This document shows, in pieces, positions 1-64,000 of a DNA stretch of 64,000 nt. The DNA is from a virus, in IMG/VR virus record IMGVR_UViG_3300026484_000394, positions 1-64,000 of that record. One strand, written 5' to 3'. The stretch's first letter is position 1; each line of letters starts with the position of its first letter. Both the position numbers and the translations under genes were made by a program. The notes under the pieces are model-generated. The model was given only the letters and a program-made list of their open reading frames with translations, had not been told where the DNA came from and ran no database searches.

Positions 1-258
1 TGTGCCTCTCAGGTCTAAATAATCGCCAACAGACAGGTTTTCAGGCAGTTCCGTGATGGCTGTGTGTTCTAGGTCTAAATAGTCGCCCACAGATAAATTT
101 TCAGGCAGTTTTGTGATAGCTGTGTCCCCTAAATACAAAGAGCCACTCACAGATAAATTCTCAGGCAGTTCCGTGATAGCTGTGTTTTCCAAGTCTAAAG
201 ACCCTTCTATTGCTAATCCTAATTTTGGGTTAAGTTTTCCATCTACTACTGTTTTCAT
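1..258 (-). CDS. LRR protein paralog 1 (N-terminal part; runs off the window edge)
   Basis: Not in the ORF track. ATG at 258 follows an AAGGAG RBS. Translates MKTVVDGKLNPKLGLAIEGSLDLENTAITELPENLSVSGSLYLGDTAITKLPENLSVGDYLDLEH..., nearly identical to the 546-1433 gene; frame open to position 1. Confidence 0.9.
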   Translation of the reverse strand, partial: MKTVVDGKLNPKLGLAIEGSLDLENTAITELPENLSVSGSLYLGDTAITKLPENLSVGDYLDLEHTAITELPENLSVGDYLDLRGT

Positions 259-307
259 ATTTTACTCCTTAAAGTTTTAGGCTATGAAACCTTTGCTGCT
301 CAACAGC
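259..307 (-). promoter_or_regulatory. Conserved leader copy 1 (hairpin + GGTTTCATAGCCTAAAAC + RBS)
   Basis: Minus strand reads GCTG-TTGAG-CAGC-AAAGGTTTCATAGCCTAAAACTTTAAGGAGTAAAATATG; near-identical copies at 1434-1483 and 2007-2057. Confidence 0.85.
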
Positions 308-334
308 TTATTTGCCTTGAATAAAGGCATCTTG

Positions 335-424
335 GATACTCAAATCATATACTACTTTCATCTGCTACTCAATTTTTTCTGAGTAGAATACTCTAGATTA
401 CTTATAGTATCTGATTTGAGTATC
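335..424. other. Long inverted repeat / branched stem-loop in spacer
   Basis: 20-bp arms at 335-354 and 405-424 (1 mismatch) enclose a 7-bp hairpin at 365-386 (CTACTCA/TGAGTAG); a further hairpin at 313-329. Confidence 0.7.
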
Positions 425-486
425 GTTTTTATCTGAGTTAGTTTTTAGTCTTACATAAAGCACAGGTAAAAAAAAGATATATTTTA

Positions 487-506
487 AAAGCCTCTTGATG
501 GGCTTT
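487..506 (-). terminator. Possible intrinsic terminator after the LRR gene
   Basis: AAAGCC...GGCTTT stem on the minus strand followed by T-rich sequence, about 40 nt after the stop at 546. Confidence 0.45.
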
Positions 507-545
507 GCTTCGTTTTACGCCCAGCTTGGCGAGAAGTCTAACTTG

Positions 546-1433
546 CTATTTTAACTCCTTTGCTTTGTCAAAGCATTCTCTAACCTTATTGATATAATCT
601 TCTGGGCTTGAATACTTCTTTTTAATACGAAATATTGCTTCTTCTTTAGTACCTCTAAAACATCCAATATGAATTATTGTTTTGTCTTTTAGGTCTAAGT
701 ATATAGCCCTATTATTGGAGCCACAATCATATACGACAGGGTAGTTTACGATGGCTGTGCCTTCCAGATACAGAAAGCCACCCACAGACAAGTTGTCAGG
801 TAATGATGTGATGGCTGTATCTCTTAGGTCTAAATAGTCACCCACAGACAAGCTTTCGGGTAGTTCTGTGATGGCTGTGCCTCTCAGGTCTAAATAATCG
901 CCAACAGACAGGTTTTCAGGCAGTTCCGTGATGGCTGTGTGTTCTAGGTCTAAATAGTCGCCCACAGATAAATTTTCAGGCAGTTTTGTGATAGCTGTGT
1001 CCACTAAATACAAAGAGCCCCCTACAGACAAGTTCTCAGGCAGTTCCGTGATAGCTGTACATCCTAAATTTAAAGAGCCTTCCACAGACAGGTTTTCAGG
1101 CAGTTCTGTGATGGCTGCACCTCCTAAATTTAAACAGCCACACACAGACAGACTTTCAGGCAGTTCCGTGATGGCTGTGCCTCTCAGGTCTAAATAATCG
1201 CCAACAGACAGGTTTTCAGGCAGTTCCGTGATGGCTGTGTGTTCTAGGTCTAAATAGTCGCCCACAGACAGGTTTTCAGGCAGTTCTGTGATGGCTGTGT
1301 TTTCTAAGTCTAAATAGCCTCCAATAGATAGGTTTTTAGGCAATTCTGTGATGGCTGTGTTTTCCAAGTCTAAAGACCCTTCTATTGCTAATCCTAATTT
1401 TGGGTTAAGTTTTCCATTTATAACTTTTTTCAT
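546..1433 (-). CDS. Leucine-rich repeat protein (10 full + 1 partial 20-aa LRR, C-terminal IGCF-type cap)
   Basis: Repeat xLxLxxTAITELPENLSVGx; C-terminal IHIGCFRGTKEEAIxxIKKKY cap; AAGGAG RBS. Confidence 0.92.
   Translation of the reverse strand: MKKVINGKLNPKLGLAIEGSLDLENTAITELPKNLSIGGYLDLENTAITELPENLSVGDYLDLEHTAITELPENLSVGDYLDLRGTAITELPESLSVCGCLNLGGAAITELPENLSVEGSLNLGCTAITELPENLSVGGSLYLVDTAITKLPENLSVGDYLDLEHTAITELPENLSVGDYLDLRGTAITELPESLSVGDYLDLRDTAITSLPDNLSVGGFLYLEGTAIVNYPVVYDCGSNNRAIYLDLKDKTIIHIGCFRGTKEEAIFRIKKKYSSPEDYINKVRECFDKAKELK
748..1380. repeat. 60-bp coding tandem repeat (LRR units)
   Basis: Period-60 repeats visible directly, e.g. cagacaggttttcaggcagttccgtgatggctgtg. Confidence 0.95.
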
Positions 1434-1483
1434 AATTTACTCCTTAAAAGTTTTAGGCTATGAAACCTTTGTCGCTCAACGAC
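1434..1483 (-). promoter_or_regulatory. Conserved leader copy 2
   Basis: GTCG-TTGAG-CGAC-AAAGGTTTCATAGCCTAAAACTTTTAAGGAGTAAATTATG. Confidence 0.85.
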
Positions 1484-1508
1484 TTGTTTGAGTCTTTCGA
1501 CCTCCTAA

Positions 1509-1577
1509 TTGTCTAAAAACAAAATACAAAAATATTCTCTTTTTAGACAAGATGCACAAGAAATAAATCTTGTGCAT
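1509..1577. other. Two adjacent stem-loops in spacer
   Basis: TTGTCTAAAAA/TTTTTAGACAA (1509-1550) and ATGCACAAGA/TCTTGTGCAT (1552-1577). Confidence 0.7.
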
Positions 1578-1583
1578 TATCTG

Positions 1584-2006
1584 CTAGTAGTGTTTTTTTT
1601 GAAAAGCTTTTGTTAGCTTTTCAGTTTTTGGTACTGTTGATTTAATTCCGTAAACAAGAGAGCAGATGATTGGAGTGTATAGCTCTAAAATGTCCCCCAT
1701 TAGTTTATAATAGTCTCCTGTAAAACTTTCAGACATTTCTAGTGCTATTTCCATACGTGCACCTTTTTTAGACAGCTGGTAAAAGAGTTGCCCCGTAATC
1801 GAGCCACTTTTAATTGGCAACGTGTCCGACTTAGTTCCACCAAGTGCTAATTTTATTTTGTCTAAAAAACTGATTTTTGATACATTTAACATTTTGCCAT
1901 TTGCAGCACCAAAGATTTCATTTATATTTTCAACAGCTGTATCTTGATATGTTGCAACTGATTTTAGTTCTGCTGCTGTAACAACTATAGTAGTTTGTAA
2001 TTTCAT
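1584..2006 (-). CDS. Hypothetical protein (140 aa)
   Basis: ORF with the same conserved leader and RBS as the LRR genes. Confidence 0.85.
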   Translation of the reverse strand: MKLQTTIVVTAAELKSVATYQDTAVENINEIFGAANGKMLNVSKISFLDKIKLALGGTKSDTLPIKSGSITGQLFYQLSKKGARMEIALEMSESFTGDYYKLMGDILELYTPIICSLVYGIKSTVPKTEKLTKAFQKKHY

Positions 2007-2057
2007 AATTTACTCCTTAAAAGTTTTAGGCTATGAAACCTTTGCTAATCAATAGCA
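2007..2057 (-). promoter_or_regulatory. Conserved leader copy 3
   Basis: TGCTA-TTGAT-TAGCA-AAGGTTTCATAGCCTAAAACTTTTAAGGAGTAAATTATG. Confidence 0.85.
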
Positions 2058-2088
2058 TTGTTGATCTCTTTTTACTTAAAGACACCTC

Positions 2089-2133
2089 TTACCCAAAGCA
2101 CAACACATATATAATATGTTCTGCTTAGGGTAA
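2089..2133. other. Long imperfect hairpin in the divergent intergenic region
   Basis: TTACCCAAAGCA/TGCTTAGGGTAA outer arms plus ACATAT/ATATGT inner arms. Confidence 0.65.
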
Positions 2134-2197
2134 ACATAAGATATATTCTCCTACATATATATATACCCTGTTTTCTCTAAAAAGTCCCACCCAGAAA

Positions 2198-2208
2198 TGT
2201 GCTATAAT
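2198..2208 (+). promoter_or_regulatory. Extended -10 promoter TGTGCTATAAT
   Basis: Perfect TRTGnTATAAT 26 nt before the HNH start; no TTGACA upstream. Confidence 0.75.
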
Positions 2209-2234
2209 TCACGATATTTATACAAGGACGAACG

Positions 2235-2531
2235 ATGAGCAAATGGAGAAATACTAGGGCATACCGAAAATGGAGGGCTCTTGTTATTCGTAGAGATGTC
2301 AAATGTGTTGTGTGCGGAAGCATGAAGAGAAGAAGTGCTCATCATAAGAATCATGCAACATACTTTCTCTCTCAAAGGTTTGATTTAGAGAATGGAGTAT
2401 GCTTGTGTGGTCAATGCCACATCCAGTTTCATTGCAACTATAAAAATTCAAGTAGAGAGAAATGCACAAAAAAAGATTTCAATAATTTTATGGACCTATG
2501 CGGGTATCTGAAATCAATAAACTCAAAGTAG
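2235..2531 (+). CDS. HNH endonuclease
   Basis: RD-x2-CVVCG ... AHH ... NGVCLCGQCH zinc-binding HNH signature. Confidence 0.9.
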   Translation: MSKWRNTRAYRKWRALVIRRDVKCVVCGSMKRRSAHHKNHATYFLSQRFDLENGVCLCGQCHIQFHCNYKNSSREKCTKKDFNNFMDLCGYLKSINSK

Positions 2532-2572
2532 TAATTAGGTATCATAAGCAAAAGATTTTCAAAGGAGATGTA

Positions 2573-3295
2573 GTGAGTAAGATACAAATATTACTTCGGG
2601 GATTACTTTCGTTGTTGTCGACTAAAAAAGTCAGTCATCAAAAAGAATTCGCCATGGTAAAAAAAGATGTCCCCACAAGTGCTATCCCAAAAATAAAAGT
2701 AGCATTAATTGTTGGGCACAGTCGAAAAAAGCAAGGAGCTGAAGGGTCAGCAGGAGAGTCTGAGTTTATGTTCTATAAAAATTTAGCTCCTGAGATTGTA
2801 AGTAGTTTTCATCAGAACCCAAGCCTACAAGGAAAGGTCCAAGTAAAAGTCTTTTTCAGGGATGAGACTGCGGGCTATGTTGGAGCAATGCATATTCTTC
2901 ACAAAGATATAGATACGTGGGGAGCTGACTTAAGTATATCGTTGCATTTCAATGCTGCACTGGACCCTTCTATAAATGGACACGAAGTCTTATACTGCAA
3001 TAATAGTTCGAGAGGGCACAAATATGCAAACTCCCTATGTAAAATTTTGCATGCAAAAATAGGTACGCAAAACAGAGGTCCACTAGCTAGAACGAAACAG
3101 AATAGAGGAGGCCAGTTCCTTTGCCTTGGAAAATCTGCATGTATTCTAATAGAGCCTTTTTTTGCAGCACACCAATTGGACTATATGCCAGGACATAGAA
3201 ACAGAGAACTACTTATAGCTTCTCTTTCTGAACTGGTACTTGAAGCTTGGGAAGAAGAAAAGGTTCCTAAACAACAGACTGAAGGAGAAGAGTAA
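2573..3295 (+). CDS. N-acetylmuramoyl-L-alanine amidase (Amidase_3 type endolysin)
   Basis: Zn/catalytic motifs VALIVGH, SE, SISLHFNA, ILIEPFF. Start moved to the GTG at 2573 behind AAAGGAG (track start 2498). Confidence 0.88.
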   Translation: MSKIQILLRGLLSLLSTKKVSHQKEFAMVKKDVPTSAIPKIKVALIVGHSRKKQGAEGSAGESEFMFYKNLAPEIVSSFHQNPSLQGKVQVKVFFRDETAGYVGAMHILHKDIDTWGADLSISLHFNAALDPSINGHEVLYCNNSSRGHKYANSLCKILHAKIGTQNRGPLARTKQNRGGQFLCLGKSACILIEPFFAAHQLDYMPGHRNRELLIASLSELVLEAWEEEKVPKQQTEGEE

Positions 3296-5481
3296 TGTCT
3301 GACTATATCGCAAATGGAGGGAAAGCACTCACTATTACCCCAGAGAATATTGAGAAAGTTACTTCTATACAGGCTAACGATGGAACTATAAATATTGTCA
3401 ATAGCTCCGATTCCGGGATGGTAGTGGAATTTGAAAAAAGTGCAGTAATATCAATTAAGTCATTCGGGCAAGTTAATGTTCGGGGAAAGATGATTACTAT
3501 AGGGAGTTCTGACGGAACAATAGAACAGGTGATTCCTCATTGGCAATCTGTTCATCCGATAAATGTAATTTGGGTTGAAGATGCTCCTGAAACGAATAGA
3601 TTTTCTCCGTGGTTCGGTATTAATCCTCAAGGTTCAGACTTAGCTGGATTTGAAGCATTTAGCACAGAGATAGAAGGGAGAGTTTTTAAATGGCAAGATG
3701 GAGATATCATTTTCTCAGATAGCGAAAGCTACTCTCAAATACCTGCAGATGGCTGTAAGATACAAGTTCCAAACATTATCTTTTCCACTGAAGACCCGTT
3801 TAGTTCAACTAAATATGCACGGCTAAGAAATGATGAAGGTGGAAGCCTAAATATATCTGGAGTCAGCTTTTCTGACTTTGGTGGTACATTCAGAGGATTG
3901 TCTCATTTGGATATTAGAGACACTGGTTTTTACGGTTCTACTTATATTCAGTACGGTCTTAAATTGAAACTATCTAATGTTTTCTCTGGAATGAGAGATA
4001 GTCTATCTAGTGGATTGAATATCAACTATTCATCCGACATCCTAGTTTCTGATGTAGGAGGTATTTCTTTTAAGAATAACGGACTCTCTATTACTCATTC
4101 TAAAGAAATAAATGGTTATCGACTGCTTGGAATAACAGTAAAAAGAGATTCTGCTAATGACAGTCCTGTTAGCCTAAAGACTGTACAGAACCTAAAAGTG
4201 ATAGGCATAGTTGCTTCTGGTGGGCAGTTCAGATTAGAGAATACGGCAAAAGTAAGAGTTTATGAAATTAGACTTTCTGACCAAGTTAGTGGAGAAGAGA
4301 ATAGTTCAACAGCTACCTCTAATATAGTAATTGACAATGCATCAGAGACATCTCTTCATCATGTGTCTGTCGTGAAAGAAGGTGGAGCTAAACTATCCTA
4401 CGCTTCTATCCGAAATTCATCTGACATAGATATCACTAAGATGAGCGTGAGAAGTTCATATGCGAACAATGTTATGACGGGCGATGTGTCTAGTAACCTG
4501 AGAATTTCAGAATTGTATTATGACGGCTTCAGTGGAGCAACTCCATTCTTTTTCCCTAGAAAAAACAACGGTCTTTTGTTGCAATCTGTAAGCTCAAAGG
4601 TTACACCTGATATAAAAATTGAAGCAATCAATACTGTCATTAAAGGTGTGCAGGCAAACCAAATCATTACTGATATTGATGGAATAGCTAACTGTAGCTT
4701 TGCTCAGATTTACACAGGAGAGAGCGAAGGAAAACTAGTATCAATAATGACAAAAGGGAGTGCTTCTTTCTCTAACATTTTAGGAAGACTAAAATGGTCC
4801 AATGATGCTAAGATGTATTTTGATCAAGAAGGTGATTCTATTGAGATAGAGATGCCATTTAATGTTAAAGGAGTTACTCTTCAGGATATAGAACCTGAAA
4901 TAGACGGAAGTAATATAGATGCTTTAGCGATAGATTATAGCCTCCATTCAGAAGAAGGATGGTCTTCTTTTAAAGGCTTTCATTCAGAACATTTACAAAA
5001 TGAAGTTATTGATACCAATAAGGGGTTCAGACTTAAGTTCAGAATTACGGCAGGAAGTATAGAAAAGAGTACTTGCATATCTACTATAACGCTTAATACC
5101 TACGATAAGAGGACGGTATATCCACTAGATACTGTTTCTGGTATTCTATCTTTTGAGGAAAATGCAGTTATTGATGACCATGCTAAATATTTCTTATTCT
5201 TCAAACAGGGCTATGGAACGCCCAATGCAGTGTTGGTTAAGGATGCTAATGGGCTGGATATTCAAGGACATGTCGATGGTCGCTCTGAGATTAGATTTGA
5301 ATATGATTTTGCAAATGATAATACTAATGGAAGAGAGCCAGGCTTTGATGTAGAAATGGTTTTAGTCCTTGCTGGGAGTAGCATAGCTTCTAGTCAAACT
5401 GTATCTCAAGAATTCAGAGATGGAATAATTAATATGTTTAGAATGAGAGCCTCTCGTGATAATGCATACAAAGGAGAATAG
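3295..5481 (+). CDS. Virion protein with parallel beta-helix-like repeats (tailspike/fibre-like)
   Basis: Central Asn/Ser/Ile-rich periodic strands (LNINYSSDILVSDV, SITHSKEING, IRNSSDIDIT); start overlaps the amidase stop. Confidence 0.5.
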   Translation: MSDYIANGGKALTITPENIEKVTSIQANDGTINIVNSSDSGMVVEFEKSAVISIKSFGQVNVRGKMITIGSSDGTIEQVIPHWQSVHPINVIWVEDAPETNRFSPWFGINPQGSDLAGFEAFSTEIEGRVFKWQDGDIIFSDSESYSQIPADGCKIQVPNIIFSTEDPFSSTKYARLRNDEGGSLNISGVSFSDFGGTFRGLSHLDIRDTGFYGSTYIQYGLKLKLSNVFSGMRDSLSSGLNINYSSDILVSDVGGISFKNNGLSITHSKEINGYRLLGITVKRDSANDSPVSLKTVQNLKVIGIVASGGQFRLENTAKVRVYEIRLSDQVSGEENSSTATSNIVIDNASETSLHHVSVVKEGGAKLSYASIRNSSDIDITKMSVRSSYANNVMTGDVSSNLRISELYYDGFSGATPFFFPRKNNGLLLQSVSSKVTPDIKIEAINTVIKGVQANQIITDIDGIANCSFAQIYTGESEGKLVSIMTKGSASFSNILGRLKWSNDAKMYFDQEGDSIEIEMPFNVKGVTLQDIEPEIDGSNIDALAIDYSLHSEEGWSSFKGFHSEHLQNEVIDTNKGFRLKFRITAGSIEKSTCISTITLNTYDKRTVYPLDTVSGILSFEENAVIDDHAKYFLFFKQGYGTPNAVLVKDANGLDIQGHVDGRSEIRFEYDFANDNTNGREPGFDVEMVLVLAGSSIASSQTVSQEFRDGIINMFRMRASRDNAYKGE

Positions 5482-5484
5482 AAT

Positions 5485-5784
5485 ATGAGAATTCAAAATT
5501 CAGACACAAAAATACTTCTCTTAGAGATAGGGCTTCAAACAGCCCTGTTTCAAGGCGACACTAAACAAGTGGATGAGAACACTACTGCTGTCTACAATCC
5601 AGATGGAGTGAAAATTCAGGAAATTAAAGTGGTTGATGGACAGAGAAGTGCAGCTATCAAAACACATTCTTTTGTATGGATGGGTCAAGAGCCTAGCCTG
5701 GCGACACATCAATATTTATTGGAAACTCCAGGAGAAGAAACTTTATCTCAGAAATCAATTATTTTAGGAGGACGAAATGGCTAA
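5485..5784 (+). CDS. Hypothetical protein
   Basis: AAGGAG RBS, operon context. Confidence 0.75.
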   Translation: MRIQNSDTKILLLEIGLQTALFQGDTKQVDENTTAVYNPDGVKIQEIKVVDGQRSAAIKTHSFVWMGQEPSLATHQYLLETPGEETLSQKSIILGGRNG

Positions 5785-6247
5785 AATAGAATTTGATGGA
5801 GCGAGACGACTTATCATAGTTGAACAAGGAGAAACTTCTCTCGATGTTCAAAAGGATATTTATTCTGCTTGGAAAGAATGGTTTATTTCAGAAAGGAATA
5901 GTAGATTTTTGGTGGCGTTTCATGTGGTAGGAGGAGACTCTCTTCCTGGCGATGGAGAGCAGTTGGGCTTAACTTTCTTTTTGACAAATGGGTGGAAGAT
6001 TAGACCATTTGAAGGAGACCATAGATTAATAATTAATGGAAATCTATATAGTAAAGATGGGACGGATCCCATTGTTGATACAGTAGGTGATTACAGAGTT
6101 ACTGTAACAATGAAGGTATCTAATTTAGTTACTACTGTAAATAGTGGTATAATTACATTGCCTGATAATTTCGGAGAACATACATCATCTACTCAAAACA
6201 TAGAAGATGCTACTGTTACTGAAGAATGGACAATGACAGCAAGTTAG
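5777..6247 (+). CDS. Putative virion structural protein
   Basis: AGGAGG RBS; DIYSAWKEW...GGDxLP...FFLTNGWKIRP pattern that I associate with phage fibre-associated proteins. Confidence 0.6.
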   Translation: MAKIEFDGARRLIIVEQGETSLDVQKDIYSAWKEWFISERNSRFLVAFHVVGGDSLPGDGEQLGLTFFLTNGWKIRPFEGDHRLIINGNLYSKDGTDPIVDTVGDYRVTVTMKVSNLVTTVNSGIITLPDNFGEHTSSTQNIEDATVTEEWTMTAS

Positions 6248-6275
6248 ACCAAATTAAACAAACAAGGAAAATATT

Positions 6276-6884
6276 ATGATAAAAAAAGTAGGACTTCCAT
6301 TTCATGTGGAATTAAATAGTCACCAAAAGTTTTTTGGAGCGACTGGGTTTAAAACAAAAGTAGTTAATCTTCATGAAGATTCAATGGAAACTCTTTCGAC
6401 TGATGCAGTAGAGATTGTTGAGAATATCGAAGATGCTCATACAGCAACTGTGGATGTGGCAACACCAGTAGGTTCTCGCACAATAGTTTTAGCTGACGGA
6501 GCAAATCTTGAAGATGGAGAAGTTTTTGAGACACCGGCTGGAGATAAATACTATATTGATTCTGTTGTTGACGGGATAGTGAAGCTTAAATTTGCACTTA
6601 CTCAAGCCTTGGCTAGTGGAGATGATTTGACGCAGGTTGGAAACACTGGTGTATATAAGATTTCAATTGCTATTAATACGGCTGGAGACTTTGGAGTATA
6701 TGTGAGCAACCCATCTTTAAATATGAGATTGAAAGGTATCCAATATACTTTAAAAGATATTGTAATCGAAGATATTGCTCAAAAATTAGACTCTTTAGAA
6801 ACAGCTCTTGCTGACAAAATAAATAGTATTCAATCTACTCTTGATAATGCAGAGTCAGCTGAATTTACTGTATTTGGTGGTTAA
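6276..6884 (+). CDS. Putative virion structural protein
   Basis: Beta-rich domain plus C-terminal coiled coil; AAGGA RBS. Confidence 0.6.
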   Translation: MIKKVGLPFHVELNSHQKFFGATGFKTKVVNLHEDSMETLSTDAVEIVENIEDAHTATVDVATPVGSRTIVLADGANLEDGEVFETPAGDKYYIDSVVDGIVKLKFALTQALASGDDLTQVGNTGVYKISIAINTAGDFGVYVSNPSLNMRLKGIQYTLKDIVIEDIAQKLDSLETALADKINSIQSTLDNAESAEFTVFGG

Positions 6885-6887
6885 GCT

Positions 6888-8573
6888 ATGACTGAATATA
6901 TTATACCCAGTGCGGCGGTAGACTTCGAGTTAGATTTAAGTGCTCTAAATCTTCCTTGCAAGATTATTGACCTCAGAGAGACGACTGACTATCCTGGAAT
7001 CTCTGTATGTGAAAGTTTAGAGGATGGTTTAAAATTACTGTCACTTTCCGCTTCTGTTCTTTCGACGACACTAGAGAATAGTCTGTTTATTAGAGAGAGA
7101 AATGAAACAGAGGGTAGGTATTGTGTGTTAGGAAAAGAGGCTATTGACTTATCTTACTCAGATGCACCAGACTCTGAAACAGGGGCGAAAGGTAACCAAG
7201 CAATAGCTATTGGAGTCCAGAATAATGCCATTGGGGACAAGTCTATTGCTCAAGGGTACGGAAATATCGCCAAAGATATTGGAGATGTTGCGTTAGGGAA
7301 CAGCAATAGTGCTGATGGAGCTGTCTCTATTGGGGTGAAAAATCGTGGAGAATCCAGCGTAGCTATTGGAGATGGGAACTCTGCACTAGTCGAAAGCGTT
7401 GCAATAGGGATTCTATGTCTTGCATCTACGTCGGGTGCGGTTGCGATTGGTGCTAGGTCTAAAGCTGAAGCCGAAGGAGCTATAGCTTTAGGTTATGGTT
7501 CTAAGGCAAAGAGCAGAGGAAGTGTCGCTCTTGGCTGGGGCAATACGGCAAGTGGATCTCATTCTTTTGCAACTGGCGATAGGAATACGGTAAGTGGAGA
7601 TAATTCTTTTGTATCTGGCTATAAAAGTACGGTAAGTGGACATCATTCTTTTGCATCTGGCTCCCGGAATACGGCAAGTGGAGCTGCTGCTTTTGCATCT
7701 GGCTGCGAGAATACGGCAAGTGGAACTGGTGCTTTTGCATTTGGCCGTGAGAATACGGCAAGTGGAACTGGTGCTTTTGCATTTGGCCGTGAGAATACGG
7801 CAAGTGAAACTGGTGCTTTTGCATTTGGCTATAGGAATATGGCAAGTGGAGATTATTCTTCTGCATCTGGCCGTGAGAATACGGCAAGTGGAGATCATTC
7901 TCTTGCATCTGGCTACCAGAATACGGCAGGTGGAGCTTGTTCTTTTGCATTTGGCGAGAGGAATAATGCAAGTGAAACTAATTCTTTTGCATTTGGCGCA
8001 AATAATACGGCTTCGGGCTATAATGCTATGGTCTTTGGAAGCGACAGTAAATCACTGGCTAGACATTCTTTCACTCATGGTCGCAAAGTGACTAACTCGG
8101 GCAAATATTCAATGATTGTAGGATTTTGTGGAGTCAACAGACATAATCATGCGACCGGAGTAGCATATGCTGGATACAGAGTCGGAGTCGGAAGTAATGC
8201 CGTTCTAACTGCCTGTGCTGAATTTACCAGTGATGAAACAGAAGTATCAACGAATGATCTAACTCTGCTACATAAGTCATCTATGACAAGACTGGAATAT
8301 ACAATAACTGCATTCACAGTAGATATGTCAAAGCGGATGTGTATTAGTAAGGACATTCTTGTTTCAGTTGGAGCAGACGGTAATGTTTCTGTGGATTCAG
8401 AAGTAAATGAAAACATCTTTGTAACAGACGAGACAGAATGGTTGTTCAACATTAATGTGTTTGATGCAACAGATTCTGCTGATGCTTACCTGCAACCTTC
8501 TGTGGTGGGAGAGGCTGATACAGAGATAAACTGGTCTTGGTCAGTAAAAATAACAGAAGCTTACGCAGCATAA
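6888..8573 (+). CDS. Tail fibre/adhesin with YadA-like head (Hep-Hag) repeats
   Basis: Many 14-aa repeats: AIAIG/SVAIG then SFAxGxxNTASG. Confidence 0.85.
   Translation: MTEYIIPSAAVDFELDLSALNLPCKIIDLRETTDYPGISVCESLEDGLKLLSLSASVLSTTLENSLFIRERNETEGRYCVLGKEAIDLSYSDAPDSETGAKGNQAIAIGVQNNAIGDKSIAQGYGNIAKDIGDVALGNSNSADGAVSIGVKNRGESSVAIGDGNSALVESVAIGILCLASTSGAVAIGARSKAEAEGAIALGYGSKAKSRGSVALGWGNTASGSHSFATGDRNTVSGDNSFVSGYKSTVSGHHSFASGSRNTASGAAAFASGCENTASGTGAFAFGRENTASGTGAFAFGRENTASETGAFAFGYRNMASGDYSSASGRENTASGDHSLASGYQNTAGGACSFAFGERNNASETNSFAFGANNTASGYNAMVFGSDSKSLARHSFTHGRKVTNSGKYSMIVGFCGVNRHNHATGVAYAGYRVGVGSNAVLTACAEFTSDETEVSTNDLTLLHKSSMTRLEYTITAFTVDMSKRMCISKDILVSVGADGNVSVDSEVNENIFVTDETEWLFNINVFDATDSADAYLQPSVVGEADTEINWSWSVKITEAYAA
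7542..8020. repeat. 42-bp coding tandem repeat (about 11-12 units)
   Basis: aatacggcaagtgga...ttttgcat(c/t)tggc recurs every 42 nt; units at 7710 and 7752 are identical. Confidence 0.92.
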
Positions 8574-8582
8574 GGAAAACAA

Positions 8583-10493
8583 ATGGCAAACTATGTAACT
8601 AATATAAAGAACCCAGAAATAATAGCATCTCTTCCAGATATCAGCATTCTTGCTGATCTCTTTGATGAAGGGCTGACAACAGATGGATTAAAAGGAAGAC
8701 TTAATTCTGTTTCATTTAGAAAAAAGCTTCAAACGATCTTGTCTTTTAAAATGTCTGATACAGTAAGAGAGCTTCTCTCGTCACAGCTCAGGACTGGATA
8801 CATACAACTAAAAAGAGATGAGGGCTGTAAAGTTGAGATCATAGATAAAGCAATCTTTGTTGACGATAAACTCATCACATACAGTATAGATTCTTTTGCG
8901 GACGGAATTTTTGCAGATGACAGTTTCTCGGCATTATTTTTTACTCCAGAAGTAATAGATGTGGTACTTTCATCAAAAGACAATTCTTTTATAGAATCTG
9001 TGCTTAAGGTTGGTAACTTTTGGAACAGAGCCGTTGAAGTAGAGAACCTTATTGCTCATTTGGAAGAAAACCATTTAGAGGTGATTACTCCATATATCGA
9101 AACTTTAGAGGTGCCGTATGTTAAATATGTGTGTTATAAGGCGGGTCTTGAAGTGCCGAGATATAGAGATATATCATTTATCATAGAAGACAGTCATGCA
9201 ATGGATGCTATTGCTTTAGTTCCAGCAGCAGTTGCAGTAGAAAGAGCTTCTCAATATGGAATTAGTGCAAGGATATTGTATTCTTTTGGCAAACAGTCTC
9301 TTGATGAGGTTTCAGATTCAGAAGATGTTTTAAGCCTAATTAAGAAAGACTCAGCCCTAAGAAGTATTGTTGTTGACTTTAATGCTGTTCAAGCTCTTAA
9401 AGAAGGGAGCATTATAGAAAGATATATTTTAAATAATGACATTCACTTTGGACATATTGTATCTGAAAAATTAAAGATTGAAACTAGCATTAAAATGTCA
9501 AACTTATTTTTTGATGAGACATATGCAGAAGAACTGAAATTATTTATTGGTGACGATCGACTGGTTGAAATGTTATTTAGAAGTAATCTTTATCCAACTT
9601 TTGCTTCTGTATTCTTTGAGGTATTTAGCGGTCTTAATATAAGTGGACAGCAGTTTTCAATGATGGTAGACGACACTAATGGAACCTTATCTATGAGTTA
9701 TGCTACTCGTGAATTCAATGCTAGACAGTTGCAAGTTTCTTTAGATTCTTTTTCTGAAACAAAAGCCAGTTCTATTGTAGATGTTGAGACAGAAAAAAGA
9801 GTTTTCTTTGTTCCGTATACTTTCTCGGACAAGACGGTACTCGCTACTCAGACATCTCACAAAGTAGAACTAACCAATCCAAATAACTATAACTTATATG
9901 GAGAATTTGCAGAGGATAGATTCAATACTCTTATCGGGTCAGATGGTCATATATTTGGAATTCAAAGTGATGGAAAAGTAGTTTCATCTAGATTTTCAAT
10001 CTCTTTAAATCTGTCTTCAGAAAACATTTTAAGTATTTCAGTTCTTCCTCAAAATGTATTCATTATCACAGAGGAGACAATTCATGCATTTGGAAACTTT
10101 GGTGAAGACAAGGAAGATATTATTCAGAATGTTATTGTGAATAAAGACGATATTTTAGGACTGACATATTTCCGTGGAGCAGTAATTGCCTTAAAAAATG
10201 ACCACACTCTTGTGACAGTTACAAAAGATGATTTAGTTCCTTTTCTTGAAGATGTGAAAGTGTTAGACCTAATGGTTATTCGAGATAAGCTTCTACTTTT
10301 AAAAGAAGATGGTGTTCTAATTGAATGGCAAGATGAAGAAACTGTTGTGGAAATTGCTAGTGATATAACAGCAATTACATATTCACAAATGGGCATCGTA
10401 GCTACTATTGTAGAAGAAGAAAGAGCAATCTTTAACTACGAAGACAGTTGGTTGGTTTATGATTTTAATGTAAATAATTTATTCGGAAACTAA
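8583..10493 (+). CDS. Hypothetical virion protein, C-terminal beta-propeller/RCC1-like strands
   Basis: Degenerate repeats such as VIALKNDHTLV and LLLLKEDGVLIEW. Confidence 0.55.
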   Translation: MANYVTNIKNPEIIASLPDISILADLFDEGLTTDGLKGRLNSVSFRKKLQTILSFKMSDTVRELLSSQLRTGYIQLKRDEGCKVEIIDKAIFVDDKLITYSIDSFADGIFADDSFSALFFTPEVIDVVLSSKDNSFIESVLKVGNFWNRAVEVENLIAHLEENHLEVITPYIETLEVPYVKYVCYKAGLEVPRYRDISFIIEDSHAMDAIALVPAAVAVERASQYGISARILYSFGKQSLDEVSDSEDVLSLIKKDSALRSIVVDFNAVQALKEGSIIERYILNNDIHFGHIVSEKLKIETSIKMSNLFFDETYAEELKLFIGDDRLVEMLFRSNLYPTFASVFFEVFSGLNISGQQFSMMVDDTNGTLSMSYATREFNARQLQVSLDSFSETKASSIVDVETEKRVFFVPYTFSDKTVLATQTSHKVELTNPNNYNLYGEFAEDRFNTLIGSDGHIFGIQSDGKVVSSRFSISLNLSSENILSISVLPQNVFIITEETIHAFGNFGEDKEDIIQNVIVNKDDILGLTYFRGAVIALKNDHTLVTVTKDDLVPFLEDVKVLDLMVIRDKLLLLKEDGVLIEWQDEETVVEIASDITAITYSQMGIVATIVEEERAIFNYEDSWLVYDFNVNNLFGN

Positions 10494-10495
10494 CC

Positions 10496-11470
10496 ATGAA
10501 TCTAGGATTGCCTTTCATGGGAAGTAATACGGCTGGAGTTATTGCTCTCTCTATGTTTGCGAACTTTCAAGAGGCTTCGGTCTCTGGTCCTAAAGAGTTT
10601 GCTATGTCTGGAAGTATATTTGAGAACGAAGTGCACCTTCCACTAACTACAAATCTATTGATTTCAGACAACCCTGTCTCCCCAAATATAGAGTTATCTA
10701 TAGGCAGTTCTTTATATCAAACCGACTTTCACATTCCGATGACAATGCAGAGTAGGATGTTCGCAGGAAAACCATATATGGCAACAAGTTTTAGCGTCAA
10801 CGAAACTTTCTTGGAGAATCTAAATATACAGAGTACCATTAAGGGGGATAAATACACTTTAGTTTCCCCCTCTGTATCTCTTGATAAAAACTCGGCTCGA
10901 ATGACTTTGGGAGCGTATATGGAAGAAAAGAACTACTCTATGCCTGTTAAAGCAGATGTATATGCAACGGCTATTTCTATTCCTATTTCGATACCTGGTC
11001 ATGTTTATGAAGGTGAAGTTCCGGAGTTCGTATTTAATGCAACAGTAAATGGTTCCCAAATTACGGTCGAGGCAGCTATTTGGAATGAAGATAATATTGT
11101 CCGAAAAATTAGTAATATTGACAAGGGAAATATTGATGGCAAGGTTACTATTTTTCCGAATTCTTGGACCTGTGCTTTCGTGAATAAACCACTTCTTGCA
11201 AATGGGAAGTTAAGCAGAATTTCTGATTTTGTATCTGAGCTAGAGGCAGTTCATGGAGCCGAGATTTTCAATGCAATATCTGTCATTGTTTCTCGTGATG
11301 CTCAGACTGGAGCAGAATACAATTATACAGTTCAAAATGATTTCAGAACAAAGAAGGGGTCAATCAATGATTTTTTACTTTGCTATGAGGAAGATAAAAC
11401 TTTCCATCCTGTCCCTTTTATGATAAAATCTATCTCAGAAAAAAGTTTTGAACTAGACTGGAATGTATAA
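10496..11470 (+). CDS. Hypothetical protein
   Basis: Long ORF in operon. Confidence 0.75.
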   Translation: MNLGLPFMGSNTAGVIALSMFANFQEASVSGPKEFAMSGSIFENEVHLPLTTNLLISDNPVSPNIELSIGSSLYQTDFHIPMTMQSRMFAGKPYMATSFSVNETFLENLNIQSTIKGDKYTLVSPSVSLDKNSARMTLGAYMEEKNYSMPVKADVYATAISIPISIPGHVYEGEVPEFVFNATVNGSQITVEAAIWNEDNIVRKISNIDKGNIDGKVTIFPNSWTCAFVNKPLLANGKLSRISDFVSELEAVHGAEIFNAISVIVSRDAQTGAEYNYTVQNDFRTKKGSINDFLLCYEEDKTFHPVPFMIKSISEKSFELDWNV

Positions 11471-11508
11471 TACACCAGATTTAGTTCTTTACATAAAAAG
11501 GACTTCAT

Positions 11509-11751
11509 ATGGTAATACAAGCACAATTTGCAAGTCAGTCTGAAGCAGAAATTTTCTGCAAGACTGTATCTCACCCTAGTCGTACAATTTCAGGCTTCCA
11601 TACATCATCTATTGTATCGGAAGCAGACATTATCTCACTTCGTTTCGGACTACTCAGTCTATCTGACCAAAAAGAAATTCTAAATGCACTTCAGCAGATT
11701 GCAAGAGACCTTGAAATCAAAGCTACTTACGAAGTTGTAAATAATGATTAA
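11509..11751 (+). CDS. Hypothetical protein (80 aa)
   Basis: AAGGA RBS; overlaps the protease start. Confidence 0.7.
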   Translation: MVIQAQFASQSEAEIFCKTVSHPSRTISGFHTSSIVSEADIISLRFGLLSLSDQKEILNALQQIARDLEIKATYEVVNND

Positions 11752-13069
11752 GTTTGACGATTTCTCAATAGAGAGTGCTGAGATTGGCTATAGTTCTTGC
11801 TTTGGAGGAGTATGTCCTATGATAAAGACAGCTTCTGATAATCTCCTTGCCGGAATTACACAGAAAAAAAACCACGCCTATCTTCATGTTATAGCAATGG
11901 GGGCTGGGGATTATTATGGAGAGAATCGCAATGGGGATTTCTTCTACGAAAAAGATTTAATTACCTATTATAAGACATTTGAAACAGCAGGTGTTTTTGT
12001 TCAGCACGATAATAAAAATCCGGAAAAAAGCCTAGGTGATGTTGCTCTAGCTCACTATAATCATGATATGCATCGAGTTGAGTTAGTGATAGAAGTGTCT
12101 AAACAGAAAGCTCCTGAGTATTATAATAGAATAGAAAGAGGCGAGCGTTTAAAAGTTAGTATGGGAGTTAAGGTACCTTCGGAACACTGTTCATACTGTG
12201 GTGCAGTAACAAAAGGTTCTTTAGCAAACAGATGTTCTCACCTAACATACGAAATGCATCAACAAAAAGAAAATGGTCAAGTTGTGTATGCTATCAATGT
12301 TCCACCAATGAATTTTTTTGATATTTCATTTGTTTCGAAACCTGCAGACGACCAAGGACATGCTCTTTATCAAAAGGTAGCTTCGGAGCATAAAGAAAAT
12401 AGCAATCTTCTTCAGGATAAAATTGCTACGCTAATTAAACATATGCCTGTGCTTAACACTATTCCAAATGCCGTGACAGACGAAGAGCTAAATGATTTTA
12501 AGCAGCTTGTTCCAAGTGGGTTGAGAGGGCGATTAATTTCGTCAAAAAGAATTATACTAAAGCCTTCAGAGATTATGTTTCTTGGGACAGATATGCCAGC
12601 TCATGATTTAGATCATTGTAGAGAGCATTGTGATAACGAAGACTTTATTCACACTTTAATGGAAAAGCTAATTAGCAATGGGAAAAGAAAGTGTTTCGCA
12701 GATATGCTAAAAACAGCAGAAGAAGATGATTACGATAATCCAATATTGAAAAAGCTCGTTACAAGAACATATCTTGTCAAGCAAGCTGCCAAAGAGGACT
12801 TTTATGGAAATAAGCAGATCTTAAGAGCACCGAATAGGAATAAAGAAAATAGACATCTTCGTTATGCACAGTTTCAAGTTAATATGTTTGACGGAAAAAG
12901 AGTTACTGTTCCGAGCTCTCCGACAAGATTAGCAGACAGTATCTTTCCTGTCGGGCACAAGCAAATCCCTGCATACTATACTGATCTTGTTGATGACGGA
13001 TATGCATCTAATATCGTAGGGATTCTGCCTGATGGAGCAGAGCAATTAGTATATGCGAAGGAACGATAA
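11744..13069 (+). CDS. Prohead maturation protease (HK97/assemblin-like) with Zn-ribbon insertion
   Basis: NRNGDFF; VFVQHDN (His); VSMG (Ser); CSYCG...CSH; DISFVSKPAD matching the ExSxVxxPA motif of HK97-type proteases. Confidence 0.72.
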   Translation: MIKFDDFSIESAEIGYSSCFGGVCPMIKTASDNLLAGITQKKNHAYLHVIAMGAGDYYGENRNGDFFYEKDLITYYKTFETAGVFVQHDNKNPEKSLGDVALAHYNHDMHRVELVIEVSKQKAPEYYNRIERGERLKVSMGVKVPSEHCSYCGAVTKGSLANRCSHLTYEMHQQKENGQVVYAINVPPMNFFDISFVSKPADDQGHALYQKVASEHKENSNLLQDKIATLIKHMPVLNTIPNAVTDEELNDFKQLVPSGLRGRLISSKRIILKPSEIMFLGTDMPAHDLDHCREHCDNEDFIHTLMEKLISNGKRKCFADMLKTAEEDDYDNPILKKLVTRTYLVKQAAKEDFYGNKQILRAPNRNKENRHLRYAQFQVNMFDGKRVTVPSSPTRLADSIFPVGHKQIPAYYTDLVDDGYASNIVGILPDGAEQLVYAKER

Positions 13070-14419
13070 GTGAAGGAATCTGTAGAGGGCATCGTAGAGG
13101 CAGTAACAGGCAATAGTATAACTATTGAGACTGAACAGGGAATAGCTCTCACACTTCCTCGATTTTATGGAGAAGTTCCTAATCCTGGGACGGCAGTGGT
13201 TATAAGTTATTCCGAAGGTGGACCACAGATTTCAATAAAAGCCCCTGTTACTAAAATAGCTTCTATAGATAAATTTCTCAACTTTAATATGTTTAGCTTC
13301 TCTGTGAAGACAGGCAATGTTGGAGCAGAGGGATTAAGCGAAGCGTCTGATACTCCCTCAAATAATGTTCCGTTTAGTTTTATTGATACACCAATAGGTT
13401 CCAAAACAATTATTGCTTCCAATGGTAATGTTTCGTTTGCCGGCCCAACAGCAGCAGGGATTGCTGTGTCTTGCGAGAATAAGCTGATACTAAGAGATAC
13501 TAGCGAAATGGAACTTGTCTCACCACATTTTGTCTCAATGCAAGGAAAAACAATTATAGTTAATAGCTTTAAATATGACCTTATGGTTGAGATTGATATA
13601 TCTAGAAATGCCGTTGAATCTGAGATAGATTTTATCTCTATTAAAGAGGAAATTGCTAAAAAAATATTATTTGGATTAGATGAAAAATTCTATACTTACG
13701 AAGAGGCTCTAGAAGATTCTTATGATTTATTTGAATACCCAGGCTTTTTAAATCTATTTGGGCTACATCTTGCTGAAATTCTGTGTGTCTTTTCTTGGGA
13801 AAGATTAAAATTTTCAGGGAATGATATGGTGCTATCTGGAGTGCTTGATGGAATTGCTGAGATCAAAGGTTTTCAAGACATAGCACGATGTGACTTCGGA
13901 GACGGAAAGATTAGGTCTGGGGAATTTTGGTTTACACCTAAGCCAGAGGGAGATACTGGCCTCAACTTCGCAGCAGTAGTAATTCCAACTTCCTCTGTTG
14001 ATTTGAAGGGAAAGGTTCAAGAATGTATTCTAAAGCGAAAAGGTGAAGTGAAGTCTGTGTACGCATATAATCTAACTCTTTCTAACGGCACAATAATTGA
14101 ATATAAAGCAAGAGCAAGAGAATACTCTTTTGATACTGCTTCTGTGAGCGACAGGATATCTGTTTCTTCCAGAGAGACAGGTTCTTATCACAGAAGGGCT
14201 CATAGCGAGATAGAACAAATGAATTTTGGGAAATTAGTGATAGGTGACTATATCTTTGATGCTGTAGATACATTGCATTCTTCAGTAGAATTTCAAAGTG
14301 ATTTTGAGCTTAGCTCAACAGGAAAATTAAGTTTTAGTTCTGCGGTGGAATTATTTCTTCTTGGACAAGGTCGTGGACTAAGGATTGATGGAGAGGGTTC
14401 AACAGCTATCACAATCTAA
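13070..14419 (+). CDS. Possible baseplate spike (gpV/gp5-like N-terminal OB fold)
   Basis: N-terminus GIVEAV...VPNPGTAVVISY..GGPQI resembles the gpV OB fold; beta-rich C-terminus. Confidence 0.4.
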   Translation: MKESVEGIVEAVTGNSITIETEQGIALTLPRFYGEVPNPGTAVVISYSEGGPQISIKAPVTKIASIDKFLNFNMFSFSVKTGNVGAEGLSEASDTPSNNVPFSFIDTPIGSKTIIASNGNVSFAGPTAAGIAVSCENKLILRDTSEMELVSPHFVSMQGKTIIVNSFKYDLMVEIDISRNAVESEIDFISIKEEIAKKILFGLDEKFYTYEEALEDSYDLFEYPGFLNLFGLHLAEILCVFSWERLKFSGNDMVLSGVLDGIAEIKGFQDIARCDFGDGKIRSGEFWFTPKPEGDTGLNFAAVVIPTSSVDLKGKVQECILKRKGEVKSVYAYNLTLSNGTIIEYKARAREYSFDTASVSDRISVSSRETGSYHRRAHSEIEQMNFGKLVIGDYIFDAVDTLHSSVEFQSDFELSSTGKLSFSSAVELFLLGQGRGLRIDGEGSTAITI

Positions 14420-14422
14420 AAC

Positions 14423-14433
14423 TGTGATATAAT
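14423..14433 (+). promoter_or_regulatory. Extended -10 promoter TGTGATATAAT
   Basis: Intergenic, upstream of 14470 and the RNAP subunit gene. Confidence 0.75.
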
Positions 14434-14469
14434 TGCAACAACCAAAATAAATGAAGAAGGATAGAAACT

Positions 14470-15003
14470 ATGGCAACAAATTATGAGAAAATTCAAGAGG
14501 ATCTAGCAACTTGTAATGTTACTTTATGGGAGCCTCCAAGAATGGCTGACCTCCAGTTAAATCTATGTAGATTAAAATGTGCTGAACAAGAAATTACAGC
14601 CAAAGCTACTTCCCTTGAAGCAGTGAAAGAAGCTTTAGTAGATATTGAAAGCATCTCGACTTCAGATAGTGAAATTGAAGATGTTACTTTCTCTGTGACA
14701 AAATCAGATGGAGTAGCTTATGTATGGGCAATGATTCCAAAAGCAAGTGGAGACATTTCTTTTTCTTTAAATACTAAATCTGAATTTTTCGATAAATTCA
14801 TTTTACCAGCTGTTTCTGTTGATATCGTTTCTTTAACTGGAGAGGGTGGATTGGCTAAAACAGATCACCAATTAAGAAAAGATAGACTACAGGCTCTTGA
14901 GAATAGTCCTGTCAATGTAATAGATACGACTATAAGTGCAGTAGCAAAATTACTAAGTATAATCACAGCTAAGAGAGAAACTCTAGAAGCAGAACACGAA
15001 TAG
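14470..15003 (+). CDS. Hypothetical protein
   Basis: AAGGA RBS, own promoter. Confidence 0.8.
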   Translation: MATNYEKIQEDLATCNVTLWEPPRMADLQLNLCRLKCAEQEITAKATSLEAVKEALVDIESISTSDSEIEDVTFSVTKSDGVAYVWAMIPKASGDISFSLNTKSEFFDKFILPAVSVDIVSLTGEGGLAKTDHQLRKDRLQALENSPVNVIDTTISAVAKLLSIITAKRETLEAEHE

Positions 15004-15017
15004 AAAAGGAATTAGCA

Positions 15018-16763
15018 ATGGACACTCTACAGGAACTCAATAAGCTTATGCCACAGGATATAAAGTTTAAGCAAAGTGATTTGCCTTTAACTAAGCCTAT
15101 TATAAAAGCTAAGCTGACTCGTTTTGCTAAAAAGTACCCATCGCTATATGCCAAAAATATTCACCAAATTGGAAATCTAGGAGAGGAATTAGCTTATCTC
15201 TCCGGACACAATATGGGGCTCGCTGACTTGAGACTAGGTAACCAAAAAAGTATTGATAAGAAGTTAGATGGAGAAGAGCTTAAAATGAGAGGAATGTCTA
15301 CTCTTCAAAAAAAGAAACATCTTCTCAATGCATTTAACCTAGCTCAGACTGAAGTGATGAAAAATACTGACAATAATCTTGTGTCTCAGGCCATATCTAA
15401 GGCTAGGGGAAACCCAGCTTCAGTAACAAGAACGGCTGGGGCGGTTGTCTATGCTGTAGATATGAACTCAGAGCCGTACCCATTTATGATAAAAAATTCG
15501 CTGGCCAAAGGACTTAGAGCACACGAGCAATATGCTTCTGGTGGGCAAGCCCGTTTTGCTGCCGTACAATCTGCTGTTTCTACATCTGAGCCAGGAGCTA
15601 TGGGAAAAGTGTTAATAGCTAACACGGAGCATCTTAAGATTGCTGAGAAAGATTGTGGTACCAGAAACGGAATTCCTCTGTCTCTGGATGGTACAGATGC
15701 AATAGATAGATATGAAGCAGGCACCAATAAGTTGATTACTCCACAATATTTGTCACAACTTAAAAAGAGGGGTAAAAAATCTATTATTGCTCGTTCACCT
15801 AGAACCTGTCAATCTACAAAAGGCATCTGTTCTATGTGTTTTGGCTTAAATGAAAAAGGGCATCTTCATTCTTCTGGGCATAATATCGGAATAGAAGCAT
15901 CAGAATCTGTTTCTGAAAAAGCTGTTCAGTTGGTATTAAATGCAAAGCACAATGTGTCTGGGAAAGCAGGGGGTTCAAGAATACCTACTGGATACCAAGC
16001 TGTAAAAACAGTTTTAAACTCTACGGAGACGTTTCCAGGTAAGGCAACGGTATCAACATTAAATGGGAGGGTGGATAAGATTACACCTCTTGCTACAGGT
16101 GGACATAATATAGAAATCTCAGGTCAAAACCATTTTGTGTCTCACGATGTCTCTCCAAAAGTTAAAATTGGCACTCAAGTAGATATGGGGGACATATTGT
16201 CTACTGGCATTGCTTCGACTAAAGACATGATGCAATACCGAGGTGTACAAGAGGCTAGAGCATACCTTTCTCATCAATTAGATAAAGCACACAATGGCTC
16301 TATTGACAACAGAAACTTCGAAGTAATTTCAAGAGGATATTTAGACTTAGTAAAGCCAAGAGGAATGCCAGGAACAACCAACTTGCATTCGTACGATACT
16401 TATGTACCAAGCTTATCTGGTACTCATGAATTAGTAATGAAGACATCAGATAAACAGCTGGTTAAAAAGCATCTAGCAGAACCTATATTGAATTACAGTC
16501 CAGGGAAACCTATTACAAAAGCTGTACAAAACAATCTCATTGACAGAGGTATCAAGTCGGTATTAGTGTCTCATACTGCGATGCCATACACCCCTGTGTT
16601 TAAAACATATGAACAGAAACCTCTATTTAATTCATCTCCGTGGCAAAGCATTAACTATCGTGGTATCAAAAAAGGAATTAAAGATGACCTTTTGATGGGG
16701 GAAAAAGAGGATGTAAGTAAGCTCAAATCAGATAGAGCTAAATTTACTCTTGGTATACTATGA
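15018..16763 (+). CDS. rpoC: Phage multisubunit RNA polymerase, beta-prime C-terminal half (RpoC2-like)
   Basis: SKARGN (SGARG); bridge helix ARFAAVQSAVSTSEPGAMGKVL...DCGT; Zn site RSPRTC...GICSMCFG; trigger loop GHNIGIEASESVSEKAVQLVLNAKH. No NADFDGD. Confidence 0.92.
   Translation: MDTLQELNKLMPQDIKFKQSDLPLTKPIIKAKLTRFAKKYPSLYAKNIHQIGNLGEELAYLSGHNMGLADLRLGNQKSIDKKLDGEELKMRGMSTLQKKKHLLNAFNLAQTEVMKNTDNNLVSQAISKARGNPASVTRTAGAVVYAVDMNSEPYPFMIKNSLAKGLRAHEQYASGGQARFAAVQSAVSTSEPGAMGKVLIANTEHLKIAEKDCGTRNGIPLSLDGTDAIDRYEAGTNKLITPQYLSQLKKRGKKSIIARSPRTCQSTKGICSMCFGLNEKGHLHSSGHNIGIEASESVSEKAVQLVLNAKHNVSGKAGGSRIPTGYQAVKTVLNSTETFPGKATVSTLNGRVDKITPLATGGHNIEISGQNHFVSHDVSPKVKIGTQVDMGDILSTGIASTKDMMQYRGVQEARAYLSHQLDKAHNGSIDNRNFEVISRGYLDLVKPRGMPGTTNLHSYDTYVPSLSGTHELVMKTSDKQLVKKHLAEPILNYSPGKPITKAVQNNLIDRGIKSVLVSHTAMPYTPVFKTYEQKPLFNSSPWQSINYRGIKKGIKDDLLMGEKEDVSKLKSDRAKFTLGIL
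16751..16759 (+). promoter_or_regulatory. Possible extended -10 (TGGTATACT) for the lysis cassette
   Basis: TGn + TATACT 35 nt before the holin start. Confidence 0.45.
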
Positions 16764-16794
16764 CGATTAATTTCTATTAAGGAGAAATAAAAAA

Positions 16795-17040
16795 ATGATT
16801 AAGACAGCAAGATATTATTGGAGAACTTTGGTTAGCAGTAAAACGCTTATATTTAATATGCTACTCGCTATGGTAGGAGCAATTGAGGTTTATTCAGGAG
16901 TGCTTCAGGGATTCTTTTCAGACCCTAAGTATTTTGGAATGTTTATGGTTGCAATAAGTATGTTTGGTGCCGCCTTGAGATTTGTTACGACAACATCAAT
17001 TTCAACGAAACTTAATGATAGATTTGGAGAAGACCAGTGA
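16795..17040 (+). CDS. Holin-like membrane protein (2 TM)
   Basis: 81 aa, two hydrophobic segments, charged C-terminal tail, adjacent to spanins. Confidence 0.7.
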   Translation: MIKTARYYWRTLVSSKTLIFNMLLAMVGAIEVYSGVLQGFFSDPKYFGMFMVAISMFGAALRFVTTTSISTKLNDRFGEDQ

Positions 17041-17324
17041 GTGTTATCGCAGCAATTGCAGGTTTAGTAAGTCTTATTTTTGGTTTAATAATGTCCAAAC
17101 AAAAGAAAGAATTAAAGAAACAAGCATTAGAAATCAGTGAACTTACAGTTGCATTTGATGTAACAAAGAGCACACTGAAGAAAGAGCGTCAAATCGTAAA
17201 GCTTCATAAAGATGTTTCTCGTGTGGCTCAGCAAAATGAGCGTAAAATGAAGCTGCAGATTAAAGAGACTCAGAAAATATTAGAAGGAGCAAAAAATGGG
17301 CAAAAAATTACTATCAAATTGTAA
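17037..17324 (+). CDS. Inner-membrane spanin (Rz-like)
   Basis: N-terminal TM (VIAAIAGLVSLIFGLIM) followed by coiled coil. Confidence 0.7.
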   Translation: MSVIAAIAGLVSLIFGLIMSKQKKELKKQALEISELTVAFDVTKSTLKKERQIVKLHKDVSRVAQQNERKMKLQIKETQKILEGAKNGQKITIKL

Positions 17325-17646
17325 GGTTGGATTGGTTGCGACAGGTTGCTTCGCTATGCTTGCTATCGCTCCTGCATTTATGTTCTCTGGATGTCAGAAG
17401 CAGATAGTTGTTACTCCTATTAAAACAGCTAAATATATTCCCTTAGAGTTTGAGGCATATGACATTAGCGAAAGCTTGGTGATTGATGCAGTTGTTCATC
17501 ATGACGAGGTAACAATAAGCAAAGCAACTTTCAAAGCTATAGTGACTAAGATGACAGAGTTGAAACATCAAGTACTCATTCTTCAAGAGACTATTAGAAT
17601 GTATAATCATGGTCTTTCGGAAATAAACAAACAAGAGGAGATGTAA
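17296..17646 (+). CDS. Outer-membrane spanin lipoprotein (Rz1-like)
   Basis: Signal peptide with lipobox FSGC; overlaps the 3' end of the i-spanin; AAGGAG RBS. Confidence 0.7.
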   Translation: MGKKLLSNCKVGLVATGCFAMLAIAPAFMFSGCQKQIVVTPIKTAKYIPLEFEAYDISESLVIDAVVHHDEVTISKATFKAIVTKMTELKHQVLILQETIRMYNHGLSEINKQEEM

Positions 17647-17647
17647 A

Positions 17648-18223
17648 GTGGAAAATGAATTAGAAAAAATAGCTTCTTCTGTGGAGACTGATGGTTATTC
17701 AGAGGACAAAGAGCTTTCTATTGAGAAGATTGCTCAAGCAAACTTCTTACTAAGGGCTTTAGAAGATGATATAACAAAAGAAGCAGGTTTTGGACAGTCA
17801 TTAGGCGAAGGCATGGCAGCCACTGCAATGATTGGACTGGGTGTGTCTGCTGCAGGTAGAGCGATAGACAAAGTCGAAAGTTCTTTAGATCAAATGAAAT
17901 TCAATAGAAAAAAGGATCACTTAATAAGCTATGCTCGGAAGGAAAATCCTTCTTTAAAAGGTGTTTCGTCAGGGAAAATGAGTGAATGGCTGGATTCTGC
18001 ATATGTGGTATCTCCTAGAGTTGCTAAGGATCCAGTGCTAGCTTCTACTTATCTGAATACTCTTCATGCCGTAGGTGGAGCAGACCTAAACACGGTGAAA
18101 ACTTTAGCAGACATACAGCAGAAAGGCGGGAAGTCATACGATAAGTCTTATGATGCGTTAAGAGGGACTTCCAATACAATGACAGGACTTGCGTTGTCTG
18201 ACCACAGTGCAGTGCAGTCATAA
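17648..18223 (+). CDS. Putative internal head protein with acidic K-x-A propeptide
   Basis: EKIAS, EKIAQ and TKEAG, then a Gly/Ala hydrophobic segment and a basic body. Confidence 0.55.
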   Translation: MENELEKIASSVETDGYSEDKELSIEKIAQANFLLRALEDDITKEAGFGQSLGEGMAATAMIGLGVSAAGRAIDKVESSLDQMKFNRKKDHLISYARKENPSLKGVSSGKMSEWLDSAYVVSPRVAKDPVLASTYLNTLHAVGGADLNTVKTLADIQQKGGKSYDKSYDALRGTSNTMTGLALSDHSAVQS

Positions 18224-18240
18224 AAAAAGGAGGTTAAGAA

Positions 18241-18720
18241 GTGAATAATTTAGATCAAAAACAACCAAAGAAAAAGCCAAGCATATTTAAGAGAGTAAAG
18301 AACAACACTCTGTATACTTTAAATTTATCTAAGTATGATCCAGTAACGGGAGATAAAATTGCAAAGGAGAACGAGCCAAATCCAGAAAATGTAAAAAGAA
18401 GTAGGCTTGCATATATGGAAGCTGTTTCTAGATCCAAGTCGAACAAGGAAGCACCTACAGATAATGTAGAAACAGCTAGGGATGCTGGGCTTGGAGGTTC
18501 CTTGGGAATGCTGGGGGCTCATGTCTTAATGGGAAAATCATCACTTCAAAGAAAGGGACTTGTTGGAGCAGCTGCAACAATAGGTTCTGGCTTACTTTCT
18601 GTTTCTAAGCAGAAGTCAGAGTATAACAAGCAGCAGGCCTCAAGAGAATTACTATCTGGAGTAAAGACTGATCGAAGTAGTGACTACAAAAATTACCTAG
18701 ATAAAAAATATCAAAGATAG
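18241..18720 (+). CDS. Basic glycine-zipper protein, putative internal virion protein
   Basis: AGGAGG RBS; GLGGSLGMLG...LVGAAATIGSGLL. Confidence 0.55.
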   Translation: MNNLDQKQPKKKPSIFKRVKNNTLYTLNLSKYDPVTGDKIAKENEPNPENVKRSRLAYMEAVSRSKSNKEAPTDNVETARDAGLGGSLGMLGAHVLMGKSSLQRKGLVGAAATIGSGLLSVSKQKSEYNKQQASRELLSGVKTDRSSDYKNYLDKKYQR

Positions 18721-18725
18721 TTTAG

Positions 18726-19250
18726 ATGGGATTTATAAACACTGAAGGCTCCCCATTAAAACTCTTTCGAGATGTCTTGGCTGTTTACAAGAAGCTGACT
18801 CAAGAATCTTTGATTGATTCCACTTTTGAAAAAGGGATAGTAAAAATCAAAGATACTGGGGTTATCAAAATGGATAGGGCACCTATGATTATACTGCATA
18901 GAGGTGCTATTGGTCATGAGCCTCGTTCTTTGATGTTGAATGAAACAATAGGGTCTTCAAATGGTGGGAATCAACCTTTCTCTAATACCATACACATAAT
19001 AGATTACCCAATCGTGTTTACTTGCTACGGAAATTCATATTTAGAGACAGAACAATTAGGTATAATAGCATTAGAAACAATATTGACCGCAGGACAAACC
19101 GCAGTATCCAATAGACATGAAAATATACTTGGAGCTGAATTTGTTTCCATGTCTGAAGCAGCACAGGTTGAAGGTGCAGAGTCTCAGCTCACGGAAGTCG
19201 TTGTTGTTGGCAAGGTCACTATCATGACTTCAGCTATTAGAAATTTATAA
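18726..19250 (+). CDS. Possible tail terminator/neck protein
   Basis: Size and PMIILHRG...PIVFTCYGNSYLETEQLG pattern; weak. Confidence 0.35.
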   Translation: MGFINTEGSPLKLFRDVLAVYKKLTQESLIDSTFEKGIVKIKDTGVIKMDRAPMIILHRGAIGHEPRSLMLNETIGSSNGGNQPFSNTIHIIDYPIVFTCYGNSYLETEQLGIIALETILTAGQTAVSNRHENILGAEFVSMSEAAQVEGAESQLTEVVVVGKVTIMTSAIRNL

Positions 19251-19272
19251 TAATAAAAAAAGGAATATCAAT

Positions 19273-19662
19273 ATGAAAAACTTAAATATATCATCTCTAG
19301 TGGCTTCGATTGAAGCAGAAGGAACATCACCAATGCAAGCTCCTCGCTCACAGCTTGGAGAAAAATTAGCTGCCCGTGCAGAAGCTACTCGAGCCAATGA
19401 ACCAGAGCTGTCTAAAGTTGCTTCTGAGGCAGAAGACATGGCCGCAATACTTGCTAATTCAATAGGTCTAGATACAATGAGTATCGCTAGTCAACTGCAG
19501 AAAACTGCTTCAGATATGTCTGAGGCTGAATCTCTTGAAGAGATAGTCAAAATTGCGAGTGATTTAGGAAATACAGATCTAGCTAACATTTCGACTATTG
19601 CAAATAAAATTACCGATGTTGTTTGTGCTCAAATAGAGAGTCGTACTTCAGGAGAACACTAA
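19273..19662 (+). CDS. Acidic helical scaffold/core-like protein with four K-x-A motifs
   Basis: KLAA, KVAS, KTAS and KIAS in 129 aa; TATAAT at 19246-19251. Confidence 0.55.
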   Translation: MKNLNISSLVASIEAEGTSPMQAPRSQLGEKLAARAEATRANEPELSKVASEAEDMAAILANSIGLDTMSIASQLQKTASDMSEAESLEEIVKIASDLGNTDLANISTIANKITDVVCAQIESRTSGEH

Positions 19663-21443
19663 TGGGTAGAGTGCAGCTTTTTGGAAATGATTTTATATCC
19701 AATAGTTCAGCTGTGTTTGTAGGCACAAATGGAAAATTGGCTATAAATAGAGCTACTTCAGATGATTACAATGTAGGCATTGTTTCTAGAGATGCTTTTG
19801 ATTTTTCTTCTGGAAACAGAGCTGTTTCTTTTATTGTGAGTATGAAGAATTCTGCTCCAAGTGTTCGCTCTAGCCAGTTAGCTTGTTTCAGAAATACAGG
19901 GTCTGTCTTTCTGATGGACGAAGAGAAACAATTGTCTTGGTGCGGCTCAGAAGAGGCATTCGACTCTGTTCTTCAGCCAGACTGTGAAACTATGTCACAA
20001 AAGCAATGTACTAACTTTTACGGCATGACCATTTCATCTACGCATACGATTGTAAAGCAAGGTGAAGCATTCTCTTGCTCAGGAAGTGATCAGTTTGGAC
20101 AGCTTGGGCTAGAATCTCTGGAGACAATAAAACAAGTAGCCGCAGGAAAAGACTTTACAATTTCTCTAGACTGGAGTGGCAGAGTAGTTTTATATGGTTC
20201 AGATAGAGATGGATTACTAGCAATACCTGAAGCAGTGTCTGACTTTGATGAAGAGGATAAGCCAGTATCTATCAGCTCGAGAGAAGATAGCTATGCTGTT
20301 CTACACAGAAACGGGACGGTTACTGTTGTTACTGAAGACGAAGTCTTTAAGCTAGATACAGACAACAAGATGATTTTACAATTAGGCTCTAAATACGCGA
20401 TAGATACTGATGGAAATACATTCAATTTATTTGAAAAAGAAAGTCTACCGGCTTTATTTCTGAAAGTAGATAGTGCTGAGATACGAAGTATAGGGCTTAC
20501 TACAAGTGGTAAAGTGTTAGAGTGGGGTGACGACATTGATGACTATAGAGAGCTCTTGATTTCAGATTCGAACTCTGTTATAGATGTGTATGCTGGAGAG
20601 AAGTTTTCAATAGCTGTTTTAGCAGATAGAACTGTAATATCTTCTGGTAATGTTCCTGATGATGTGCTTGAACTCCTTGACAATAAAAGTGGTTCCAAAA
20701 AAGTGACAATTACTTTTTCTGATTCCTATGATGATTATCCTATGTTAAGAGAGCTTGGTCTTTCTAATATTGCATTTGGTATCCAAACAGACACCCTGGA
20801 TGATAAAGTTCTATTGCATCAGAATTCAGATGGTGAAAGCACTCCTGTCATGAGAGGGCATACAGAGTTAAAATCTGTGTTTGCTTGTCTAGGTGGCTTT
20901 ACGAAAGGAACTGTTGTAGCCAAACATACAAGTGGGGCTACATATAGTCACTTAACGACAGGGGAAAAAAATGTTCCCGTAGAAGGACATTCTTTTATTG
21001 GAGAGGACTTTATTTCTGACAAAAACGAAAGATATAAAATTACAATAAGTTTCTCTCCTTTTGGAAAAACTATCAGTTTTAGAAAAATAAATGGTAGTTT
21101 CATTCGTGATTATCCGGTCAAAACTTTATCTATCCAGGAGAATGGGTATAGACAAGGAAGAGTAGCCATCTATATTAGAAATGCAAACAGTTTCGTTCTA
21201 GAAGAATGCTACATAGAAGACAGTATTCCTAGTGGTATTTTACCAGCGGAAATTATTTATCGAGATATTGATACAGCTGTTCTGCAGTCAGAAGCAACGA
21301 GTTTAATCAACGATATCGCATCTACAACCAAAGAGGCAAAAGTAGCTGTAGCTAAGCTTTCAGAATCTCTATTGGTTCTCAATTCTGACTACAAAAAGAA
21401 TCTTAAGGAAGTTTTTGAACGCCTTGAAGCAGTTGAGGACTAA
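19662..21443 (+). CDS. RCC1/BLIP-II repeat virion protein
   Basis: GSDQFGQLG, IKQVAAGKDFTISLDWSGRVVLYG, VIDVYAGEKFSIAVLADRTV. Start set at ATG 19662 behind AGGAG (track start 19623). Confidence 0.75.
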   Translation: MGRVQLFGNDFISNSSAVFVGTNGKLAINRATSDDYNVGIVSRDAFDFSSGNRAVSFIVSMKNSAPSVRSSQLACFRNTGSVFLMDEEKQLSWCGSEEAFDSVLQPDCETMSQKQCTNFYGMTISSTHTIVKQGEAFSCSGSDQFGQLGLESLETIKQVAAGKDFTISLDWSGRVVLYGSDRDGLLAIPEAVSDFDEEDKPVSISSREDSYAVLHRNGTVTVVTEDEVFKLDTDNKMILQLGSKYAIDTDGNTFNLFEKESLPALFLKVDSAEIRSIGLTTSGKVLEWGDDIDDYRELLISDSNSVIDVYAGEKFSIAVLADRTVISSGNVPDDVLELLDNKSGSKKVTITFSDSYDDYPMLRELGLSNIAFGIQTDTLDDKVLLHQNSDGESTPVMRGHTELKSVFACLGGFTKGTVVAKHTSGATYSHLTTGEKNVPVEGHSFIGEDFISDKNERYKITISFSPFGKTISFRKINGSFIRDYPVKTLSIQENGYRQGRVAIYIRNANSFVLEECYIEDSIPSGILPAEIIYRDIDTAVLQSEATSLINDIASTTKEAKVAVAKLSESLLVLNSDYKKNLKEVFERLEAVED

Positions 21444-21446
21444 CCT

Positions 21447-24400
21447 TTGAGAATAGACAACGAGTGGCTAATTGCTCATGTCCAGCAAGATAGAAGTATT
21501 AAAGCAATGCAAGCAGCAACATCATCATTGGTAAGCCAATATGATCGTCTGCTTGCTACCATTATGGCAGATAAAAGGAATTACATGAAAGAGAGTGTGT
21601 CGTCTACAAAAGACAAGATAATGACATCTAAGGTGAAAGGGTTTGCCGAACTGATGCCTTCTTCTGGTGTTGCAGACGGAGAAGAATTTAATATAGAAGC
21701 GAATGACATTCTGATTGAAGCAGAGATGTTTCTGGATATAGAGAATGCTGCATGGACAATAAAGAAGATTAAAGAGCAGATGAGTGACAAATTTGTAGCA
21801 AGAGAGCTTATTCTAATGTCTCCTGTTTTGTCTTCTTATTTAAGGGCTTCTAATATAGTCTCAGTGGATGCTCTCTCTTTAAGAAGTGATGTATTGGCAG
21901 TTGGAACAACAGAACATATTAGTCCTTTTTCAAGAGTTGACCACACAGACCTTTCTAATCCTAATGCGATAGTGAATAAGCAAGCCTTTGAGCGAGCGTT
22001 CTACACGGCTAACACGAAAGAGCCTTATGCTTCTGTCAATTTTCAAAATAGTATCAAGAATATTGAACTTAGTAATTCAAAGCTCCCATATATTGAGCAG
22101 AATATCTCAGATGGAGAGTTGAAAGGTTCAGGCTCTAAACTTTCTGAATATATTCAATTATCGGAGGGGAAGTCAGGCAGTCCACAAGTAGACAATATCT
22201 TTATTCTTTTTGGACAAGAGAAAGAGTATACAATTACAATAGATGAGACAGACTATACATACACAGCTGGAGCAGATGAAAATCCAGAAGATATCGCAGG
22301 AGAACTACAGGCTGTTCTTGAAGAAAATGCCGACCTAAATATAGATGTAGATACTGGATATTGGTCTCTAGTTTTTGAAAATGATGATGGAGACAAGCCT
22401 TTGGGATGGTATGCTGAAAGTACTGATGACAGCTTGGCATTTGGGGTGAGAATGGCTCTTCGCGATGAGGGAGGCGATTTAGAAATTGAGGTAGATCCTG
22501 ATAACGAAGACGGTGTTTTGATTACTTTCGAAAATGATGGTTCAGACACAGTTTATCCATTTATGGAAGACCTAGTAAATCTTGTAAATGGATTTTCTGA
22601 TTCAAAGATTAGAGTAAAACTTATGCCCGACTATGATGTAGAAGATGAATATGCGACAGTAGATACATTTGATTTAGAGATACTTGCATCAAAGATTTCA
22701 ATAGAGGTGCAGAGCGATTCTGCTGTTGATTTACCAGATTCGTTCAGTATGATGCAAGAGCATATCTCTGACTATTCTGAGTCGTCTAGTCAGTCTGGAA
22801 AAATTGAAGTGATAGCTTTTAACAAAGATGATAATTATTCAATTACAATAGGTGATGTGGAATATATTGTTGATATGGAAGATGATGAGAATGCTTCTGT
22901 GGAGGACGAGGAGAGTCTAGCTGCTAGATTTATAGAGTTGACTCAAGATGACACCTTAGCTGATGTAACGAGAGTAGTAGCTACGATTATGGTTGAAGCT
23001 AAGAACGGAGGGGATAGTTTTGCAGTAGTGTCATCAGGTGAGCATAACTATGTTGTCCCAGTTATACGGGAAACTCTTTTGAAATACGACATTAGACAAA
23101 GCCTGCTAATAGGCTCTGGTAAAATCACAGGGTTGCAAAAAGCAGAAGGAAAAGTAAGATATTTAAACACTCCACTAAGTAAAGGGGATGTGGATGGATT
23201 ACTTGATGCTGGATATTTATATTCTTCGGAAAATTTACTTCTTCCTCAAATTGATAAAACTTTAGCACAAGAAGAAAATGAGGTTCCGTCAGTTCAAAGA
23301 GTTGGAGCTTCTATAGAAAAAATTACAAGAGCAAAAACAGGAGCCATTACTTCCGCTGCTAAGAAGATTGAACAAATCTCTAAGAGTATGCCAGTGCTAG
23401 TAGACCCTTACTATGCTACATCTCAAGCAAAATCGAACAGATGGTTTTTTGTAGAGGCAGGAGGTAATAGTGTGGCAGCTAAAACATCTCTGGAAATTGC
23501 TTTACATACTATCGCTCCTTCTGATTTTGAACGGCTCGTATATCAGGATGATGCGGCAAGCTTCTCTACTGCAATCAAAAATAGACTTCCTAATGTAGGC
23601 CAGGACTTCGAGTCTCTACACAGCTTAATGACAGAAAAAGTTCCCTCATATAATGCATCTGGACTACATAGTCGTATGCCATCTTTTCAAGATATATTCA
23701 AAGGGTCTTTAATCGAAAATCTTAACAGCAGTCTTGGAGAAAAAGTAATGTATGGGTTTATTACCTATGCTCTCTTGCCTCAAATTGATAGTCTTGTTGA
23801 TTTTATACTCTTAATGAAGCTTGGCATCCAAATGGATGATGAACTTAAAGAACAAAGGTTTATTGCTTTGGCTGGTGCTTATGTTGCGGATGCTTCTTCG
23901 CTTGAAGAATTTTTCTGCGACCCATACTTTAGTGATTTTATGTTTGGAATAAATGAAGAGGAAGAGGCTCCTGAGAATAATTATGGGTTAGGAGGAATAC
24001 CTATTGATGGGACAGTAACTATGGCTAAATTGTATTTTAGAAATATGAGAACCCAAGCAATGCCTATCGAAGACAAGAAGCCTGTAACTATGTTTTCTGA
24101 ATCGCTTTCTATTCTTTCTATTATGCCAACATTCTATATAGGTAGTATTCAGGGAGCATCAAGTAAATCAACTCTAAGCATTAAGGAAAAGCCTATTTAT
24201 CAGGGTTCTGTACCAGCTGATCTTAGCTTGGAGACGGAGATGACATTAGGAATGGGGCAACTGGAAAATTATTCAACAATTAATGAAGACTTTCTTTTAG
24301 AAGAACTTATTAGAACAGGCAATTCTTCTACTAGAATAGAGGCTGCTATCAATAGGTTTCAGACAGGCTTTTCTAAAGAATATCAAACTTCAATCTTTTC

Positions 24401-24950
24401 TGAGATGATGAATTATATTGAAATAAAGCCCGATGGAAACATTGTCTCTATCAGTCAAGGAAAAATGTCACTTCAGATGGCATATCAGTCGTTCGTAGAA
24501 GAAAGTATAACTCCATATGTTTTTGTGTCTATGCTTGCCTCGTACGAGACTTCTTTAAGTCAACCAAAACATGCAAACTCTTATAGTGCATACTCTACAC
24601 TCTCAATAAAAGTAGCCTTATTCTTAAAAGAGTCTGCTACTCCTTTTTCTGACTGGGAAGAGAAATACCAATCTCTAATAGGGCTAATCTTTATGGATGA
24701 TGATTTAGCTGAAAACATACTTCCTTTTCAAGCTTTTCTGATTTGGCTTTCCAATTGTGGAATGGCAAATATGTTTTCGTTTGCTGAGGATATTCAATCT
24801 TCTGCACAAACAGTTCTTAATGCTCTTGATTTCTCTGAATTAGGAAATATTTTTCTTCTTGATGGAAAAGATACTGCAGTGGATGCTTCAGCCTCTTTAG
24901 TGCAAGGTAAATTAGTTATGGTTTATAATATATCGGAAATAGGAGCTTAA
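21447..24950 (+). CDS. Large structural protein with acidic Ig-like inserts
   Basis: 1167 aa; two related acidic modules (YTITIDETDYTY..EDIAGEL / YSITIGDVEYIV..ESLAARF). Confidence 0.55.
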   Translation: MRIDNEWLIAHVQQDRSIKAMQAATSSLVSQYDRLLATIMADKRNYMKESVSSTKDKIMTSKVKGFAELMPSSGVADGEEFNIEANDILIEAEMFLDIENAAWTIKKIKEQMSDKFVARELILMSPVLSSYLRASNIVSVDALSLRSDVLAVGTTEHISPFSRVDHTDLSNPNAIVNKQAFERAFYTANTKEPYASVNFQNSIKNIELSNSKLPYIEQNISDGELKGSGSKLSEYIQLSEGKSGSPQVDNIFILFGQEKEYTITIDETDYTYTAGADENPEDIAGELQAVLEENADLNIDVDTGYWSLVFENDDGDKPLGWYAESTDDSLAFGVRMALRDEGGDLEIEVDPDNEDGVLITFENDGSDTVYPFMEDLVNLVNGFSDSKIRVKLMPDYDVEDEYATVDTFDLEILASKISIEVQSDSAVDLPDSFSMMQEHISDYSESSSQSGKIEVIAFNKDDNYSITIGDVEYIVDMEDDENASVEDEESLAARFIELTQDDTLADVTRVVATIMVEAKNGGDSFAVVSSGEHNYVVPVIRETLLKYDIRQSLLIGSGKITGLQKAEGKVRYLNTPLSKGDVDGLLDAGYLYSSENLLLPQIDKTLAQEENEVPSVQRVGASIEKITRAKTGAITSAAKKIEQISKSMPVLVDPYYATSQAKSNRWFFVEAGGNSVAAKTSLEIALHTIAPSDFERLVYQDDAASFSTAIKNRLPNVGQDFESLHSLMTEKVPSYNASGLHSRMPSFQDIFKGSLIENLNSSLGEKVMYGFITYALLPQIDSLVDFILLMKLGIQMDDELKEQRFIALAGAYVADASSLEEFFCDPYFSDFMFGINEEEEAPENNYGLGGIPIDGTVTMAKLYFRNMRTQAMPIEDKKPVTMFSESLSILSIMPTFYIGSIQGASSKSTLSIKEKPIYQGSVPADLSLETEMTLGMGQLENYSTINEDFLLEELIRTGNSSTRIEAAINRFQTGFSKEYQTSIFSEMMNYIEIKPDGNIVSISQGKMSLQMAYQSFVEESITPYVFVSMLASYETSLSQPKHANSYSAYSTLSIKVALFLKESATPFSDWEEKYQSLIGLIFMDDDLAENILPFQAFLIWLSNCGMANMFSFAEDIQSSAQTVLNALDFSELGNIFLLDGKDTAVDASASLVQGKLVMVYNISEIGA

Positions 24951-24951
24951 T

Positions 24952-25671
24952 ATGCATTTTAGAAAGCAGAAAACATTTTTATCTAGAACAGAGTTGTCAT
25001 CTGAGACCAAAAGTAGAACATTGTTTGTTTCAGGAGACTCTGCAAAATTAGCCTTTTTGGATTCAAGAGAAGCTGTGCTTAATGGGGATCTTGTGGGAGT
25101 GGCTTCTACTACATTGGCTAGAGGAACAGCAGTTCGCTTACACGGTCTTCTGTCTAGTAATCTATATGTTGGGCAGTCATCAGAAGAAACTCCTGTCTTC
25201 TCGCTAATACTCAAGCAAGGCTTAGCTCCGTATGTGAATACTTCTATACCATCTCTTCCATATACATCTAGTGTGAAGATAATCTCTCAGGAGACAAATT
25301 CTTTCTCTTTAGTTGAATGGAAAGATGAGGATAGAGTATTCTCTGATTCTGGGGTTGTAACTAGCAAAGTTTTTGCAAATGCTATCGTTTGTCAAGAAGG
25401 AAAACCAGATCAAACTATTACTCAGGAATGTACAGTGTCAGAATGGGCACGAATTAAGATGACTGGAGACAAGGATGTTCAGATAACAACAGATGATACA
25501 TATGTTGATGCTGGAGCAGAAAAGCCAGAAGATTATGTCTCTAGCCAATTAACAGTCGACAATCAAGTTACGGAAGGGGTAGAAGGAACATATCCTGTCA
25601 TCTACACATTAGAGAATGTAACCGGCATTTTAGACAGACAAATAAGAAAGGTTGTTATTGTCAGCTCATAG
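24952..25671 (+). CDS. Protein with C-terminal DUF5011-like Ig domain
   Basis: IKMTGDKDVQI...YVDAGA...GTYPVIYT...RKVVI. Confidence 0.65.
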   Translation: MHFRKQKTFLSRTELSSETKSRTLFVSGDSAKLAFLDSREAVLNGDLVGVASTTLARGTAVRLHGLLSSNLYVGQSSEETPVFSLILKQGLAPYVNTSIPSLPYTSSVKIISQETNSFSLVEWKDEDRVFSDSGVVTSKVFANAIVCQEGKPDQTITQECTVSEWARIKMTGDKDVQITTDDTYVDAGAEKPEDYVSSQLTVDNQVTEGVEGTYPVIYTLENVTGILDRQIRKVVIVSS

Positions 25672-25675
25672 TGAT

Positions 25676-25686
25676 TATGATATAAT
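25676..25686 (+). promoter_or_regulatory. Extended -10 promoter TATGATATAAT
   Basis: Intergenic, 28 nt before the next ATG. Confidence 0.75.
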
Positions 25687-25714
25687 CTGTGTTAACTTTT
25701 AAACAGGAGTAAAT

Positions 25715-25918
25715 ATGGCAGATTATGATTTTACATCATGGAGTTGTTCTAAAATAGAGAGATTTTTAGAAGGAAAAAGAGTAGAGTGGTTTGTGGATAA
25801 TGTGAGCCTATCAGAATTGCAATTATTGAAAAGAAAACTATACGGCTGTAATAAAACTGTATATGCCAGAATGCAACGCTTCTTTGGATTGGCAGAGCAG
25901 AAAATAGCTAGGAGATGA
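25715..25918 (+). CDS. Hypothetical protein (67 aa)
   Basis: AGGAG RBS, own promoter. Confidence 0.75.
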   Translation: MADYDFTSWSCSKIERFLEGKRVEWFVDNVSLSELQLLKRKLYGCNKTVYARMQRFFGLAEQKIARR

Positions 25919-25922
25919 TAAA

Positions 25923-26132
25923 GTGGAATGGCTACAATCTTTATCAGCTAAAAAAAAGATAGTAAAGAGTCAGATTTTTGTATTTGATGATGAGCTTTCA
26001 CCAGAGGATTATGCATTGCAAATAAATAGTATTGTTTTATCTAAGCATTCTTCAATCATCTCTGAGGAGAAAAACTGGGACCAAACAGGAATCCTTAGTA
26101 TTTTATTAACTTGGGAAGAGGAGAAGGAATGA
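25923..26132 (+). CDS. Hypothetical protein (69 aa)
   Basis: AGGAG RBS, GTG start. Confidence 0.7.
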   Translation: MEWLQSLSAKKKIVKSQIFVFDDELSPEDYALQINSIVLSKHSSIISEEKNWDQTGILSILLTWEEEKE

Positions 26133-26443
26133 TTTATAGCAATTTAGTTTCACTTCATAATGATAAGTTTTTTGCTGAGACATCTAGTCTATCTAAATTG
26201 GAAGACAACAGGGGAATTATTCTCTTGAAGAAAAGCAATAATAGGCGTGATTTCCAAAAGTATCTCAATGGAGCATTTGATGATACTTTTGGAAAGCATA
26301 TTTTCACAAATCTAATGCAGTCAGATAGTGTTAACTTAAGCACCAGCGTTAGAGAGCAGGGAAGAGCTACTCTCTCGATACAGGTGGCTCTGCCTTCAAA
26401 TAATAAAACTTGTGTTATTCAAGTTCCACACGGAGAATATTAA
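26129..26443 (+). CDS. Hypothetical protein
   Basis: ATGA overlap with the upstream gene; start moved from 26111. Confidence 0.7.
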   Translation: MIYSNLVSLHNDKFFAETSSLSKLEDNRGIILLKKSNNRRDFQKYLNGAFDDTFGKHIFTNLMQSDSVNLSTSVREQGRATLSIQVALPSNNKTCVIQVPHGEY

Positions 26444-27118
26444 ATGGCAAACATAGTAATAAATGCAGCAGTTTCCAAGGTTCACAAAGATAAAGCTTCA
26501 GGTATAGCAACTGCAATTAGGGATAAAAATATTGTAGGCTTTATGGATTTAAGAAATGTTATTTATGAGAATCAGACTAGGCATATCGCAGGGCTAAAAT
26601 ATGACAAGAATGAGAGAATGTTCTACATGGTGTCTCCAAAGAAAGCTGATGATGTAAATATAGGGATCTTTATATCTACTTATGACATTGAATTGGTACA
26701 CGGAAAGATTATGGCAAAAGAGGAGCTTTCTGATGTTTATGAACTTCCTTCAGTTGCTGAGAAGATGAGTAGAGGTGGATACAAAAAATCATTGGACACC
26801 ACTATTCAGAAGCGTGCAGAAGTATTTCCAAAAAAGGTAAATCTAAAGATATTGATAGCAACAGCAAAGGATAAGTTAGTAATAAGAAATAAAGCAGGAT
26901 TCCTCTTTACTTGTGATTTTAAGACTGGGAAATGGCATACTTTAAGACCAGGTTCTAAATTACAAACTATCTTTATGATGGAATCTGACGATCTAAATAT
27001 TCAATCCATTTTTAAGCATAGCCTGCCTTTTCCTGCCTTAGATAGGGGGATGTTCGACAAAGAATCTAATGCTTCAGAAACTTTTGACATGACGAAGCAT
27101 ATTTTAGATAATGTGTAG
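26444..27118 (+). CDS. Hypothetical protein
   Basis: GGAG RBS, operon context. Confidence 0.75.
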   Translation: MANIVINAAVSKVHKDKASGIATAIRDKNIVGFMDLRNVIYENQTRHIAGLKYDKNERMFYMVSPKKADDVNIGIFISTYDIELVHGKIMAKEELSDVYELPSVAEKMSRGGYKKSLDTTIQKRAEVFPKKVNLKILIATAKDKLVIRNKAGFLFTCDFKTGKWHTLRPGSKLQTIFMMESDDLNIQSIFKHSLPFPALDRGMFDKESNASETFDMTKHILDNV

Positions 27119-27147
27119 TCTAAGACCACTCTACAAAAGGATATAAA

Positions 27148-28545
27148 ATGACTTTCGATTTCGACAAATACAAAGCGATAGTGGATTATATAAGTTCTAG
27201 TACAGGGAAAATCACAACTTCAATAGACAAGCTTATTGCTGGAACTATTGAAATGAGAAAGCATTCCACTGCGGCTATAATTAGATATAGTACTAACATC
27301 ACTGAGATTTCAATGGGAAGACTATCAAATAAGATTGACAGCTCTCTGTGGCTAGCACAAGGGAAGGTGGCTCTGCATATACAAAATGGTGCAAGGCTTC
27401 TCTTTTCTGAGAAGTATATTTTCAGAGAAAACTCAATGCTTCCAACTAAGCTTCCAGCAGAAGCTCTTGAAATATTAGGTAAACAATTTGCCTCAAGGGA
27501 TTCTGTGAAGAGTCTTTTTTCAAGAACATATTCCTCTTCTGTAGCTGATTTTTCTGGCGATGAAGTTCCAAACATTTTATATTTCCGAAATCATTTTCTA
27601 ACGACAAAGGGGTCTGTGCTTCAAGGACCTCTTGAGGTATCCTCTGAACAGGTAACTGAAGATAATAACTGTATGTCTTATCGTATTGCGTCTAAACTAG
27701 CTGGGGTAAATAAAGCAACCCTTATCGCACGACTACAAGTCGACCAATTAGAAACAAATCTATTTATTGCTCAACAAGCAGTAACTATGGAAGCTGCTGT
27801 TGAAAAAGTCGACATAGACAGTGGCGTTTCTTTATCTGGGGCTCCCTCGGATAAATCACTAATCTTAAGAAGCAATATAGAGCAGGTAGCGGTCAAAAAA
27901 AACCTATCAAATATAAGAGAAGCAATAATCTCAGACAAAGAGTCTTTTTCTTCTTCTGATGTTGTCACGGAAGTGTATGCTAGTAAGGGTGCTGCAGAGC
28001 ATGGAATAATTCAAGAAGAGTCAATAAAAATAGATGCTGAAACTCAGCCCCATTATTCGGTTGCAAGAATTCATCCATCTTTAGAGTATTCTTTAGCAGC
28101 AAAGCCTGATTCGACTTTGATTTCTGGTCTTTCTGATAGCCTCTACTCTTCTCGCTCACTTGATATGGAAAAGAATCAAATTGCATATGGACAATTCACT
28201 GCTATTGTCCCAAGAGTTAAGGGAGAAATTGCAGACGAAATATCTGCTGAAATTCTATCTGACCCTAGAGGTAAAGCAGCAGCAACGCTTAAGCTGGTTT
28301 TCGAAATAGTTGCTTCTCGTTTAAGAATGGAAAATCCAGAGCTATTTATGGGAAATACGGAACTGTCTCAACTAAATAATATAAAGGGAATTATTATGAA
28401 GCCAGGAGACACAGTAGCATTTAACAGAAGACCTATTTTGAAAGCAGAGAATAATGAAGCGGCTTCAGCAGAAGATATCCTTGCAAAAGTAGTTCACTTA
28501 GAGAAACCAGTTTTGTCTGCTAAAGTTGGGAAATGGAACTTTTAA
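27148..28545 (+). CDS. Hypothetical protein (tail/baseplate region)
   Basis: Long ORF with AAGGA RBS. Confidence 0.7.
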   Translation: MTFDFDKYKAIVDYISSSTGKITTSIDKLIAGTIEMRKHSTAAIIRYSTNITEISMGRLSNKIDSSLWLAQGKVALHIQNGARLLFSEKYIFRENSMLPTKLPAEALEILGKQFASRDSVKSLFSRTYSSSVADFSGDEVPNILYFRNHFLTTKGSVLQGPLEVSSEQVTEDNNCMSYRIASKLAGVNKATLIARLQVDQLETNLFIAQQAVTMEAAVEKVDIDSGVSLSGAPSDKSLILRSNIEQVAVKKNLSNIREAIISDKESFSSSDVVTEVYASKGAAEHGIIQEESIKIDAETQPHYSVARIHPSLEYSLAAKPDSTLISGLSDSLYSSRSLDMEKNQIAYGQFTAIVPRVKGEIADEISAEILSDPRGKAAATLKLVFEIVASRLRMENPELFMGNTELSQLNNIKGIIMKPGDTVAFNRRPILKAENNEAASAEDILAKVVHLEKPVLSAKVGKWNF

Positions 28546-30044
28546 ATAAGCTTGTTGAAGCTGGAGACCAGCCTGGGATTTTTTCTTCAACAGTGCAATC
28601 TTTTCAGAATGGTATCGTCTGTGGGTACTCTCTGCATATAGACCATGCTGTAGATGCAGACATTGTAGTTCCAAAGGGGTATGTTCGAGTTTCTGTATCT
28701 GAAAGCATTTCAGGGGCTGGTATCACAAGACACTCAGATTACTTTCCGAAGCTAGCACTACTATTAGATAAGATGTTCTTTTTTACTCCAGCTTCTATCA
28801 ACCCTACTATGGGAACAGTAGCAGAAATACCTCATTTCACACCAGGGGAAAGAGCGTCTCTTTATATGAGCATATTTGAAATAGAGACTACTCTTAGAAC
28901 AATGCTAGACAAGCTCAACATTGTAGCCACTATCGAAACTAATTTAAGCTTCTATGAGTGTTTAATGCAGTTTAAAAAGAACTTCAAACCTCTTGGGCTA
29001 AAAGTAGTGGATAATATGATTGGAACAAGATTAACAATCAATAGTTTTTTTATGATGCTTTACCGTGGTTTTGAACTGCGTCTTGAAGTTACTGCAGATA
29101 CTATTGTGTTGACTGATTTATTTCAAATGCTTAGAAGAGCAGACGTTATTTTGTCTGCAGAGGATATTACAGGCACACAAAACTATATAAATTTCAGAAA
29201 GATACCAAAGTATACGACCACAGCGATAGGTTCTGACGGAAGCATTTTAGATACTTCTCCTGTGGTCGCAGGGGATTTTTCGAGATTAACACAGACAGAA
29301 AGAAATTACAAATCTGATACACGAACACATGCTTTGCCTTTTGCTGATATGTCGTTATCTATGGATGCTTCTCAGGAAGCAATAGCACAGAGTAATATGT
29401 TAATAAGGGCTGCCATAATTAGTCCTAAAATTGAAATTGAAGATAAGACGGATCAAATGGGTGAAGCGACAGTGCGGGATTTAGAATCTTGTGGTTTCGA
29501 AGACCTTGTAGTAAAAGTTCCTGTCATTCAAAAGAAGTCAGCTTTTTTAGAAGAACTGCTGATACAAGCTCAAACAAAAGAACTGGAGAAACAGAAAGCG
29601 ATAGAAGGAATTACTCCAGAACAGCTTGCTGACATTGACCGACAAATAGCAGCAATTAGCATTCCTCCGGAAAAAGCCTATGATTTGTCTGCTATTTCGG
29701 TTAAGCTAAAAAGTAACTTTTCAAAGTTTTTACACACTCTTGCTGCATACAGAGCTATGTCTGCTTCTATGTCTCGCTCACTTATGATGGAAGATATTAC
29801 CTGTCCCGTGAACACTCCATTTACCATAGAGAGAGGGGAGAGTGTTGTTTGTAGGCAGAAGATTGCTAGCTCAGATGGTCAAACTAAACAAGATTTTATA
29901 AACATAAATTTACATGGAGCTGGGTTTGTTCAGTCGGTGAGTGTTGTTCAAGAACCTGGGATTAAAACCTGCACGATAAACTATATCAACTTTGGAGCAG
30001 CAGAGTATGAGTTATATTCAGACGAAGGAGAAAAAGAAGAATGA
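28533..30044 (+). CDS. Possible baseplate hub-like protein
   Basis: C-terminal GFVQSVSV...TCTINY strand pattern; weak. Confidence 0.3.
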   Translation: MELLNKLVEAGDQPGIFSSTVQSFQNGIVCGYSLHIDHAVDADIVVPKGYVRVSVSESISGAGITRHSDYFPKLALLLDKMFFFTPASINPTMGTVAEIPHFTPGERASLYMSIFEIETTLRTMLDKLNIVATIETNLSFYECLMQFKKNFKPLGLKVVDNMIGTRLTINSFFMMLYRGFELRLEVTADTIVLTDLFQMLRRADVILSAEDITGTQNYINFRKIPKYTTTAIGSDGSILDTSPVVAGDFSRLTQTERNYKSDTRTHALPFADMSLSMDASQEAIAQSNMLIRAAIISPKIEIEDKTDQMGEATVRDLESCGFEDLVVKVPVIQKKSAFLEELLIQAQTKELEKQKAIEGITPEQLADIDRQIAAISIPPEKAYDLSAISVKLKSNFSKFLHTLAAYRAMSASMSRSLMMEDITCPVNTPFTIERGESVVCRQKIASSDGQTKQDFININLHGAGFVQSVSVVQEPGIKTCTINYINFGAAEYELYSDEGEKEE

Positions 30045-30346
30045 GAACACTTGAGATTATTATTGGGGACACTACCGAACTATCAGTCGAGATAGAAGAT
30101 GGAGCAGAAGATGCAGATGAATTAAAGTTAACTATTTATGCAAGCAAGAGTCAAGAAGAAGGCTTTACTGGAGAACTTCTCTCTGTCGAGCCATCTTCAT
30201 ATGTTGAAGGCGTTGCCACTTTCATCTTTGAGACAGAAGGGCTGGCTTTTTCTCCAAAGACATTGTTTGGACGCTTTCATATTGAGAACAATAGCAAAAA
30301 GAGCAATACCTATTTCAAACTGAAGTTTGTATATTCTGTGCTATAA
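30041..30346 (+). CDS. Small Ig-like/BppU-N-like structural protein
   Basis: LEIIIGDT...GVATFIFETEGL. Confidence 0.4.
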   Translation: MRTLEIIIGDTTELSVEIEDGAEDADELKLTIYASKSQEEGFTGELLSVEPSSYVEGVATFIFETEGLAFSPKTLFGRFHIENNSKKSNTYFKLKFVYSVL

Positions 30347-30347
30347 T
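30337..30347 (+). promoter_or_regulatory. Extended -10 promoter TGTGCTATAAT
   Basis: Identical to the 2198 motif; 31 nt before ATG 30379. Confidence 0.75.
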
Positions 30348-30378
30348 TCTGTTTCAATAATTCACACAAGGAAAATTC

Positions 30379-31218
30379 ATGAGTTTAATTAGACGTAGAA
30401 AAAAGTCAATCGCAGGTTTAGAGTCAACTCTAGCAAAAGCAGTTCAGAAAGATCAGATTTCTTCTAATCTTGACGATATTTTAAGTGGCGGAGTAGACAA
30501 TAAAGTTAGTTCAACATCTGCTATTCAAGCACTGTATGAAAAAGTAATCCAAAACATCAAAGATAATAAAGTAGTTCTTACTGATATTATTGATGATGCT
30601 GCTGAAACTGGTGGCGAAATAACTTGGTCAATAGATCAGATCAAATCGTTTGTTGCTTCTGTTAATGACAGTATTGTTGTTAGTAATCTTGCAGAAAGAG
30701 ATGAGATTGAAAACCCAGCAAGTACATTAATAGCATTTGTTTTAGACACTGCTGGTGATGAAAGTCTTGGTAAGAGTGAAGGTAACCCTGCTTCATATAT
30801 TTATGTTGAAGGCGATGGCTGGAAGCTAATGCAAGTATTAAAGGGAGATATTGATTTAACTCCATATGTGAAAAAAGATTCTATTGTAAATAACATCACT
30901 GAAGGTGGAGCTGGAGTTCCTTTATCGGCTGAGCAAGGTGTTGTTCTTGCAGCGATGATTGCCGAAGGAATTAAACTTGCTTCAGTAGAGATGGTTGTAG
31001 ACGCTCTTGTTGTAGACGGAAATTATATTACTCTTACTTATGAAGCGAGAGGAGCAATCGTTAATAATACTATTGAAATAGAAGTTGATGATGGAATTTG
31101 GGATATTGTTGATATTGAAAAAGATGCAGACAATGCGAAAAAATACAAAATTCTTTCAGATAATGATTCTGAGTATGATGGAAAGAACTGTAAAGCTTCT
31201 TATATTAAACAAAAGTAA
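30379..31218 (+). CDS. Tail fibre-like protein
   Basis: IVNNITEGGAGVPLSAEQGVVL trimeric fibre repeat motif; TWSIDQIK. Confidence 0.6.
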   Translation: MSLIRRRKKSIAGLESTLAKAVQKDQISSNLDDILSGGVDNKVSSTSAIQALYEKVIQNIKDNKVVLTDIIDDAAETGGEITWSIDQIKSFVASVNDSIVVSNLAERDEIENPASTLIAFVLDTAGDESLGKSEGNPASYIYVEGDGWKLMQVLKGDIDLTPYVKKDSIVNNITEGGAGVPLSAEQGVVLAAMIAEGIKLASVEMVVDALVVDGNYITLTYEARGAIVNNTIEIEVDDGIWDIVDIEKDADNAKKYKILSDNDSEYDGKNCKASYIKQK

Positions 31219-31236
31219 TCTAGCCTCTCTTTCGTA

Positions 31237-31304
31237 ACCCTTTGCGAGGCGTATTTTTTTAGGTATAATTACTTAAAAATTTCGCCGATTCGCATACAAG
31301 GGGT
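31237..31304 (+). promoter_or_regulatory. Long hairpin centred on TATAAT (31264-31269) that pairs with the RBS of 31310
   Basis: Nested arms CCCTT/AAGGG, TGCGA/TCGCA, GGCG/CGCC, TTTTTAGGTA/TACTTAAAAA. Confidence 0.7.
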
Positions 31305-31309
31305 AAATC

Positions 31310-32242
31310 ATGAATTTTAAAGAACAAGCTATTCAAATAGCATCCGCAGAAGACCCATATGGGGAATTTGAAAAAGCCGCATCCGAACTTTCAAGCAATC
31401 ATAAAACAACTTTAGCACGAGAAGTAAACAAGCAATTCTTCCTTAGTCGACTAAACGGTGAAAATGAAAATATAGCTTTTGATATTATCCAGCCTTCTGC
31501 TTCAAGTTCTGTATCGCATACAGATATAGAACAATCCGTTGTTGAGAAAACAGCATCTGTTTCTCAAGACACTCTGCCAAATAAGAGTCACTTAGTGACG
31601 AGTGACATGTTCTCTTTAGGAGAAACAGTCTACAGAGGCAAGCATTCTTCGTCTTTTGGTGGAGCATCAGAACATCTTGAAAAAATAGCTGAAGCCCAAG
31701 TAGATGAAATACATCAGCAAGCAAAAGAGCTTCGTCAAGATAACTTGGCCACTGCTAAAATGAGAGTGCGAGCAGACTTAAGTGAACAACTAATGTTATG
31801 TACAGAGGATTTATGTAAAGTAGCTAGTGATGCTTCCGAATTCAGAAGTGTAGCCAAAATGATGTTAGATGTATCTCTTACGGACGATCTTTCTGCAATG
31901 GTAACGATGTTTAACGATACCGAAGCAAATATTGTTAAAGTAGCCTCAGTACCTCTCTCTTTCGACAAAGTAGCTTTAACAACATCATATATCCAGCAAA
32001 TACTCTCTCTTCGTGAAAACAAAGAAGCACTTCAAGAAGCAGACACTGTTGAAAAAGTAGCATTTCTTGGAGCTTTAATAGGAGGGGTTGCAAGAAAAAT
32101 AGGGGGTGGAGTAGCAGGAGTACTTGGAGGAACCGCTAAAACCGTACTAAAGCACCCCGGCAAGGTAGCGGGAGTAGGCCTTACGGGAATCTCTGCAAAG
32201 AGTGGTATTAACAGCTCATATAAAAAAATTAGTGGGCTATAG
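31310..32242 (+). CDS. Putative head protein with seven K-x-A motifs and a cationic Gly-rich C-terminal peptide
   Basis: KAAS, KTAS, KIAE, KVAS, KVAS, KVAL and KVAF, then FLGALIGGVARKIGGG... Confidence 0.55.
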   Translation: MNFKEQAIQIASAEDPYGEFEKAASELSSNHKTTLAREVNKQFFLSRLNGENENIAFDIIQPSASSSVSHTDIEQSVVEKTASVSQDTLPNKSHLVTSDMFSLGETVYRGKHSSSFGGASEHLEKIAEAQVDEIHQQAKELRQDNLATAKMRVRADLSEQLMLCTEDLCKVASDASEFRSVAKMMLDVSLTDDLSAMVTMFNDTEANIVKVASVPLSFDKVALTTSYIQQILSLRENKEALQEADTVEKVAFLGALIGGVARKIGGGVAGVLGGTAKTVLKHPGKVAGVGLTGISAKSGINSSYKKISGL

Positions 32243-32244
32243 TC

Positions 32245-33495
32245 TTGAAACTAGCTAAGCTAAGAGAACAATACTCACCTTCTATGCTTTCAAAGATTGA
32301 AGCTGGTGTGAGAAACAATGTCCTAGAATTGTTTTCCGAGGATGAATACGAAGCCAATAAATGGACTATTGAGAACATATTTGTTCAGCCTGTTCTATAT
32401 TCAACCTTACTTCAGTACCAGACGATATATGAGCAAAAGACTTCTGTGTCCGTAAAAGACATTTTGTCTGACGATGAAGCAACAGATGGAAAAAAGCAAG
32501 CATACTTGAGTGCATTCGCAGATGCTCTAAATATATCTTCGGAGGGAATGGAAGCTAGTGCTCTTACTACTGCCATTCAGAATAAATTATCAATCGCTGA
32601 GATTGACTTATTGCGAGAGATACAAAAGTGCACCAGTTCGTATTCTATTGTTAAAAACATTATTGGTGGAACTTCCAAACACAGTCACAGAAGTTCACCT
32701 GAGTATATATATTTTCTTGTTAATAAGTTCGCTGCTGTAGTTATTTCAGAAGGTTTAGTTCAAGAAGTTCCTTTGGTGGAACTGGAATCGCAGTCAATCA
32801 CAGTTAATGACATGCTGAGATATAAGAACGCTCGCAATACCGGAAACCTATATGGCTATGTAGATGTATATATAGATTCGAAAATAACTTCTGAGCAGTT
32901 TGGGTTCTCTCTTGAAGAGGGCGAGACAAAGACAATATCTCTTCCTCTTAAGAAGTGGAAAACAATCAAAGTATCCTCAACCCAAAAAGAATCAGTAAGG
33001 TGTGTTTCTTTTGGTGGAACAATGGTTGGATTTGGGGAAAGAGAATTAGAGTTTCATATTACTGGTCCAGCCACAGGAACAATTAATGCGGATAGCTATG
33101 CTTCAGATTTAGATAAAGAAGCTGAGATTCGAGAACAGCTTCCAAAACTTGACATAGAGTTTTCTGGACTCATTCCCGTAGAGTTAACAATTGAACTGCT
33201 TAATGGCAATGCCGTAGATAAGATAGCAGAGTCTGTTAAGTCTAGCTTTTTTGGGGGCAATTGGAATAGTAGAATAGCCTCCCTGCACTCTCTATCCCTT
33301 CAGAATGGAAATGGCATACAAAAGATAACAGCAAGGGTGTTCGTGAACCCTATGCTTTCAAAAGAAATTGTTTTCTATGGAAATGCATTCTCTTTAAGTA
33401 GATATGGAATGCTCGACTGGATTGGGTATGGAAATACACTATTTAAAGTGAAAAGCTTAATTGACATAGAGAGTGGACATGCTACATCCTTATAA
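32245..33495 (+). CDS. Possible baseplate wedge (J-like) protein
   Basis: IENIFVQP... and DMLR...GYVDVYI segments; adjacent to the tape-measure-like gene; weak. Confidence 0.35.
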   Translation: MKLAKLREQYSPSMLSKIEAGVRNNVLELFSEDEYEANKWTIENIFVQPVLYSTLLQYQTIYEQKTSVSVKDILSDDEATDGKKQAYLSAFADALNISSEGMEASALTTAIQNKLSIAEIDLLREIQKCTSSYSIVKNIIGGTSKHSHRSSPEYIYFLVNKFAAVVISEGLVQEVPLVELESQSITVNDMLRYKNARNTGNLYGYVDVYIDSKITSEQFGFSLEEGETKTISLPLKKWKTIKVSSTQKESVRCVSFGGTMVGFGERELEFHITGPATGTINADSYASDLDKEAEIREQLPKLDIEFSGLIPVELTIELLNGNAVDKIAESVKSSFFGGNWNSRIASLHSLSLQNGNGIQKITARVFVNPMLSKEIVFYGNAFSLSRYGMLDWIGYGNTLFKVKSLIDIESGHATSL

Positions 33496-34189
33496 TATTT
33501 TATATCCTACTCAGCATCAGACAGTAGAAAGTGACCCTTACTTTAAGGCCTTTAAAAAATATCTTGGAGCAACAGAAGAAATTATTGTAGCTAACCGTGC
33601 AAATGTTAAACAAGGCCGTATCATTATTCCTTGCCATATTGTTGACATAGATGACGATAACTTTATGTTTGCAGATAGAGATGATATCAATATTTCCTCT
33701 ATTGTTTCCCAAGTTAGTTTTAATGGAGAGTGGGTTTTGTCCGACCTAGAGGATTCTATTAGTAAAGAACATGATTTCTATCAAATGGTAAATGATATTG
33801 TTTTTGTTGTTTGCAAGGCAGAACCTATTATTTATCATTCTACTGTCACTGGGGACTTGAGTGCGGATGGTGTTTTTTTTCTGCAGTCAACCTCAGAAAA
33901 AATCGCAACCATCTCCAACTTAGTCCTTCAATCGTCAATTTCATTTGAAGAGAAGATAGTAGAGATTCAAGACAACATTGTCACGACAGATAAAAGAATT
34001 ATTAAATTAAACCACATAGATATGTTTCACTATTCAGTGGATGATGTAGTAGTGAAAGGTGTTTTCTTTGACCCTGTTGCAACTGTAAGCAACTCTGATG
34101 GCTATATAGAAATATCTCTGCCTAGTGACAAAATGTATCTAAAAGAGCATCTAAATTTCCAGACAAATATTTATTTCAAAGAGGTGTAA
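33473..34189 (+). CDS. Hypothetical (baseplate region) protein
   Basis: Overlapping ORF in operon. Confidence 0.7.
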   Translation: MDMLHPYNILYPTQHQTVESDPYFKAFKKYLGATEEIIVANRANVKQGRIIIPCHIVDIDDDNFMFADRDDINISSIVSQVSFNGEWVLSDLEDSISKEHDFYQMVNDIVFVVCKAEPIIYHSTVTGDLSADGVFFLQSTSEKIATISNLVLQSSISFEEKIVEIQDNIVTTDKRIIKLNHIDMFHYSVDDVVVKGVFFDPVATVSNSDGYIEISLPSDKMYLKEHLNFQTNIYFKEV

Positions 34190-34191
34190 TA

Positions 34192-37100
34192 ATGCAAGAC
34201 CCAATGGCTACACAAACTCAATCTAGCATGTATCTTAATCCTTGGCAATCAATGCTGTCTCACCCATCCATGATGGGTACTGGACCGCAAGGCTTTGTAG
34301 ACCCATCTTCATTGAGCTATTATCAGAATAGTTACGGCAGCAATATGTCAAATATTGCGAGTAGTCAATATGGACAAATTCATTCAAACGCATTTTCTAA
34401 TGCAGCATTACTAAATACTGGAATGGTAGCTCCAGGTGCAGGAATGAACATGTCAATGCTTAGACAGCATCAAGCAAATGCGTCAATGAATATGGGACAT
34501 AGTATGACAACTACTGGTATTGGGCTAATGGGTGGTTTTGCTGGGGCTACGATAGGTTCACGGTTTGGTGCCATTGGTGGTGTTATTGGTGGTATTGTTG
34601 GCGAAGCAGCAGGTTCCATGGTAGGGGTTTTAGCTGAAGATGGTTTAAATACTCTTTCAGGAGTTCATCGCTCCATGGGACTATTGGCTAATCCAGACAG
34701 TCCCTACGGTGGTGGCTATGGGCATTCTACCTCTGATGCGAAAGATGTATATTCATCTATTCAAGATATGTCTATGGATGATATTACTTTTAGTCAGCAA
34801 GAAATTGGTCGAATACTTAACGAAGGCATTAAAACAGGCCAGATTTCTGGAGGCTCTACAGATCAAATAAAAACTAAACTGAAAGAACTGAAAGAGACTG
34901 CAAAAGGACTAGCTTCAATGTTTGGGACCAATGATATCTCCGAAATAATGGATCATATGAGAAAGCTAGGTGGAAGTGGACTTATGGCGGCGGATACAAA
35001 GCAGGTTGCAGCAGATGTTGCAGTGGCAGCAAGAGCACTCGGAGTAGATGCTCAGCAGTATGGGGTGGCTTATGAAGCAAGAAGTAAAGCTAAATCTGAT
35101 ATGGGGGGTCATTCTGAGCAAATGAACTTATTGTTAGATGCTAGGGTAGATGGCTTTATGTCATTGGGAGACAAGACCTCTCTTTTGTTTGGGGGGAGTA
35201 AAGATAAAAGAGCAAAAGTAAGCCAAGAACTATACCAAATAGAGGCAAACTTATTCGGCAGCTCTACCACAAGTTCAGTTTTATTGTCAGAGCAGAACAC
35301 AATGTCAAAAGAACAAATAGTTATGTCCTCTAAAGCTTTTGCAAGAGAGTCATTCTTAAATAGTGACAGAGAGAATTTGACAAAAGAAGCTTCTTCATCA
35401 GGTCAGCCTCTTTCATCTGTTGTAACTTCTAAATTTGAAGCCCTATCGGAGAAAGAGAAGAGAAAGTTTTACGATATTGGGAACAAGAAGGTGTTGAGTA
35501 AATGGGAAGATAAGAAAGGTATGTACGAGGATGTCGTAAGCATTTCCCCCGATGTTTTCAGTATAAGGGAAACTGATGCATACAGTTCTTTTGATGCACA
35601 AGCTTTGAAAAATGCCACTCAAGATGATTCTAAATTTGTATTCAGTAATACTGATTTGGCAAACAAGAGTATTCACTCTGTTTTCAAAGCTATTCAGTTT
35701 GGCTTTGGGAAAGAAGAGTCGATCGGTACCGGGAATATCTCTACTGATGTATACAAATTAGCAAATGCAATGACGGAAGACATGAATGGTGGGGTTGCGA
35801 AAAAGGCACAGGACATTCACGACCAGATGAAAGCAGATCGTGAGCAAAAGAGTATCTTAATGAATACAAATAGAGCTGGATTCATAGAGAAGATATACCG
35901 AAAATACTCAAACAAGGCTACAGATTTTGTTGTAGATATTTCTACAAAAGCCATGTATGATGCTGAATTTTCTGGCACTGCAGAGAGTGACGGGATGTCT
36001 AAAAAAGAAATATTTTCCAAGTATTCAAAAGAGATCTCAGAAGGTAAATCAGGATTAGATAAGAGGTTTTCTTTAGATTCTATGCTTACTCAAGGAGGCA
36101 GAAGTTTTAGTGCACTTGCTTGGATGAAAGACAAAAGTGCTACAAAAGCAGACACTATTGTAAACTCTTCATTAGCTGCCGTAGGAGACTACCAAGTAGT
36201 AATACAGGAAAGTAAGAGTCAAGCACTAGCCCAATTGATGGCAGGAGAGTATAGCAAAGATAAACGTAATCATGGGTCAGAGACGAAAATGCAGAATCTC
36301 TTGTCTGTCGCGTCAGGTAAAATAAGTGTTGACGAGTGGGCAAAAAATAGGGATATCCGATCTAGCCAAATTCAAGAAGATGCGAAAAGCTTTAAAAGCA
36401 CTATGTCAAGGTCAACAACAAATAGACATCGTCAGCTAAAGAACGCTTTGACAGAATTTGATGATACTCATTCATCGGGATATTTTAATGTGGCTGTGAT
36501 GGCAAAAGATGAACTGTTTTATTCAGGAAGAAGGGTTGCAAAAAACAAGGTAGCAAGAGTAAATAAAAAACCAAAATATACAGAAAAAGTGAGTAGTTAT
36601 TTGCAATCCATTAATCAAGGCTCTGATGATGATATTAAAACTCGATTGGAGTTTGCTAAGAAACTGGAGAGTGGAGAGTTAAAAAAAAGCATTGATGAAA
36701 AAGGCTTCAGTCAAGTAGTAGATGATTTTATGTCCTCAGATGCAAACAAGAAACTTAGTGGAAAGAGACATATTGCAGACAAAATCAAGAATTCTAATGG
36801 AGATATTAAGTCTCTATATTCGGATATGTTTAAGGATACTGCAAAAAGAGAAAAATTTAAAGCTGGTGGAGCGGACATAAAGTCTATGTTGGATTCTATT
36901 GGGGTGAATGTTTCTGGAAATTTGTCCAAAGATGACTATTTGGATACAAAAGATATGCTGAGAGATGGAAAATTTTCCAAACAAATAACACAGCTATTGG
37001 GAGAAGGGGTGGATGCAAAAAAAATACAGACGAATTTAGCTAATGCTATTGACGGAAATGAAAAAGCACTTGCTCTAGCAAACTCCCCTTTCGCTGGACA

Positions 37101-37866
37101 GGTGACTCAATTGTATGCAGCAGATAAGAACAATAGTCCTCTTCAAAAAGAGGCTAATCACAGCCTGAAATTCAGAAAAGGACTTGTGGGCTTCGGAGAA
37201 TTATCACAAGAGAGAAAAGAGGCTGTGTTAACTGCTGCCAAAGGGGCAGCAGCTGTCACTAAAGGTGATAACAGAATTGAACATGCTTTAAGTATTCGCA
37301 ATAAACTAGATAGCTATTCTGACCTTGATGAGGAAGAAAAAATAATAGCTACCAACCTCTCTTCATATGAAGATATTGGAGATGTGGATCTAAAAAACCT
37401 GTCTTCTTTTGCTGCAAGCACAGATATGAGCGGTCGTTTTATGAAAGAAATGAGGACAATCACAGGGCAAAGCTTAAGAACAGAGGACGACCAGGGGCAT
37501 ATGAGAGATGCTTTTGCTTTATTTAAAGAGGAAGAAGATGGGTCTTTTGATCTGCGAACAACTTCTGAAATGAAAGAAGTGCTTGGCGGTGACGGGAAAA
37601 TGTCAAGCCATTTCAAAGACTTATGGGAAGAGAAATTTAATGAGTCTTACAATGAAAAGAATGCATCTGAAAAAAAGATAAATTCATTTCAATCTTTCAT
37701 AGCTGAGAATGCTGGGATGGGAGGAAAGCTAGATGCTTTTGAAAGCTCTTTAAATGGAGGAGCTAGTATGAAGGCTACTGAAACGCTTTTAACAAGTATT
37801 GATTCGACACTTGCTCAAATCGCTAAAAATACAGAGAATAAAACATCAATTAAAAGTACGGAATAA
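34192..37866 (+). CDS. Tape-measure-like protein
   Basis: 1224 aa, mostly helical and Ala/Lys/Ser-rich; Gly-zipper hydrophobic segment near the N-terminus; C-terminal LLTSIDSTLAQIAKNT typical of TMP ends. Confidence 0.65.
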   Translation: MQDPMATQTQSSMYLNPWQSMLSHPSMMGTGPQGFVDPSSLSYYQNSYGSNMSNIASSQYGQIHSNAFSNAALLNTGMVAPGAGMNMSMLRQHQANASMNMGHSMTTTGIGLMGGFAGATIGSRFGAIGGVIGGIVGEAAGSMVGVLAEDGLNTLSGVHRSMGLLANPDSPYGGGYGHSTSDAKDVYSSIQDMSMDDITFSQQEIGRILNEGIKTGQISGGSTDQIKTKLKELKETAKGLASMFGTNDISEIMDHMRKLGGSGLMAADTKQVAADVAVAARALGVDAQQYGVAYEARSKAKSDMGGHSEQMNLLLDARVDGFMSLGDKTSLLFGGSKDKRAKVSQELYQIEANLFGSSTTSSVLLSEQNTMSKEQIVMSSKAFARESFLNSDRENLTKEASSSGQPLSSVVTSKFEALSEKEKRKFYDIGNKKVLSKWEDKKGMYEDVVSISPDVFSIRETDAYSSFDAQALKNATQDDSKFVFSNTDLANKSIHSVFKAIQFGFGKEESIGTGNISTDVYKLANAMTEDMNGGVAKKAQDIHDQMKADREQKSILMNTNRAGFIEKIYRKYSNKATDFVVDISTKAMYDAEFSGTAESDGMSKKEIFSKYSKEISEGKSGLDKRFSLDSMLTQGGRSFSALAWMKDKSATKADTIVNSSLAAVGDYQVVIQESKSQALAQLMAGEYSKDKRNHGSETKMQNLLSVASGKISVDEWAKNRDIRSSQIQEDAKSFKSTMSRSTTNRHRQLKNALTEFDDTHSSGYFNVAVMAKDELFYSGRRVAKNKVARVNKKPKYTEKVSSYLQSINQGSDDDIKTRLEFAKKLESGELKKSIDEKGFSQVVDDFMSSDANKKLSGKRHIADKIKNSNGDIKSLYSDMFKDTAKREKFKAGGADIKSMLDSIGVNVSGNLSKDDYLDTKDMLRDGKFSKQITQLLGEGVDAKKIQTNLANAIDGNEKALALANSPFAGQVTQLYAADKNNSPLQKEANHSLKFRKGLVGFGELSQERKEAVLTAAKGAAAVTKGDNRIEHALSIRNKLDSYSDLDEEEKIIATNLSSYEDIGDVDLKNLSSFAASTDMSGRFMKEMRTITGQSLRTEDDQGHMRDAFALFKEEEDGSFDLRTTSEMKEVLGGDGKMSSHFKDLWEEKFNESYNEKNASEKKINSFQSFIAENAGMGGKLDAFESSLNGGASMKATETLLTSIDSTLAQIAKNTENKTSIKSTE

Positions 37867-37879
37867 TTATAAGTATTTT

Positions 37880-37890
37880 TATGTTATTAT
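37880..37890 (+). promoter_or_regulatory. Extended -10 promoter TATGTTATTAT for groES-groEL
   Basis: One mismatch to TRTGnTATAAT; intergenic. Confidence 0.55.
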
Positions 37891-37951
37891 TCAGACATAT
37901 TCTGCAGGGTTCTATTTATATCTAGACCTTGCTACAAAACAAGGAGTTTAT

Positions 37952-38218
37952 ATGTTAGAAGCATACAAAGAAGTGATTATTACAAGAAGACTTGGGAACA
38001 GTAAAGAAAGTGAAATGGGGGCAGTAAGAACATCCTCTGAGAAAGCAGAATCCCTTAAAGTGGAAGTGCTAAGTTCAAATGTGCATATGGTAAATGCTGG
38101 AGACAAACTTTTGATTGCAAAATACTCCGGAACTGCAGTTACTTATAAGGGCGAGGATGTTGTGTTTATACGAGAAGAGGATATCTTAGCGTCAATTATA
38201 GGAAGAGATGATGCATAG
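37952..38218 (+). CDS. groES: Co-chaperonin GroES (Cpn10)
   Basis: VNAGDKLLIAKYSGTAVTYKGEDVVFIREEDILA. Start at ATG 37952 behind AAGGAG (track start 37799). Confidence 0.9.
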   Translation: MLEAYKEVIITRRLGNSKESEMGAVRTSSEKAESLKVEVLSSNVHMVNAGDKLLIAKYSGTAVTYKGEDVVFIREEDILASIIGRDDA

Positions 38219-39614
38219 AGACCTGATAACTTCTGTATTTCAAACGGCCGCGAGAACAGTTGGCTCAACATATGGTCCAAATGGTAGTTTCGCAATTTTA
38301 ACGGATGGGAAAAACTCTGTAGTAACCAAGGATGGCGTGAGTGTTCTTCGTCATATGAAATATTCAAGCAACGTGGAGCAAGGTATATTTGAAATTATCA
38401 AGGAAGCCTCTCTTCGGACTCTTACTGAGGTAGGTGACGGGACAACAACAACTATTCTCTTGGCTGAAAATATTTACTCGCTATTACATCCTGTGGACTT
38501 TCACAAAAAAGAAGATATCCTAGCTAAAGCAATTGCTCAGCTTTCTGATGTGAAGAAAAAGGCTTCCCAAGAGGACTTATTCACAGTGGCAATGACTGCA
38601 ACTGCAGGCGACGAAATTTTAGCAAGAATAGTTGTGGATGCTGTAATAACATCTGCTGAAAAAGGATATTCTAGTGTCACTGCCGAAGCTAATTCTGAGA
38701 GTAATACTTCTATTCTTGAAGAAGAAAGACTTGGGTTTAAGGGTACTTTAGTGGACAATGCTTTTTATGATAAGTCAGGCGACTTTTTAGAATGGGCAGA
38801 TGCAGTTACCATTGTATCTTTGTCTGAAATAGCAGGAGAAGAGAATGTTATTTCGCTTGTAGAAAAATGCCTAAGAGAGGGGATTGAGAAAATTATGATC
38901 CTGGCACCAAGCTTCGCACTCACTGCACTCTCTGCAATGGCAGTGAATAATCATCTGGTTCGATTTGCTCCTATTGTAATCTCAGCAGGAGACGCCGCTA
39001 AAACAAAGCTTGCCCTAGAGACATTGGCTATCTCTTTAGAAGCTACAGCGATAGGTATAGAAACTGGAGTGGAGTTAAGAGACGCTACACAAACACATTT
39101 TGCTCAGATAAAATCTCTTTCTTTTCGCAATTCACATATATCTTGTGAAGTGAAATCAACTGATGGTGGAGAGGTTAGGAGAGAGTCTGCTCGAATACTT
39201 GCTTTAGATTGTCTAGCAAAGGCTTCTGATGACGAAGAGCGAGATATGTATAGAGTAATACTTGGGATCTTAAATAGAGGAAGTATCACTATTCAAGTAG
39301 GAGCAGCTAGTTTAGGTGCTGCTATTGAAAGAAAAGATAGAACAGACGATTGTGTTAATGCAGTAGAGCTAGCCTTATCTGGAGGTGTTGTAGCTGGGGC
39401 AGGAAGAGCTTACGAGGCAGCTCTAGCTAATCTTGGTTACGACACTCCCTTTGGAGAAGCATCAAGTGCATTAATTCTTCCAATAACGAAGAGCACTCGC
39501 CCTTTAGATCCATATGCTGTTGCTGAAACTGCTCTTACTCAAGCAATAGAGCTTGCCTTTCTAATGAAACGGTCAGCAGTAGTTGTATTAAATAATAAAA
39601 ATAAGGAATCTTAA
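38208..39614 (+). CDS. groEL: Chaperonin GroEL (divergent, shortened)
   Basis: TYGPNG, VTKDGVSV, GDGTTT, ERKDRTDD, GVVAGAG, LDP. Confidence 0.92.
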   Translation: MMHRDLITSVFQTAARTVGSTYGPNGSFAILTDGKNSVVTKDGVSVLRHMKYSSNVEQGIFEIIKEASLRTLTEVGDGTTTTILLAENIYSLLHPVDFHKKEDILAKAIAQLSDVKKKASQEDLFTVAMTATAGDEILARIVVDAVITSAEKGYSSVTAEANSESNTSILEEERLGFKGTLVDNAFYDKSGDFLEWADAVTIVSLSEIAGEENVISLVEKCLREGIEKIMILAPSFALTALSAMAVNNHLVRFAPIVISAGDAAKTKLALETLAISLEATAIGIETGVELRDATQTHFAQIKSLSFRNSHISCEVKSTDGGEVRRESARILALDCLAKASDDEERDMYRVILGILNRGSITIQVGAASLGAAIERKDRTDDCVNAVELALSGGVVAGAGRAYEAALANLGYDTPFGEASSALILPITKSTRPLDPYAVAETALTQAIELAFLMKRSAVVVLNNKNKES

Positions 39615-40292
39615 ATGACGGCCAATGCAAATATTCAAACAGAAAATCTTGAAGAGGACAGCATCTCTAGTGATGCTATTGATTTTGAAGATAGTTCATT
39701 TATAGCAGAAAATGACCACTCTCAAGAAAATCAAGATACGCAAGATACACAAGATGACACTCAGCCTGCAGAAACTAAGGAGGAGAAGAGTGAGACTCCT
39801 CCTGAATCTGAAGCTACTAGAATGGAGAAGCTCATGAAAGAAATAGCCAGCCAGCCGATTGAAGTGGCTATGGCTAATCTTGAAGTAAGTGAGCGAGAGC
39901 TTCAGGCTGCGGCAGAAGGAGTGTTTTCAAAAAAAGGTTATGCTCAGAGGGCCTTTACTCTTCCTTTTGGGGGAAGTATTGTTTTGAGAACAAAGTCTGT
40001 AAACGATTTCATTGATTATACGAACTATGTTCGAAGATTACTGCTAGAACCCATTTCAAAGAATGAGTACGACACATATACTCAATTAAGAAATTTAGCC
40101 TATGCTATTGTTGAACTAGATGGTGAAGATTTAACAGAAATGGATATTGAGGAGAAATTCCAATATTTAAGAACATTGAGTGATGCAAAAGTAGCAGCTA
40201 TAATCACAACTACGGTTAAATTTTGGAGAGTCTCTCACTTGCTTCTTCATCCGGAGTTAGTTCCTTTTTTGTCAAAACAGCCCAAAACATAG
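39615..40292 (+). CDS. Tail assembly chaperone (gpG-like)
   Basis: Acidic N-terminus; LAYAIVELDG...EEKFQYL; ends at a slippery site. Confidence 0.65.
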   Translation: MTANANIQTENLEEDSISSDAIDFEDSSFIAENDHSQENQDTQDTQDDTQPAETKEEKSETPPESEATRMEKLMKEIASQPIEVAMANLEVSERELQAAAEGVFSKKGYAQRAFTLPFGGSIVLRTKSVNDFIDYTNYVRRLLLEPISKNEYDTYTQLRNLAYAIVELDGEDLTEMDIEEKFQYLRTLSDAKVAAIITTTVKFWRVSHLLLHPELVPFLSKQPKT

Positions 40293-40303
40293 TTCTTTGG
40301 GCT
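40253..40303 (+). promoter_or_regulatory. Programmed -1 ribosomal frameshift signal
   Basis: GGAG (40253-40256), T-TTT-TTG heptamer (40265-40271) in frame, 7-nt spacer, 8-bp stem AGCCCAAA/TTTGGGCT (40279-40303). Confidence 0.78.
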
Positions 40304-40513
40304 CTAAAAAGATTAGATCAAATGGATGGACCTCCACAAGACGGTTTAGAAAAAGCTCTCTTTGAAGCATTGATGATGCATGAGCGGTCCAGACAAAAGA
40401 AGATTGCTATCTCAAGCTCTCTAATAGGGGTGTTTGGTAGCTTGTCTACCGAGTCTGCTGACTACAGCAAGAATATCGGAGAATTAATAAGAGATATATT
40501 GAAGGAGAATTAG
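40268..40513 (+). CDS. -1 frame extension of the tail chaperone (gpT-like portion)
   Basis: Open -1 frame with no RBS-supported start of its own; ends overlapping the next start. Confidence 0.7.
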   Translation, partial: FVKTAQNIVLWALKRLDQMDGPPQDGLEKALFEALMMHERSRQKKIAISSSLIGVFGSLSTESADYSKNIGELIRDILKEN

Positions 40514-42381
40514 TGGCTAGCAATAAGCAGATTGTGGAAATTCCTGATGTTGGAGCCGTGGGCAGAGAGTTAGGAATACAATTTGATATCAAAGAAGGGT
40601 ATTATGTTTGTGGGAGAAACTTTTATAGAACTTTTTCGTGTATGGTTGAAGAACAGTTTGACATACAAGGAAGAGCAGATGAAACACTAGACCAATACTT
40701 TCATAAACTCAGGGATACCCAGTCTCTCGAAGCACAAATTAAAAAAGAAAGATCATTAAATCTGGAACCTTTTACTGAAATTCAATGGCAAAGTAAAAAA
40801 CTGAATATATTTCAAGAAACTGACTTGGAAAAGAAAGGTCACCACGAGTGTTTCAGAAGAGATACTGAGACCAAGGCTGGAACTTTTGTAAAGGGAGATG
40901 TTGTATTTAGAATAGTTAATTCCAAAGGAAGAGAGTGTGGTGTTATTATCACAAGAAAAGGGAAGCCTTCGTTTGTAGAGTTTCCAAAGAGTGAGTTACT
41001 TCTTCCTATTAATTACTCAGGCACCGTAAGGGAAGCTAGGTATTTTAACACTATCTCGAAGGCAATAATAAAAGGTTTTGCTGAATTGCCAATCATAACA
41101 AAATCATTTGGATCCAATATCTTCCTTTGTGTCGCATTAGGACTTGTGGAAAATATAAGAGTTGGGACTTTGCATCTATGGTCTTTGGCTCAGGTTCTAG
41201 TCGAGTATCCGGATATATTTAAGTATCCTCGCTTTACTATCAATGGAAGACAGCCATTAGAGATGATAACTACTCATTATGCTAGATTTTCTGGTGAAAA
41301 AAAAAGAGAGATTACAGGACAGCTTCTTGAAGTATATGCAGAAAGAAACCTCCCTATTCCAAAAGAGATGTCTGCTTATATCGTTCAAGATGGAATGCCT
41401 AAAATGTCAAGGAAGCTTCTCTATGAGAAGATGAGAAATGCTCTTGAGATAGCATTTACTTTTTTCTATCAAAATGGGTTTTTTTGCTATAAGGAAAAAT
41501 TGACTGGTGATGTCATCGAGTTTAGCTCAGATAATTATAGTTCAGAATCAAAAGACATTTCAGAAAGGCTTAAAAGATACGCTCCTATTTCCCAGGGCTT
41601 CAAAAGTTTTACTTATCAAGAAAGAGTGTTTACTATTGCCCATATCGTGAGAGAGATTATATCAGAGACACAAGTGATAGAGAATCACAAATTTGAGCTA
41701 GGTGAGCAGATGATTTGGATTGATTATGCAAGAAGTGTTGTCGGATATAAGACAGATGGTGTAGAGCTTGTGGAATTCAAAAGACTTGCTTATCCTGCAA
41801 AGAAACCCAGTGTCACAGGCGTACTTAAAAGGTATGATATGTTCAGGCTGTTATTTGCAGATGAGGAATCATTTTTAGAGTTCTTAGCTATTTCCATAGC
41901 TATTCAGGTTTGTTTAATTATGAAGATACATTTTCATGTTAAAATTCCAAATACTAATGCTAAGCATAAGTATAGAATAAGTCAACTGCTCCGTAGTGCA
42001 ACTCTAAATCCCTTGAGGCTGTCTTTTGTTACAATAAGAGGGCATAAGCCAAAACTTCGGGAGGACAATATATCTCTAGATGAAAGTCTTTTCAGTAATT
42101 ATATGGTAACTTTTGATGACTCTTCAGATATTCCAATCAAGTACGATAGCATAACCCAAGAGTTTGAACTTGCAAGAAGAATAATGATGTATATCTCGAG
42201 ATGTGGAAGTCCTTTTCATTCTAAATTAATCACTGAAGTGCTACAATATATAGCACAAACATATCGCAATGAAACACACGCCGACAATACTGTTTATACA
42301 TTTGATATGGTGCGTAAGATTGTTGATGTGATATGCGGGCAACAGCTTCGCAAAAGACCAACTAAAAAAATAAAGGAATAA
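40513..42381 (+). CDS. Hypothetical protein (622 aa, basic)
   Basis: AAGGAG RBS, GTG start; no motif recognised. Confidence 0.75.
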   Translation: MASNKQIVEIPDVGAVGRELGIQFDIKEGYYVCGRNFYRTFSCMVEEQFDIQGRADETLDQYFHKLRDTQSLEAQIKKERSLNLEPFTEIQWQSKKLNIFQETDLEKKGHHECFRRDTETKAGTFVKGDVVFRIVNSKGRECGVIITRKGKPSFVEFPKSELLLPINYSGTVREARYFNTISKAIIKGFAELPIITKSFGSNIFLCVALGLVENIRVGTLHLWSLAQVLVEYPDIFKYPRFTINGRQPLEMITTHYARFSGEKKREITGQLLEVYAERNLPIPKEMSAYIVQDGMPKMSRKLLYEKMRNALEIAFTFFYQNGFFCYKEKLTGDVIEFSSDNYSSESKDISERLKRYAPISQGFKSFTYQERVFTIAHIVREIISETQVIENHKFELGEQMIWIDYARSVVGYKTDGVELVEFKRLAYPAKKPSVTGVLKRYDMFRLLFADEESFLEFLAISIAIQVCLIMKIHFHVKIPNTNAKHKYRISQLLRSATLNPLRLSFVTIRGHKPKLREDNISLDESLFSNYMVTFDDSSDIPIKYDSITQEFELARRIMMYISRCGSPFHSKLITEVLQYIAQTYRNETHADNTVYTFDMVRKIVDVICGQQLRKRPTKKIKE

Positions 42382-42383
42382 TC

Positions 42384-44069
42384 TTGATTACATTTGTAGG
42401 AAAAGTAGCTGATTTTGGTGATGGATTTACACAAACAAGTGTGCAAATCTTATTGGTAGATAAAGCTAATAATATAAACGAATGGTCTCCTATAGTCTCA
42501 GTATCTGATGAAGGCGTTTATGGACATACATTTATTCTTGATGGCTTGATGGACTTTGTTTCATCTGAAGCAAGAGCTGTAGTTATAGCTTGGAATGACA
42601 AAAAAGAACGAAGTGCTACTCACGAAATGCTCTACAGTCAGGTTCATCATGTTCCGAAAGAACCATTAGTGGTGACTGATATTACACTAGAAAAAGCAGC
42701 AGAAGCTAATCATAGACTCCTGAATGGACTAATAAATACTGTTGAAGGACTGACATCAGAATATCAGCCTGAAATAGACACCCCTAACCAGCTCGCTTAT
42801 TTTGAAGATGAGCCGATTTTCAATCAGACAAAGCCTATTTCGTTTCAGATGAAAAGTAGGGGGGTGTATATTGATCCATTCCCAATACTGTTTGTTAAGG
42901 CAGGTAGCTACCAAATTCCTATCAGAGTGAGCTTTGCTGGCGGTAGCAAGAGGGAAATGATTCTGAATGTTAATGTTGCTAAAAAAGAGGAAGAGGTTCT
43001 AGTCTCATTAGATGACATAAATATAGACAAAGGGCTTTGTTTATTTGCAGTAAAGAACAGAGGAATTAAAGATAATATTTTTAGAGCAGACTTGTTTACT
43101 TCAACAAAATTTAATTTACAGAATGTTGATTTTATAATAGATGGCCAAAAGTATTCAACAAATGATCTTTCTCGACTTGGAGTTCAATTCTTACTACCAG
43201 ACTCTGATGAGGCAAAGGTCGAAGTGACCATGATTGCTTATGGAACGGTCAATGAAGGATCAAAACTAGAAACATATGAGTATACACAGGAAGTCCAGAG
43301 ATACAAAAGTCTTGTCGGAGATATGGCAGTCTCTCTTGATGCTGACTCTGGTAAATATACTGCCGCTGTGAATTTTGAGGGAGGAGATGATATCTCTACT
43401 ATTCTATGGCAGATTGTGTATAAATCTACTGTAATCGAAAAGGTACTTAAGGTTACTGATGTAGACTCTAAGGCCTTGATAAACATTCTGTACCAAGACT
43501 ATGCCTCACCGGATAAAAAGAGTATAGAGTTTGAGACTATTAAGCCTGGAAACTACGATATTAATGCATACGCTATTAATTCAGCCGGAGTATATACAAA
43601 AGTCTCTCATTCTCTTTTTGTTCCAGGAGGAGACGCTGAAGAGGACGACATTGAAGTTGGAGATAGCATTACTATTGGTTGTGTAAGTGATCACGGAGAA
43701 GTTCCAATCGTTACTGTGTACCGACTATCCAGAGAAGGATATATAAAAGACACTTCCACTCCTATGGACCATGCCTTTGAGCAAACTTACGTATACGACC
43801 ATGTTGCAGAATATGCCGATAGCTTTTATATATTTAAAGTTGGTGAGAGTATAGTTGTAAAGAAAGTTGGAGCTCCAAGAGGCTGTATGGTTGTTTATGC
43901 CAAAGGTCTTCAAGCCGGTAGAGAAATTGCTTTCCAGCTTCAGGACTTTGAAGGAGAAACAATAGATGAAGGGATACTAGATGATTCTGGATTTGGAGTC
44001 TATTATAAAGTTATGTCTGAGAATGTACGAGGTGTTCTAGTTGTGGGCAAAACCAGACGAGTAGTGTAA
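42384..44069 (+). CDS. Beta-rich multi-Ig-like protein
   Basis: PKD/Ig-like strands (KAGSYQIPIRV, KPGNYDINAYAIN). Confidence 0.55.
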   Translation: MITFVGKVADFGDGFTQTSVQILLVDKANNINEWSPIVSVSDEGVYGHTFILDGLMDFVSSEARAVVIAWNDKKERSATHEMLYSQVHHVPKEPLVVTDITLEKAAEANHRLLNGLINTVEGLTSEYQPEIDTPNQLAYFEDEPIFNQTKPISFQMKSRGVYIDPFPILFVKAGSYQIPIRVSFAGGSKREMILNVNVAKKEEEVLVSLDDINIDKGLCLFAVKNRGIKDNIFRADLFTSTKFNLQNVDFIIDGQKYSTNDLSRLGVQFLLPDSDEAKVEVTMIAYGTVNEGSKLETYEYTQEVQRYKSLVGDMAVSLDADSGKYTAAVNFEGGDDISTILWQIVYKSTVIEKVLKVTDVDSKALINILYQDYASPDKKSIEFETIKPGNYDINAYAINSAGVYTKVSHSLFVPGGDAEEDDIEVGDSITIGCVSDHGEVPIVTVYRLSREGYIKDTSTPMDHAFEQTYVYDHVAEYADSFYIFKVGESIVVKKVGAPRGCMVVYAKGLQAGREIAFQLQDFEGETIDEGILDDSGFGVYYKVMSENVRGVLVVGKTRRVV

Positions 44070-44070
44070 T

Positions 44071-44661
44071 ATGCGATATGCAGCTTGTTCCGCAAAAAAC
44101 CTAACTTCTAGTAAGATTAAGGTTCTTGTGGCGGACAGTGCTGATGTCATCGTGTATCATATTATTCAAGGTCAGATTGCCGAAATAGACCATACTGCTC
44201 TTGATGAAAAAGATAACAAGACAATATTGACATTTCCTGTTCATGAGAGAGGGTACTATATCGTCAAGGGTCATAAAACAGTTCAAGTATATAAGCAAGG
44301 TACTGTCCCTTATGTAGGCTTTGTGATTTCCTCTTCTGACTTAGAATTGGACTACCAAATTTTAGATGCAGATATGCAAGAGAAAGACTTAGCTGTGCTA
44401 ACTCTTTTGCAGGACGGCATTATTCAGATTTCTCCTAATGGGTTGCGATCTTTTTTTGTGTTAGTAAATGAAAAGATGTATTTCTTTTGTCCTAGCTGTG
44501 AAATCAAGAAAGAAACTTCTGCTTCTTGCCCAAAGGCTTCACTGTCTATAAAAAACACAGGTTTCAGTATCTCATCTTCAGGCTCAAAATTAGCTGTATC
44601 TTCAGAGAAAAGTAGCAAAACAACTCTTTCAGTCAAACGAATGCAAATAAAGGAGCTCTAA
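44071..44661 (+). CDS. Hypothetical protein
   Basis: ORF in operon. Confidence 0.7.
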   Translation: MRYAACSAKNLTSSKIKVLVADSADVIVYHIIQGQIAEIDHTALDEKDNKTILTFPVHERGYYIVKGHKTVQVYKQGTVPYVGFVISSSDLELDYQILDADMQEKDLAVLTLLQDGIIQISPNGLRSFFVLVNEKMYFFCPSCEIKKETSASCPKASLSIKNTGFSISSSGSKLAVSSEKSSKTTLSVKRMQIKEL

Positions 44662-44817
44662 GTTGACTAAAAATAGAACAGTGAAGATTTCTACGAAAAC
44701 ATATATTACACGGCTTCAAGTGAAGCCTCCAATCACTCACGACAAGATATCTCTCAAAAAAAATAGTAATTTTTCTTTTCGAATCTCTTTTAAATAGAAA
44801 TTTCATAGAAAAGATAC

Positions 44818-44823
44818 TATAAT
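44818..44823 (+). promoter_or_regulatory. -10 box TATAAT
   Basis: In a ~190-nt intergenic gap with upstream T tracts, 28 nt before ATG 44852. Confidence 0.55.
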
Positions 44824-44851
44824 TAACTAAATGCAAAAAAAGGATATACCT

Positions 44852-45466
44852 ATGAATTTTATAAATCATGTAGCACAACATTTGGATGCTTATTCTGAAC
44901 AAGAAGATACTGGCAGTTTTATCAAGGAAGCTGCGGAGAACGATGTAACTTATAACGATATGGTTGCTCTAAACAACCTCCTTAATGGAGATGCGGCCAC
45001 AGGCGAGAACATTATTCAACCAAATGGTGAAATAGCCGACAGCAGAATTAATGTTGCAATTATGGGCTATGAAAAGATAGCTAGTCAAAGTATCACTCAA
45101 AATGAACTTCTTCAAGAGCTAAATCAAGTTGGTTTAACGGGAGAGGATTTTGATATTGTGGCAGGTTTAATTGAGAAACAAGCTTCAGATCGTTTGGAAG
45201 CTGAATTCATGTCTAGAATGGACGGTATTCACGGAGGTCTTATGACAGCCAATATTGACCCTATGGAAGCAGTACATTTTATGGATTCTTTTGCCCAGGC
45301 AGAAAATAATGAAGAGCAAGACAAGGTAGCTTCTGAATATCCACATTACTCAGAAGCAGACCTGGAGGCGATCGCTATTGCGAAAGTTTCTCTTGATGAG
45401 CTTTCTGACACGGGAGCAACAGAACCTATGCATTATTTTTTAGCCGCTTCACAAAGAGAGGTGTAA
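44852..45466 (+). CDS. Acidic scaffold/core-like protein with four K-x-A motifs
   Basis: KEAA, KIAS, KQAS, KVAS. Start behind AAGGA (track start 44831). Confidence 0.55.
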   Translation: MNFINHVAQHLDAYSEQEDTGSFIKEAAENDVTYNDMVALNNLLNGDAATGENIIQPNGEIADSRINVAIMGYEKIASQSITQNELLQELNQVGLTGEDFDIVAGLIEKQASDRLEAEFMSRMDGIHGGLMTANIDPMEAVHFMDSFAQAENNEEQDKVASEYPHYSEADLEAIAIAKVSLDELSDTGATEPMHYFLAASQREV

Positions 45467-45469
45467 GAA

Positions 45470-46456
45470 ATGACTGCTGAGCAAGAACAGATAAACAAAA
45501 CAGAAGGTCTTGTTCGGGCTGTCATTGATATGATGGCAGGAAGACAGTCTGACTTTGTAGATGGAGAAAAGCTAAAGAAGTTTCTTGACAACTATGCTTT
45601 CATTGAAGCTATTGCAGAGAATCAGACGATTGATATTTTCCTTGCTAATGTTACTCAAACAAAAGCACGCTTCAATCAGGTATCAGAACGTCTTTCTGGT
45701 TTACTAGCTGCTGCTGAATCCGAATCTGATAAGCTGATTTCACAGATGGGAGAAGGCTCGTCAGGACTAGCATTAAATTTGGCTAATATATCTTTATTTC
45801 AATCAACTGTAGCTGATTCTTATGGGTCAATATTACAACACTTAGCAGATATTGATATAACTGCTAAATTAAATCAGATGGATTCAAGTCTTGCTGAATC
45901 TATGGGGCTTATAGAGGACATGCGTTCACAGAGAACAGAAATAGATGCTCTCCTCAGAAAAGTTGCAGACAATAAGGCCTTGATTGAAAACATGGATGAT
46001 GTGAACTCTACTCAAACTTCTCTGATTGAAGATACAGGAGTAATGCTACTAGAATTAGAGAAGCAAATAGAGAATTATGCATTTTATTCGGAAGAGTTTG
46101 ATAAGGTCTATGTAAATGCCGTTCAATTTGTAGAGAAGTTTGCCTCTCTTGCTAAGCAAATAGAGCATGTGTCCTTGAGAGACGATAAGTTAATATCACT
46201 AATGCATAATGTAATAGAGAACTCAAGCAAAGAGCACTTAGAATTACAACAAATAATTGCAGATGCCGGAAATTCTATAGAACAACTTGGATTAGGTACA
46301 GCACAAAGGCTTACAGAGATGACTCTTTTTATCAATGAGTTCAATGCTATAGGTCAAGCAATCTCTTCTTTTTCTCTGGACTTTGAAAAGCAAAAGCAAG
46401 ATTACAGAGCAATCACTGTGGAATTAGAATCTACAGAGTTTACATATGGTAAATAA
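45470..46456 (+). CDS. Coiled-coil protein
   Basis: Heptad-rich acidic helical sequence. Confidence 0.7.
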   Translation: MTAEQEQINKTEGLVRAVIDMMAGRQSDFVDGEKLKKFLDNYAFIEAIAENQTIDIFLANVTQTKARFNQVSERLSGLLAAAESESDKLISQMGEGSSGLALNLANISLFQSTVADSYGSILQHLADIDITAKLNQMDSSLAESMGLIEDMRSQRTEIDALLRKVADNKALIENMDDVNSTQTSLIEDTGVMLLELEKQIENYAFYSEEFDKVYVNAVQFVEKFASLAKQIEHVSLRDDKLISLMHNVIENSSKEHLELQQIIADAGNSIEQLGLGTAQRLTEMTLFINEFNAIGQAISSFSLDFEKQKQDYRAITVELESTEFTYGK

Positions 46457-46459
46457 TCT

Positions 46460-47599
46460 ATGAGACAGTTCTCATACAAATACAAGTCTTATATGATTAA
46501 CAAACATGGATTTGTCAATATGATTCCCCATGCTAAGTTTTTTCATGACTACATGGGATTTACAGGTAGCTTAGGGCTACCTATTTTTCAAACTTCTGCG
46601 AACCCAATGTATTCGGCAAATTTTTGCAAGTTGTTTACCGACCACACAATGTCATTTAAGCATAAAGTAGAATTGTTTTTTCCTGAGATTGAACAAGGGG
46701 TCTTTCTTGTTTCTGATATAAAATATGATGTCCTTCAAGACCCTACGGATGATGTAACAGTAACTCACAGTGTGGACTTAGGCGGTCAGTACGAAGAATA
46801 TGTTGTGATAGAGAACTTTACTGCTACTTTTGAAATTGAACTCTTTGTTGATTTTGGCAAAAGACTTTCTATACAAGCACCATTAGAGATAAACTGTGCA
46901 TACATAGACATAATCCTGTTTAATCAGAGAATTAGCTTGACTACTCACGCAAACAATATCTTCATTCTTCCATATTTAATGTCGTATAAGACAGATTTCC
47001 CTCCAGAAGCAGCAAGACAAGACAACAGTTTCTCAAATATTTCTACAAACTCAGACTTAAGCTATGGATTTATTCTGTCAGATAGCTGTAGAGAAGCTCT
47101 GCAGAGAAAGAAAATATCCTTTCAAAAATTAGATATGGAACTCTTTGAGATTAAGAGAAAAGCAACAGAGTTGGAAGTACAAGCAGAAAAAGATAATCCA
47201 ATGGAAGACATCTATAGTCCAGAAACTCAACCCAAGACTAAAGATAAGTTTACAATTTCCCTTCCTCAATCACTGTTTAGGGATAAGATGGAACTGTACG
47301 GCTTCCCTCTGTTTAACTCCGAGATTAATCTGGAGTGCTGTAAGTATTGGGAAGGAGCACTGTATAGTGTTTATTTTGGGTTATATGATGTTCCTGTTCT
47401 ATCAGAAGGAAGTGATCCAGTAAGCTGTCTTAAAACCCCGAAAGAATGTCAGGAAACACCTCAGTACGAGGTTAGAAATAAAGTTATAGATGGATTTATC
47501 ACATATTCTGATTTATCTTGGGACGAGCTAGATAGCAGAATACCAGGAATGATAGACCAACCTACTAAACTAGAAGCAGAAAAAGATATGGAGATATAA
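46460..47599 (+). CDS. Hypothetical protein
   Basis: Long ORF in operon. Confidence 0.75.
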   Translation: MRQFSYKYKSYMINKHGFVNMIPHAKFFHDYMGFTGSLGLPIFQTSANPMYSANFCKLFTDHTMSFKHKVELFFPEIEQGVFLVSDIKYDVLQDPTDDVTVTHSVDLGGQYEEYVVIENFTATFEIELFVDFGKRLSIQAPLEINCAYIDIILFNQRISLTTHANNIFILPYLMSYKTDFPPEAARQDNSFSNISTNSDLSYGFILSDSCREALQRKKISFQKLDMELFEIKRKATELEVQAEKDNPMEDIYSPETQPKTKDKFTISLPQSLFRDKMELYGFPLFNSEINLECCKYWEGALYSVYFGLYDVPVLSEGSDPVSCLKTPKECQETPQYEVRNKVIDGFITYSDLSWDELDSRIPGMIDQPTKLEAEKDMEI

Positions 47600-49887
47600 T
47601 GATAGTTCTACATTCCAAAATCCCTTCGTCAGGTTCTTGTAATAAAGGAGAAGACAAAGAGGAAGATAGTGAAGAAAATAAAGAGGATGAATCGTGTTCA
47701 AAGAAAGAATTGCCTCCCAAGTCTGATACAAAGAAACAGAACAAGAAGGCTGACGATGAAGAGGGTGATGACGAAGAAGATTCTCCCTTGTTTGCCCAGG
47801 ACGGATTTTCATCTGTAGTTCCAGTTCTGCCTTTAGGTGATTACACATTTAAGAAAGGCGAGTATATTAGCTGTGAGCTTGAAGCTGTAGATATAAGTAG
47901 TATGACTGTTACTTCCGCTGTAGCAACAGTTTCTATGTATACCCTTGACAGAAAAGAGACTGTTGACTTTACTAAGCAAGAACTCCTTTCTGGAGTAGAT
48001 TCTTTCTTTGAGACGGTTATCTTATCTGAGGAGCAAGATTTTGCAGCCTCGAACAGTTTGTTGTTTGGGGATGAAAGTGTCTCAATATCTTGTGCTTCCA
48101 AAGAAATTGATGTTGAGTGCAAGATAGCTTCTTGTGAAGATGACAAGGCAGTCCTTCATGTGATGATGGATTCTTTACAGTCCGAAAGTGAATGTGATTG
48201 GGAAGAGATATGGCAGTTAATCGTAGTAGCGGATGCAGAAATGGGAGACGGCACAATAATGGAAGTTGTGATTCCGTTTAAACTTGAACTTTTTGCAAAA
48301 AGGATAGTCTTATCTTGTGATGAAGCAGACATTCTTTACGGTGATACAATAAAATGCTATAACGGCTGGATGTCAGATACTCAAACAAATATAGGAATGT
48401 TTAAATTCTGTAAGACTGAAAACACAAGAACAACTTTGTATTTGAGATATATTTTTTCCAAGATTTTTAATTACTATGTTCCTGCTAGGCAAGACCTGTG
48501 TAAATTTCTTGCTTCGCATATCGAAGATACAGCGGGGTATGAAAAAGTATATCTCTTGAAATTACCCATGTATGCTGAAGATGCTGAAATCATCAAACTA
48601 GAACTAATGAATGGTGAAGGTGAAGTGGCTATGTCCTTTGTTGACAACAGAGGTAAAGCTTCATTTGATTTCTCAAACATATCATCAAGTACAGGAAAAG
48701 TTATACTTAAAGCTACTGTAGCAGAGCAAGAATCCTTTTTCATAATAGAAGCGGGTTCTGCAGAGACAGAGTATATTGTTTCAGTTGCAGATAATAGGCT
48801 GGTGTATCCAACAAAAAACCGTGCTTTTGTTAGCAGTGATATAGATTTAGCCAAAGCCAAAAGTTCTATGTATTGGTTTCATACCTTTGTAGATTCTTTG
48901 CAGTCAGGATTAGTTCGAATTCAGGAAGCTAAAGCTCGCTCGCATGTAGTAGCAATGGTGTTTACGAGAGGAATGTCAGCTGGGTTACTTACTAATATGA
49001 TGGACTTTATTGCATATTTATTGTATGAGAATATAAAACTCCAAATTTCCGACAGTGAAAGAACTTTTTTCCTTGACTCAATAAAGCAGGTAATAGATGC
49101 TTATGCAAGAAGTATGGCTAAGGCACAGTTTGGGCTCAAAAAAGATATTCGAAAGCGTGTGGCTAGGGATTGGCTTTTTACAATTAGAAGAGACGCATTT
49201 AAAAGAAATCAGCAACAAGCATATGTGGAATATATGCCTTTGATTATGTGTGGAGCAGTGTCGTACTGTGCCTTCACAAAAAGACCTCAAATGGTAATTG
49301 GGGCACCTATGTTTGGGTCAACGATAGATTTAGAAGACACTTCTGTGGCAGCACTAGATATTGAAGATGCAGTAATGACCGATTCTATCTCATCAATGTT
49401 TCAAAAATATATCAACTTCTTTATACCATCGACAGATCTAGTAAGACTAAATACATTAAGACACCTAAAAACATCCATTCTGTATGGAGCATCTCAAAAC
49501 AATTGGTCTGGGCATTTAGTGGTAATCAAAAAAGATGGCCTTCATTCTGAGCCGTACAGTTCTGAGAATAAGGCCTATGGCATTAATGCAAAGCCAGGAA
49601 TGACAGTTGAGACCCCAGGAAAAATAGGTAAAATATGGAAAGAGTTAACAGACCAATGTGTTCGAGTTAGAACTTTTGAAAGCTATTACCCTGTTCACGG
49701 GAAAAAAGCAATGGAGGCTATCGAAACAATGCCCGAAGGTGCTTTTCCGATGAATTGGTCAACTCAGCAAATAGTTGTCCTTGATATGGATGAAAACAAA
49801 CTGATTGTAGACGGTGAAGTTATATATGAAAATATTATTTTTAGTAGACCAAATGAGCATATTCTCATAGCAGAAAGGAAGGTATAA
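47599..49887 (+). CDS. Hypothetical protein with N-terminal acidic low-complexity tract
   Basis: EDKEEDSEENKEDE...DDEEGDDEED. Confidence 0.75.
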   Translation: MIVLHSKIPSSGSCNKGEDKEEDSEENKEDESCSKKELPPKSDTKKQNKKADDEEGDDEEDSPLFAQDGFSSVVPVLPLGDYTFKKGEYISCELEAVDISSMTVTSAVATVSMYTLDRKETVDFTKQELLSGVDSFFETVILSEEQDFAASNSLLFGDESVSISCASKEIDVECKIASCEDDKAVLHVMMDSLQSESECDWEEIWQLIVVADAEMGDGTIMEVVIPFKLELFAKRIVLSCDEADILYGDTIKCYNGWMSDTQTNIGMFKFCKTENTRTTLYLRYIFSKIFNYYVPARQDLCKFLASHIEDTAGYEKVYLLKLPMYAEDAEIIKLELMNGEGEVAMSFVDNRGKASFDFSNISSSTGKVILKATVAEQESFFIIEAGSAETEYIVSVADNRLVYPTKNRAFVSSDIDLAKAKSSMYWFHTFVDSLQSGLVRIQEAKARSHVVAMVFTRGMSAGLLTNMMDFIAYLLYENIKLQISDSERTFFLDSIKQVIDAYARSMAKAQFGLKKDIRKRVARDWLFTIRRDAFKRNQQQAYVEYMPLIMCGAVSYCAFTKRPQMVIGAPMFGSTIDLEDTSVAALDIEDAVMTDSISSMFQKYINFFIPSTDLVRLNTLRHLKTSILYGASQNNWSGHLVVIKKDGLHSEPYSSENKAYGINAKPGMTVETPGKIGKIWKELTDQCVRVRTFESYYPVHGKKAMEAIETMPEGAFPMNWSTQQIVVLDMDENKLIVDGEVIYENIIFSRPNEHILIAERKV

Positions 49888-49889
49888 TA

Positions 49890-51014
49890 ATGAATTTCAA
49901 TCTTTCAAAAGAGCATCTTAAGATCAGTTTAGAGGGGGGAGATTTTTCTCTCCTTGTAGAAGACTTTTCTTGTGCTAGTGATACCAAACACAAGGTATCT
50001 CAGAAGACGAAATGTACAATTGAGATAGAAGAGGAAGCAGCTTCTGATATTCGACAGATTTTTATTGACGGATTAGTGCAGAAAGCCAGTGGAGACAATA
50101 GTTATATTTCTAAGCGAAAACTTCAAACACTGTTCTCGTCTCTTTTACCTATTGTCGAGTATAGTGATGCAGGGCTGATTGATATCTCTGATGAAATCAA
50201 AGAGCAAATTGAGACTGCAACTAAAGATATTGAAATCAATACCAAGGTGTCTATAGAAGATAGTTCTTATTACCTAGATGCTAAGTATTGTATAGTAGCT
50301 GAGACAGAAGTAAAGAAAATAAACTTGTCTCTCAAGGCTATTACAAAAGACAATAATGAAGTAATTGAGGAGAACAGTCTTGTGAGTAGCCAGTTCACAC
50401 TAGCTCCATCAGATATACTTGATGAAGATGATGGGCTAACAGCGGACACAAGCATTGATTTGGAATATATTTTTAATCGAGTAGTTACGCTAACTGAAAG
50501 AAAAGACTTGAATGTAATAGAGACTTTTGGTAGGCTTTGGGAAAGAGACATTCAAGATATAGAAGACATCTTAGATATGTATGTTGAGTTATTCAATAGT
50601 GCTTTCCAAAGTCTGACAGGAATTAAGTTTGAAGTCACTTCAAGATACCCTTTTGTTTCACACATATGTGGTATAAATCCTAATGTAAATGGGTTTATGA
50701 TAATTCCAATTAATCATACACAGATTTATATGAGCGGGTCAAGAGCAACAATACAAGCGAATGATACTGAGATGACTTATGTATCCGGAGATATTCAATT
50801 TCCCTTCATCCCAGTAATAGGATCCGCAGAGAAAATGTTTGATATTTGTTCTGGTGAACCGGAATGGAGCAAGACGGGACCCCTTTGTAAAGAGTATGTA
50901 GGGGAAAATATATCCGAGTTTGAAATAAATACAATGTTTAGCTGGGTAAATAGAACTTCGGCGGACACAAAGACTTATAGCTTATCTGCTCTGGGTCTAG
51001 ATCATAAGGAATAA
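49890..51014 (+). CDS. Hypothetical protein
   Basis: Long ORF in operon. Confidence 0.75.
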   Translation: MNFNLSKEHLKISLEGGDFSLLVEDFSCASDTKHKVSQKTKCTIEIEEEAASDIRQIFIDGLVQKASGDNSYISKRKLQTLFSSLLPIVEYSDAGLIDISDEIKEQIETATKDIEINTKVSIEDSSYYLDAKYCIVAETEVKKINLSLKAITKDNNEVIEENSLVSSQFTLAPSDILDEDDGLTADTSIDLEYIFNRVVTLTERKDLNVIETFGRLWERDIQDIEDILDMYVELFNSAFQSLTGIKFEVTSRYPFVSHICGINPNVNGFMIIPINHTQIYMSGSRATIQANDTEMTYVSGDIQFPFIPVIGSAEKMFDICSGEPEWSKTGPLCKEYVGENISEFEINTMFSWVNRTSADTKTYSLSALGLDHKE

Positions 51015-51016
51015 AT

Positions 51017-54000
51017 ATGAGAGCAAAAGAACATTTTACAGCACTTCAGTTTGATGAAGGAGTGGTTATGTCGAGCGATGCAACTATCGTGGCTCCTCAA
51101 GCAAAAACAATTATCTGTCGAGAAGGCCTCAATCAAACAGTTTCATTTAGCCATGGAGCTGGAAGCACTTTTCCTCTTTTAGGAGAGTCTATTAGTAAAC
51201 TAATTAAAAAGACTGACTATATGTCCTTCCGAAATTTCCTAGATGAGAGCACTTCTGCCTTAAGGGAAAACGAGGTTCTATCTAGTGATAAAGAAGTAAA
51301 CTCTTTGCTTCAGGCCAATCTTAGACAGGAAATTTTCACCGCGAAGAGACAAAGCCTGTTCCTTGACAATCATTCATTCAACAGTCAGACATTTTCCCTG
51401 TTTTCGGAGATAAAAGTTCTAAAAACAGCCCCTCAATTTGATAAGAAACTAAAGTTTAATGGGTTAGACAAGGGACTTTCCTCATTCCCTTTGTACCAAT
51501 TGTCTTTAGAAACTTCTACTGTAGTATTTAATTCTGCAGGTAAATTATCTCTATGCTATGATCAATCAAGGTTAGACTCTGCATTTGCAGGACTGCTTGA
51601 ATTCTCTCTTAGAGATAAATCCAAGAATGTAATTCGTCCTTTATGTAGAGTTCGGGATATTGTTCCTTTAAATAAGGGGAGACTTGTTTTTCTTCCTGTC
51701 GATGAAGCAGCCTGCTCTGAAGCAGTAATGAATCAGAAAGAATCAAAATCGGTTGTAGAAGTTATGACTAGCAGGAATGATGTAGCTATAGAAGTAGATG
51801 ATTCACTTATTAAAGAAGGAGATTTCTTTCTAGTAAATAAAACATCTCAGCCTGTTCGGATAACTCTTACTAACGGAGACACACACAACCTCAATCCTTA
51901 CGCAATAGAAAAAATCAGAATAAACCAAGTCTCATCAGTAACCGTGTTTAAATCTCTTTTTGCATATCCTACTCGAATTACAGAGGGTGCCGAAGAGAAA
52001 TTCTTATTTAAACCTCTTCCAACAGTGAAATACTATTCTGTAGGCGACCGATATGTTAATGCTCCTAGCTTTTCAATAGATAAAATCACTCGCAATCTAC
52101 AGAGCAGTCTAAATCTAAGAAATGAATCTGGCCTTGTTCATATCTTGAGCTACGCAACCAACTTAAAGTTAGAAAAAACAACTGTTGTTGCTTTTGGTGA
52201 CGAGCTTGGAATGAGATACAATGAAACTGATATTATTATTCGAAATGGCGAAGTCTTAACTAAAAAGGCTTCAGAGACAGATTTCGCTACAGTGAAACTT
52301 CCTGATACTAAAACAGGAGGAGAAAGAAAGTATGTCCAAGATGGGATTGAATTCAGCTCTAAAGAATCTATTGTAGGAGGTCGAACAATAGAAGATAAGG
52401 CTTTTATGTACGAAACAAACTACACTTACACAAAAGGTGCTGTTCATCGAAAACTGACGGGTCAAGCATATCCTGTTGGATTTTATAGAATTACATTTCA
52501 GCAAAGTGGGTGCCTACTTCAGAAATTTCCTATGCAGGATGGGAATGTAAATGTGCGAAATAGTTATTACGCAAGTGAAATCGCGTTAGTTCTTTCGGCT
52601 AAGGATGGAGAATTAGCTGTTTTAAATAGAAGAGACCCTGATGAGGACAGAATTATATACTCTTATCTAAGTGCATTTGCTAAGCATTCTAAAACAGCAT
52701 TTGTTATTGAGTCGTTTGGTATGGTTTCAAGAAAGACTCTTCCTTATACTGTTAGCGAACACTGGTTGGCAAAAAAAATACTTGCTGACTATCCTTCTGA
52801 CTATCCATTTTTATTGCAAGGAACTGCCTCAAGGACTCTTGAGAATTATTATTTGTGCTGGGTAGCTTTACGCCAGGTAGGTTCCAAAGAAATTAAATTC
52901 TTTTTTGAATTAGAGAGTGAACATGGATTTTATTCTCACTTAGGAAACTCCTTCTATCTTTCACAACCCGCCATAAAATGTGAGGATGAGCAAAAATATG
53001 CCTTAAATAAGCTAAGTACTTGTGGTCATCCATATAAATATGACTTATTTACTTCAACGACCATCAACTCTATGGAAATACAAGAAATCATCCCAGAGAG
53101 TTATTTTACTAGCGAGGTTATTTCTGCTGGGCATATGTTTCATGTAGACCCTTTGCCAATAAAAACTGAAATGGTGGGTAACTATGGTCTTCATGCAATC
53201 TCTGTTCAAGAGAGCTCTTCGCTAGAGACAAACATATACCACTCTAGCCCTACAAACACTAACCTGAATGAATATTTCAATGAAAATATATTTTTATATA
53301 CTCTTCCCGAAATAGGTCTGATTTGTTCCGTTCCTTTTGCATTAGATACGGTGCCCACACAGGTAGAAAAGATAAAAGACAATTACAAAAGAGGAGTTAG
53401 GTATACTTTTGCCACTCATACTGTTGAAGCCTGGTTTTCAGAAGCAAAAGGGATAGCTGAAAGCAATTATCTTGTGTCTATTGATGGCAAAGAAGTCTAT
53501 CTTGAGCAGAAGCCATATCCTGAATTCATGAACAAAGACCAAGATATTTATAATCTTAAAGCCTTCTATTTAACAGAAATGAGGCTTGATGAGCTACATT
53601 GCCAACCAACTATTTTAGCGAGTCTTTTGTATGCAAAATATGGTTTTATTCAGTGTATTCTTGGCGTTTGGTCAGAAGAAGACGAAGATGTGTTACTTGA
53701 TGATACAAGCCTGCAGATAACTAAAGAGCATAGTCAGAAAGGACATCTTCTGGTAGCTTCTTGTAATGGACTTAGTCCGAAATACATAATAAATTACTAT
53801 TCTATGTATAGTGTGTTTTCTACAGGTAAATTGTTTGAATATGATACTGAGTTTCGTCTTACCATCAAAAAAGAAGGATTGGTGTCTAAGTTGCCATTCT
53901 CGTATATTGCAGATGCAAAAGAGAGTTACTTCAATGAAGAAGAAGAGATAGCTACGAAGCTTATTATTCAAGGTTTTTCAAGTGAGCTACAAGGGGCTCT

Positions 54001-54889
54001 TCTTATTGCATATGCTCCAAAAGGTTTCACTCTGAATGGAATGTGGGAAAATCCCGTAGACAATGTAGGCTCGCTGGATAAAATTCTTCTTCAAGACCAT
54101 TTGGAATATACCGTTCCTTCAGGAAGTCGAGTCCCTATTGACATTAATCTTGGCAGTACGAACAAGCTAGTCTCTACAGAAATCTTAAGGAATACTATTG
54201 AGCACTATGAGAGGATAGATGGCTTTGTTACCAAAGAAGTTATAGCGAATGAGAAGATGAGTCCATTTCAGAGAGGGAAGTATACATACTCTCTCCACTA
54301 TGTTCATCATGAGCATAATGGAGTGTTTTTGTCTAGGCAAATATCTGTAGACCTAGAGGCTTATCCTCGCTCTAAGTCATACCAGAACAATAATGCTATC
54401 CAGTCTCTAATCTTCCCTTTAAAACAGGATTCTCATCAAAAGAAGATGGCTGCTCGTGCAGTGTATGTACGCTTTGATACAAGATTTATCTCAGAGGCAA
54501 TCCCTTCATACTACGACAAGTTCATAGAGTTACCTACTGCATTCACTTGTGATTTGGCTCCAGAAGAATCGGTTCTGGCAGAAGCTTCTGACAAAATAGA
54601 TTTCTTCAAAGAAGAGACTTTTGAGATTTCGGGGGAAGCTCTAATTGGACTACAAGGAAAGAATAGATATTATATAGACAATATAGATGCTAGTTCGAAA
54701 ATCTTCAAACTGTCTTTCAGAAATACAGAGATTAGCTTTCACGACCAATCTAATGTAGGAACATACGATATACTAAATGCATATCCACTTTACGCTAAAG
54801 GACTGTTATTTAAGCAACCGTATAAGCATCTAAATAATGTCAAACAAAACGGGTTTATCAAGGAGTCAGATAATGTTGTGGGTAAATAG
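51017..54889 (+). CDS. Large hypothetical protein (1290 aa)
   Basis: Long ORF, AAGGA RBS. Confidence 0.8.
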   Translation: MRAKEHFTALQFDEGVVMSSDATIVAPQAKTIICREGLNQTVSFSHGAGSTFPLLGESISKLIKKTDYMSFRNFLDESTSALRENEVLSSDKEVNSLLQANLRQEIFTAKRQSLFLDNHSFNSQTFSLFSEIKVLKTAPQFDKKLKFNGLDKGLSSFPLYQLSLETSTVVFNSAGKLSLCYDQSRLDSAFAGLLEFSLRDKSKNVIRPLCRVRDIVPLNKGRLVFLPVDEAACSEAVMNQKESKSVVEVMTSRNDVAIEVDDSLIKEGDFFLVNKTSQPVRITLTNGDTHNLNPYAIEKIRINQVSSVTVFKSLFAYPTRITEGAEEKFLFKPLPTVKYYSVGDRYVNAPSFSIDKITRNLQSSLNLRNESGLVHILSYATNLKLEKTTVVAFGDELGMRYNETDIIIRNGEVLTKKASETDFATVKLPDTKTGGERKYVQDGIEFSSKESIVGGRTIEDKAFMYETNYTYTKGAVHRKLTGQAYPVGFYRITFQQSGCLLQKFPMQDGNVNVRNSYYASEIALVLSAKDGELAVLNRRDPDEDRIIYSYLSAFAKHSKTAFVIESFGMVSRKTLPYTVSEHWLAKKILADYPSDYPFLLQGTASRTLENYYLCWVALRQVGSKEIKFFFELESEHGFYSHLGNSFYLSQPAIKCEDEQKYALNKLSTCGHPYKYDLFTSTTINSMEIQEIIPESYFTSEVISAGHMFHVDPLPIKTEMVGNYGLHAISVQESSSLETNIYHSSPTNTNLNEYFNENIFLYTLPEIGLICSVPFALDTVPTQVEKIKDNYKRGVRYTFATHTVEAWFSEAKGIAESNYLVSIDGKEVYLEQKPYPEFMNKDQDIYNLKAFYLTEMRLDELHCQPTILASLLYAKYGFIQCILGVWSEEDEDVLLDDTSLQITKEHSQKGHLLVASCNGLSPKYIINYYSMYSVFSTGKLFEYDTEFRLTIKKEGLVSKLPFSYIADAKESYFNEEEEIATKLIIQGFSSELQGALLIAYAPKGFTLNGMWENPVDNVGSLDKILLQDHLEYTVPSGSRVPIDINLGSTNKLVSTEILRNTIEHYERIDGFVTKEVIANEKMSPFQRGKYTYSLHYVHHEHNGVFLSRQISVDLEAYPRSKSYQNNNAIQSLIFPLKQDSHQKKMAARAVYVRFDTRFISEAIPSYYDKFIELPTAFTCDLAPEESVLAEASDKIDFFKEETFEISGEALIGLQGKNRYYIDNIDASSKIFKLSFRNTEISFHDQSNVGTYDILNAYPLYAKGLLFKQPYKHLNNVKQNGFIKESDNVVGK

Positions 54890-56501
54890 AGATTTAATAG
54901 AAGGGGAGCTAGCCATAAATGGGTTAAGCTTCTACAAAGATGGGTCAGCGAATGGAAATGGTTCCTGGGGTTTTTTTTATTTGCTTAGAAATGGCAAAGA
55001 CAAGCCTATCAAATTATTCCTTGGACTCAAATTTAATGTACTGTCTGTTATCACGGATAGCTATACAGAAAGTTTCATTAATATTCCAAAGTACCAAGAA
55101 GAGAAGGTACATAAGCTTCGTCGTGCTAATACTTTTTCTTTTGAAGCTGAGGACCTTACTCAATACAATGCAGATGAAGTAAATAGCGATGACTTAATCA
55201 GCTTTGTCTTGGATGATTTCAAGCTGGAAGTTGATATTGTAGAGTTTGCTAAGAGAATATATACTAAAGTGAAGTTCTTAGAACAATTTGAAGCCATGTT
55301 GCAGTCAAAAGTTTTGCAGACACGGGGTGCAAAGCCTTTTCGAGAAATCATTGCTATTCCTACTAAAATCTTTGAGGGGAATATAGAGACAATGAGTACA
55401 CTTTTTGTTGGGCAAACTAGCTATTCAGTAATCAATAATCGAATTTACTTTCCCAATGAAATTCATCCCGAAATCAGATATTCTGTCTGGAATATTCCAA
55501 TAGATATTGATTATGATGGAGCCTTACATACAAACTTATTGAGATTAAAAAGTGGACACCTCGGAATAGTTGATATGGGTGTAATAGACAATAGTTCTTC
55601 AGAGGATGGATTTTCCCCTTCTTTCGATATTCGAACAATAAGAGATGGTTATTATGATATTGAAGTGGTTGACCCTTTTGTAAACATAGGATATCGTCCT
55701 AGTAAACACTTATATTGTCAAGATAACTCGGCTTGGTATACTCGCACTATTCCAAGCAGTGAACCAAGATTGGTGGGAGATATTCCTCTTGTTGTTGATG
55801 AGTTTAAATCGTTGGAACCTATTATTGGTTTAGGGGATAGGGTTATATTAAAGCTTATTGCTGATTTCAAAATTAAACATGGGTTTAGTCTAGAGCAGGA
55901 TAGATTTTTTAGTGAAAATATTCCTGTGTTAATTCAGGCTTTTCTCTCACACAAAAAAATCCCATGGGTAGAGAGCACTTTAGTTGAACGCCTTGCAAAA
56001 AGATTTGAAGCAGCTTACAATTTACCATTAGCAAGCAGGAATACGCTTATAGACATAGAAAAACAAACCAATATGGACAGAAATGTTATAATCGTGATGT
56101 ATCATCCGGTCTTGAATGAACATGTGTTTTATGAAGCAGGAGATAATGATAATTCTAGTATTGAAAAAGGCTCTGTGATTTTCAGTATTAAAGGCTTTCG
56201 ATATGGAATATGCATTGAGAATGGAGAAGGTAAATTCATTTGGTCAAATATTGAGAAACCCTTCCGTGCAAAAGAGAAAATATTCCTTGATTTTCACGGC
56301 AAAGAGGATTCTGTAACTCAAAAAAGTATAACTTGCTATTTGGATTTACAATATAAAGGAAGTAATGCTTACATACTGGCTATTCCAAAAACATCTTTTC
56401 GCACATTTGTGGAAAAAAGCATGGGAGTTTTCCAAGGTAATTATATCTTGGGTCAGAAAAGTGGAACAATTAAATTAGATAGGAATGTAATATGGCAGTA
56501 A
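54873..56501 (+). CDS. Hypothetical protein
   Basis: Start set at ATG 54873 behind AAGGAG (track start 54837). Confidence 0.75.
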   Translation: MLWVNRDLIEGELAINGLSFYKDGSANGNGSWGFFYLLRNGKDKPIKLFLGLKFNVLSVITDSYTESFINIPKYQEEKVHKLRRANTFSFEAEDLTQYNADEVNSDDLISFVLDDFKLEVDIVEFAKRIYTKVKFLEQFEAMLQSKVLQTRGAKPFREIIAIPTKIFEGNIETMSTLFVGQTSYSVINNRIYFPNEIHPEIRYSVWNIPIDIDYDGALHTNLLRLKSGHLGIVDMGVIDNSSSEDGFSPSFDIRTIRDGYYDIEVVDPFVNIGYRPSKHLYCQDNSAWYTRTIPSSEPRLVGDIPLVVDEFKSLEPIIGLGDRVILKLIADFKIKHGFSLEQDRFFSENIPVLIQAFLSHKKIPWVESTLVERLAKRFEAAYNLPLASRNTLIDIEKQTNMDRNVIIVMYHPVLNEHVFYEAGDNDNSSIEKGSVIFSIKGFRYGICIENGEGKFIWSNIEKPFRAKEKIFLDFHGKEDSVTQKSITCYLDLQYKGSNAYILAIPKTSFRTFVEKSMGVFQGNYILGQKSGTIKLDRNVIWQ

Positions 56502-59500
56502 AAGCAACTCACACCCCACAGCTTCAAGAGGATGCTCTTTATGAGTTGAAAAAAGAAGCATTTTTTAGAATCTCTGAGCAAGTAGGCAGTCTTCAGTCAG
56601 ACAGTCAGATACCAGTTTCTCTTAGAAATATATCTTTGTACCTGGGAGACAATAGTAGGATAGTATATAAGCCTTCTCAAATTAAGGGACTTTATAGCAG
56701 TCGTTCAAGCAATGTATTTGTGAAAGAGTACATTAAACTCGACAATAGCAACTGGATGATGTTTGTTCACATAGGACAGGAGAACAGTGTCGGACAGGTA
56801 GACAAGATAGCTATAGGCTCTGTTGATGGAGCTATTAAGATTGCCCCTAAAGGAACAGAAAGAGTAATCTCTCTTACAACTACTTTTGCGAACGAAAACA
56901 TTCAAATTATTCCGAGTGAACTGAGAGAGCATTTTGAAGCAGAAGCAAACCGTACTGGATATCCTCTTGGGGACTACGAAGAAGGGGTATATCTGCTGGA
57001 TAGCCCAGCACCTCTTTTTGCTAATGACACGGCTATGACTAGAGACAGTGATTTTGTAGGACTTTGGATTTCTTTTGGAACAATGCTTAAGTATGATTTA
57101 TCTAATCTGTCTAATTTTAATATTGATGGTGTGAAAGTCGGAGCAATCGACATCAATAATGACATCAACTCTATTCAGATTTTGAAGATGCTTTCGAACT
57201 GTGCCTTTGGATATGCCACTATTCTTTTAGATAAGGAATTGTTATTAGCAGACCTAATGAAATACTCAAAGAAGTTCGTTTACGAAACTAATATGCAGGA
57301 TACAACAAGAATTTGCGTTGATAATGTTCTGGAAACATTACAAGAAAAAGGGTTGTTCGGTATGCTTTATGAGGAGATGGAAGCCATCAAAGAGTATCCT
57401 ATTATGGCTTTTGACGAACATACGGGGAAAATACACAGAGACCTTCAGACTGTACTAAAGTTTAAATATAAAAAAGAATACATCTATATGCTTTTAGATT
57501 CTAAGTCTGAAAAAATGTATTTCCTTAGTTATGCAGGGGATATTTCAACTTACGAAAATTCTAAATATAATTATTCCGTGAAAGTTTCTAGTTCTCTGTG
57601 GCTGTCAAAATCAAACAGAATTAATCTTGATGGCTTTGTACTTTTCACAGGCTTCCCTAATCTTCAGCATAACAAAGTTTTAGATATATATTTTGATAAT
57701 ACTTCAGAGAGCTTCAGTTCTTTAGACAAAAACTTCTCTATCGACGTTTCAGAGTTTGATAAGTTTTTTGATGAAGAGTCGGCAGGAGCCAAACAAAATA
57801 GCTACGAACATAACACTGACCTTATTCACTCTTTTGGGAACAATTCTTTCCCTCTTGTGAGTGGCTTGGTGGGCTATCGCTTTAAAGAGGTTAGAAATAA
57901 GATTCCTTATTTTAGCTTACAAACAAGTGCAGAACCTACTTTTAGTACAATGATAGATGTTGTAGCTAAAAAGGCTTTTCTCTTCACCCCTGCACTGAAG
58001 ATGAATTGTGATTATTCTAAGTCATATCCTACTTTAGAGATTATGTCTTTTCTTAAAAACTATGTCTCGATGCAACTAGGGATAAAAGATGCAAAAGAAT
58101 TTGTAGGTGAGCTTGAGGGAGGCAGTTATGTCTACGCTGTACAGTTTGGATATTATGCTGATGGATGGACCTTATTTAAGACAGACGATAATACTTTTGA
58201 ATGTAAAAAGACAGACCCAATAAGACTTTCTTATGCGTTCAATGGTGCTGTAGAGCAAGTAGCTATGGATGAGGCAAAGAGTATTTTGGAAATAGTACAG
58301 AAGCTTCAAGAGCAAAATGTTTCACCCTCAGACATAGAAGAGAGGATATCCGATAGTCTCAATAGTGCGACAAATAGAGTTCATTCAAAGATTAATGTTG
58401 CAATCAAGGGTATGGCACTTGCTTTTGACCAGGAAATTATAAGAAAAACTGCTCAAATACCTAAAATCATAGATTCTCAAACCCCTTCTTATGTGTTTGA
58501 TAGATTTTTGGACTCAGATACGATTTATGTCAATAACGCTCCAACTGGTCCAGCTCTTAATCATGCTCTTTTGTTTGAAGATACATTTAATAATATCTAT
58601 TTGCAGCACAGGTCTCATTACCTAAGCCTAATAGATATGAATCCAGATAAAAACAAAGTACATTGTCCATATCTAATAGACTTTACTATGTCTATGCTTG
58701 AAAACAAGATACACCTTATTGTAGATACTGATGTGTCCAATAGCATATCAGTATCTACTAATGATGTGTTAGGACTCAGTGCACTAGGAGAAATGCTTTC
58801 TGCCAATGGAGAGATAGAAATAGAGGGAGAATTGTTCCCTTACAGCGAAGCATATTCAAAAGAGATGACAATACAATATTTTGGAATACGAAACATTGAC
58901 GGAAAAGACTTTAATATCTTTAAGCTCACTGACTTTACTACAATGTCGGACGAGGTGGCAAAAGCATACAATAAAAGATTTCTTTCTGAAGCCTCAGATC
59001 AGTTCTCTGCAATTGGCATCGACTTTGAAGAAGCAAAGAAAGAAATGTTTTCTTTTGGAAAGGGTGACTATCAAGAATTGAGTGTCCCTAGGGTTCCGGG
59101 AGGACAACCTCTTTATGTAGCTATGCTAGAGAACAAACTGATGGTGTCTCTTGATGGAGAGGAGTATTCACAAGTAAATCCTGGTTTCTCATTTGACCTA
59201 TCTGCAAGATTAAAAATTAATAGCAGGCTAGCATTTATTTCCTCTCTTCAGAATTTAGTGAATATGCGTATAACAGAGACTACTTTTAGCTTGTTCCCAG
59301 AAGAAGTGCACGATAAAGAAGATATATATAATGTGTCTATTAAAGAAGTAATTCTAAATGCAGAAGAAATACATTTAAACAAGATACATATCACCACTGT
59401 TTGCCAAGTTGATAATGGGAGCATCGTTCTATATGACAACAAAAATATTGTTTATCAAGAAGGAGAATCATTTGCGTTTGAACAATCTGTTTCTATAGAT

Positions 59501-59761
59501 GGGTTTGTTCGTAAATCGGCTGAAGAAATTAGCTATTTAGCTGTTGCTAAGTTGAAATATTACAGCAAAATCGTAAAAGACAATCATGTCGTCGACACTG
59601 CAGATGAATTATTAGGTGAGGAAGACACATATCTGATAGAGTTAAATCTTCCTTTTACGGTAGTGATGGAAGCAAGTTCTTATATTTTTGCTGACATTAA
59701 TGAAGCACGACATCTTGGCTTAGATGACCAATTTGTAATAATGGAGGAGAAAGATGACTAA
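56492..59761 (+). CDS. Large hypothetical protein (1089 aa)
   Basis: Long overlapping ORF. Confidence 0.8.
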   Translation: MAVKATHTPQLQEDALYELKKEAFFRISEQVGSLQSDSQIPVSLRNISLYLGDNSRIVYKPSQIKGLYSSRSSNVFVKEYIKLDNSNWMMFVHIGQENSVGQVDKIAIGSVDGAIKIAPKGTERVISLTTTFANENIQIIPSELREHFEAEANRTGYPLGDYEEGVYLLDSPAPLFANDTAMTRDSDFVGLWISFGTMLKYDLSNLSNFNIDGVKVGAIDINNDINSIQILKMLSNCAFGYATILLDKELLLADLMKYSKKFVYETNMQDTTRICVDNVLETLQEKGLFGMLYEEMEAIKEYPIMAFDEHTGKIHRDLQTVLKFKYKKEYIYMLLDSKSEKMYFLSYAGDISTYENSKYNYSVKVSSSLWLSKSNRINLDGFVLFTGFPNLQHNKVLDIYFDNTSESFSSLDKNFSIDVSEFDKFFDEESAGAKQNSYEHNTDLIHSFGNNSFPLVSGLVGYRFKEVRNKIPYFSLQTSAEPTFSTMIDVVAKKAFLFTPALKMNCDYSKSYPTLEIMSFLKNYVSMQLGIKDAKEFVGELEGGSYVYAVQFGYYADGWTLFKTDDNTFECKKTDPIRLSYAFNGAVEQVAMDEAKSILEIVQKLQEQNVSPSDIEERISDSLNSATNRVHSKINVAIKGMALAFDQEIIRKTAQIPKIIDSQTPSYVFDRFLDSDTIYVNNAPTGPALNHALLFEDTFNNIYLQHRSHYLSLIDMNPDKNKVHCPYLIDFTMSMLENKIHLIVDTDVSNSISVSTNDVLGLSALGEMLSANGEIEIEGELFPYSEAYSKEMTIQYFGIRNIDGKDFNIFKLTDFTTMSDEVAKAYNKRFLSEASDQFSAIGIDFEEAKKEMFSFGKGDYQELSVPRVPGGQPLYVAMLENKLMVSLDGEEYSQVNPGFSFDLSARLKINSRLAFISSLQNLVNMRITETTFSLFPEEVHDKEDIYNVSIKEVILNAEEIHLNKIHITTVCQVDNGSIVLYDNKNIVYQEGESFAFEQSVSIDGFVRKSAEEISYLAVAKLKYYSKIVKDNHVVDTADELLGEEDTYLIELNLPFTVVMEASSYIFADINEARHLGLDDQFVIMEEKDD

Positions 59762-60464
59762 TCTTACAGGCACTAATATACTAACACCCACAGATTGTTC
59801 TAGCCAAGTAGTGGTAGTTTCAGGGAGAGAAATCACTGTTTGTTCAGGAAAAGGAGGGCAATCTTTTCTTGAAATCAACAATAGCGATTCTCAAGGGACA
59901 ATTCCTCATTTTTTAAGCAAGTCTGGAGACTATCTTGTTATTGAATATCTAGGTGCTTTTCCTGAAATTGACTACGGTACTATTGATGATAATAGATTTA
60001 GCTTTTTTAGAATAGCTCAGGTAAATAAAACCATGATGGAAATATCCTTTCGGCCTTCTACAGATAACGAAGAGGGCAATGTGTCTATCCCTTTTGAAAA
60101 AGCACTCCTTCCAAAATCAGAAGAGACACTTAATCGAATAGCAATCTTGATTTCTTCTACTGGGGATAACCTTCATTGTATACTAGCAACTCAAACAAAG
60201 CTATTTCATTTATACGGCTCTTCTCGCCAAGAGCAAGACTCTATTGCCGAGAGAGCTAATGTTCGGTTTAAGATTGGCAGCAAAAGCAAGATTTACAAGA
60301 TTTCTACTGGAACCTCAAAGTGTATTGGGTCGACAGCAGTCTCTGCTTTGCAAAATTCTTCGCTAGAGTTTCACGAAGTTGCACGGTTCAATTCAGCTTC
60401 AGAGAATCGTAGACTAGATATAATACAAGATCTAATTTTGGGAAATAAAAGGGTGTTTCAATGA
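59754..60464 (+). CDS. Hypothetical protein
   Basis: GGAGGAG RBS. Confidence 0.75.
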   Translation: MTNLTGTNILTPTDCSSQVVVVSGREITVCSGKGGQSFLEINNSDSQGTIPHFLSKSGDYLVIEYLGAFPEIDYGTIDDNRFSFFRIAQVNKTMMEISFRPSTDNEEGNVSIPFEKALLPKSEETLNRIAILISSTGDNLHCILATQTKLFHLYGSSRQEQDSIAERANVRFKIGSKSKIYKISTGTSKCIGSTAVSALQNSSLEFHEVARFNSASENRRLDIIQDLILGNKRVFQ

Positions 60465-63400
60465 TTGCTACTTCGGTAAATATACTCAGCAACGCAATAA
60501 ATCTTGTGTATCAACAAAGTGTAAAAGTGAATGGAATAGGTGGAGTAAGATTCTACTTTTCTCGGAAAACGACAGATTCTAATCTGCCAATAGAAATCTC
60601 TTTTGTTCTTTATCAAGGTCAACTAAGAGCTTTTTGTAAGCAACATCAAGATGTAATCCTACAAGAAGTCACAATTGGAGAAAGAGATTGTTACACATAT
60701 AGAAATGATATTATTTTCTTTAAAGAAGCAATCCTCGAGCTTATAAGTAAACAGACTAACCAAGAAGAAACAAGCAGTGTAGTTGAGACAGTTAATTCTA
60801 TTTTCGGTGTAGACCTAAGCAAAATTGAGAATATTACTGCTTTTGAATTCCAGAAGTCTATGTATGTGGACAATATGAGTCTAAGCTCTAGCGATAATGT
60901 AGCAGAGGGGTATCTTATTATGCTTGCGGATATAGCTACTAAATCATTTATCACATCTATCTTCGTAGGAAAAATAAAGCCTCTTTCTAGGCGACAATAT
61001 GCAGATAAAGTAAACGAGTATTCTCAAAATAGAATTTTAGATGATATTGTCATTCAAAATCTAGAGAACTCTACTTTTATAACCAACAACTCTCCATTTA
61101 CTGCGGTTGTTACAAAAGAAGCATACCAATATAAGCAGTACAGAATTGGAAAGGCAGATGCTTTTTTTCAGAGGGAAATTAGCACTACTAATGACCTCAC
61201 TATCGAGGCAGGACAATCTATACAGGTGATACATTCAGTTCCACAGAGAGAAAATAGATATTCTTTATTATCTAATCCTATCCAAAAAATTCCTGGCCCT
61301 GTCAGAAAATCAAACCTTAACGAGATGAGAGAGGCGTTGCCATACATTAAAGAAATGCCATTTTATTTTGAACTAAAAGAAATCTCTCTTCCTATGAGTG
61401 AGGTTTCAAGCAATGACTTTGTTGTAGTTAGCTCTCTTTTTGAGTTATTTTCAGAAAAAGATAATTTTGCTAGAGCTATATTAGATGCGGAAGATGAAAT
61501 ATCAGGTACTTCTATTACGGGTTCTCTCGGTATTGTATCCATATCCAATGGGAATGCAGTAAAAGATTTTATAGACAATGGTAGAGTTTCTTATTTCGCC
61601 TCCAATTTTCGGGTAACATTTAATGCCAAGCTGAGAAAGATATACTCATATCTTGGGGAAGACCAACTCAACGCAGTAGTTGATTACACTGCAGCAATGA
61701 AAGCCTCTCGTATCTTGGCGATAGAAAGCAAGGTTGTATACAATGACACAATCTCTACTCCTATGCAAGCCCTTGCTGTGGAAATAGGTTTCTTTGGAGA
61801 TATGAGAGAAGTAATAGCCAACAATAAAACATTGGTGTATGTAGATGAAGTATCCAAAGGTGGGTTGCCCTGTAACACAGATAGACAAGAGATTGTAAGG
61901 CAACTACTCTCAGGCGAGTTCTCTGGAGACACTGTTGTGTTCAATGCCAATGATATACTAAATAACCCTTCCAAGCCCGTCTACTACGGAAAAATAACTG
62001 CAACAGGAGATGGAGAATTAGATGATGCATATGCTGCTTATCAGAAGAATATTGTTAGTAATCTTTCTGGCTTCAATATGGTTAATACTCAGCTCCAAAT
62101 GACCTCTGCACAGTTTGCTGCAGTCGCACCATTGTTTAATTCAGACCCAACTTTTTCAGACCCTTGCCGAGAAGACTTAGTTTATGTAGTAGAAGAAAAT
62201 ATATCAGAGCTAGGTCTAGCAACAAATCTTGAGCAGACAATACAATCCATTAAGAAAAGGGCATACTCTTTCCGCAAGCCTATAGAGCTACTTGCTGTGA
62301 TGAATATAGGAATATCTCTTGATGGAGCTTGGTATTTTTGTGGGGAAGATTTTTTTACCTCAGAAAATATTGAAAATGAAAACTACACAACCGTTATCTC
62401 AGATGAAATAAAACACTTCCAAGGAGATTCAACATCAGTAAAGCATCCTATCTCTGACAAAAAAAAGTTCATGGATAGAGCACTGAAAGGAGATGAATAT
62501 AAGCAAAAGCTTCATGATGTGTTTAGAGCACTGGCTATTGGAGATATAGACACTTCTTTAATTTATAAACACCAGGGATTAAGATATATTGCAGAACATC
62601 TTCTTGATCAAAACAAAAGATATTTTTATGACTATGAAGATATTTTTAAGCTAAAGAGAAAGGCTGTATTCAAAAAAGAGCAGGATACAATAACTAATAA
62701 ATTTGTGTTACCTAATATTTTAGAACAACTCATAAATGACCAAAAAGATGGATGCGTAGGGTATATTGGAGACAGTGATGTTCATTATTTTGGAAAGAGA
62801 AGAGAAGCTCATCGAAGAAACTATGCCAAGCTTCGTCCTAACGACAAGCCAGATGCTGCTTATGAAATAGGTCATACCGTGTCATGTATGATAAACACTG
62901 AAAATATTAGAAATGCAAGCAGCTTATTTCACTCTACGGGAAAGGACTTGTTTGGAGTCAATTTTGGAGACTGGACAACCATTGATACTTTGTCTGTTCA
63001 AAAGACTGAAAATGTCTTCTATAGAGGAATGATTTACGGCTTTCAAGTTAGCATACATAAAAATGATATTAAAGTTTTTAGCATCTTGTATGACTATAAG
63101 ACCAAGATGTTAACAATAAACAACCCTCAAAAACTAGAGATTATAGATTATGCGTTACTTCTTACATCTTTTGATGTTCTTCTACATGACTATTATGATA
63201 GTCTGGAAGGACTTCATAGAGTAGCTCTCGGTGTTTATGCTTACTCTGGCGAAGAGTCTTTGCGGTCACAGCTTTCTCAGAAATTTCTTCTCAGTAACCA
63301 GCCTCCAAGAAGAAGGTCTACAACAAAGATTTTCGGGGTGTCTGTTGGCCTTTTCGGAAGAAGCCTTTTTGTGAAACAAATGGAAGAATCTGCTACAAAT

Positions 63401-63883
63401 ATAGATGGGGCAAGTATCGCTTTAATCTTAGATAGTCAGTCGCTAAAAATTTACAGAGATGGGATTGAAGCTTCTTCTATACCTGTATCATACCTTGAAA
63501 GCTGTTCCGAGCTAGCTTTTTTTCAAGATGGATTTTTTGTGCAAATAGAAAGAGGAGAGAGGTTTCTTCCAGCAAACTACATCGCTAACAGCTTGACGAG
63601 AGCAAGCATTACAATATCTAGCTACAAAGGGACACTGTCTCAAACAAGGGGACTGTCAGGAAGACTTGTAGTCGTGGATTTTCTCGAAAAAAGAACTATT
63701 GCCTGTTCTCCTGATGTAGACATAGAATTTCTGTTGGATGGCAAAGGATTGCATATGCAACAGGTTTCAAGCAAGTATAGACATCCATTGGAGTTAGTGC
63801 ACGGAATAGCTGATATTCTAAATGAAAATACTACTTCTGTTGAGCAGCTAGGTCTGTCTTTTACAGTTAGTTATGACATCTAA
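60461..63883 (+). CDS. Large hypothetical protein (1140 aa)
   Basis: ATGA overlap, long ORF. Confidence 0.8.
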   Translation: MIATSVNILSNAINLVYQQSVKVNGIGGVRFYFSRKTTDSNLPIEISFVLYQGQLRAFCKQHQDVILQEVTIGERDCYTYRNDIIFFKEAILELISKQTNQEETSSVVETVNSIFGVDLSKIENITAFEFQKSMYVDNMSLSSSDNVAEGYLIMLADIATKSFITSIFVGKIKPLSRRQYADKVNEYSQNRILDDIVIQNLENSTFITNNSPFTAVVTKEAYQYKQYRIGKADAFFQREISTTNDLTIEAGQSIQVIHSVPQRENRYSLLSNPIQKIPGPVRKSNLNEMREALPYIKEMPFYFELKEISLPMSEVSSNDFVVVSSLFELFSEKDNFARAILDAEDEISGTSITGSLGIVSISNGNAVKDFIDNGRVSYFASNFRVTFNAKLRKIYSYLGEDQLNAVVDYTAAMKASRILAIESKVVYNDTISTPMQALAVEIGFFGDMREVIANNKTLVYVDEVSKGGLPCNTDRQEIVRQLLSGEFSGDTVVFNANDILNNPSKPVYYGKITATGDGELDDAYAAYQKNIVSNLSGFNMVNTQLQMTSAQFAAVAPLFNSDPTFSDPCREDLVYVVEENISELGLATNLEQTIQSIKKRAYSFRKPIELLAVMNIGISLDGAWYFCGEDFFTSENIENENYTTVISDEIKHFQGDSTSVKHPISDKKKFMDRALKGDEYKQKLHDVFRALAIGDIDTSLIYKHQGLRYIAEHLLDQNKRYFYDYEDIFKLKRKAVFKKEQDTITNKFVLPNILEQLINDQKDGCVGYIGDSDVHYFGKRREAHRRNYAKLRPNDKPDAAYEIGHTVSCMINTENIRNASSLFHSTGKDLFGVNFGDWTTIDTLSVQKTENVFYRGMIYGFQVSIHKNDIKVFSILYDYKTKMLTINNPQKLEIIDYALLLTSFDVLLHDYYDSLEGLHRVALGVYAYSGEESLRSQLSQKFLLSNQPPRRRSTTKIFGVSVGLFGRSLFVKQMEESATNIDGASIALILDSQSLKIYRDGIEASSIPVSYLESCSELAFFQDGFFVQIERGERFLPANYIANSLTRASITISSYKGTLSQTRGLSGRLVVVDFLEKRTIACSPDVDIEFLLDGKGLHMQQVSSKYRHPLELVHGIADILNENTTSVEQLGLSFTVSYDI

Positions 63884-63895
63884 AAAGGACTTTAT

Positions 63896-64000
63896 GTGAT
63901 ACCTTTATTTTATATACTACCTACAGACAACTTGTATACAAAGACGACAGGAGTGGTTACAAAAATCACTCCATCTTTTGTTCAATCTTCACGGGTGCTA
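63896..64000 (+). CDS. Start of the next gene (truncated by the window)
   Basis: AAGGA then GTG at 63896; frame open for 35 codons to the edge. Confidence 0.45.
   Translation, partial: MIPLFYILPTDNLYTKTTGVVTKITPSFVQSSRVL

Follow-up and report, generated by a model that had tools for sequence, protein, structure and literature searches.

The window, a stretch of 64,000 nucleotides from a 97-kb contig (G000) of an uncultured deep-sea-vent phage, begins with three minus-strand genes. The outermost is the 5' part of an LRR-repeat gene that runs off the contig end (1..258), and it is followed by an LRR-repeat gene of 295 aa (546..1433; Pfam LRR_14, 40.9 bits) and by a 140-aa gene (1584..2006) that is unrelated to the LRR genes. 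This last gene is an orphan: it has no Pfam family, and a search of 5.8 billion proteins returned the 140-aa protein itself as the sole match. An HNH-like ORF on the plus strand (2235-2531), with a homologue in the 165-kb relative G001, adjoins this arm. It is transcribed divergently, together with amidase genes, from a canonical extended -10 promoter, TGTGCTATAAT (2198..2208, plus strand), which represents the ordinary promoter type of the phage and recurs as a motif at 14425, 25678 and 30339. Directly past the stop codon of the LRR gene lies a second repeated small hairpin, the 3' motif CGCC-AAGCTG-GGCG-TAAAA (513..535, minus strand), which closes the cassettes. The same motif is present in the small contig L011, twice in G001, and in the small contig L018, where the stem is CGTC/GACG through compensatory change; it is absent behind the 140-aa gene. 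Viral contigs searched with this motif or with the LRR protein yielded nothing related.

Each of the three minus-strand genes is headed by a copy of the same leader, about 50 bases long. On the minus strand of the window, its invariant 24-mer AAAGGTTTCATAGCCTAAAACTTT is found exactly three times, at 271-294, 1447-1470 and 2020-2043; the whole 97-kb contig contains no further copy, and sequence shuffles gave 0 matches. Copy 1 (256..307, minus strand) combines the hairpin GCTG-TTGAG-CAGC (295-307) with the 24-mer, an AAGGAG ribosome site and spacer (259-270) and the ATG (256-258), and scores 87 bits with the covariance model. Copy 2 (1431..1483, minus strand; 93 bits) has the hairpin GTCG-TTGAG-CGAC at 1471-1483, its ribosome site at 1434-1446 and the ATG at 1431-1433, while in copy 3 (2004..2056, minus strand; 88.6 bits) the hairpin GCTA-TTGAT-TAGC occupies 2044-2056, the ribosome site 2007-2019 and the ATG 2004-2006. 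The spacer upstream of copy 2 additionally holds two long minus-strand hairpins, at 1554-1575 and 1511-1548 (1511..1575), and long hairpins of unrelated sequence occur in every spacer across the six contexts in which the leader is known. An earlier sequence-only reading had described a leader shared by three minus-strand genes, one of them unrelated to the others, with hairpins at 295-307, 1471-1483 and 2044-2056, and both points hold: the exact 24-mer precedes two LRR paralogs and the 140-aa orphan, and all three hairpins lie at these positions. The same reading gave a fixed distance of 37-38 nt between hairpin and ATG; the measured distances come close to this, with the 3' foot of the hairpin 36, 37 and 37 nt from the ATG in copies 1-3 and 36-39 nt over the six known copies. 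All six follow a common plan of a 13-nt hairpin, the invariant 24-mer and a ribosome-binding region, which amounts to about 38 invariant bases plus a hairpin conserved in structure only. The 24-mer is unchanged in 6/6 copies, and the adjoining stem, the T-run and the post-SD spacer all vary. The generic translation-initiation part of the leader reads AACUUU(U)AAGGAGUAAAnnAUG.

Copies elsewhere were sought with exact patterns in viral contigs, metagenome contigs and 185,579 species genomes, with the covariance model on G000 and G001, and with blastn against GenBank phages. All searches together yielded only six true copies, the remaining matches being due to chance and located mostly in coding DNA; the genome collection contained no host copy of the leader and no perfectly complementary 18-mer. 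The three outside copies come from related vent sequences: L011, L018 and G001 (88% complete, 165 kb), which has a single one. Even the best conserved genes of G000 and G001 are only 65-81% identical, and the leader is 100% shared. In G001, the single copy opens a long rightward block of small genes; paired leaders at 134,750 and 135,823 of that genome reflect merely a tandem gene duplication.

The leader is placed at mosaic junctions between genomes. Copy 3 is the positional orthologue of the sole G001 copy (stem GTCG/CGAC), with flank and element in common and a different gene behind them; local alignment of the two flanks gives z = 6.1 (0/200 shuffles). Copy 2 and the L011 copy have almost the same upstream flank, despite the L011 stem GTCA/TGAC, and in L011 this flank is joined to a gene of the copy 1 kind, with LRR genes of that kind running on as a tandem array. 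L018 has nothing else in common with G000 or G001, and its joints fall inside codons. Two DNA runs, whose contigs break within the repeats, gave one informative loose end: at position 279, within leader copy 1, a contig of run X2 passes into other DNA. Together, the six copies precede four unrelated genes.

The hairpin conforms to the consensus G-NNN-TTRAN-N'N'N'-C (13 nt). Outside the window it reads GTCA-TTGAA-TGAC in L011 and GATG-TTAAT-CATC in L018, and G001 repeats GTCG/CGAC; the six copies thus carry five different stems, all of them Watson-Crick paired. Once the six are aligned by structure, helix 1 shows 100% pairing, with changes on both sides in three of its four pairs. Doubly changed cells number 8, compared with 2.5 +/- 1.4 in shuffles, and 0/500 shuffles reach the observed value, in a sample of six copies with five distinct stems in which copies of one genome are non-independent. 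Slid controls for helix 1 show pairing of only 17-48%. The claim made from the sequence alone, that the stems differ yet stay paired by compensatory change, is therefore borne out, and neither of two findings that had been named as speaking against it appeared: the stems of all three outside copies are paired (GTCA/TGAC, GATG/CATC, GTCG/CGAC), and a cmscan of positions 1-3000 against Rfam 15 (E up to 10) gave chance matches elsewhere and none on the leaders. Preservation of pairs through compensatory changes is the general hallmark of a structured cis-regulatory RNA, and helix 1 displays it. The second stem, AGGUU/AGCCU (helix 2), is invariant in all six copies and gives no covariation signal either way.

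Such covariation implies that a single-stranded fold is required. As RNA, stem 1 is predicted to form with a pair probability of 0.79-1.0 in all six unrelated flanking contexts. The isolated hairpins have calculated folding energies of -1.5 to -4.2 kcal/mol as RNA versus -1.0 to -2.4 kcal/mol as DNA, and on these values a 4-bp stem as DNA would be too weak for extrusion from the duplex, which makes that event very unlikely. From the folding predictions we infer that the hairpin forms in RNA. The fold is not marked specifically as RNA, because the 24 stem cells include 0 G-U pairs, and whole-leader folding energies are no better than those of shuffles (z = -1.5 to +0.5).

Promoter signals around the leader are sparse. 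Minus-strand leader spacers contain only TAAAAT-type hexamers and no TATAAT, just as had been noted earlier, and the leader is without the TGnTATAAT promoter that is ordinary for this phage, whose other promoters consist of an extended -10 box and have no -35. A candidate sigma70-like promoter, TTGAGT-N17-TATGAT (344..372, minus strand), precedes the hairpin of copy 1 by 37 nt; it is a consensus match only, and sigma70-like matches in this region overall show no enrichment over shuffles. If active, a promoter at 372-344 would put copy 1 inside a 5'UTR. A further candidate promoter, for the arm on the minus strand, is a block (2137..2166, minus strand) that is kept in G001, contains a GGTATATAT-type -10-like box and precedes the hairpin of copy 3 by roughly 100 nt. 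No promoter is obvious in the spacer ahead of copy 2. The L011 hairpin has a good intrinsic terminator (C/G stem, then T8) ~95 nt upstream, and no canonical promoter was seen between this terminator and the five-gene LRR operon. The leader's 3' part is also common to a gene with a canonical promoter: the plus-strand gene at 25,694 is headed by the 3' third of the leader, which starts 7 nt past a canonical TGATATAAT box and, because of this position, appears to act like a 5'UTR and ribosome site.

The leader may best be regarded as a portable 5'-UTR RNA module that supplies plug-in genes with a standard translation start, a recognition site for a factor and homology for cassette exchange, a reading to which we assign a probability of roughly 0.45. 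Under this proposal, the leader would be transcribed within the mRNA, as a 5'UTR or an intercistronic region, and would act post-transcriptionally. Its first part would be the 4-bp mini-hairpin, with selection only on pairing, the closing G-C pair and the UURAN loop. The second would be the invariant tract of ~20 nt, able to form the small AGGUU/AGCCU hairpin; because it is conserved base by base, recognition by a specific trans-acting factor (a putative protein, or the ribosome) is suggested, and the identity and action of such a factor are a matter of speculation. The third part would be the generic phage translation-initiation region described above. Jointly, they could provide a context-independent, probably co-regulated translation start or mRNA fate for any accessory gene placed behind them. 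The same 50 nt beside unrelated genes also offer homology for recombination, hence cassettes could be swapped at the leader. Transcription would start upstream of the hairpin, to judge from the candidate promoter sequences at 344..372 and in the 2137..2166 block. Of the three explanations proposed in the sequence-only reading, a processing or translation-control RNA is the best fit, drawing on the stem predicted in RNA in six contexts, the generic 5'UTR third and the upstream -10-like block; because G001 has a single copy, a gene-specific operator suits better than a promoter class. Several points weigh against the RNA leader. The L011 terminator without a later canonical promoter argues that the leader itself carries a promoter, the spacer of copy 2 likewise shows no obvious promoter, and 24 invariant bases exceed the needs of most RNA operators and resemble phage-RNAP promoters. 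The sample of six copies, the missing G-U pairs and the shuffle-level folding energies of the whole leader count against it as well.

The main rival, which is unlikely but deserves to be taken seriously, is that the leader is a phage-specific promoter for the phage's own sigma-dependent multisubunit RNAP. The phage encodes such an enzyme, comprising a fused beta-beta'N subunit (1426 aa), beta'C and a sigma-like protein, and in Arash, the nearest cultured relative, all three counterparts are packed in virions (PMC10585845). The hairpin region and GGTTTCATAGCC would then take the upstream and -10 positions, with a start near AAAAC or at the GG past the A-run in analogy with N4, and the sigma-like protein or another specificity factor would read a few promoters heading the swappable accessory or early arm. 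This account draws strength from the terminator-like hairpins before the copies, clearest in L011, from perfect conservation of ~24 bp across diverged phages, which is typical of phage-RNAP promoters, and from the long small-gene block opened by the G001 copy. In addition, GGTTTCAT holds the same position relative to the shared AACTTTTAA leader as TGATATAAT does at 25,694, and N4-like traits are present in the few copies in one arm, the purine at the loop centre and the A-run past the hairpin (PMC4496689). However, a hairpin upstream of the start must form in DNA; with 4 bp and -1 to -2.4 kcal/mol its extrusion is very unlikely, and the covariation would go unexplained. The hexamer at the -10 position, TTTCAT, also has no A at -11. 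Sigma70-family factors need this base. Moreover, the sigma-like protein retains region 3, as suits the abundant TGnTATAAT class rather than the leader, and Arash likewise has a GGTATAAGTAA promoter class. Early promoters of the phiKZ/AR9-type virion RNAPs of jumbo phages are AT-rich sequences of ~10 nt near -10, present in many copies before many early operons (PMC7598289), whereas the leader motif is 24 nt long, of mixed composition, and found in 3 copies in G000 and one in the 165 kb of G001. A bolder form of the proposal, which is doubtful, would make the leader a promoter marked by structure and read by a multisubunit RNAP that contains sigma and is packaged in the virion, with N4-like early logic reinvented in the Arash-like lineage and the hairpin read as single-stranded DNA or nascent RNA. 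A search for a T7-like RNAP (PF00940) in the incomplete G000 and G001 records gave 0 matches, and control genomes were equally silent.

The remaining explanations are considerably less probable. An element acting at the DNA level, with the 5' hairpin and the 3' motif as the ends of a mobile cassette handled by a structure-specific recombinase or nuclease, comparable to integron attC sites or IS200/IS605 ends, is improbable. It would account for cassettes bounded by two different small hairpins, each with compensatory changes, and for gene content that differs between relatives at the hairpin points, and the HNH-like ORF adjoins the arm; but no integrase, HUH transposase or TnpB lies beside the cassettes in the parts examined, the leader is tied by fixed spacing to a start codon with its ribosome site, a generic UTR makes up its 3' third, the stems are very short, and the 3' motif is missing behind the 140-aa gene. 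A classical PeSL cassette for the host RNAP is about as improbable. Here a -35 box, formed by the loop TTGA, would lie within the stem-loop, TAAAAC 17-18 bp further on would be a weak -10, and the stem-loop would attenuate read-through from upstream. TTGAnn-N18-TAAAAC is indeed present (N17 with TTAATC in L018), subclasses with a stem-loop over the -35 box have been described (PMC2839356), and the leader is intergenic, ends in an SD and ATG, and sits beside orphan genes at mosaic junctions. Against this, the best match, TTGAGC-N18-TAAAAC, agrees with the consensus at only 8/12 positions, with C in place of the essential T at -7, and the promoter scan makes no call; the transcript would start within the ribosome site, elsewhere the phage uses extended -10 boxes with no -35, the spacer is invariant, unlike that of sigma70 promoters, and a 4-bp stem without a U-run is no terminator. 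Least probable of all is a decaying ordinary gene junction (last codons plus the next ribosome site) that spread with duplicated genes and whose hairpin has no function of its own. The plus-strand junction at 68,442-68,487 does read GGCTTCATA..AACTTTTAA..GAGGAG..ATG, as the coding end (..GFINALTFKVEE, then stop) of a 650-aa gene, and the leader read in frame gives ..KGFIA and a stop. This origin is nevertheless difficult to reconcile with four unrelated genes headed by the leader, with a 24-mer unchanged beside varying positions, and with five stems that keep pairing, and G001 has different DNA at its orthologue of the 68-kb junction, although its leader is 100% identical.

Several further candidates were rejected. 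A sigma54 promoter requires N10 spacing, and the leader has GG-N7-GC. An upstream ORF (a TTG..TAA frame of 8 codons) has no ribosome site, its synonymous sites are invariant, and it is frameshifted in L018. As for a complementary RNA acting in trans, the strongest non-self duplexes (-20 kcal/mol) are antisense to coding DNA and not common to G000 and G001. An antisense terminator read from the plus strand would have too weak a stem, and helix 2 would there contain a C-A mismatch in place of its U-G pair. An H-type pseudoknot between the loop and an upstream NTCAA would need connecting loops of zero length, a steric impossibility, and G001 and L018 have no NTCAA. A DGR hairpin would be in the wrong position, with no reverse transcriptase seen, and the arms are too short for quasipalindrome correction via template switching.

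Compared with known systems, the leader departs from both N4 hairpin promoters and classical PeSLs in defining features, and it works most like a PeSL. PeSLs are known from the T4-type phages RB49/phi1, T4/PST and KVP40/nt-1 (PMC2839356, PMC4122927). As in those elements, a short conserved composite motif lies between one stop codon and the next SD and ATG, contains a stem-loop that varies in sequence from copy to copy, is repeated ahead of non-homologous, often orphan, accessory genes, and marks insertion, deletion or replacement junctions of related phages, where recombination-mediated shuffling is likely. In contrast to PeSLs, which carry a strong early near-consensus sigma70 promoter (about TTGACA-N17-TATAAT), a G/C-rich terminator-grade stem-loop and dozens of copies per genome, the leader has no such promoter, a 4-bp stem with a conserved loop (RNA -1.5 to -4.2 kcal/mol) followed by AAAGG and no U-run, an extra invariant 24-mer and 1 to 3 or more copies per genome, and the vent phage that carries it is non-T4-like and encodes a sigma-dependent multisubunit RNAP. 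The PeSL-like mobile cassette put forward from the sequence alone thus survives in its mosaic junctions and fails in its sigma70 promoter and terminator-grade stem-loop. Membership of the N4-like hairpin promoters, suggested there, is not supported, though a promoter role of some kind keeps some probability. The virion RNAP of N4, a giant single-subunit enzyme of the T7-like kind, reads its promoter hairpins on the template strand with the help of gyrase and SSB; these hairpins combine a stem of 5-7 bp, a loop of 3 nt and a GC-rich core centred at -11, can extrude from duplex DNA, direct a start about 8 nt past the stem, and are conserved only as far as +1 (PMC4496689). The leader resembles them in its few copies in one arm, in stem bases that are partly free while pairing is kept, and in the A-run that separates the hairpin from a possible G start; of the hairpin itself only the central purine of the loop is in common. 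It differs in its 4-bp stem and 5-nt loop, a DNA fold of only -1.0 to -2.4 kcal/mol, a multisubunit RNAP, a single G001 copy, and conservation that extends some 36 nt further, up to the ATG.

Leader RNAs and translational operators of phages include the operators of T4 genes 43 and 32 and the lambda nut boxA/boxB sites, and T7 gene 10 has the 'epsilon' enhancer UUAACUUUA upstream of its SD. The leader shares with the former a small hairpin with a conserved loop plus a conserved linear tract just upstream of the ribosome site, and its AACUUU(U)AA directly 5' of AAGGAG resembles the latter. Unlike lambda nutL/nutR, its stems vary between copies within one phage; its cognate factor is putative, and one leader serves unrelated genes rather than a single autoregulated gene. 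The RNase III sites of the T7/T3 early genes are likewise structured spacers between genes that each have their own ribosome site, but here the conserved repeat is a mini-hairpin whose 13 nt are far too few for RNase III, and the long hairpins, unrelated in sequence, are not the conserved unit.

No part of a phage genome changes faster than its accessory genes, and the way in which newcomers are expressed instantly is poorly understood outside T4-like phages. The leader represents a compact, sharply bounded 'socket' common to phages that are 20-35% diverged or otherwise unrelated in sequence, and it is small enough for direct reporter tests. As an RNA operator, it would place a small group of plug-in genes under a putative factor; as a promoter, it would show what the barely studied sigma-dependent, virion-packed phage RNAPs recognise.

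The source phage contig in IMG/VR (G000; 97,197 bp, ~52% complete by CheckV), whose first 64 kb make up the window, carries in its leftmost 2.2 kb a minus-strand arm of three genes, each headed by the same leader. Copy 1 stands before an LRR paralog that runs off the contig end (1-258), copy 2 before the gene of a 295-aa LRR-repeat protein (546-1433), and copy 3 before a 140-aa orphan gene (1584-2006). The core of the leader is the 24-mer AAAGGTTTCATAGCCTAAAACTTT, which occurs exactly three times in the window (271-294, 1447-1470 and 2020-2043) and not once in shuffles. On its 3' side follow, in order, T(0-1), AAGGAG, TAAA(A/T)T and ATG; on its 5' side all three copies have a 13-nt hairpin, where the sequence-only reading had placed it (295-307, 1471-1483 and 2044-2056). 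The 3' third of the leader, AACTTTTAA + GGAGTAAAT + ATG, is not confined to it: the gene starting at 25,694 on the plus strand has the same arrangement, beginning 7 nt after a canonical TGATATAAT box (box and stretch together 25,678-25,717), and this part thus behaves as a complete 5'UTR with ribosome site. It also resembles the T7 gene 10 enhancer. In the middle part, an AGGUU/AGCCU stem is predicted with a pair probability of 0.2-0.94, its sequence being invariant in all copies.

Scanning viral, metagenome and species-genome collections for the pattern yielded only three further true copies, giving six in total. A covariance-model scan, called for in the sequence-only reading, was run with a model built from the copies and added none, nor did blastn against GenBank phages; a match to a described Rfam family was also looked for, and there was none. 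One copy belongs to the vent-metagenome relative G001 (165 kb; copy at 102,072, plus strand), whose DNA identity with G000 reaches only 65-81% in the best conserved genes; the leader is identical in the two except for a longer T-run. The others are on two small vent contigs: L011 (4.7 kb), which bears an LRR gene array, and L018 (2.8 kb), which has nothing else in common with G000 or G001. The L011 array (1-3702, minus) is a tight series of five LRR paralogs with one leader for all, in which each later gene starts at an ATGA overlapping the previous stop codon and takes the conserved C-terminal ..EELK* codons as its ribosome site.

The earlier claim that the stem differs between copies yet stays paired was borne out, with pairing in all six copies. 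The hairpins conform to G-NNN-TTRAN-N'N'N'-C with five distinct stems (GCTG, GTCG, GCTA, GTCA and GATG). In a model-based alignment of the six copies, pairing is Watson-Crick in 24/24 stem cells, three of the four stem pairs show changes on both sides, and pairing falls to 17-48% once the partner columns are slid. Doubly changed cells number 8, against 2.5 ± 1.4 in shuffles (0/500), in a sample of six copies of which those from the same genome are not independent; small though the sample is, chance cannot credibly account for this. At least four compensatory events are required, two of them between positional orthologues: the upstream flanks of copy 2 and L011 are nearly identical, yet their stems are GTCG and GTCA, and the flanks of copy 3 and G001 are homologous (z = 6.1), yet their stems are GCTA and GTCG. 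The remaining flank pairs are unrelated, so that conservation begins sharply at the hairpin. Within the leader, the stem, T-run and post-SD spacer vary beside a 24-mer without any change: strong purifying selection preserves the sequence of the 24-mer but, in the stem, no more than the pairing. The leader is a real feature.

As RNA, the mini-hairpin has a predicted pair probability of 0.79-1.0 in 6/6 contexts; in isolation its folding energy is -1.5 to -4.2 kcal/mol for the RNA, compared with -1.0 to -2.4 kcal/mol for the DNA. The folding energy of the whole leader is no better than that of shuffled sequences. Pentamers complementary to the loop (TTCAA, CTCAA and ATCAA) lie 4-9 nt upstream of the window hairpins (312-322, 1488-1492 and 2061-2065, minus) and covary with the last loop base in two of the three copies; they are absent in G001 and L018, and may represent an alternative pairing or residual homology.

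Several arrangements around the leader are mosaic. L011 joins the upstream flank of copy 2 to a ribosome site and gene of copy 1 type, and copy 3 and the G001 copy have flank and leader in common with unrelated downstream genes (the 140-aa orphan and a ~40-codon ORF). In L018 the similarity reaches into the gene of a 103-aa membrane protein that is unrelated in the rest of its sequence: its first six codons (MKNVIN..; 1660-1679, minus) match the N-terminus of the copy 2 LRR gene, which puts a mosaic joint inside the coding region. A contig from a 2025 run is joined to different DNA at position 279, within the leader. The leader thus marks recombination joints, as promoter-early stem-loops (PeSLs) do in T4-like phages (PMC2839356, PMC4122927), and among the systems compared it works most like a PeSL; the proposed PeSL-like cassette stands in this respect but not in others, as two defining traits of PeSLs, a sigma70 promoter and a stem-loop of terminator grade, are missing from the leader. 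An HNH-like ORF followed by an Amidase_3 lysin adjoins the arm (window 2235-3295, plus; G001 101,0xx-101,854, plus), divergent from it in G000 and co-directional in G001, which implies an inversion at the junction.

Long hairpins, unrelated in sequence, occupy all six upstream spacers; some are terminator-like, most clearly in L011, where a C/G stem is followed by T8. Another small hairpin that recurs, CGCC-AAGCTG-GGCG-TAAAA, is found on the 3' side of genes with the leader and closes several cassettes (window 513-535, minus; L011 ~3933-3955, minus; G001 102572 and 103495, plus; L018 ~1186-1208, minus). In L018 its stem reads CGTC/GACG, a compensatory change, and in one of the G001 copies the stem is 5 bp long. 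Both this motif and the leader's hairpin 2 are followed by (T)AAAA(C). The motif may be a signal for processing or for the 3' end.

The phage has a multisubunit RNA polymerase encoded in two pieces: beta fused to the N-terminal half of beta' as a 1426-aa protein (locus L171:464-4744, minus; Pfam Rpb2_6, Rpb2_3, Rpb1_1 and Rpb1_2) and a separate C-terminal half of beta' (window 15018-16763; Rpb1_5). The fusion has full-length homologues in Vibrio phages D69, D148 and D181 and in Salmonella phage Arash, the nearest cultured relative, whose virion proteins include beta and beta' subunits and the sigma factor gp10 (PMC10585845). G000 and G001 each hold one gp10 homologue, a sigma70-like protein of ~200 aa with Pfam Sigma70_r3 above cut-off (G000 78,723-79,331, L281:1489-2097, plus; G001 59,834-60,454, L279:1222-1842, plus). 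By analogy with Arash, this set of proteins suggests that the phage probably packs a sigma-dependent multisubunit polymerase into its virion. T7-like polymerase was not detected, the control genomes being likewise silent. Many genes, among them virion genes and the beta' C-terminal gene, are preceded 25-40 nt upstream of their starts by extended -10 boxes (TGnTATAAT) without -35 (window 2200, 14425, 25678, 30339 and 44815, plus; several related in G001). The host may belong to the Campylobacterota, as we infer from the vent origin, a G+C content of 33-37% and these boxes. In Arash the comparable repeated box is GGTATAAGTAA; on the minus strand of that phage, within 20-66 kb of OQ632216.1 (L282), at least 11 copies of GGTATAAG(TAA) precede the ribosome sites of small genes and tRNA clusters by 20-35 nt, probably as its own promoter class.

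The main rival explanation, a promoter read by the polymerase that the phage itself encodes, is rather unlikely. The probably virion-packed enzyme with its sigma would provide the reader, the L011 operon comes after a good terminator with no canonical promoter, and the single G001 copy opens a long block of small genes. The 24 invariant bases have a promoter-like information content, GGTTTCAT occupies the exact place of the -10 box at 25,694, and there are N4-like touches in the few copies, the purine at the loop centre and the A-run before GG (PMC4496689). However, a promoter leaves the covariation without explanation, the A at -11 is missing, and the leader differs from known jumbo-phage early promoters (PMC7598289); the sigma-like protein, having region 3, suits the abundant extended -10 class, of which no box lies within the leader. 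The N4-like hairpin promoter of the sequence-only reading failed the structural tests for such promoters.

The lesser rivals are improbable: a DNA-level cassette end and, slightly less probable still, a host sigma70 PeSL, which would have its -35 in the hairpin loop. Least probable is a decayed gene junction, for which there is a curious match outside the window (G000 68,442-68,487, plus; L172), a leader-like GGCTTCATA..AACTTTTAA..GAGGAG..ATG in which a 650-aa gene ends (..GFINALTFKVEE*) and the ribosome site of the next gene follows. In the G001 orthologue the protein is conserved and the DNA is not. The leader may have evolved from this junction.

A stem in which nothing but the pairing is conserved has to form in single-stranded nucleic acid; as 4 bp cannot plausibly extrude from duplex DNA, RNA is the likelier medium, and transcription would then start upstream of the hairpin. 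Two candidate promoters, by sequence, are present there. One is a GGTATATAT / TGGCATATAT -10-like box within a block that G000 and G001 have in common, ~100 nt upstream of copy 3 and of its G001 counterpart; the other, TTGAGT-N17-TATGAT, is 37 nt upstream of copy 1. The leader is therefore read, tentatively (probability about 0.45), as a portable 5'UTR module that also serves as recombination homology. This compact element of a little-known phage lineage would combine a mini-hairpin of which only the structure matters, an invariant tract recognised by a putative factor, and the standard ribosome-binding region of the phage. Any gene plugged in behind it would receive a defined, probably co-regulated translation start or mRNA fate, and the module would double as homology for recombination.
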